Below, piece by piece: positions 1 to 31,190 of a DNA stretch of 31,190 nt (positions are counted from its first letter, which is position 1; each line of letters starts with the position of its first letter). The position numbers and the translations under genes are program-made. The notes beneath the pieces are model-generated. The model had not been told where the DNA came from, did no database searches, and saw only the letters and a program-made list of their open reading frames with translations. Origin of the DNA: a virus (lineage: Duplodnaviria > Caudoviricetes); the IMG/VR virus record IMGVR_UViG_3300030059_001160, positions 1 to 31,190 of that record; one strand, 5' to 3'.

Positions 1-23
1 GGTGTTGGAGTTAAAAGAAAACA

Positions 24-521
24 ATGACAACAAAAAACCCAAACAATAACCGGTTATTATTAATAAGCGGAATTATATTACTGTCTTTCTTGTTTAAAGC
101 TACTGAAGCTAACACAATTGTTTTTCAATTTAAAAACCCAGCGTTTAATGGTATTGGTACATCGGCTCATTATTTAACTGTTGACGAACAGGAAGCCTCG
201 CGAAAGCTAAAAATAGCTGAAGACATTCAATCGGCTATTGACGAAGCAGCAAGAGAGCTTGATAACACAACGCTTGCAAAATTTGTAAGAAACCTAGAGT
301 CAAGGATATTTAGTCGTTTAAGTCAAGACCTTGCTGAATCATTGTTTAACGACGAGGGTGGCACGGGGGGCTCTATTGATTTAGAGGGGAACACTATTAA
401 TTTTTTAAACACCGGCACAGAAATTGTCTTGACAATTCTTGACATAGACGGCGTTACCACAGAAATTAGAATTCCTATAAATTCCTTTGGGATTTGTGCA
501 GATGCGCCATGCGCGCCTTAG
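24..521 (+). CDS. csgF: Curli assembly/transport component CsgF-like protein
   Basis: Hydrophobic signal peptide ending ATEA. Mature N-terminus TIVFQFKNPAFNG resembles the CsgF N-terminus (E. coli GTMTFQFRNPNFGG). FVRNLESRIFSRLS helix and C-terminal TTEIRIP strand follow. GGAG upstream; directly precedes csgG. Confidence 0.85.
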   Translation: MTTKNPNNNRLLLISGIILLSFLFKATEANTIVFQFKNPAFNGIGTSAHYLTVDEQEASRKLKIAEDIQSAIDEAARELDNTTLAKFVRNLESRIFSRLSQDLAESLFNDEGGTGGSIDLEGNTINFLNTGTEIVLTILDIDGVTTEIRIPINSFGICADAPCAP

Positions 522-1282
522 TCTTAGCATTTTTTCTTTACGGTTGCGCACCACTTGCTGTAATTGGAGACAAGGAAGGGCCCATAATAGAAAGACCTTC
601 TTTAAGTTCCTTAGTTAACCTTCCTGCACCAAAACAAAAAGCAGTAATTTCTGTTTATAAATTTCCCGATTTAACGGGACAACGTAAAGACGCAGATAAC
701 ATGGCTTTGTTTAGTACCGCTGTAACCCAAGGTGGTGATTTATACCTTATTGAAGCTTTAATGAATGCCGGTCGGGGTACTTGGTTTACTGTGATAGAAA
801 GAATTGGTTTAGCCAATTTAACCAGGGAGCGTCAATTAATAGTTAATACTAGAACTACTTACGACGGGGAAGGGGCTAATAAATTACAGCCTTTGCTTTA
901 CTCCGGTTTAATTATGGAAGGCGGTATAATTTCTTACGACAGTAATTATTTAACCGGCGGTATTGGCGCAAGATACTTGGGTATTGGCGTTAATAACCGT
1001 TACAGGCGAGATCGTGTTACAGTATCTTTACGAGCCGTGTTGGTACAGACAGGTGAAATATTACTTAACGTGTCAACCAGTAAAACAATATTTTCAGCAG
1101 GGGCCGGTTCTGATGTTTTTAAATTCTATGAAGCAGGGACAGAATTAGTTGAGATAGAGTCGGGTTTAACCGAAAACGAAACTGTGGGGTATGCAGTAAA
1201 AATTGCAATAGAAACCGCAGTTTACGCATTAATAATACAAGGGATTGAACTTGATATGTGGGATTATAAAGAAGGGGAATAA
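509..1282 (+). CDS. csgG: Curli secretion channel CsgG/HfaB-family outer-membrane lipoprotein
   Basis: ATG at 509 gives MRALVLAFFLYGC with a lipobox. CsgG motifs present: VYKFPDLTGQRK, FSTAVTQGG, WFTVIERIGLANLTRERQLI, EGGIISYD, GGIGARYLGIG, YRRDRVTVSLRAV, TGEILLNVSTSKTI. Confidence 0.95.
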   Translation: MRALVLAFFLYGCAPLAVIGDKEGPIIERPSLSSLVNLPAPKQKAVISVYKFPDLTGQRKDADNMALFSTAVTQGGDLYLIEALMNAGRGTWFTVIERIGLANLTRERQLIVNTRTTYDGEGANKLQPLLYSGLIMEGGIISYDSNYLTGGIGARYLGIGVNNRYRRDRVTVSLRAVLVQTGEILLNVSTSKTIFSAGAGSDVFKFYEAGTELVEIESGLTENETVGYAVKIAIETAVYALIIQGIELDMWDYKEGE

Positions 1283-1283
1283 A

Positions 1284-1988
1284 ATGAAGATTTACAATGC
1301 AATAATGTGGAGTGCGGTATTTCTAGCTTTTGTTGTTTCAGGGACTATAGCATTAGGCGCAAATAACAGTATATATATTACCCAATCTGGTACAGCATTG
1401 ACTATGAATATAGATCAAATAGGTAACAGCAACGTAGTGGGTACAACAGGGACAAGAGCCACTTTCACAGGTACTACAATAACCGTTGATGTTGACCAGA
1501 CAGGGGACTCGAATACGTTAGCCGCTACGGTAGCTCAAGGTAATAATACGAGCTTCACCGTTAATACGACAGGTGATAGTAACGTATCAAGTATCGTGGG
1601 CGGGGGTTCAGGTGATATAGCGGGCACTGACTTTGACTATGCCGCCACTGGAGACTCTAATGTTTTAACTTTTGTGCAAGGAGCAAGTGCGGCGGCTACA
1701 TCGGGTAATCAAGATTTCGCAGTTACGGGAACATCTAATGATGTTAATGTTAGATGTGAAGTAGTTGGGTGCGTAAATAGCTGGACAGTGAGCGGCAACT
1801 CTAATGATATAGATACTACCCAAACTGGGAACGCAAACCACTCAATTACAGGTGTCATTACAGGAAACAGTAATAACATTGACGTTGACCAAACAAACGC
1901 AGGCGGTTCTACAACGGGTATTTTAAGTATTATAGCAACAACTTCAAGTGGTACGATTGATATAGATCAATGCACTTCTGGCTGTTAA
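1284..1988 (+). CDS. Secreted curlin-repeat (CsgA/CsgB-like) beta-solenoid protein 1
   Basis: Start at ATG 1284 after the purine-rich GAAGGGGA. Sec signal peptide, then T/G/N/S/Q-rich repeats of [IV]xQxGxSN or TGDSN (IDQIGNSN, VDQTGDSN, TTGDSN, ATGDSN, VTGTSN, VSGNSN, TQTGNAN, ITGNSN). Ends in QCTSGC. Confidence 0.8.
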   Translation: MKIYNAIMWSAVFLAFVVSGTIALGANNSIYITQSGTALTMNIDQIGNSNVVGTTGTRATFTGTTITVDVDQTGDSNTLAATVAQGNNTSFTVNTTGDSNVSSIVGGGSGDIAGTDFDYAATGDSNVLTFVQGASAAATSGNQDFAVTGTSNDVNVRCEVVGCVNSWTVSGNSNDIDTTQTGNANHSITGVITGNSNNIDVDQTNAGGSTTGILSIIATTSSGTIDIDQCTSGC

Positions 1989-3043
1989 TTTTTATACCGG
2001 CGTTTGCACTTGCAGACATAGGCTTAATTTCTGAAATAAAAGGCAATGGCGAAATTATACGAAAGAATCAATCGGATAAACTACTTGCAGAGCTTGCTCT
2101 CAATATCTTTAGCAATGACGATGTGCGTACTGGCAACGGGCGTATTGCTATTCAGTTTATTGACGATAGCGTTATTAGGCTTACTGAACATAGTAAGATT
2201 GTTATTGACGAATACATTTTTGATCCAAACCCTGAAAAATCTACATTGTCGCTCAACTTCGTCAAAGGAACGGGTCGTTTTGTTACTGGAAAACTTAAAC
2301 GAATCAAAAAAGAAAATATAAAAATACGAACTAATAGTGCAACTATTGGAATTCGTGGAACTGATTTTACAGTAAGCGTTGATGAAACAGGACGCAGTTT
2401 AGTTATACTTCTACCTAATCCTGACGGTACATCTAGTGGTGAAATAACGGTGACAACTTTTGCTGGAACTGTAGTCATGAACCAACCTTTCCAAGCTACT
2501 GTAGTGACTGTAGCAGAGTCTGCTCCAACCAAACCTGTCGTGTTAGAAAACCTGACGCTTGATTTTATAGATAATATGTTAATTGTTAATCCACCAGAAG
2601 AAACTGAACGTGCCGTAGCTGAGCAAAATGCATCAGGCAGCCTTTTAGATATTGATTTACTTGAAGAAACTGAGCTGGAAAAAGATTACCTTGATGAAGA
2701 GTTTGACGATATAGATCGTTTAGATATCGACCTACTTAACGTAGATTTTTTGACTGATCTTTTAGACATTATAGACAATAGTGTAGGTTCAAAAGCTCAA
2801 GTTAGCATTTTAAATGGTGTAGAAATTGAAGGTGTTAAAGCTGGCTTTGACCCTATAAATCAGTCATATACATTTGTAGAAGGCTCGGTATTAACTTTCT
2901 TTAGGTCTGTTGAAAATACGATTGACTTAGAATTAGATAAAGACGGTACTTATAATATTGATATTTTAAGCGCAGGCAAAGAAATAAATATGACAATTAA
3001 CGGAGGTGGTGAAAGTGAGATCTCTATTAATCAGTCTAATTAG
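1970..3043 (+). CDS. Secreted FecR-domain protein with acidic C-terminal extension
   Basis: Signal peptide (AFALA/D). FecR-type motifs DDVRTGNGRIAIQFIDDSVIRLTEHS, GTGRFVTG and IRTNSATIGIRGTDF. Acidic LDIDLL repeats follow. Overlaps both neighbouring curlin-like genes. Confidence 0.85.
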   Translation: MHFWLLIFIPAFALADIGLISEIKGNGEIIRKNQSDKLLAELALNIFSNDDVRTGNGRIAIQFIDDSVIRLTEHSKIVIDEYIFDPNPEKSTLSLNFVKGTGRFVTGKLKRIKKENIKIRTNSATIGIRGTDFTVSVDETGRSLVILLPNPDGTSSGEITVTTFAGTVVMNQPFQATVVTVAESAPTKPVVLENLTLDFIDNMLIVNPPEETERAVAEQNASGSLLDIDLLEETELEKDYLDEEFDDIDRLDIDLLNVDFLTDLLDIIDNSVGSKAQVSILNGVEIEGVKAGFDPINQSYTFVEGSVLTFFRSVENTIDLELDKDGTYNIDILSAGKEINMTINGGGESEISINQSN

Positions 3044-3824
3044 TTACATTGTTTTATTGTGGATAGTTACTCATTTAGCATACGCATCTGATAACACTAT
3101 TGCTATTCAAACTAAAGGTACAAGCACTTCAATGTCGATAGATCAATCTGGCACATCAAATACTGCAACAGTATGGTGTGGGTTAAGCGGTGGTGCATAC
3201 GCTACACACTCATGCTCTAATGCAACCATAACAATAGACCAACACGGAACTAGCAATACAGCAAGAACGTATTCTCAAATAACCAATCACAATGACAATG
3301 TATACACGATTAATCAAAATGGAAACTCAAACAATGCGTATATTGACCTAGATGATGACGATAACGTAGCTATTATTACTCAAACAGGTAACTCAAACAC
3401 TGGTATTATCTATATGAAAGGTGATGACAACGCTTATACCATTACTCAGACAGGCTCAAACTTCTACGCAAAAATGTATGCCTTTGGTGATGATAGTACA
3501 TGGGCGATAAGTCAATCAGGTACTGGTAATCATAACGGTTATATAAAGAGCTGTAGCAACTGTAACAATAACGATGCTACGATTACCCAATCAGGTAGCG
3601 GGGCAAAAGACGGTGACATCGAGTTTCGTAATAATCCTGCCGATAACAACACCGTAAACCTAACGCAAAGCGGTAACGGTCTTCATACTGGCAATATTTT
3701 AGTCAAACAAGGTTCTTACACTGTCAACGCAACTCAGACAGGTAGCACCAATAAAAACTACACAGTGACTTTAGATTGCACTTCGTCATGTAATAAAACC
3801 GTAACGGTAAACCAGTTTGATTAA
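3015..3824 (+). CDS. Secreted curlin-repeat (CsgA/CsgB-like) beta-solenoid protein 2
   Basis: GTG at 3015 with GGAGG at 3002-3006. Signal peptide ends AYA/S. About nine IxQxG repeats (IDQSGTSN, IDQHGTSN, INQNGNSN, ITQTGNSN, ITQTGSN, ISQSGTGN, ITQSGSG, LTQSGNG, ATQTGSTN). Six Cys in three apparent pairs. Confidence 0.85.
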   Translation: MRSLLISLISYIVLLWIVTHLAYASDNTIAIQTKGTSTSMSIDQSGTSNTATVWCGLSGGAYATHSCSNATITIDQHGTSNTARTYSQITNHNDNVYTINQNGNSNNAYIDLDDDDNVAIITQTGNSNTGIIYMKGDDNAYTITQTGSNFYAKMYAFGDDSTWAISQSGTGNHNGYIKSCSNCNNNDATITQSGSGAKDGDIEFRNNPADNNTVNLTQSGNGLHTGNILVKQGSYTVNATQTGSTNKNYTVTLDCTSSCNKTVTVNQFD

Positions 3825-3924
3825 ATACGCACCATTAGCTGTATTGCTTGGATTGTTTTTTATTCCAGCTTCTACAGGTGTATACATGGGATGTTTAAAT
3901 ATTGATCTATTTAGGTTAAACTAA
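3817..3924 (+). CDS. Possible 35-aa hydrophobic peptide (MIKYAPLAVLLGLFFIPASTGVYMGCLNIDLFRLN) or gene remnant
   Basis: TTG start overlaps the end of the curlin-2 gene, and the frame stays open to TAA at 3922-3924, filling the gap before the spanin gene. One hydrophobic segment; no clear RBS. Confidence 0.3.
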   Translation: MIKYAPLAVLLGLFFIPASTGVYMGCLNIDLFRLN

Positions 3925-3928
3925 TATA

Positions 3929-4354
3929 ATGGGTATACAAACAAACATAATTTTAGGTGGACTATTGATCGTAAGTTTGTCTGGAAGTGCAATGTATATA
4001 AATTTACAGAAAACACAGATAGAAAAATTAAGAATAGAGCTCAGTGTAGCTATGAATAATCAGGAACTTTTAGAAAAAGCAGTAGCCCAGAATAAACTTG
4101 AACTAGAACAACAACTAGAAAGAGAAAAATTAAACCAAGAAAAAATAACACAATTAAACGAAGCTAATAGAACAGCGCAAGCTGAAGTTACTAAATTAAG
4201 AAACACATTTGCTAAACATGATTTAAATAATCTAGCAATCGCTAAACCAGCGTTGATAGAAAGGATAGTCAACACTGGAACTAAAAAAGTTAATCAAGAA
4301 TTAACAGATTTAACAAACCCAAGGCAGTTTGATGAAGTTATTAATACTAATTAG
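3929..4354 (+). CDS. Putative inner-membrane spanin (Rz-like)
   Basis: N-terminal TM helix (IILGGLLIVSLSGSAMYI) followed by a long coiled coil. Lies upstream of an overlapping lipoprotein gene and the endolysin. Confidence 0.65.
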   Translation: MGIQTNIILGGLLIVSLSGSAMYINLQKTQIEKLRIELSVAMNNQELLEKAVAQNKLELEQQLEREKLNQEKITQLNEANRTAQAEVTKLRNTFAKHDLNNLAIAKPALIERIVNTGTKKVNQELTDLTNPRQFDEVINTN

Positions 4355-4739
4355 TTTTTCAATATTAACGAGTGGATGTTCTACTCTTTCTGGAATGTTT
4401 ACTGAAAACATACCTGAAGTCAAACCAATAGAAATAGTAACTATACAAAAACCAGCCCCTTTGTATCATCCTCCTTTACCAGAATCTGTTATACCTGCAG
4501 AAATTAAATGGAAAATATTAAACCCTGAAAATATGAGGGAATACATAACAGAATATGATAGCGGTGAAGCTCCTGCGGTAGCGTACTACAGTTTAACATC
4601 CCAAGGTTACGAAAATTTGTCAAATAATATATCAGACATAAAACGATATATTAGACAAAATTTAGCTATAATAAAATATTATCGTGACAATGACCCAACA
4701 AAAAAGGTAGATAAAAATGGATCTAAAAAAACTAATTGA
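4332..4739 (+). CDS. Putative outer-membrane spanin lipoprotein (Rz1-like)
   Basis: MKLLILISFSILTSGC lipobox and a Pro-rich segment (KPAPLYHPPLP). Overlaps the 3' end of the Rz-like gene. Confidence 0.65.
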   Translation: MKLLILISFSILTSGCSTLSGMFTENIPEVKPIEIVTIQKPAPLYHPPLPESVIPAEIKWKILNPENMREYITEYDSGEAPAVAYYSLTSQGYENLSNNISDIKRYIRQNLAIIKYYRDNDPTKKVDKNGSKKTN

Positions 4740-5127
4740 AGAATTGAAAAGAGATGAAGGTGTTCGTTATAAACCTTATCACTGCTCTGCCGATAAGCTA
4801 ACTATCGGAGTTGGTAGAAATTTAGACGATGTAGGTATAACAGAAGAAGAGTCTGATTACCTACTTAGTAACGACATAAACAATTGTGTCAAAGAATTAA
4901 ATAGAACATTTTTTTGGTTTGAAAAATTAACAGATATTAGAAAAAGAGTTTTAGTCAATATGTGTTTCAATCTTGGTTTAAGTAGACTACTGAATTTTAA
5001 AAACTTTTTAAAAGCAGTAAAAGCTAGTGATTATGAATCTGCAGGAAATGAAATGTTAGATTCAAAATGGGCTAAACAAGTCGGTGACCGAGCAATTCGT
5101 TTAAAAAATATGATGATAGAGGGCTGA
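4717..5127 (+). CDS. Endolysin, GH24 (T4-like) lysozyme
   Basis: RDEGVRYKPYHCSADKLTIGVGRN (E-x8-C-x5-T), LVNMCFNLG and EMLDSKWAKQVGDRA are typical phage GH24 motifs. Confidence 0.93.
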   Translation: MDLKKLIEELKRDEGVRYKPYHCSADKLTIGVGRNLDDVGITEEESDYLLSNDINNCVKELNRTFFWFEKLTDIRKRVLVNMCFNLGLSRLLNFKNFLKAVKASDYESAGNEMLDSKWAKQVGDRAIRLKNMMIEG

Positions 5128-5128
5128 T

Positions 5129-6991
5129 ATGCCATTAAATAAATTTGTTTTTCGTCCTGGAGTTAATCGAGAAGGAACAGCTTACGATAATGAAGGCGGT
5201 TGGTTTGATTCTAATCTCGTTCGTTTTAAAAACGGGAGACCTCAAAAAATAGGCGGTTGGGTTAAAAATACGATTAAGACATATGTAGGTATTGCTCGTG
5301 CACTTCACGCTTGGGTATCTTTAGCAGGTACTCGATATTTAGGTGTGGGGACAACTTTCAAATACTACGTGCAACAAGGAGACGCGTTTAACGACATCAC
5401 TCCTATTAGAGCTACCACTACCAATGGTATTGTATTTGCTGCTACTAATGGTTCTTCTACTATTACGGCAACAGATAATGCACACGGAGCAGCTGAAAAT
5501 GATTTTGTTACTATTAGCGGAGCAGCTTCACTTGGTGGTGTGATTACCGCTGCTGTTTTAAACCAAGAATATCAAATAGTTTCAGTACCTACTGTTGATA
5601 CGTATACGATAACGGCTAAAGACACTTCAGGTGATGCTGTTGTAGCTAATGGTTCTGACTCCGGTAACGGTGGTTCTGGTGTAGACGGAGCATATCAAAT
5701 AAATGTTGGTTTAGATGTTTACGTTCAAAGTACAGGTTGGGGTGCAGGAACTTGGGGCGCTGGAACATTTGGTTCTTCTAGTTCTATATCTGCAAATAAT
5801 CAATTAAGAATTTGGACTCATGATCATTTTGGGGAAAATTTAATTATCAATCCTCGTGGTGGTGGCATCTATAGATGGATAGAAGACACCGGTGCTTCTG
5901 TTAGGGCTACCGAACTAGCGGCAACAACAGGAGCTCACGATGTTCCAACCATAGGGTTACAGGTTATAACTTCTGAAAAAGACAGGCATTTGATCATACT
6001 GGGGGCAGACCCAATGGAAGGTTCTTCTCGTAGTGGAGAGTCTGATCCTATGTTGGTAGCTTTTAGTGATCAAGAAAATGCGTTAGATTTTGAAACTTTA
6101 AACACTAATACTGCTGGAGATTTACGACTGTCTTCTGGTAGTGCTATTATCGGCGCAGTAAAAGCAAGACAAGAAATTTTAATATGGACAGACACTGCTT
6201 TATACAGTATGCAGTTTATTGGACCACCGTTTACCTTTGGAATTAATTTAATCAATGAAAACACAGGACTTATTTCCCCTAAAGCAGCAGTCACTGCTCC
6301 TTCTGGAGTATTTTGGATGGGGTATGATAATTTTTATGTGTACACTGGTGCTGTGAAAAAAGTACCGTGTACTGTTTTAAGTTATATATTTGATGATTTT
6401 AACTCAAGTCAAGTATACAAGGTTTTTGGGTTTTCTAACACAATGTTTGATGAAGTTGGTTGGTTTTACCCATCAAGTTCGAGCACAGAAATAGACCGAT
6501 ATGTTGTTTATAACTATGCGGAAAATGTTTGGTCTTATGGTCTGTTAGAAAGACACGCTTGGTTAGACGCAGGAGTAGAACCTTTACCACGGGCTACTGG
6601 TGATAATTATCTATATGATCATGAAACTGGATACAATGATGATGGAAGTCCAATGACAGACGTTTACATAGAATCTTCTGATTTTGATATAGGTGACGGA
6701 GAGCAGTTTGCTTTTATAACTAAAATGATACCTGATGTAAAATTCTTAAACAACAGTTCTAACGGCTCTATAAACTTAGTTTTAAAAACCCGTAATTTTC
6801 CAGGAGACAGTTTAAACACGTCTAGTACTTCTGCTATAACAAGCTCTACGCAACAAACACACATCAGGGCAAGAGCAAGACAAGCTGTGTTGAGAGTAGA
6901 ATCTGATGACGATAATGTTAGTGGTAATACATCTACGGGTTGGCGGTTAGGCGCTACCCGTATGGAAGTCAGACCCGATGGTAGAAGATGA
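5129..6991 (+). CDS. Virion tail/head-closure (stabilization/nozzle-like) protein
   Basis: 620 aa, beta-rich with Trp/Gly propeller-like repeats. The N-terminus (FRPGVNREGT...GGWFDSNLVRF..GRPQKIGGW) and C-terminus (GWRLGATRMEVRPDGRR) are typical of podovirus-like tail proteins. Lies before the internal virion genes. Confidence 0.6.
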   Translation: MPLNKFVFRPGVNREGTAYDNEGGWFDSNLVRFKNGRPQKIGGWVKNTIKTYVGIARALHAWVSLAGTRYLGVGTTFKYYVQQGDAFNDITPIRATTTNGIVFAATNGSSTITATDNAHGAAENDFVTISGAASLGGVITAAVLNQEYQIVSVPTVDTYTITAKDTSGDAVVANGSDSGNGGSGVDGAYQINVGLDVYVQSTGWGAGTWGAGTFGSSSSISANNQLRIWTHDHFGENLIINPRGGGIYRWIEDTGASVRATELAATTGAHDVPTIGLQVITSEKDRHLIILGADPMEGSSRSGESDPMLVAFSDQENALDFETLNTNTAGDLRLSSGSAIIGAVKARQEILIWTDTALYSMQFIGPPFTFGINLINENTGLISPKAAVTAPSGVFWMGYDNFYVYTGAVKKVPCTVLSYIFDDFNSSQVYKVFGFSNTMFDEVGWFYPSSSSTEIDRYVVYNYAENVWSYGLLERHAWLDAGVEPLPRATGDNYLYDHETGYNDDGSPMTDVYIESSDFDIGDGEQFAFITKMIPDVKFLNNSSNGSINLVLKTRNFPGDSLNTSSTSAITSSTQQTHIRARARQAVLRVESDDDNVSGNTSTGWRLGATRMEVRPDGRR

Positions 6992-7359
6992 GCAGATTAC
7001 TCCAAACAAGACTCCCTATTGAAACAGAAGACGTTGTTAGTTCAGGGACATATAATCGTTTAGTACGGGTGTTAGAGATAAACATAGGGGAGTTTGACCC
7101 CGATAACCTACGTCAAATGAACACTACAGACAGGGATAAAGTTAAATTCAATGACGGTAGTTTAATATGGAACACGGACATTGGAACGTTGCAAGTATAT
7201 AAAGGGTTGTATTGGGAAAGTCTTTCCACACCTACAGATGAACAAGGTTACGAAGCCGTAGCTACGCTTGGGAAAGTTACTGTAACAACTAACGGTAACG
7301 TATCTATAATAGTTGGAACGACATACAGAGGATATGGTGTTGAGAAAACATATACATAA
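6988..7359 (+). CDS. Hypothetical protein, probably virion-associated
   Basis: ATGA overlap with the previous gene. GSLIWNTDIGTLQVY motif resembles small tail-associated domains. Confidence 0.6.
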   Translation: MSRLLQTRLPIETEDVVSSGTYNRLVRVLEINIGEFDPDNLRQMNTTDRDKVKFNDGSLIWNTDIGTLQVYKGLYWESLSTPTDEQGYEAVATLGKVTVTTNGNVSIIVGTTYRGYGVEKTYT

Positions 7360-7404
7360 GAATATACAAATGAAATTAAAAGAGGTAAACTTGTAAACAC
7401 ACCA

Positions 7405-8643
7405 ATGCGGAAGAACTATATGAGTTTACAGGGTCTAGAAAGTATTGCCATTCATGGTCGTTTTGGAGACACTACGGTAGGACATTTGTCCGCAGGTGAA
7501 ATGGTTTTACCTAAACCTATCGCACACGATCCAGTATTAAGACGTGCATTGTTTGATGCGTTTCAAAGGCACGACACAGACCCCAATAGATACACAGTAG
7601 GTCATTACGAAAACTCTATAAACCCTTTGACTGGTGTTCCTGAGTTTGGTTGGTTCAAAGACACTTTAAGAAAGATAGCTCCAACCGTAGGTAGAGTAAT
7701 AGGGTTCGCTATCGGTGGACCAGGGGGTGCTGCGATAGGCGGTAGTCTAGGTACTGCAGCAGCAGGCGGTAATAGACAAGACATTCTTAAATCTGCCGCA
7801 ACTTCATACATAGGTGGTAGCGTAGCTCAGGGTATGGGTGTCCAAGGTGATCTAGGTGTTTCAAAAGGACTAGGATCACTTAACCCTTTCGGTGATAGTT
7901 TTATGCTTTCTAAAGGTCAGATGCTTGGTCCAACTGAAAGCACTGCAGGCGGTATCGGTGGATTTTTCCAAGATGTAGGTGCTGCAGGCGGTAATGCGTT
8001 AGGTATGTCTGGTACAGGAGCGGGTACTACTGAAGGATTTAAATTAGGTGACAGTTACAAAAATTTAAGTACTCTAGGAAAAGTTGGCGTAGGTGCAACA
8101 GCATTAGCTGCCATGGGTGGTTTTGAAGAGCAAGGCGGTGATGCAAGAATGCCTCCCCCAAGCGGTGAATTAGATGGCTATCTACAAAACCCATTAAGAC
8201 CTGCTACAGATTCGGGTCAATATGGTGTACAAGGTTCAAGAACAGGAAGCGGTTTTGATGAAACTTCTCGTTTACCTTCTTCTTCAATAGCTTCTTTAGA
8301 TCCTTCTACCGCAGCATTTTTTAGAGCAATGGAAAAAGACGACGATGAAAGTTACACAGATTTGATGTTTCCACAATTTGAAAGACTTAGCGCAAATCAA
8401 GGCGGTGGAATCGATATGAACGAATTAGACCTACGGCAAACAGGCGGTGGGATACAAGACCTACAAGGTTCCGGAGATAAAGATACGGTAAACGCAAAAC
8501 TCGCAGACGGTGAGTTTGTTTTAACAAAACAAAGTGTGAAAGGCGTAGGCGACGGAAACCACGATAAAGGCATTGAAAAGTTATATCAATTTATGAATTT
8601 TAATGAAAACAAAGCAATGGACATGGGATTAGGAAGAGCATAA
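7405..8643 (+). CDS. Putative internal virion/ejection protein (Gly-rich)
   Basis: Gly/Ala-rich hydrophobic core (IGFAIGGPGGAAIGGSLG), SINPLTGVPEF, and a duplicated DTxxxxLxxGExVL motif. The start may be ATG 7420. Confidence 0.6.
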   Translation: MRKNYMSLQGLESIAIHGRFGDTTVGHLSAGEMVLPKPIAHDPVLRRALFDAFQRHDTDPNRYTVGHYENSINPLTGVPEFGWFKDTLRKIAPTVGRVIGFAIGGPGGAAIGGSLGTAAAGGNRQDILKSAATSYIGGSVAQGMGVQGDLGVSKGLGSLNPFGDSFMLSKGQMLGPTESTAGGIGGFFQDVGAAGGNALGMSGTGAGTTEGFKLGDSYKNLSTLGKVGVGATALAAMGGFEEQGGDARMPPPSGELDGYLQNPLRPATDSGQYGVQGSRTGSGFDETSRLPSSSIASLDPSTAAFFRAMEKDDDESYTDLMFPQFERLSANQGGGIDMNELDLRQTGGGIQDLQGSGDKDTVNAKLADGEFVLTKQSVKGVGDGNHDKGIEKLYQFMNFNENKAMDMGLGRA

Positions 8644-9866
8644 TGGCTATAGATGAAGGGTATACACGCAGTGAAACACTACCACCAAATTATTTAGCAC
8701 AGTTTTACCAAGGTGCAGGTCAGGGTATTCCTGGTATAATGCCTTTATTGAACCAAGATCTTTATAATAAAATGCAAGGTTTCGGTGTCGCAGGTGCTAA
8801 CCCATACACATACCAAGGTCAACGTATAGCTGATTTTACACCAGCACAACAAGAAGCAATGAGGTTGTCGTCTGAAGGTGTTGGTTCATATAGCCCGTAT
8901 CTAGATAGATCAGAAGCTATAACAGAAGGTGCTTTGGCAGATGCTACACAAGGGTACGATGCAGGTGCCCAATTATTTCAAGGAGCTGTAGACCGTGGCA
9001 CTGCTGGTATAGGTGAAGGTCAACAAATGTTACGAGGCGCTGTAGACTTAGGCGCAGGTGCAATGGGAGCATTTAGACCAGAAGATATTGCTCCTTTTGC
9101 TAATCAATACACAGAAGACGTAGTTGATCAATCTTTAAGCGATGTAACTGAAAGAATGGCAGGTTCAGATATATTCAATAGAGCTATGGGGCTTGGTAAA
9201 GGTGCAGGATTTGGTTCTAGAAGTGGAGAACAAAGAAGTCAAGCAGTACAGGATATAGGTAGAGGAGCATTAAAAGGCATCGGTGCTTTACGAATGGGGG
9301 CTCAAGACCGTGCTGCTAATTTAGCTCAATCTTCGTTTAATAATCAACAGGCTCGGCAAGCAGAGCAAGCACGGTTTATGGGACAGAGTGCTGGAGGACT
9401 TGGAGCGTTTGGTGGAGCTCTCGCAGACTTATACGGGGGCGCTGGTAGAGACGTAAGTAATATGGGCTTCCAGATGGGTCAACTAGGCAGTAATTTAGGG
9501 GCACAGATAGGTAATATCGGTGGCGCTCAACAAGGTCTTATGGGTACTGACATAGCAAGACTATACGGTATGGGCGGTATGCAACAAGGACAAGGTCAAA
9601 GAGGCTTAGACTTAGATTATGGTAACTTTGTCGGGGCTTACAACTTGCCTGGACAAGCTATCGGGCAAGCAGGAAGCATGGCTACTAGTTTTGCACCAGC
9701 AATGGGAGGTACGACATTAGGACAAACCTCAACAGGTAGAACTACCAACCCGTTAATGCAAGCTGCAGGCACTGGGATTGCTGCTTACGGGGCTTTGAGA
9801 GGTGGAAACGGAAATTATGAAAACAGGGAAAGGTACACCCAAGGTCCAGGGAGCAATCCTAGATGA
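8643..9866 (+). CDS. Putative DNA ejection/pilot-type internal virion protein
   Basis: Q/G/A/M-rich helical protein (YQGQRIADFT, GMGGMQQGQGQ) with C-terminal hydrophobic AAGTGIAAYG. Coupled to the previous gene by a TAATG overlap. Confidence 0.6.
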   Translation: MAIDEGYTRSETLPPNYLAQFYQGAGQGIPGIMPLLNQDLYNKMQGFGVAGANPYTYQGQRIADFTPAQQEAMRLSSEGVGSYSPYLDRSEAITEGALADATQGYDAGAQLFQGAVDRGTAGIGEGQQMLRGAVDLGAGAMGAFRPEDIAPFANQYTEDVVDQSLSDVTERMAGSDIFNRAMGLGKGAGFGSRSGEQRSQAVQDIGRGALKGIGALRMGAQDRAANLAQSSFNNQQARQAEQARFMGQSAGGLGAFGGALADLYGGAGRDVSNMGFQMGQLGSNLGAQIGNIGGAQQGLMGTDIARLYGMGGMQQGQGQRGLDLDYGNFVGAYNLPGQAIGQAGSMATSFAPAMGGTTLGQTSTGRTTNPLMQAAGTGIAAYGALRGGNGNYENRERYTQGPGSNPR

Positions 9867-12334
9867 GTGTTCCAGCAGACAGAATGTTGAGTGGGTTGAA
9901 TCAAAACAGCATAACCACACCTTATTCAGACAGAGACTTAGCGGGTGATCCTACCGCTCAGGTAATACAACTCGCCAGCAGTGGTATACCTTTTGATCAA
10001 ATAACGGCTATGACTGGTCTTCCTGCTTCAATGATTCAAGGTATCGTAGGTCGTAACCAAACAACAAACAGAGTAGGGGATACTGTAGGTGGGATACAAA
10101 ACACAGGCACGGACAACAGTATAACTGAAATAGCAGGCGGTGTGAGTACACCAGAAACAGACAACATAGAAAAAGAGGTGGCTACTACTTTAGATAATCT
10201 TGGTCTAGACTCTGATAAAGAAGACAATGAAACAACCCTATACGATAGGGTCACTGCTGCTTCTGCTATGGGCACCGCTATGAGAGATGGCGAAGAAGTA
10301 ACACAAGATGGGGTGAATACCTATTCAACCATGGAACAAATATATAAATTTCATGGGCTTGACCCTGAAAGTCAAACAGAAGCAAATGAAATTTATTTAG
10401 ACGCTTTTAAAAACTACTTAGATACAGACGATATTAAAAAGTTTGTACCAAAACCAGATGAAGCCTTACCGTTTCTAGTTGCTGGTGCTGCTCTTATTAA
10501 CTCTGGTACAAACGGAGATGACTGGGGTACAGCTTTATCTAACGCTTTCCTGCAGTATGCTGTTGGTTCTAATAAAGAAAAGAAAGCCTATCGAAATGCT
10601 ATGGCAAGTATCGATATAAACCAAGCAAAACAGATCCAAGGATTTGCTGCTGACTTAGGACTTGCTACAGCTAAACAAAGAAACACCCTTAGACAAAGTT
10701 TAATCACAGCTAAAAAAGCCCCGTACGCAGTTCCTGGACAAAATGGTCCAGCTTACCTAACAGACGCAGAACTTGATATGTATCCTGGAGCAACCCCTTA
10801 TCAAAAAGAGATAGGTGCGTACAGTGTTATGGAAGATATTAATAAAGATGGAGTACCTGACGGATCGGCAGGCGGGGTAGCTTTGCAATTATCAAAAGAG
10901 CAAGCTCGGAGTTTGAGCAGTAAAGGGTTTATAGTGAGTCCTGGACATGATGCGCTGTTAAAGAAAACTTTATTTAATGTAGACGGTCAGCTAAAAGCAT
11001 TCACAGAAATGCAACGTAACGAATGGGTAGGAAATAACCCTAACAAAACTATAACTAAAGTTGGAGCTGCGAACTCTGTCGCTGTACAGGACATATACAC
11101 AGGTGAAGTTAGTTTTCAAGAACAAAGTAATTTAATCGGTGGTAAGGGTGGTGGTGCGAAACCTGGATATGAAAACTATGTTCCAGTAACCGATAGTCAA
11201 AGTGTGGTTGTCAGCCCAGATGGAACATTTACTATGACTAAGGGTCAACCTAGTATTCTTTCAGGTTTTTTAACCCCAAGAGAAGTGAGTAAAAAACAAA
11301 ATGAAGTAACTGCTAACGTACGCATGATAGATACAAACACAAGAAACATATTAAGAACTGCGAGTAATATTTTCGGTGTATTAGAAGAAGCGGAACAAAG
11401 TGGTTCGCCTGTCGCTTTCGGTGCAGCAGGAACTTTGACAACAGTCGGTAAAAATATTATCGATCAAGTCGATCAGTTTGGAACAGTGTTGAGAGGTGGT
11501 GACCGTTTTGATTTTTATAATGATGCTAACGGTAACGGTAAGAGAGACGAAGGCGAGAGCATGAATTTATCTGAGTTCGAAACTCAGTTTGGTGATCAAT
11601 TTGCATCAACAGGTCTTGGTAAATATTTAGAAGAATCTGGTTTGGGTAGAAAACGTATAAACGCCATGATATTCACACTGGCTTTACAAAGTGCTGCGAG
11701 TGATAATCAAAAAGGGCGGGACATATCGGATAAAGATATTGAAAGATTTCTTGCTCGATCTGGTGCTTTCGCTACTTCTCCAGAAGAATTTAGAACTTTA
11801 ATACTTGACTTATCAGGTGAAGCAATAGACAAACGTGATCAGTATGTGGACACACTAGGAAAGTACGACACAACCAGAATACTTGCTCCTGGAGAAGAAC
11901 TTAAAATTAAACAAGCACGTAGAGCCGGAAACATGGAATATGCACCAGAAACAATTGGGTTCTACGATGCTGTTTTTGATCAAAACGCACGTGATGAATG
12001 GGAAACTATCGGAATATCAAGAGATAGACCAGATGAAAATATTGCTAGTTGGCGAGATATAACTCGTAAAGGCGCTACTCCAAGAGTTGTTAACCCTGCT
12101 TACTTAGCACCTACACCAGAAGGCGGTGGGGAAAGATCAGGTATCGGTACTTCAACAATAGATGACGTATACAATGACATACTCAATTCTAAAAACCCTC
12201 TAAATAGATTAGAGTTTTATAGAACTAAAAATCCAGAAGCATTCAATAAAACAATAAATCCGTATTTATTACAACGTCTTAAAGATGATCCTAGATTGAT
12301 AGAAGTAATCCCCCAGTTAGGTGGAACTCCATAA
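9863..12334 (+). CDS. Large putative internal virion protein
   Basis: 823-aa ORF within the coupled ejection-protein block. Two DxDxDG-type loops; no recognisable enzyme motif. Confidence 0.55.
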   Translation: MSVPADRMLSGLNQNSITTPYSDRDLAGDPTAQVIQLASSGIPFDQITAMTGLPASMIQGIVGRNQTTNRVGDTVGGIQNTGTDNSITEIAGGVSTPETDNIEKEVATTLDNLGLDSDKEDNETTLYDRVTAASAMGTAMRDGEEVTQDGVNTYSTMEQIYKFHGLDPESQTEANEIYLDAFKNYLDTDDIKKFVPKPDEALPFLVAGAALINSGTNGDDWGTALSNAFLQYAVGSNKEKKAYRNAMASIDINQAKQIQGFAADLGLATAKQRNTLRQSLITAKKAPYAVPGQNGPAYLTDAELDMYPGATPYQKEIGAYSVMEDINKDGVPDGSAGGVALQLSKEQARSLSSKGFIVSPGHDALLKKTLFNVDGQLKAFTEMQRNEWVGNNPNKTITKVGAANSVAVQDIYTGEVSFQEQSNLIGGKGGGAKPGYENYVPVTDSQSVVVSPDGTFTMTKGQPSILSGFLTPREVSKKQNEVTANVRMIDTNTRNILRTASNIFGVLEEAEQSGSPVAFGAAGTLTTVGKNIIDQVDQFGTVLRGGDRFDFYNDANGNGKRDEGESMNLSEFETQFGDQFASTGLGKYLEESGLGRKRINAMIFTLALQSAASDNQKGRDISDKDIERFLARSGAFATSPEEFRTLILDLSGEAIDKRDQYVDTLGKYDTTRILAPGEELKIKQARRAGNMEYAPETIGFYDAVFDQNARDEWETIGISRDRPDENIASWRDITRKGATPRVVNPAYLAPTPEGGGERSGIGTSTIDDVYNDILNSKNPLNRLEFYRTKNPEAFNKTINPYLLQRLKDDPRLIEVIPQLGGTP

Positions 12335-15303
12335 TGGGTGTACCTACTGACATCATAAATCAAATGCTAGACGCAGAACTGGCAAAAAGATCTGGTGCTC
12401 AAAAATCCCAACCAGATTATACTGGTATAATTAATACAGATTTCGGGACACCAAAAGCTGACGCGTTAGCCAAGTTTGGATACGATACTCCTCAATATAA
12501 TTTTCCTGGAATCTACGGGGAAACAGGTATTACACCCAGAGGCGAACAAAAAGCAATTGATGCAGGTATAGTGGCAAATGATCCGTTTATAACTGAAAAC
12601 ATGATGGATCAAGCTTCTCCCCTCGCACGCTCAAAATTTTCTGGAGTAGACTATGAAGCTGGAGCTACTCCTGGAAAAACTATAAGAGATTTATCATACT
12701 TACCTGAAGATATAAAGAACGATCCTGTAACAGGTCCAGACTCAATCACTCGAATATTACAAGATAATTATAGAGAATCAGGAGCTGATATTCCTCCTGA
12801 TTTTAACTGGGATGTACGCACTGATCCTACTATGGAAAATCAATTTATATTCAATGATCCAGTTACGGGTAAACCTCGACCAGTCAATCCTCCTGGAATA
12901 AACGCAGGTGATTTAGAAGCGTTTTTAAAACCACTTGCTGCTGAAGTTGGACCAGCTTTGGTTGCAGCGATTGCTGCTTCTCCTGGTTCTCCGCTTGCTA
13001 GTATCCCTGCCGCAATTACTATGGAAACAATGGGTACATACTTTTTTAGATCTTATCATTTAGACCGCATGCAAAAAGAAGGCTACATTCCAGAAAACTA
13101 TGATATTCAGGCTAGAGCTATGAAAGATGCAGGTTTCACCGCTCTTTTCGGTGCTAGTGCAGGTGCTGCATACGGTGCCTACAGAGTATTTTCTGGTAGA
13201 GGGCTAGGTGGTTTTCCTATAAATAAAGAAGATTTTATGACCTCTTTCGACAGTTTGAAGAAAGAAGGAATAGTTGATCCTAAGACGCTAACAAGCCCAC
13301 AGGTTGCATTAGCGGGGGACTCTGGTTCTATGAGCATGGCAGCAAGACTAGAAGAAATGCTAAGAGCTGAGTCTAAGAAAAATACAAGATTAGGTAAGGT
13401 GTTGACTGAAAAATACGATGATCAAGAAAAATTCTTTGTGAAAATTGTAGACAACCTGATAGAAAATTACGGAGTGACAAGAGAACAAGCGGAAGAAGGT
13501 GCCAACTTATATCTTAGAAGAGATCAAGGTCTGGGTATACAAGCAGCAGGAAGAGTAGACTTACTACAAAGACAAGCACCTATTCAAAATCAAATAGACG
13601 AGTTATCCCAAAAATCTGATAGCATTTTTACAAACCTAACAAACGGTAAAATTCCTGCAGACGAAGCAGGTCTCGCTATACGAGATACAGCGGTAGAGGT
13701 GAAAAGATTAAACAGAGTAGAAGTCGATAATCAATTTGATGCTGCTTATAAAAAAGCGGGGTTCACAGCGAATGCTAAACCTTTTGACTACAGCTCTATA
13801 CAACAAATAGCAGAAAGTATCCTAAAAGGACAGGAAGGCGCAGGTCTACCGAATGAACAAGTAAGAGCGTTAGCTAGTACATTTTTAGAACAAACAGGTA
13901 AAATGAAAAATAAAGCTGTTGGTTTTAAAAACTATAAAAACGATGTCCGCCAAATACAAACAGCTATAGATTCAATCGCTGCTAAAGGCGGGGACTACAG
14001 TGATTTACTTCGTTTACGAGAAGAAATGATGACTCTTCGAAGCAGTGCTTTACAGAATAAAGGCAACAAAGATGCTCTTAAAATATATGACGATGCAGAG
14101 GGTGCGTTTAAACAGTCTAATTTAGATTTTGATAATGATCTTATTAAAAGAATCACTGCTTTACAAAAAGCAGGGTCTGATAAATATAAACTAGGAGACA
14201 AGCAAGCGTATGAAAGTGTCCTAACCGCAATACGCAGTAATGTAGACACTGATTATTTAAATAAAATAGTACTGGATCCAGAAAACACAGGAGCGTATTT
14301 CGGTCTTCGTGATGGGATACGTGGTGATTTTTTCTCTAAAGTTGTAGACGATACTAACCCTGACGGTTTGTTAAGACCGAAGGGGGGTAATCAATACAAT
14401 AAATTTATGGCGGAAAATGAAAAATTAATCAATAGGTTTTTCACACCTGATGAAGTAGCAGAATTTACAAGCCCTGAATCTTTTATTAATGGTTACAATA
14501 AAAGACAAAAAGATTTATTTGATTTAAAAGACGCGGTAGAAAGTTCGAGTACTTTAAAAGGTATTATAAAGACGAACAGCCCAGAAGAAATATTTGAATC
14601 TTCTTGGAAAAAAGATAACATATCTATGCCCATGGAACTACGAGCCATGCTCGAAAGACAAGGGTCTACTGAATTAATAGATAGTTACAGAAGATACATA
14701 GTTGACGATTTAATGAAAGCAACACAAGGTGAATCGTCAAGAATTTTTTTAGGTAAAACATTCAATGGTCAAAAATTGATAACCTATACTGATGAATATT
14801 CAGCTCAATTAACAGAGTTTTTTGGAGAATCTTTCCCTAGAAACTTGAAAAATATTGGAGAAAAATTAAAAGTATTTGATGATTTAAACGTAGAGCAAGC
14901 TAACCGTGGACAGAAAATGTTGTATAATATTTTGAACCAAGGAGCACGTACTTACGTCGGACTGTTTACAACTGCAGGGCGTGCTTTAACTGCTGGTAAA
15001 ATGGCTAAAGGCGCTCTAGAAAAAAGTCAAGAAATGAGACTTTTAACAAATCCTGAAGCATTATATGAAGCTATAATCGCAGCTAAAAAACTCAATGATC
15101 CTGTAACTAAATTACTTGCAAGAGCGTTGGGTAGAGAAGGTTTAACTTTTGCTACAGATGATGAAGTACCGCCTTCCGATGTTACAGAAAGACAAATGAC
15201 CATATTTGGTCCAGGGATGCAAACAGAACGAGACGAAATGAATTACGGTGGACATGTTATGAGAAAACTAGGTGTCCCTTTACGATACGGTTACGGAGAT
15301 TAA
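12334..15303 (+). CDS. Large putative internal virion (ejectosome-like) protein
   Basis: 989 aa, mostly helical, with hydrophobic Ala-rich segments (ALVAAIAASPGSPLASIPAAI; ALFGASAGAAYG). TAATG coupling. Size and position fit podovirus ejection proteins. Confidence 0.55.
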   Translation: MGVPTDIINQMLDAELAKRSGAQKSQPDYTGIINTDFGTPKADALAKFGYDTPQYNFPGIYGETGITPRGEQKAIDAGIVANDPFITENMMDQASPLARSKFSGVDYEAGATPGKTIRDLSYLPEDIKNDPVTGPDSITRILQDNYRESGADIPPDFNWDVRTDPTMENQFIFNDPVTGKPRPVNPPGINAGDLEAFLKPLAAEVGPALVAAIAASPGSPLASIPAAITMETMGTYFFRSYHLDRMQKEGYIPENYDIQARAMKDAGFTALFGASAGAAYGAYRVFSGRGLGGFPINKEDFMTSFDSLKKEGIVDPKTLTSPQVALAGDSGSMSMAARLEEMLRAESKKNTRLGKVLTEKYDDQEKFFVKIVDNLIENYGVTREQAEEGANLYLRRDQGLGIQAAGRVDLLQRQAPIQNQIDELSQKSDSIFTNLTNGKIPADEAGLAIRDTAVEVKRLNRVEVDNQFDAAYKKAGFTANAKPFDYSSIQQIAESILKGQEGAGLPNEQVRALASTFLEQTGKMKNKAVGFKNYKNDVRQIQTAIDSIAAKGGDYSDLLRLREEMMTLRSSALQNKGNKDALKIYDDAEGAFKQSNLDFDNDLIKRITALQKAGSDKYKLGDKQAYESVLTAIRSNVDTDYLNKIVLDPENTGAYFGLRDGIRGDFFSKVVDDTNPDGLLRPKGGNQYNKFMAENEKLINRFFTPDEVAEFTSPESFINGYNKRQKDLFDLKDAVESSSTLKGIIKTNSPEEIFESSWKKDNISMPMELRAMLERQGSTELIDSYRRYIVDDLMKATQGESSRIFLGKTFNGQKLITYTDEYSAQLTEFFGESFPRNLKNIGEKLKVFDDLNVEQANRGQKMLYNILNQGARTYVGLFTTAGRALTAGKMAKGALEKSQEMRLLTNPEALYEAIIAAKKLNDPVTKLLARALGREGLTFATDDEVPPSDVTERQMTIFGPGMQTERDEMNYGGHVMRKLGVPLRYGYGD

Positions 15304-15304
15304 C

Positions 15305-16717
15305 TTGGGTATATTATCAGACATAGTTTCTAACATTCAAACAAGACAGGGTCAACCGTCTGTAGGCGGTGGTATCATGGATAATTTTAAAAATACAAGT
15401 CGGTTTACCACAGAAGATTTAGTGAATCCAAGTCAAAATAACATAATGCCTATCCCTGATCAAATCGGTCTTAATGCCATGCAAAGACGCACGTTTGGAA
15501 ATTTTGGAGCAGATAGTGGAGCAGGTGGTGGAGCAGGTGGTGGAGCAGGTGGTGGAGCACTCCCTATAGAGGGGGCAACTACAGATCCACTTACAGAATC
15601 TATAACAGGTAAAGAAACAATGTACGGTGTCCCTGGAGCAGCGGCAGCATCAGCGGGCATGGGTAGTGGTCTTGGTTCTATCAGTAGTAATATCGGTATA
15701 GGTGGTGGATTTACAGGTGGAGCTCCAGAAAAAACATACTCTGAATATGCTGATCCTTTATTTTCTTTAGATCCTGCAGATTCTGCATTACTTGGATTAA
15801 CTGGACCTAATCCAGATGCAGCTAGTAACATACAGTCAGACCTTGCTAATGCTATAGCAGCTGCAGAAGCTGCAGACGCATACGGTGCATCGATGCCCAA
15901 TGAAGGAATTAAAGGAATTATTGATAAATTATCTGGAATGGTCAAAGACCCTAGTTTAACAAAAGAAATTAAAGCCAAGGCTTTAGCAGAGTTAAAAGCG
16001 GAACTTGCAAAAAGAGAAGATGGAGGCTCATCAGGATCAACAGGTCAAGTGCCAGGTTCTGGAGCACAAGGATTAGCTAATTCAAAAGCCGAACCAGGGG
16101 TTACGGTATCTATTCCAGGAGCTTTATCTGCATTTAGTATTAGTCCTGCTGCTTATCTATACAGTGGTGCTGGTTCTAGTTTTGAATCAGGGCGTAATGA
16201 ATATACTGAATCAGGTCAATACGATATAGACAAGGCAGCCAGAGATGCTGAGTTTGATGCGATGCGCGAGCAAGCAAGAATAGATGCTGGCTTACCCTAT
16301 AACAGATTAACTCCAGAAGAAACTCAACAAGCAGTTAAAGATATGCACGCACGTATAGGAGGAGATTTTCGAGACTATTTAAACAATCTTGGAAAATCTA
16401 AACCTGATACTACTGGGGCTTATGAATTGGGGGTTGCTAATAGAGCAGCAGCTTCAGAGGCATACATTCCTCCAGGAGAGGGTTACGTGGACTCGCCTTT
16501 ATATACTGGAGAATCAGATCCTTATATTCAAGAACCGTTAATGGGTCTTCCTTCTTTATCTAGTATGGAAAGACGAGGCGGGGGAGGACGAGCAAGAAAA
16601 AATCAAGGTGGTGCGATTTATCAGCAACAGCAACCTATGACTGCTACCGACATGAATCGTGGTGCTAGATATATGCGGAACGGTGGAGTAGTTTTGCCCT
16701 ACCCTTACTCACAATAA
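15305..16717 (+). CDS. Low-complexity G/A/S-rich protein, probably virion-internal
   Basis: TTG at 15305 with GGAG at 15295-15298. GAGG repeats and C-terminal KNQGG/MRNGG motifs. Last gene of the + strand late block. Confidence 0.55.
   Translation: MGILSDIVSNIQTRQGQPSVGGGIMDNFKNTSRFTTEDLVNPSQNNIMPIPDQIGLNAMQRRTFGNFGADSGAGGGAGGGAGGGALPIEGATTDPLTESITGKETMYGVPGAAAASAGMGSGLGSISSNIGIGGGFTGGAPEKTYSEYADPLFSLDPADSALLGLTGPNPDAASNIQSDLANAIAAAEAADAYGASMPNEGIKGIIDKLSGMVKDPSLTKEIKAKALAELKAELAKREDGGSSGSTGQVPGSGAQGLANSKAEPGVTVSIPGALSAFSISPAAYLYSGAGSSFESGRNEYTESGQYDIDKAARDAEFDAMREQARIDAGLPYNRLTPEETQQAVKDMHARIGGDFRDYLNNLGKSKPDTTGAYELGVANRAAASEAYIPPGEGYVDSPLYTGESDPYIQEPLMGLPSLSSMERRGGGGRARKNQGGAIYQQQQPMTATDMNRGARYMRNGGVVLPYPYSQ
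15506..15559 (+). repeat. 12-bp tandem repeat (GGAGCAGGTGGT) encoding Gly-Ala-Gly-Gly
   Basis: One degenerate unit (ggagcagatagt at 15506), three perfect units (15518, 15530, 15542) and a partial GGAGCA. Confidence 0.9.
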
Positions 16718-18154
16718 CCAATCTTTCCAGTGTTCCTCGCCTAAAACTGTTTGTGCAATAGATTGTTTATGACGTAACGCTTTGACTATTTTTTCATCTA
16801 CTGTACGTTCACAAACTATATCTATATAGGTCACTTTATTAGTTTGACCTATACGATGTGCTCTATCCTCTGACTGTAACCTTTTTTCTAGGTCGTAGTT
16901 ATTGGAGTAATACACGACGGTACTTGCTGCGGTCAGTGTGATACCGTACCCACCTGTTTGTGTATTGCCTACAAAAAACCTTAAAGGGTTATCAAGGTTT
17001 TGAAAATTATTAATAACTTCTTCCCTACGCTCTTGATCTACGTCTCCATAGTATGTGCCTACCGACTCTGGACCATAGAGCTTGGATAGTGTTTGTTCTA
17101 TCTTTTGTATGTCGTGTCTATAGTTTGCCCAGATGATAACTTTACCGTCTGTTTCTTCTAGCACGGTCAACAGCTCATCCATTCTTTGAGACGGTAGTTC
17201 AGATATGACTCCGTTATCTAGTTTGATAAACCCGCAAGAAATTTGGTGGAGTCTTATAATCTGTGTAATCAAATGTGTGATAGTTACTTTGTCACCGCCT
17301 AGTAAAGACTGAGCTTTTTTCTGTAAATCTTTATACACTCTTTTTTGTTCGTCTGTCATTGAAATGACACGTTTCAAGTAAACCTTGTCTGGTAAATCTA
17401 AGCAATCCTTTTTAAGGACTCTGTAACTGAATTTACCGAGGAGTTCATTTAGCTCTGTAAGGTTTTTATACCCTGTTACTAATTTAAACGTCCTGCCCCC
17501 TGCAGAACGTTCTACTAAATCAGCGTACCGTACTCTAAACGCATAGTAACTACTGAAACCTAGTAAAGAAGGATCTAAAAAATTACACTGGCTAAACAAA
17601 TCTAAAGGACTTTTAGTCACAGGACTCCCTGTAAGTATTCTTTTATAATGTGCGTACTTGCCTATGCGTACTGCGTTTACAGTTCTTTTAGCTTGATGGT
17701 TTTTTATTGTGGTGCTTTCGTCTACAACAAACATAGTCTTACGTTTAAATAGAAAATTAGTAGCGAACTGTGTCCCTTTCTTCGTACTCAGTGCTTCAGT
17801 ATTCATAATCAATATGCTAAGTTTGTTTGGGTCTTCATAAAGAGACTCTAATAATTTTTTATTCTTTTGAGAATTTGAGTTAGACCACTTAACTTTAACA
17901 TAATCAACCTCGTTTTCTGGAGTATGTGTTGGTATTTCTTTGCTGTACCAAGTATCATACACTCCTTTAGTAGCTATTATCAAGACACCGTTTATTTTTC
18001 CTGTTTTATATAGGTAAACAAAATTGTCGATTATTACTTTAGATTTACCGCACCCCATCTCCATAAACAAAGCATACTTTTCCTCGTCGTAAGATTTGTT
18101 TAAAGCCTCTAACTGATGTTCATACGGTTTTGTTTTGAAATAAAATTCAGGCAT
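16709..18154 (-). CDS. SNF2-family (SF2) helicase/ATPase
   Basis: Motif I MEMGCGKS, motif II VVDEST, motif III LTGSP, GGYGITLTAA, and motif VI QSEDRAHRIGQ. Confidence 0.93.
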   Translation of the reverse strand: MPEFYFKTKPYEHQLEALNKSYDEEKYALFMEMGCGKSKVIIDNFVYLYKTGKINGVLIIATKGVYDTWYSKEIPTHTPENEVDYVKVKWSNSNSQKNKKLLESLYEDPNKLSILIMNTEALSTKKGTQFATNFLFKRKTMFVVDESTTIKNHQAKRTVNAVRIGKYAHYKRILTGSPVTKSPLDLFSQCNFLDPSLLGFSSYYAFRVRYADLVERSAGGRTFKLVTGYKNLTELNELLGKFSYRVLKKDCLDLPDKVYLKRVISMTDEQKRVYKDLQKKAQSLLGGDKVTITHLITQIIRLHQISCGFIKLDNGVISELPSQRMDELLTVLEETDGKVIIWANYRHDIQKIEQTLSKLYGPESVGTYYGDVDQERREEVINNFQNLDNPLRFFVGNTQTGGYGITLTAASTVVYYSNNYDLEKRLQSEDRAHRIGQTNKVTYIDIVCERTVDEKIVKALRHKQSIAQTVLGEEHWKDWLL

Positions 18155-18542
18155 AATTAAAGTGATTCCTATATATAACTTATAAATAAGTATAAAATAT
18201 ATAGCTAAGGAAATACTAGCATGTTTTAGTTTAACTTACCAATGACTAACGGCTAATAGCTAATAGGGGGTTAATAGGTTTACCAATAGGTACTCAAACT
18301 CCTTTAAGCTAGAGTGTTTCAAGAAATTGCTTATTGACTTATTAGTAATCTTAAAAAGTTTTAGCAAACTGGTTTATTATTTTTTAGTTTTATATAATAC
18401 TAATAGGGTAAGTAATTAGTAGTAGCCAAGGTAGTTGACGGTGCTGCCTCAAGTCTAATTTATCACCAATATAACTATTGTTTCCTTATCAATGTTATAG
18501 ACACACCGTCATTGAATTTAATTAATAATATAGGTAGGTGTT
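18155..18542. promoter_or_regulatory. AT-rich divergent control region; candidate replication origin and promoters
   Basis: Largest non-coding gap, between divergent genes. YAATAG repeats at 18254, 18261, 18272, 18284 and 18401; inverted related copies (CTTATTG, CTTATTAG) at about 18330-18345; TATAAT at 18393-18398. Confidence 0.55.
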
Positions 18543-19094
18543 ATGAGTACATTTTTCGATAAAATCGAGCAAGATTCAAACATAGATATAAAAGCCGATG
18601 ATTTAAATAATATCAGTGAGCTAGGTAGAAAGCTAAAAGCAATGCAAACGATTATAGATATCGAAGAAACTAAACTCAAGGAATTAAAAGAAGAATACCG
18701 TAAACTCAGTGAAGACATACTACCAAATAAATTAAGAGAGATAGGTATCAGTGAGTTTAAATTATCTGACGGTACACAAATGTCTATCCAACAATATTAC
18801 TCTGCTAGAATTACACCAGAAAATCGTGACTTATGTTTTAATTGGTTAGAGCATAACGGTCTAGGAGACGTGATAAAAAATACAGTTTCAGCTAACTTTT
18901 CAAGAGGTGAAGACGAAGCTGCTGAGCAACTCATGACAAAACTTACAGGTGAAGGGCATTCACTTTCTCAAAGAAAGTGGGTAGAGCCTATGACCCTAAA
19001 AGCGGTTGTCAAAGAGCAGGTGGAACAAGGGAAAGACCTACCCTTGGAAACCTTTAATGTCTATATAGGTCAAAAAATAAAGGTTAAGAAATAA
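18543..19094 (+). CDS. Conserved phage replication-module protein of unknown function
   Basis: AGGTAGGTG RBS. Coiled coil followed by FKLSDG, FNWLEHNGLGDVIKN and PMTLKAVVKEQ motifs, of a type found upstream of phage SSB genes. Confidence 0.7.
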   Translation: MSTFFDKIEQDSNIDIKADDLNNISELGRKLKAMQTIIDIEETKLKELKEEYRKLSEDILPNKLREIGISEFKLSDGTQMSIQQYYSARITPENRDLCFNWLEHNGLGDVIKNTVSANFSRGEDEAAEQLMTKLTGEGHSLSQRKWVEPMTLKAVVKEQVEQGKDLPLETFNVYIGQKIKVKK

Positions 19095-19873
19095 TGTCTG
19101 AGAAAAAAGAACCAGAAAAAAATATAACTGAGAAAAAATCAACCGATGTAACTATAGCTTCTGCTTTTGAAGTAGATGCGGGTGGCGGTTTAGAAAATAT
19201 GACAGCGGATGATTTTACTATCCCCCGCTTAAAAATTCTACAAGCGTTAAGCCCAGAAGTAAATAAACGTGATGGTAAATATATTGAAGGTGCAGCCTCT
19301 GGAGATATTACTAACACGGTGACTAAAGAGTTATATACACAAGAAAACCCGTGTTTTGTACTACCTGTTGCCTACAAGCGTTTGTTTTTAGAATGGGGAC
19401 CACGAGAGAGTGGTGGTGGTTTGGTTAAACAGCATATGGATGCAAGTATTTTAAGTGAAACTACAAAAGATTCATCTTATGCAGATGTATTGCCTAACGG
19501 TAATTACATTCAAACTTCTGCGACACACTATGTCCTGATATTAGAAGGAGACTCTTTTCAGCAAGCTATGATTCCTATGGCAGGTACGCAGTTAAAGAGA
19601 TCTCGTACATGGAACTCTGTTATGTCTAGTATTAAAGTTAAGGGTAGCTCTGGTAATGTGTTTACCCCACCTTCATACAGCCATAAATATAAACTAACCA
19701 CAGTACCAGAGTCAAATGACCGTGGCACATGGTTTGGTTGGAACGTAGAAACGGTTGGTGCTATAACAGAAAGCGAGATGCATCTATACGAAGCAGCAAA
19801 GTTTTTTGCTAACACGGTGACCGCTGACGCTCCTATAGCTAAGGAAACTAACACAGATGAAGCTCCTTTTTAA
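19094..19873 (+). CDS. Putative single-stranded DNA-binding protein
   Basis: DDFTIPRLKILQALSPEV motif, aromatic beta-rich core (NDRGTWFGW), and acidic tail ending DEAPF as in SSB C-termini. Lies before the primase. Confidence 0.6.
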   Translation: MSEKKEPEKNITEKKSTDVTIASAFEVDAGGGLENMTADDFTIPRLKILQALSPEVNKRDGKYIEGAASGDITNTVTKELYTQENPCFVLPVAYKRLFLEWGPRESGGGLVKQHMDASILSETTKDSSYADVLPNGNYIQTSATHYVLILEGDSFQQAMIPMAGTQLKRSRTWNSVMSSIKVKGSSGNVFTPPSYSHKYKLTTVPESNDRGTWFGWNVETVGAITESEMHLYEAAKFFANTVTADAPIAKETNTDEAPF

Positions 19874-19897
19874 CTGAAATCTAAAAAGTCGTTTGTT

Positions 19898-19939
19898 GAT
19901 CCTTTACTTTCATTTCAAAGTAAAAGAAAGTAAAGGGTC
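19898..19939 (+). promoter_or_regulatory. Intergenic inverted repeat (hairpin, operator or terminator-like)
   Basis: GATCCTTTACTTTC (19898-19911) pairs with GAAAGTAAAGGGTC (19926-19939): 14-bp stem with one G-T pair. Only a weak T-tract follows. Confidence 0.6.
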
Positions 19940-19969
19940 TTAGTTTTCTCACCGTAAGGAGTAGCTCGT

Positions 19970-21481
19970 TTGGATACCGCACAAAAACTATATGATATAT
20001 TTTATGGCTCAGCTAGAGCTCATGGAAGTTTTACAGTTAGTAATAATTCATATGGTCAAAAAACTCAAGGTACAGCTAAAACTATTAAAACAGTTGGAGC
20101 TACGCTAAAGCATTGGACAGATCATATCGGTGGTAAAGAAGGTTTAGGTGTAGTACCTATTGACGAAGAAAATCATGTTAAGTGGGGCGCTATAGACATA
20201 GATATATATTCACTAGACTTAAAAAAACTTGTACTAAAAATAGAAGAATTTAAACTACCACTTGTCGTTTGTCGAAGTAAAAGCGGTGGTGCTCATGTGT
20301 ATTGTTTTCTTCAAGAAAAAGCTCCCGCAGGAGACATGCAGGATAAGCTGAGAGAAATATCAGCAGGACTAGGTTACGGTGGTGTAGAAATATTTCCTAA
20401 ACAAAGAGAAATATTAGTAGATCGAGGTGACATAGGTTCTTGGTTAAACATGCCATATTTTGAGGGAGATGAGTCCTTACGTTATGGATTTGACCCTAAA
20501 GGTAATGCCTTAAGTCTCACTGATTTTATTCAGCACGTAGAAAAACGCTCTATCTCTCACGATAAATTAATAAATTTAGAAGTACCGATACTTGATGATA
20601 TAAAAGATGGACCACCGTGTTTACAAGTGTTACTGAAACAAGGGTTTCCCCAAGGCACTAGAAACAATGGTCTGTTTAACGTAGGTGTTTATCTTAAAAA
20701 GTCTAACCCTGAAAAATGGCAAACTGAAATAGAAGAGTACAACCGCAAGTATGTCCACCCACCGTTACCCGCTCAAGAAGTACTGACTTTGATAAGTACA
20801 CTTAAGAAAAAAGAATACAACTATAAATGTAGTGATGAACCTATACGCTCTTACTGTAACGTGGCTAAATGTCGTGGCTGTAAGTTTGGTATCGGAGGAA
20901 GTAATACCGCGCCTACATTTTCTAGTCTATCTAAACTAGACACTAAACCACCGCTGTGGTTTTTATCAATTAATGACAAGCGTTTAGAACTAACTACAGA
21001 ACAAATGCAGAATCAAATTAAATTTCAAAGGGCGTGTATGGAAATATTAAACATTATGCCACCCCGTATGAAAGACCCAGCTTGGCAAACCCTTATACAA
21101 ACACTTATGGATAGTGGTATGGAAATAATTGAAGTAAGTCAGGACGTGACTATAGAAGGTCAGTTTATGGAACTACTCGAATCATTCTGTACAGATATGG
21201 CACAGGCTAACACTAGGGATGAAATACTACTTGGTAAACCGTTCACAGAAGATAAGAAAACGTATTTTAGAATCAAAGACTTAAAAGATTACTTAGCTAA
21301 ACACAGATTTACCGATATGGAAACTAACAGGATCGCTTCTAAGTTACGAGACCTAAAAGCACAGCCTAAGTTTTGGAACATTAAAGGCAGAGGAACTAAT
21401 GTCTGGTATATCAATGAGTTTGAGCACAGGTCAGAAGATATCACATTAGAAACTCAAAACTTTTCAGAGGGAAGACTGTAG
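19970..21481 (+). CDS. Archaeo-eukaryotic primase (AEP/PrimPol)-type DNA primase with PriCT-like domain
   Basis: TTG start after AAGGAG. Motif I WGAIDID, motif II RSKSGGAH, WLNMPY, then GPPCL..GTRNNGLFN and a Cys cluster (YKC..YC..KC..C). No P-loop. Confidence 0.8.
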   Translation: MDTAQKLYDIFYGSARAHGSFTVSNNSYGQKTQGTAKTIKTVGATLKHWTDHIGGKEGLGVVPIDEENHVKWGAIDIDIYSLDLKKLVLKIEEFKLPLVVCRSKSGGAHVYCFLQEKAPAGDMQDKLREISAGLGYGGVEIFPKQREILVDRGDIGSWLNMPYFEGDESLRYGFDPKGNALSLTDFIQHVEKRSISHDKLINLEVPILDDIKDGPPCLQVLLKQGFPQGTRNNGLFNVGVYLKKSNPEKWQTEIEEYNRKYVHPPLPAQEVLTLISTLKKKEYNYKCSDEPIRSYCNVAKCRGCKFGIGGSNTAPTFSSLSKLDTKPPLWFLSINDKRLELTTEQMQNQIKFQRACMEILNIMPPRMKDPAWQTLIQTLMDSGMEIIEVSQDVTIEGQFMELLESFCTDMAQANTRDEILLGKPFTEDKKTYFRIKDLKDYLAKHRFTDMETNRIASKLRDLKAQPKFWNIKGRGTNVWYINEFEHRSEDITLETQNFSEGRL

Positions 21482-22974
21482 TGTGGAATATTGTTCTTGG
21501 ACCACCTGGGACTGGTAAAACTACTTACTTACTTGATAAAGTAGAGGATTTTTTAAACTCAGGTGTGAGACCAGATAAACTTGGTTATGTAGCGTTTACT
21601 AAAAAAGCAGCAAACGAAGCATTGGTTAGAGCGGTGTCTAAGTTTGGCTACGACCCTAAAGAACTTACATACTTTAGAACTCTCCACTCTCTTTGCTATA
21701 GCTGGCTAGGCATGACCAGAAGTGATGTAATGGCTAGAAATAATTTGAGAGATTTTAGTAGAGTCATAGGTGAAAGAATCAACTCTGCTTGGGATGGTGA
21801 AAATATTATGTCACTCGCCAGTAAAGGTGACAAAATGTTATTTCTAGAAAATATGGCACGGTGTCAATGTACTGGGCATCGTGAAACCTGGAACAATGCT
21901 GATTCAAATATATCTTGGATGCATTTTGATTGGTTTATTAAAAACTACTTTAAATACAAAGAAGCTAACTTCTTAATCGATTACACAGACATGCTAGAAA
22001 TGTTTATAAGTTCTAAAGGAAAGCCAGATTTAGACGTACTGATTATAGACGAAGCTCAAGATTTATCCACGCTACAATGGAGATGTGTGGAAAAACTAGC
22101 TGAAGGAGTAGAGCATGTTTTCATAGCAGGTGACGATGATCAAGCTATATATCGATGGGCAGGAGCAGACGTAGACTATTTTATCAACCTAAAAGGCAAC
22201 CACACATATTTAAGACAGTCCTACCGTGTTCCTAGAAAGGTTCACGACATAGCTCTTGGTGTAGTTAAAAGAATACGTAATAGGAAAGAAAAAGTTTGGC
22301 AACCTAGAGTAGAAGAAGGTTCAGTTTCATACCACACCAGTTTTGAACACGTTGATATCTCCTCAGGGGAGTGGTTGTTTTTAGCTAGAAACAACTACCT
22401 ATTAAACAGTGTAGAAAAGCATCTTAAACTCAGTGGTCGGGTGTTCCAGAAAAACAATAAACCCTCTGTGTCAGAAAACTTAGTCAACTCTATAAGAGAC
22501 TGGGAGTTTTTAAGAAAGGGGGATAAGATCAGCGCGGAAAGGATACGTAAGGTCTTTGGATATATGAAAGCGGGTAAGGGGGTTAAAACTGGATACAAAA
22601 CGCTTAAAACGGTCAGGGGGGACACTCAATTAAGTATACAGGAGCTTAAAAAAGACCACGGTTTATTAACAGACAGAATTTGGCATGAATCCTTTGAATT
22701 AATTGGAAACACACAAAGAGAATACTTGATATCCTGTTTAAGGAAGGGTGAAAAGTTAGTGTCGTCTAAAATAAAACTCAATACGATACACGCAGCAAAA
22801 GGTGGTGAGTGTGAAAATGTTGTACTTATAACAGACCTAGCCACAAAAACATGGGAAGAATTATATAATAACCCAGACAATGAGTGCAGAGCTTTCTACG
22901 TCGGGGTCACTCGAACTAAAAACAACCTACATATAATAAAAGGAAAAACAAGGAAAGAGTTTCTTTTCGTTTAA
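21481..22974 (+). CDS. UvrD/Rep-like SF1 DNA helicase
   Basis: GPPGTGKT, AFTKKAA, TLHS, IIDEAQD, AGDDDQAIY, QSYR, TIHAAKGGE and FYVGVTR motifs. Confidence 0.93.
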   Translation: MWNIVLGPPGTGKTTYLLDKVEDFLNSGVRPDKLGYVAFTKKAANEALVRAVSKFGYDPKELTYFRTLHSLCYSWLGMTRSDVMARNNLRDFSRVIGERINSAWDGENIMSLASKGDKMLFLENMARCQCTGHRETWNNADSNISWMHFDWFIKNYFKYKEANFLIDYTDMLEMFISSKGKPDLDVLIIDEAQDLSTLQWRCVEKLAEGVEHVFIAGDDDQAIYRWAGADVDYFINLKGNHTYLRQSYRVPRKVHDIALGVVKRIRNRKEKVWQPRVEEGSVSYHTSFEHVDISSGEWLFLARNNYLLNSVEKHLKLSGRVFQKNNKPSVSENLVNSIRDWEFLRKGDKISAERIRKVFGYMKAGKGVKTGYKTLKTVRGDTQLSIQELKKDHGLLTDRIWHESFELIGNTQREYLISCLRKGEKLVSSKIKLNTIHAAKGGECENVVLITDLATKTWEELYNNPDNECRAFYVGVTRTKNNLHIIKGKTRKEFLFV

Positions 22975-22987
22975 AATTTTACGAGCA

Positions 22988-23014
22988 TGCTATACTTTCC
23001 CTTTACTAGTAAAG
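22988..23014 (+). promoter_or_regulatory. Extended -10 promoter (TGcTATACT) followed by perfect 14-bp palindrome CTTTACTAGTAAAG
   Basis: TG at 22988-22989, TATACT at 22991-22996, palindrome at 23001-23014, all upstream of the glycosylase/modification gene block. Confidence 0.55.
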
Positions 23015-23027
23015 TAAAATATTACAT

Positions 23028-23498
23028 ATGAATATATTTAAACTAGATAAATCTATACGATCCTGTGCAGAAATGCACTGTGATAAACACGTATCAAAAA
23101 TGATACTCGAGTCTGCTCAAATGTTGTGTACTGCGTTGTGGATTAACGGTCAATCAGCCCCGTATAAATCTGTACACGCTAAACACCCCTGTACTCTATG
23201 GGCTGCAGAAAGCCTTGATAATTGGATGTGGTTAAAGGAATTAGCTATATATCTTAACGAAGAGTTTTGCTGGCGATACGATAGGGTTCAAAACCATAAA
23301 TCTGCTGATGTTGTACTGTCGTTACCCGCCCCGCCTATAGAAAGTAAAGGACTACAACAACAACCGCAGTGTATGCCTGAAGAGTATAAAGTAATCAATG
23401 ACCCTGTAAAAGCATATCGTAATTACTACATGGGTGAAAAACAGAGTTTCGCACAATGGACTAAAAGAGAGGTTCCAGAATGGTTCAAGACCAACTAG
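23028..23498 (+). CDS. Pyrimidine-dimer DNA glycosylase/endonuclease V-like family protein
   Basis: MNIFxLD...HCDKHVSKMILESAQMLCT, HAKHPCTLW, PQCMPEEYK, AYRNYY and WTKREVPEW are signature motifs of this phage family. Confidence 0.75.
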   Translation: MNIFKLDKSIRSCAEMHCDKHVSKMILESAQMLCTALWINGQSAPYKSVHAKHPCTLWAAESLDNWMWLKELAIYLNEEFCWRYDRVQNHKSADVVLSLPAPPIESKGLQQQPQCMPEEYKVINDPVKAYRNYYMGEKQSFAQWTKREVPEWFKTN

Positions 23499-24310
23499 AA
23501 AGGTTTTTCTACTATATAAATGAAAGACACAATATTTACCGTAAACGTCAGGAAGGTGAAAAGTTTCCGTGGACTAAAGACGAAATACTACAAACGTATA
23601 GTTTTTGTAATGTTTTTCGTGAGTTAGATAAAGTAACGATATGGCTTAGAGAAAATTGGAAAGAACCTTATGTCGACCATCCCAACCTTCCTTTTGCTAT
23701 GGCTATGGCTCGTCAAATTAATTGGCCAGAGACTTTAGAAGAACTAGGTTTTCCTGAACATTGGAACCCTGAGCGTCTTAAAGCTATAATGCAAGGTAGA
23801 ATGAATAGGAAAGAAAAAGTTTATACAGGTGCATATATGTTGACTGGTACGTTAGGAGGCACTAAAGTAGAGCAAACCATAGATAAAATATTAACACCCT
23901 TATATGAAAACCCACCAACTATTTATAAAAATAGTCTAGAAAAAACTTGGGCTGAGTATTTACCGTATGCTGGGTTTAGTGGATTTATGGCTTATGAGGT
24001 AGTCACAGACCTACGTCATAGTAAGTATCTAGAAAATGCTGATGATATTATGACTTGGGCTAATGCTGGTCCAGGAGCGAAACGTGGGTTAAATAGGATT
24101 TACGGTAGACCGTTAGATCAAACCATTAAAGGTTTTCAATTGACTGAAGAAATGGAACTATTATTGAATTTTTCTGACCAAGAAGGCATACTAGAAAAGT
24201 ATGTACCTAATTTAGAAATGAGAGAAATAGAGCATTGCTTGTGTGAGTTTGATAAATATGAGAGAGTAAGGCTCGGTCAGGGCAGACCAAGGTCAAAATA
24301 CAAACCATGA
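23480..24310 (+). CDS. aGPT-Pplase clade 1 family DNA-modification protein (HhH-glycosylase-like fold)
   Basis: FFYYINERHNIY, PWTKDEIL..YSFCNVFRELDKVT, YTGAY, GFMAYEVVTDL, NAGPGAKRGL and EIEHCLCEFDKY motifs. Confidence 0.85.
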   Translation: MVQDQLERFFYYINERHNIYRKRQEGEKFPWTKDEILQTYSFCNVFRELDKVTIWLRENWKEPYVDHPNLPFAMAMARQINWPETLEELGFPEHWNPERLKAIMQGRMNRKEKVYTGAYMLTGTLGGTKVEQTIDKILTPLYENPPTIYKNSLEKTWAEYLPYAGFSGFMAYEVVTDLRHSKYLENADDIMTWANAGPGAKRGLNRIYGRPLDQTIKGFQLTEEMELLLNFSDQEGILEKYVPNLEMREIEHCLCEFDKYERVRLGQGRPRSKYKP

Positions 24311-24810
24311 ACATAAATAATTTATTCGAAGTGGTGCGCGGCGGCACTATAAAAAGATATCATACATTAGAAACTATCGGAGAGCAGTCTGTGGGAGCTC
24401 ATTCATGGGGCGTAGCTATGATACTACAATATCTAAACCCTGAAATTAGTAAGACAGCTATATTGAGAGCACTTACTCATGATGTAGCGGAACTATATAC
24501 GGGAGATATACCCGCCCCTGTAAAATGGGATAATCCAGAATTAACAACGGTGCTGAAAAATATAGAAGCAGACTATGAGAAAAAATTAGATATAAACTAC
24601 ACAGAAAACTTAACACCAACAGAATATTTACTGTTTAAACAGGCAGATATGTTCGAATTATTATTTTTCTGTATGCGTCAGAGAAAAATGGGTAACACTA
24701 ACATGAATACAGTTTTCAGTAACGGTGTGGAGTTTTTAGCTAAACATGATCTCAATGAACGTGGTTCAAATTTACTCGGTAAACTTATAGAAGAATATGG
24801 AGGTATCTAA
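24307..24810 (+). CDS. HD-domain nucleotide phosphohydrolase (YfbR-like)
   Basis: KRYH, QSVGAHSWGV, LTHDVAELYTGDIPAPVK and KQAD metal-binding pattern. Confidence 0.88.
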   Translation: MNINNLFEVVRGGTIKRYHTLETIGEQSVGAHSWGVAMILQYLNPEISKTAILRALTHDVAELYTGDIPAPVKWDNPELTTVLKNIEADYEKKLDINYTENLTPTEYLLFKQADMFELLFFCMRQRKMGNTNMNTVFSNGVEFLAKHDLNERGSNLLGKLIEEYGGI

Positions 24811-25117
24811 AATGTCTTTACCAAAAAAATTTCAAGAAATGATTGATATAACTGAGCAAGACGTAGAAGAACTAATGGAAGCAGAAAAAAGTTATGGGGA
24901 TAGTTGGCGCAAGCGTGGAGGCACAGGCGCTTTTATGATGCTAGCCCGTAAATGGGATAGAATAGAAAACCAAGTTAAAGCCCATAATTTTGATGTATTC
25001 ACCGCCATCCAAAAAGATAAGAGACCAGAAGGTATCATAGATGATATCCACGACCTACGCAGATACCTGATTTTAGTAGAACAATTTATGTATGAAAAAC
25101 CAGAGGAGACCCAATGA
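24797..25117 (+). CDS. MazG-like/nucleotide-modification-associated all-alpha protein (putative dNTP pyrophosphatase)
   Basis: KSYGDSW, RKWDRI and DDIHDLRRY match the YGDSW..K..R..D...DL..Y pattern. Lies inside the modification cluster. Confidence 0.65.
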   Translation: MEVSKMSLPKKFQEMIDITEQDVEELMEAEKSYGDSWRKRGGTGAFMMLARKWDRIENQVKAHNFDVFTAIQKDKRPEGIIDDIHDLRRYLILVEQFMYEKPEETQ

Positions 25118-25905
25118 AAATATACATCCCGACAAGAGGTAGACCACGTAATCAAGTGACGCTAGAATTTTTTCCTAAAAGTATGGTAGAACACGGTACA
25201 GTAGTGTTAGCTATAGACGAAGACGAAAAAGACCAATATGATAAATACCCAGACGTACCTAAACTGGTTATCCCTGCTTTTGTTAAAGGGATTAGTGCTA
25301 AACGAAAATACATAGTAGAACAAAGCACTGATCCTCGCATAGTTATGTTGGACGACGACTTACGTTTCTATATCCGCAAAAGCCCTACTGATTGGCACCT
25401 CAGGTATTTAGAGCCTGATGAATACTACGCTTTGTTTGGTTTACTAGATGAATGGATGGATCATGGGTACGCTCATGTAGGGATAAGTGCTAGGGAAGGT
25501 AATAACCGTGTTGAAGATTTATCAGTAGAAAACACAAGGTATATGAGGGTGCTTGGCTATAACCTTGAAGCCTTCCCCTCTACTATAGAGTGGAATAGAA
25601 CTCAAGTTATGGAAGATTTCGATATTTCTTTGCAACTATTGAGAAAAGGTAAAGCATGTAAGGTAAGCTATTACTATGCTCAGGGTCAAAAATCCTCTAA
25701 CGCAGACGGTGGTTGTAGTGAGTGGAGAACTATTGATGTACATAACGCAGGTGCTGAAAGGTTGAACGAGCTTCACCCGACTTGTGTCAAAGTAGTTGAA
25801 AAACAAACTAAAACTGCGTGGAATGGTTTACCTCGTAAAGACGTAATAGTGGGTTGGAAAAAAGCATATAAAGAAGGTGTAGAAAATGCAAGTAATCAAA
25901 GTTAG
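25114..25905 (+). CDS. GT-A fold glycosyltransferase, TET/JBP-associated (GREB1-like) type
   Basis: MKIYIPTRGR N-terminus, GISAKRKYI, IVMLDDDLRF (DxD), MEDFDISLQLL and NADGGCS. Confidence 0.8.
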   Translation: MKIYIPTRGRPRNQVTLEFFPKSMVEHGTVVLAIDEDEKDQYDKYPDVPKLVIPAFVKGISAKRKYIVEQSTDPRIVMLDDDLRFYIRKSPTDWHLRYLEPDEYYALFGLLDEWMDHGYAHVGISAREGNNRVEDLSVENTRYMRVLGYNLEAFPSTIEWNRTQVMEDFDISLQLLRKGKACKVSYYYAQGQKSSNADGGCSEWRTIDVHNAGAERLNELHPTCVKVVEKQTKTAWNGLPRKDVIVGWKKAYKEGVENASNQS

Positions 25906-26956
25906 AAATGTACACGAAGCACTGCCCCGAGGGTTAGATTTATTAGCGGAAACTGGAGTGTGTTTAGAAGGTAGTAGAAATGGGGTGGTTTACGAAGCCC
26001 CTACTCCTGTAACCACAGTATACAGCGAACCTACTGAACGAGTTATGTTTTGGGAACACCGTAATGCTAATCCATTCTTTCATTTTATGGAAGGATTGTG
26101 GATGCTGGCTGGAAAAAATGATTTAAAAACTATGTATCACTATGCTAAAAATATGAAAAACTACAGCGATGATAACAAGATTCTATGGGGAGCATACGGG
26201 TGGCGGTGGCGCAGGTTTTTCAAAATAGATCAACGAAAAATAGATCAATTAGATGTAATAACACACATGCTAGACCGAGACCCTGAAAATAGACGTGCCG
26301 TTTTACAAATGTGGGGTATAGAAGATTTAGCTCGTAAAGGTAAAGACGTTCCCTGTAATACGTGTGTATATTTTAAAATACGAGACGGAAAACTAAACAT
26401 GACCGTATCAAATAGGTCTAATGATATTATTTGGGGAGCATACGGTGCTAATGCCGTACATATGTCTATGCTTCAAGAATATATGGCAGGTAGGCTTGGT
26501 GTCGAAGTAGGTGTGTATAATCAAGTTAGTGACAGTTATCATGCTTATAAAGATATTTTTGATGATCTTTTACAGAAGTTTGTAGAAGATGATATACTAG
26601 ACTATTATGTACAGTCCTTACCTCATAATAAAATGAGAATGAATCCTTACATAAAAGGATCAGTGAGCCCATATCCTATGATGAATAAAAAGTATGAACC
26701 ACCTTTTCATCAAAACTCAGGTTTTAGGTGGGACTACGAACTTGAAGTCTTTTTGAAAAGAGAACCTTTTAAAGAACTACGTCAATCAACATTAGGTGGA
26801 ATAGATAGTTTTTGGGGAGACGTAGCTGTCCCTATCCAAGATACTTGGGCACATTGGAAAAATAACGACATAGATTCAGCCATGAAAAAGATAGAAGAGT
26901 GTAAAGCTACAGATTGGCGTAAAGCGTGTCTAGAATGGTTAGAGAGAAAATTATGA
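25886..26956 (+). CDS. Thymidylate synthase homolog, probable dUMP hydroxymethylase
   Basis: NPFFHFMEGLWML, GAYG.RW, RRAVLQMW, catalytic PCN (PCH in ThyA), NRSND.IWG...N and DSYHAY. The Asn at the specificity position indicates a dUMP substrate. Confidence 0.85.
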   Translation: MQVIKVRNVHEALPRGLDLLAETGVCLEGSRNGVVYEAPTPVTTVYSEPTERVMFWEHRNANPFFHFMEGLWMLAGKNDLKTMYHYAKNMKNYSDDNKILWGAYGWRWRRFFKIDQRKIDQLDVITHMLDRDPENRRAVLQMWGIEDLARKGKDVPCNTCVYFKIRDGKLNMTVSNRSNDIIWGAYGANAVHMSMLQEYMAGRLGVEVGVYNQVSDSYHAYKDIFDDLLQKFVEDDILDYYVQSLPHNKMRMNPYIKGSVSPYPMMNKKYEPPFHQNSGFRWDYELEVFLKREPFKELRQSTLGGIDSFWGDVAVPIQDTWAHWKNNDIDSAMKKIEECKATDWRKACLEWLERKL

Positions 26957-27633
26957 TATATCAATGGTCTTACAGTAGATTAGGTTGTTATGAAAGATGC
27001 CCTAAACAAGCAGAGTTTAAGTTTATAAAAAAGATAAAAGAGCCAGGAAGTGCTGCAATGGATAGGGGTAAAAATATCCATCAGTTATGTGAAGATTACA
27101 TACGGGGTAATATAGATAACATTCCTAAAGAGTTATCAGAGTTTGAAGAGGCTTTTGATTCCCTTAAAGAACTATACCTTTACGGTCATGTTATATGTGA
27201 AAGTGATTGGGCTATAACTAAAGAGTGGGAAAAAACAGGTTGGTTTGCTGAGGATACTTGGGGCAGAGCAAAGGTCGATGCGTTTGTTTATGAAGAAGGT
27301 ATAAGTAATGAGGCAAGAGTAATAGACTTTAAAACAGGTAGGTATCAAGGTAATCAAGAAGCGCACAGAGAACAGTGTGAGTTTTACGGTTCGGTAGCCC
27401 TTAAACGATACCCAGAACTTGAAAGCATAGTTACTGAGATGTGGTATTTAGACCACGGTAAGATAGATAGATACATATACACACCGGCAAGTATCAAAGT
27501 TAAACAAGAAAGGATACATGCTAGAGCTATGGCTATGACTACTGCAACAGAGTTCCCAGCTAAACCTTCTAGGTTTGGTTGCAAGTGGTGTCATTTCGGT
27601 AAAGAAAATATGTGTACAGAGGCAATACAATAA
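26953..27633 (+). CDS. PD-(D/E)XK exonuclease, Cas4/RecB-like, with putative Fe-S cysteines
   Basis: WSYSRL...RCP, RGKNIH, KVD, VIDFKTG and C-terminal CKWC...C. Probable start is ATG 26953. Confidence 0.85.
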   Translation: MIYQWSYSRLGCYERCPKQAEFKFIKKIKEPGSAAMDRGKNIHQLCEDYIRGNIDNIPKELSEFEEAFDSLKELYLYGHVICESDWAITKEWEKTGWFAEDTWGRAKVDAFVYEEGISNEARVIDFKTGRYQGNQEAHREQCEFYGSVALKRYPELESIVTEMWYLDHGKIDRYIYTPASIKVKQERIHARAMAMTTATEFPAKPSRFGCKWCHFGKENMCTEAIQ

Positions 27634-29516
27634 TGCAAGACCCTTTATTTCCACCTGACACACAGTGGTCAGCCCCTACGTCTTTCCCTGATTTAACGGG
27701 ACAAAAAGCCATAGCTATAGACCTAGAAACTAAAGATCCATGGCTTATGTCCCATGGTCCAGGATGGGCTTTCAGAGACAGAGGGTTTATCATAGGTATT
27801 GCGATAGCTAGTGAAAACTACAGAGCTTATTTTCCAGTAGCGCATGAAGTAGGTGGTAATTTAGATAAACAAGTGGTTTACAGGTGGCTTAAAAAACAAC
27901 TAGAAGCGCCTAACGATAAAGTTTTCCACAATGCTCAGTATGACGTAGGTTGGTTAATGAGAGAAGGATTTACTATCAACGGTAAAATTCACGATACTAT
28001 GATGGCAGCACCGTTATTAAACGAAAATCAATATGGGTACTCATTGAATAAAATAGGTAAGTTATATCTAAATGAAGAAAAAGATGAGACTATGTTAATA
28101 GAAGCCGCCCAAGTTTACGGGGTAAATCCTAAAGCAGAAATGTATCGTTTGCCTCCTGAATATGTTGGAACATATGCAGAACAAGACGCTGACTTAACCT
28201 ATAGGCTGTGGCAAAAATTGAAACACTTGATACATAAGGAAAATATTCACGACATATATAACCTAGAAAGTTCTTTACTACCTACTTTGATCGACATGCG
28301 TATGCGAGGGGTGAGGATTGATACCGACAAAGCGCAACAGGTTAAAAAACAGCTATTGACAGAAGAAAATAAATTAATAAAAGAAATACACAGGTGGTAC
28401 GGTCTTAAGCCAGACCTTTGGGCAGCACAATCATTATCTCAGGTATTTGACCGTGCTGGACTTGAGTACCCTAGAACACCTAAAACAGATGCGCCTAGTT
28501 TTCAAGCTAGTTGGTTAGAGGCGCACGACCACAAGTTACCCTCTACAATAGCTAGAGCTAGAAAGCTCAATAAAGCTAGAACTACTTTCATAGATAAAAT
28601 GATATTAGAACATTTAGTAGACGGCAGGATACATGGAGAACTCCATCCTTTACGGTCTGATGACGGTGGTACGGTAACGGGTAGGTTCAGTTGTTCAAAA
28701 CCTAATCTCCAACAAGTACCTGCTAGAGATCCTGTCATTGGTCCACTTATTCGCAGTCTGTTTATACCTGAAGAAGGTCATCACTGGGGTTGTTTTGATT
28801 ACTCTCAGCAAGAGCCTAGACTTACTGTGCACTATTCTGTTTTAACACATCAAGACGGTGCGGAAGAAGCAGCGATAGAGTACCACGACGACGATGCAGA
28901 TTTTCATCAAATAGTGGCAGACATGGCTAACATAAGCCGTAAAGAAGCTAAGTTGATTAACTTAGGACTCAGCTATGGGATGGGTAAAGAAAAATTAACG
29001 AAACAATTAGGTATTAGCCCAGAGGAGGCAGAGCTCCTTTTTGACCAGTATCATAAGCGCGTACCTTTCGTAAGGGGTTTAAGGGACTCCGCAGCGCGTC
29101 AAGGGGCTAATAGAGGGTATGTCAATACGATACTAGGGCGTAAGTGTAGGTTTAACTTATACGAACCTATAGATAGGAGAGCTATCCCATATCCTATCGA
29201 TAAAGCTATGGAGGAATATGGAGGGCAGTTAAAACGCGCTTTCACATATAAAGCTATGAATCGATTAATACAAGGATCTGCTGCAGACATGACAAAGCAG
29301 GCTATGTTAGATCTACATAAAGAAGGTATTATAGCCCACACTCAAGTTCATGATGAGTTAAATATATCCGTAAAAAACATAAAAGACTGTGAAAAAATTA
29401 TGGAAATAATGCGAGACTGTGTTAAGTTAAAAGTACCCAATAAAGTAGATGGAGAAATAGGGAAAAGTTGGGGTGATGTTATAGACTACAGAGAGTATTT
29501 CAATGGCAAGAGCTAA
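27633..29516 (+). CDS. polA: Family A DNA polymerase with 3'-5' exonuclease domain
   Basis: Exo I IDLET, exo II FHNAQYD, exo III YAEQDA. TVTGRFS, PNLQQ, motif A FDYSQQEPR, motif B RKEAKLINLGLSYG, IQGSAAD, motif C QVHDE. ATG at 27633 overlaps the upstream TAA. Confidence 0.97.
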   Translation: MQDPLFPPDTQWSAPTSFPDLTGQKAIAIDLETKDPWLMSHGPGWAFRDRGFIIGIAIASENYRAYFPVAHEVGGNLDKQVVYRWLKKQLEAPNDKVFHNAQYDVGWLMREGFTINGKIHDTMMAAPLLNENQYGYSLNKIGKLYLNEEKDETMLIEAAQVYGVNPKAEMYRLPPEYVGTYAEQDADLTYRLWQKLKHLIHKENIHDIYNLESSLLPTLIDMRMRGVRIDTDKAQQVKKQLLTEENKLIKEIHRWYGLKPDLWAAQSLSQVFDRAGLEYPRTPKTDAPSFQASWLEAHDHKLPSTIARARKLNKARTTFIDKMILEHLVDGRIHGELHPLRSDDGGTVTGRFSCSKPNLQQVPARDPVIGPLIRSLFIPEEGHHWGCFDYSQQEPRLTVHYSVLTHQDGAEEAAIEYHDDDADFHQIVADMANISRKEAKLINLGLSYGMGKEKLTKQLGISPEEAELLFDQYHKRVPFVRGLRDSAARQGANRGYVNTILGRKCRFNLYEPIDRRAIPYPIDKAMEEYGGQLKRAFTYKAMNRLIQGSAADMTKQAMLDLHKEGIIAHTQVHDELNISVKNIKDCEKIMEIMRDCVKLKVPNKVDGEIGKSWGDVIDYREYFNGKS

Positions 29517-29802
29517 CCTTAAAAAAATATATTTCAATATATATATGACCTATAACAACAATAATCTAACACTAGAAGACATAGGTCTTAAGCATAAAAT
29601 CACAAAACAACGAGTTTGGCAAATTATTCGGTTTTGCAAACTAGGGAATGGAAATTATTACGAAGGGTTAAAAAGATACAACGGTGCTTATGCTAAAATT
29701 AAACGTGCCCGTCCTGAATCAGACAGTGTAGAAATCAATGGTTTGTTGAGAGAGTGGTTACGGATAAACGATGTGAGGTTAATCAAATCAAAATATGGGT
29801 AA
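29503..29802 (+). CDS. Small HTH protein (sigma-70 region 4-like)
   Basis: LTLEDIGLKHKITKQRVWQI matches the TLxEIG......ERVRQI helix-turn-helix pattern. Confidence 0.65.
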   Translation: MARANLKKIYFNIYMTYNNNNLTLEDIGLKHKITKQRVWQIIRFCKLGNGNYYEGLKRYNGAYAKIKRARPESDSVEINGLLREWLRINDVRLIKSKYG

Positions 29803-30217
29803 GATAAATTCAAGGAATAAAGGCGCGTCTTTTGAAAGAGACATAGCCAGTAAGATTAATGAGTTTTTAGAAACTAATGAGGACAGATTTCCTAAGTTCA
29901 AAGATGTACCTAGAGTTAAAAGAAATTTAGATCAATATCAAGAAAAAGGTCTGGGAGATTTAGAGTTGCCAAATCACATTATTGAGTGTAAACGATATGC
30001 GTCTGGCAACTGGTACAAAAAAGATTGGTGGGAACAAACAGTAACAGCACGTGCGGGCAATATACCTGTTTTGATATGGAAATATAATCACCAACCCATA
30101 CGAGTTTGTTTACCTTTAAATGTACTCAGTAAAGATTGGAAATTTAGACAAAACACAGAAACTACTGCTGTGATAGAGTTTGAAACTTGGTTATGGACTC
30201 TTTGTTATAATGTTTAA
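29795..30217 (+). CDS. Holliday junction resolvase-like PD-(D/E)XK nuclease
   Basis: SRNKGASFERDIA, GD, IECKRY, WWEQ and PVLIWK motifs. Confidence 0.75.
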   Translation: MGKINSRNKGASFERDIASKINEFLETNEDRFPKFKDVPRVKRNLDQYQEKGLGDLELPNHIIECKRYASGNWYKKDWWEQTVTARAGNIPVLIWKYNHQPIRVCLPLNVLSKDWKFRQNTETTAVIEFETWLWTLCYNV

Positions 30218-30240
30218 GAACATGCCGAGGCTGAATAATA

Positions 30241-30573
30241 ATGGGTGAGGACGATAAAAACGACGATGATATGAAAAAATTGTTTGTAGATATCGTCCTT
30301 AACTCTACTGAAACGGCAGAACGTATTTTAGACTTTACCAAAACACTGATAGAAAATGAAAAGTTGCCTGCTCATGTTGTTCCCTCTAGTTTAATATTTG
30401 CTGGAGTTTTAAGCATGATTGAAGCAGCAGCACAACACGGTGAGAATCATAAAAGTGTTGAATTTTTGAACAGTATGTATTGGATGATAGATCTTGCTTT
30501 AGAAAGCTACACTAGTATAGAAGGAGAACTTAATATCGATACAGATGAAATTAATCAAAAAACATTACATTAA
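30241..30573 (+). CDS. Hypothetical protein
   Basis: 110-aa ORF with GAGG upstream; acidic; ends KTLH. Confidence 0.65.
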   Translation: MGEDDKNDDDMKKLFVDIVLNSTETAERILDFTKTLIENEKLPAHVVPSSLIFAGVLSMIEAAAQHGENHKSVEFLNSMYWMIDLALESYTSIEGELNIDTDEINQKTLH

Positions 30574-30579
30574 TAATGC

Positions 30580-30608
30580 TTTAAATACATAATAATCGGT
30601 TATATACT
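30580..30608 (+). promoter_or_regulatory. Putative sigma70-type promoter TTTAAA-N17-TATACT
   Basis: -35-like box at 30580-30585 and -10 box at 30603-30608, in the intergenic gap. Confidence 0.45.
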
Positions 30609-30638
30609 TTAGTTTACTATTAATAACTAAGTAAGTAC

Positions 30639-31079
30639 ATGACTAAAAAACGAAAATGTCTACATTGTGAAAAAAGCCACTCACGAATTAGAGCATTATA
30701 TTGTTCTAGAAAATGTAGTCAAAAACACCACACAAAAAGAAATCAAGAATCGTTTAAAATGGATTTTAAAGATGGACATCGACACGAAGCATCAGGGGGT
30801 GTTGACGATTTCGCCATGACTACGCATTCTGTGCCGCATCATATTTTACAAGAAGCTAAAAATCATTACGACCATACAAATTGTTTATACTATGAGGGGG
30901 AAAAAATAGTAGAAGACGTGGAAAAAGTTATGATAGTAACAAATAAAATTTTAAAGGAAACACTAACAGAAGCCAGTCAAGTTATAAAGAGCCGCAGACT
31001 AGCGAGAAGATTGAAATTAGTAAAGAAAGATGAATGGTACTTATACCCTTCTATGGCAACTACTTTTAACAGGTACTAA
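30639..31079 (+). CDS. Hypothetical protein with N-terminal Cys zinc-finger-like motif
   Basis: CLHC-x10-YCSRKC and a basic N-terminus. Confidence 0.65.
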   Translation: MTKKRKCLHCEKSHSRIRALYCSRKCSQKHHTKRNQESFKMDFKDGHRHEASGGVDDFAMTTHSVPHHILQEAKNHYDHTNCLYYEGEKIVEDVEKVMIVTNKILKETLTEASQVIKSRRLARRLKLVKKDEWYLYPSMATTFNRY

Positions 31080-31095
31080 TAAAAGGAAAAATCGT

Positions 31096-31190
31096 ATGAA
31101 TAGTGAACAGTTACAAAAAGTAATGTTTTGGGAAGATATAGAAATAGCAAGTCATGTGGCAAAGAAACGAAACTATAATCGACAAATTAA
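31096..31190 (+). CDS. Partial hypothetical protein (runs off the window end)
   Basis: AAGGA RBS, ATG at 31096, frame open to the end (MNSEQLQKVMFWEDIEIA...). Confidence 0.55.
   Translation, partial: MNSEQLQKVMFWEDIEIASHVAKKRNYNRQI

What the first reader, a model, noticed from the sequence alone, without database searches (positions are those of the whole stretch)
23480..26956. Thymidine hypermodification cluster pointing to a sugar-modified 5-hydroxymethyluracil (base J-like) genome
Seen: five overlapping genes encoding an aGPT-Pplase clade 1 protein, HD phosphohydrolase, MazG-like protein, TET/JBP-associated-type glycosyltransferase and a TS homolog with PCN/RSND motifs and the dUMP-specifying Asn. 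Known: hmdU phages (SPO1, phiW-14, SP10, M6/YuA, ViI) use a dUMP hydroxymethylase, and the hypermodifying ones add a P-loop hmU-DNA kinase and transferases. In kinetoplastids a related glycosyltransferase makes base J from hmU. No P-loop kinase, clade 2 amino acid:DNA transferase, radical SAM or PLP enzyme is visible here. Inference: a reduced pathway that may glycosylate hmU directly or through the clade 1 enzyme, giving an uncharacterised base.
Basis: partly seen in the sequence, partly recalled or inferred. Interest (0 to 1): 0.75.

Follow-up and report, generated by a model that had tools for sequence, protein, structure and literature searches.

The report
Kinase-free sugar-on-thymine phage gene cluster
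A marine phage carries five overlapping genes that likely replace thymine with hydroxymethyluracil and then likely hang a sugar on part of it; the gene set is already in print but we found no measurement of its chemistry, and its one unexplained enzyme may be the missing one that turns leftover hydroxymethyluracil back into thymine.

Summary
All five overlapping genes are there: aGPT-Pplase clade 1 (PF18723), HD nucleotidase, a DUF1599-like (MazG-type) ORF, a TAGT GT-A glycosyltransferase, and a thymidylate-synthase homolog with dUMP-hydroxymethylase marks (L143D, D169, N177). The contig is about half of an HTVC023P-type marine podovirus. No hmdU-DNA kinase was found in it or in six near-complete relatives with the same GT-A. 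Among 86 related clade 1 + TS loci, 75 carry a glycosyltransferase, 6 a methyltransferase, 5 a kinase, none both GT and kinase. So the GT most likely glycosylates hmU directly (base J-like; sugar unknown). The clade 1 enzyme probably does not add the sugar: its active-site residues are the same whatever the partner, and GT + TS also occur without it. My best guess is that it turns unmodified hmU back into T, an unassigned step in M6, ViI, SP10 and PhiW-14. The gene set is not new: Wittmers 2022 reported it, cultured PhiJL001 has it, and this scan found it before on other DNA. No chemistry is shown here.

The parts
23480..24310 (+). aGPT-Pplase clade 1 (Pfam PF18723, named 'HMUDK_hel' but not a kinase): helix-hairpin-helix enzyme with the clade 2 catalytic Cys (C255) and metal ligands (D34, E251); reaction unknown, here proposed to turn hmU in DNA into T
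   Evidence: 42.7% identical to M6 gp55, 39% to PhiJL001 gp19; model pLDDT 94.8, best structural match PaMx11 gp46, Z 11.0, rmsd 4.1, 215 aligned; residue equivalences; conservation
24307..24810 (+). HD-domain 5'-deoxynucleotidase (YfbR-like); likely dTMP/dTTP depletion; accessory
   Evidence: (E 1.6e-17); 31% to M6 gp59, 30% to PhiJL001 gp25; present in 41 of 86 related loci
24797..25117 (+). DUF1599/Nmad1-like all-helical protein, likely dUTP/dTTP pyrophosphatase feeding the hydroxymethylase
   Evidence: ESM atlas 0.95, DUF1599 on 11% of that cluster; YGDSWRxRG..ARKxDR motif fused to the C terminus of the Montesquieu hydroxymethylase, hhalign prob 94.4 over 31 columns; this family or DUF3310 in 84 of 86 loci
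25114..25905 (+). TET/JBP-associated GT-A glycosyltransferase (TAGT); likely puts a sugar on the 5-hydroxymethyl group of hmU in DNA
   Evidence: PF20691 E 7e-27, phrog_842 E 2e-52; GT-A fold, best PDB matches AvpGT, TarP; R10, D80-D82, E167-D168-F169 match the R...DDD...EDY/F motif of active phage DNA GT-As and JGT; 45% to PhiJL001 gp22
25886..26956 (+). Thymidylate-synthase homolog, likely dUMP hydroxymethylase
   Evidence: 43% to M6 gp58 over the full length; D154 at the L143 place, C157, D180 (=D169), N189 (=N177); quick tree groups it with M6 gp58 and PhiJL001 gp24 (support 94), apart from E. coli ThyA and a T-even dCMP hydroxymethylase
23028..23498 (+). Pyrimidine-dimer glycosylase / endonuclease V-like gene overlapping the clade 1 gene; frequent neighbour, not constant, probably not part of the pathway
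   Evidence: ESM atlas 0.96, PF03013 on 54-78% of the top clusters; no Pfam hit; gene orders
27612..29516 (+). Family A DNA polymerase that would incorporate hmdUTP; places the phage in the HTVC023P-type lineage
   Evidence: best hits 023Pt_psg01 51%, DSL-LC04 51%, HTVC027P 49%, HTVC023P 48%

Best explanation
The phage likely replicates its DNA with 5-hydroxymethyluracil in place of thymine, its GT-A glycosyltransferase then likely adds a host-supplied sugar straight onto part of those bases without any kinase (a base J-like glycoside), and the clade 1 enzyme is predicted to act on hmU in a step shared by all such phages, most likely turning the unsugared hmU back into thymine. Steps: (1) DUF1599-like and HD proteins drain dTTP/dUTP and supply dUMP (inferred from family and neighbourhood); (2) the TS homolog makes hmdUMP (inferred, strong: diagnostic residues and 43% identity to M6 gp58), host kinases make hmdUTP (inferred; no phage dNMP kinase seen); (3) PolA incorporates it (inferred); (4) TAGT transfers a sugar from an NDP-sugar to the CH2OH; the OH is itself the nucleophile, so no phosphate activation is needed (inferred from GT-A chemistry and from the kinase/GT exclusion); (5) clade 1 adds Cys255 to C6, expels the 5-substituent to form the exocyclic methylene and quenches it with a hydride, giving T (speculative; about 0.4 on its own; hydride donor unknown). 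Likely use: shielding virion DNA from host nucleases. Shown here: gene identities, folds, residues, gene distributions. Not shown: any reaction.
For: Hydroxymethylase marks per PMC13326640 are all met. GT motif and fold. Kinase absent from the window and from G002, G004, G007, G008, G010, G014 (99-100% complete) and G019 (80%) by a profile that found the held-out PhiW-14, TM26 and Montesquieu kinases, and no Walker A motif in a kinase-like ORF. 86 clade 1 + TS loci: 75 GT only, 6 methyltransferase only, 5 kinase only, 0 GT + kinase; these types are interleaved on the TS tree. GT + TS without clade 1 in MW202897 and Molly_1. For step 5: virions of SP10, PhiW-14, M6 and ViI hold no hmdU, only T and the hypermodified base (Lee 2022); 15599 has dT/dA 0.77; all five carry clade 1, fully hmU SPO1 does not; M6 gp55 is dispensable for the group transfer; the M6 kinase reached about 23% of hmdU in vitro while about 70% of M6 T positions are plain T, which fits a kinase-independent T-forming step; clade 2 enzyme plus borohydride gives thymidine; C255, E256, K259, R16, R47, D50, D177 are unchanged in 126 of 126 clade 1 sequences across GT-A, GT-B, methyltransferase and kinase partners, whereas the matching pocket residues of clade 2 vary with the donor.
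Against: No reaction was tested. The window is a 51% fragment. The locus sample is biased towards GT loci (queries came from this window) and the loci are kin, so 75/6/5/0 is not an independent count. SP10 and Nachito have kinase + clade 1 but no PF18724 match, yet SP10 makes glutamylthymine, so clade 1 may be a transferase there. No second conserved Cys or cofactor-binding domain points to a reductant. OH is a poor leaving group, and clade 1 sits next to or fused with the kinase in M6 and SP10. No dNMP kinase or dCMP deaminase was found among 36 unassigned ORFs of two complete relatives and HD is missing in 45 of 86 loci, so replacement of T may be only partial and T could come from the host pool. 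The GT's family also holds the T2/T6-type enzyme whose name says it acts on an already glucosylated base (28% identity).
Confidence: 0.6

Rival explanations
1. hmU is glycosylated directly, but clade 1 is an eraser or repair enzyme: it strips the bulky group after injection (Cys-methylene, water quench, giving hmU back) or excises U, T or hmU as a helix-hairpin-helix glycosylase.
For: Same partner-independent conservation; fold matches to OGG, Mag1, EndoIII and the queuine-salvage hydrolase at Z 8-10, close behind gp46; an endonuclease V-like gene often overlaps it.
Against: One pocket would have to take sugars, amines, amino acids and the C-C linked M6 base; the kept residues match the clade 2 Cys/metal site; it leaves the T in M6-type virions unexplained.
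Confidence: 0.15
2. Clade 1 is the first transferase: it adds a small nucleophile to hmU in DNA, and the GT (or the methyltransferase or GT-B of relatives) then decorates that adduct, giving a base more complex than base J.
For: Clade 2 catalytic Cys and metal ligands are kept; SP10 has no clade 2 yet makes glutamylthymine; all 60 well-flanked GT-A loci carry clade 1; TAGT relatives can act on sugar acceptors.
Against: No extra base from M6 gp55 or ViI gp160 is reported in those virions; GT + TS occur without clade 1; no kinase to make a leaving group.
Confidence: 0.15
3. The TS homolog makes dTMP, or hmU reaches only a small share of the DNA, and the GT acts on something other than DNA; the virion DNA is close to canonical.
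For: No phage dNMP kinase or dCMP deaminase found; the DNA assembles from ordinary marine metagenomes.
Against: L143D, RSND and the tree all point to a hydroxymethylase; tight, repeated linkage of GT, TS and clade 1 beside PolA.
Confidence: 0.07
4. A kinase and clade 2 transferase lie in the missing half of this genome and make a known amino-acid-type base.
For: Fragment is 51% complete; Montesquieu keeps its kinase-like and clade 2 genes 5 kb from clade 1 + TS; my clade 2 profile missed that gene.
Against: Syntenic near-complete relatives (G002: 29 shared ORFs, 67% mean identity) have no kinase and no PF18724 match.
Confidence: 0.03

Closest known systems
Alphaproteobacteria phage PhiJL001 gp19 (clade 1), gp22 (TAGT), gp24 (TS), gp25 (HD), AY576273
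   Same: Same four families before PolA, 30-45% identity; no kinase and no clade 2 over cut-off in the complete genome.
   Different: A Mesyanzhinovviridae phage with dCMP deaminase, Nmad5 and DUF3310 instead of the DUF1599-like gene. No nucleoside analysis of it was found.
HTVC023P-type podovirus TS + aG/PT-PPlase1 cluster (Wittmers et al. 2022, PMC9599517; passages read)
   Same: That paper lists TS, aG/PT-PPlase1, 5'-deoxynucleotidase and beta-glucosyl-HMC-alpha-glucosyltransferase near PolA, and the curli operon, as in this window.
   Different: The passages seen give no chemistry, and do not mention the missing kinase or the swapped modifier slot.
M6 / ViI / PhiW-14 / PaMx11 / SH-Ab 15599 thymidine hypermodification (Lee 2018, 2022; PMC13458397)
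   Same: Orthologs of M6 gp55, gp58, gp59 in a like position; hmdU made before replication and modified afterwards.
   Different: No 5-HMUDK, clade 2 transferase, PLP or radical SAM enzyme; a GT-A stands in their place, so the linkage would be a glycoside and need no phosphate.
Base J pathway of kinetoplastids (JBP + JGT) and TET-linked phage GT-As (Pyle et al., bioRxiv 2023.12.21.572611; passages read)
   Same: GT-A fold with R...DDD...EDY/F motif; JGT glucosylates hmU in DNA.
   Different: There the hydroxymethyl base is made on the polymer by a dioxygenase; here by a dUMP hydroxymethylase. The phage GT-As were assayed on 5hmC. Sugar and anomer here are unknown.
SP-15 / YerA41 / Carin-5 sugar-bearing thymidines (PMC12686479; abstract and two sections read)
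   Same: Sugars on a T-coding base in phage DNA.
   Different: Phosphate-containing oligosaccharide chains, many sugar genes, another polymerase subfamily; none of that is in this cluster.

Membership tests
dUMP hydroxymethylase | TS fold with catalytic Cys and Asn at the N177 place (dUMP, not dCMP) | tested here: met
   C157 and N189; T-even gp42 has Asp, MilA has Asp
dUMP hydroxymethylase | Acidic residue at the L143 place, Asp169 kept (not ThyA, not the D169N hydroxylases) | tested here: met
   KDVPCN against ALAPCH of ThyA; RSND; criteria from PMC13326640
dUMP hydroxymethylase | Makes hmdUMP | not testable with these tools
   needs an assay
TAGT / JGT-like DNA glycosyltransferase | PF20691 over cut-off, GT-A fold, R...DDD...EDY/F motif | tested here: met
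   95 bits against 27.5
Base J system | hmU made on DNA by a TET/JBP dioxygenase | tested here: not met
   no TET/JBP match among the 32 window ORFs scanned; hmU source is a TS homolog. The window is a fragment
Base J system | Product is beta-D-glucosyl-hmU | not testable with these tools
   donor sugar and anomer cannot be read from sequence
M6/ViI-type kinase pathway | 5-hmdU DNA kinase (P-loop) | tested here: not met
   absent from the window and six near-complete GT-A relatives
M6/ViI-type kinase pathway | Clade 2 amino acid:DNA transferase (PF18724) | tested here: not met
   no match in the window or in 7 of 7 GT-A records at least 90% complete; sensitivity to very distant clade 2 genes is limited
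aGPT-Pplase clade 1 | PF18723 over cut-off; HhH fold like clade 2 with the conserved Cys | tested here: met
   164 bits against 25
5-hmdU DNA kinase (Pfam name of PF18723) | P-loop / kinase fold in this ORF | tested here: not met
   all-helical model, no Walker A
MazG-like / DUF1599 pyrophosphatase | Family profile match | tested here: inconclusive
   no Pfam hit; atlas likeness only; no structure was predicted

The most novel reading that the evidence does not exclude
Abundant marine podoviruses package DNA in which T positions are a mix of thymine and a sugar-bearing hmU (base J itself or a new glycoside) made with no kinase, and aGPT-Pplase clade 1 is the long-missing enzyme that reduces hmU to thymine on the DNA polymer in every such phage, from SP10 and PhiW-14 to M6 and this one. 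The modifier beside it is a plug-in (GT-A, GT-B, methyltransferase, kinase set), so the methyltransferase and GT-B relatives would carry further undescribed bases.
Probability: 0.3. Interest if true: 0.85.

Novelty: new variant of a known kind. Interest (0 to 1): 0.55.

Why it matters
If right, it gives a phage route to a base J-like base from a pre-replicative hmU pool, in a lineage that is common in seawater, and a single-enzyme tool for sugar-labelling hmU. It also makes an old question testable: which enzyme makes thymine from hmU on the DNA of SP10, PhiW-14, M6 and ViI. Kinase-free clusters and natural phages lacking clade 1 (P26218, MW202897, Molly_1) give clean predictions. The gene set itself is not a discovery.

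Tried and rejected
PF18748 alone as proof of no kinase: it missed the PhiW-14, 15599 and Montesquieu kinases, so a custom profile and a Walker A scan were added. PDB sequence searches for clade 1, the GT and the 106-aa ORF gave nothing; Foldseek for clade 1 gave only E 0.15 to gp46. Loci that seemed to have clade 1 + TS with no modifier (L255-L261) hold a GT-B-like ORF (L256 and L261 have no Pfam hit of their own and were grouped with L254). Montesquieu looked like clade 1 + TS alone but has clade 2, PLP and P-loop genes elsewhere. In the alignment the LuckyBarnes and RSL1 rows were wrong-strand frames and ViI clade 1 was missing; one search has the right ones. The TS tree is the quick tree; the careful search did not finish and several reference branches are long. 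No RNA holder was listed; contigs of four runs cover the region in pieces with no frame-breaking change in the main strain, which says nothing on modification. No paper on P26218 DNA modification was found. Iyer et al. 2013 is not held in the library; it is known here only through Lee 2018/2022 and recall, and may already show this neighbourhood. No supplements were read; those of Wittmers 2022, Lee 2022 and Pyle may list such clusters. The reading of PF18723 as a kinase was rejected.
Full report
Observation. Pfam gives PF18723 (aGPT-Pplase clade 1, now named HMUDK_hel), a YfbR-like HD domain, TAGT and thymidylate synthase; the 106-aa ORF has no Pfam hit. The cluster sits between primase/UvrD and exonuclease/PolA. 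The whole record is this 31,190-base contig, 51% complete by CheckV. PolA's best cultured or sorted matches are 023Pt_psg01, DSL-LC04, HTVC027P and HTVC023P at 48-51%; the window begins with a curli operon; holders with an organism label are marine metagenomes. It is an HTVC023P-type podovirus; the host is not known.

The synthase. It is 43-44% identical over its length to M6 gp58 and PhiJL001 gp24. PMC13326640 (passages) names three diagnostic places: N177 for dUMP, an acidic residue for L143 in hydroxymethylases, D169N in hydroxylases. The window has N189, D154 and D180, like SPO1 gp29 and M6 gp58 and unlike ThyA or a T-even gp42. A quick tree of 37 rows groups it with M6 gp58 and PhiJL001 gp24 (support 94). 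dUMP hydroxymethylase is the strong reading; no assay exists for this protein.

The glycosyltransferase. The model (pLDDT 89.5) is GT-A, with AvpGT, K4CP and TarP as best Foldseek matches. R10, D80-D82 and E167-D168-F169 are conserved in at least 95% of 60 homologs and fit the R...DDD...EDY/F motif that Pyle et al. give for active phage DNA GT-As and trypanosome JGT (passages). No sugar-nucleotide gene is in the cluster, so the donor is likely a host NDP-sugar; which one cannot be told.

Is the kinase really missing? PF18748 matched 4 of 43 records, none of them GT-bearing; PF18724 passed its cut-off in 3 of 44, none GT-bearing. Of the 13 IMG/VR records at least 90% complete, 7 carry this GT-A and none of them has either. 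PF18748 misses known kinases (PhiW-14, 15599), so I built a kinase profile from fetched sequences. It found three held-out cases (PhiW-14 E 8e-25, TM26 1e-39, Montesquieu 5e-6) and nothing at E 0.5 in the window, G002, G004, G007, G008, G010, G014, G019 or LuckyBarnes, and only E 0.1 or worse in PhiJL001; Walker A motifs in the marine records fall in the helicase or in structural or spurious frames. G002 (99% complete) shares 29 ORFs with the window at 67% mean identity and has the same five genes in the same order. My clade 2 profile missed Montesquieu's annotated clade 2 gene, so that absence is less sure than the kinase's.

The slot beside clade 1 + TS is swapped, not reduced. From five IMG/VR scans I took 116 distinct clade 1 sequences; 26 were dropped for short flanks and 4 of the remaining 90 had no TS within 6 kb. 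Of the 86: 75 have a glycosyltransferase (63 GT-A, 12 GT-B-like) and no kinase, 6 a SAM methyltransferase only, 5 a kinase and no GT, 0 both (families checked). All 60 well-flanked GT-A sequences of 83 have clade 1 and TS and none a kinase. The sample is biased to GT loci and the loci are kin, but the types are interleaved on the TS tree. GT + TS without clade 1 exist: MW202897 (TAGT) and Molly_1 (annotated beta-glucosyltransferase). This fits chemistry: a glycosyltransferase uses the hydroxyl as nucleophile and needs no phosphate.

The clade 1 protein. The model (pLDDT 94.8) is helical; its best match is the clade 2 transferase PaMx11 gp46 (Z 11.0, rmsd 4.1, 215 aligned), tied within 1 Z with an OGG glycosylase, then other HhH enzymes. 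It is not a kinase. D34, E251 and C255 align with D25, E222 and C226 of 15599 Pplase2, the metal ligands and catalytic Cys in PMC13458397 (passages). In 126 clade 1 sequences (83 GT-A, 13 GT-B, 7 methyltransferase, 9 kinase, 4 other, 10 named phages) R16, F42, R47, D50, F169, D177, G197-P198-G199, C255, E256 and K259 never change; D34 is kept in 125 and E251 in 115. The loci were found partly by an LCE[FW]DKY pattern, but the named phages were not. The clade 2 residues matching E256 and K259 vary with the donor. This points to one reaction shared by all partners.

What reaction? Lee 2022 (passages and sections 20-23) states that virions of SP10, PhiW-14, M6 and ViI contain no hmdU because it is converted to the hypermodified base or to thymine, shows that M6 gp55 is not needed for the glycine transfer, that the M6 kinase reached about 23% of hmdU, and that gp51 plus borohydride gives thymidine. 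Lee 2018 (passages, section 9) gives 30% and 40% modified T in M6 and ViI; 15599 has dT/dA 0.77. PF18723 is present in all five measured phages and absent from SPO1 (10 of 16 records matched). PaMx11 DNA has not been measured. I infer that clade 1 is the polymer-level hmU-to-T enzyme (about 0.4). Against it: SP10 and Nachito have no PF18724 match although SP10 makes glutamylthymine; no reductant site is evident; hydroxide is a poor leaving group; and these small phages may not exclude dTTP fully (no dNMP kinase or dCMP deaminase among 36 unassigned ORFs of G002 and G007; HD in only 41 of 86 loci). The 15599 paper also proposes host kinases for hmdUMP.

The 106-aa ORF resembles DUF1599-bearing clusters and its motif is fused to the Montesquieu hydroxymethylase; it or DUF3310 is present in 84 of 86 loci. 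A dUTP/dTTP pyrophosphatase role is inferred; that DUF1599 is MazG-like is recalled, not tested.

What is known. Wittmers 2022 (passages) reports TS, aG/PT-PPlase1, 5'-deoxynucleotidase and this glucosyltransferase family near PolA in HTVC023P-type genomes. PhiJL001, LuckyBarnes and RSL1 are cultured phages with clade 1 + TS + TAGT. Eight literature searches listed no paper whose title, abstract start or the passages I read report a glycosylated hmU from a TS + GT-A phage or a function for clade 1; Iyer 2013, subscription papers and supplements were not seen. Earlier notes of this scan describe the same kinase-less cluster on other DNA; a word search for the T-restoring idea found none.

Verdict. 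Real, well conserved and already mapped as a gene set; a variant of hmU hypermodification whose chemistry is unmeasured. Direct glycosylation of hmU is likely; the sugar is open. The more valuable lead is the clade 1 enzyme. Interest 0.55.

Noticed in passing
window 24-3824: Curli/T8SS operon (CsgF, CsgG, two curlin-repeat genes, FecR), as described for HTVC023P-type phages in PMC9599517.
   Followed up: partly
L090:6959-7810, L092, L093, L097-L100, L103 (G027 complete): Clade 1 + TS with a 283-aa SAM methyltransferase and no GT or kinase; their clade 1 has EGGLCE for EHxLCE and Q for N44. Could make 5-methoxymethyluracil or another small base; not found in the papers read.
   Followed up: partly
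L091, L095, L107, L109, L112, L246; L255-L261; L143: Three GT-B-like families, some with an FkbM methyltransferase or a radical SAM/SPASM gene, fill the same slot.
   Followed up: partly
L253, L262, L264, L266, L268, L271, L272: TAGT followed by a radical SAM/SPASM gene between clade 1 and TS: possibly a tailored sugar.
   Followed up: no
L258:596-3022; L005 (RSL1 ORF232-238); L101:11691-12374: Sulfotransferase, APS kinase and deacetylase genes beside clade 1 + TS, hinting at sulfated DNA sugars.
   Followed up: no
L174 (Rhodoferax phage P26218, gp14-gp17): Cultured phage with clade 2 + kinase + TS + HD but no clade 1: a natural test of the hmU-to-T idea.
   Followed up: partly
L111 (G032, complete), L101, L177 (Nachito), L185 (SP10): Kinase + clade 1 with no clade 2 match: phospho-hmU may be an end product, or clade 1 may transfer there.
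   Followed up: no
L044-L070, e.g. L050:13289-13705: A cytidylyltransferase-like gene between the DUF1599-like gene and PolA in one subgroup; may activate a sugar for the GT.
   Followed up: no
L139:2227-2811 and many relatives: AlkB-like 2OG-Fe(II) oxygenase just upstream of the cluster in many relatives, absent from the window.
   Followed up: no
L350:5492-7042; L004:6436-7989: The Montesquieu hydroxymethylase carries the DUF1599-like motif as a C-terminal fusion; LuckyBarnes gp41 has the same length.
   Followed up: partly
L002:7426-7989; L174:6385-6963: RefSeq labels the 5-hmdU DNA kinases of M6 and P26218 'terminase small subunit'; PHROG 800 carries the same label to clade 1 hits.
   Followed up: yes
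window 23020-23438: In two runs a contig joins across this stretch, suggesting strains without the endonuclease V-like gene; side only 37 bases.
   Followed up: no
L154:1287-1592: A 102-aa Lys/Thr-rich ORF of G007 scores just over the ETX_MTX2 Pfam cut-off (22.8 against 22); probably a composition artefact.
   Followed up: no
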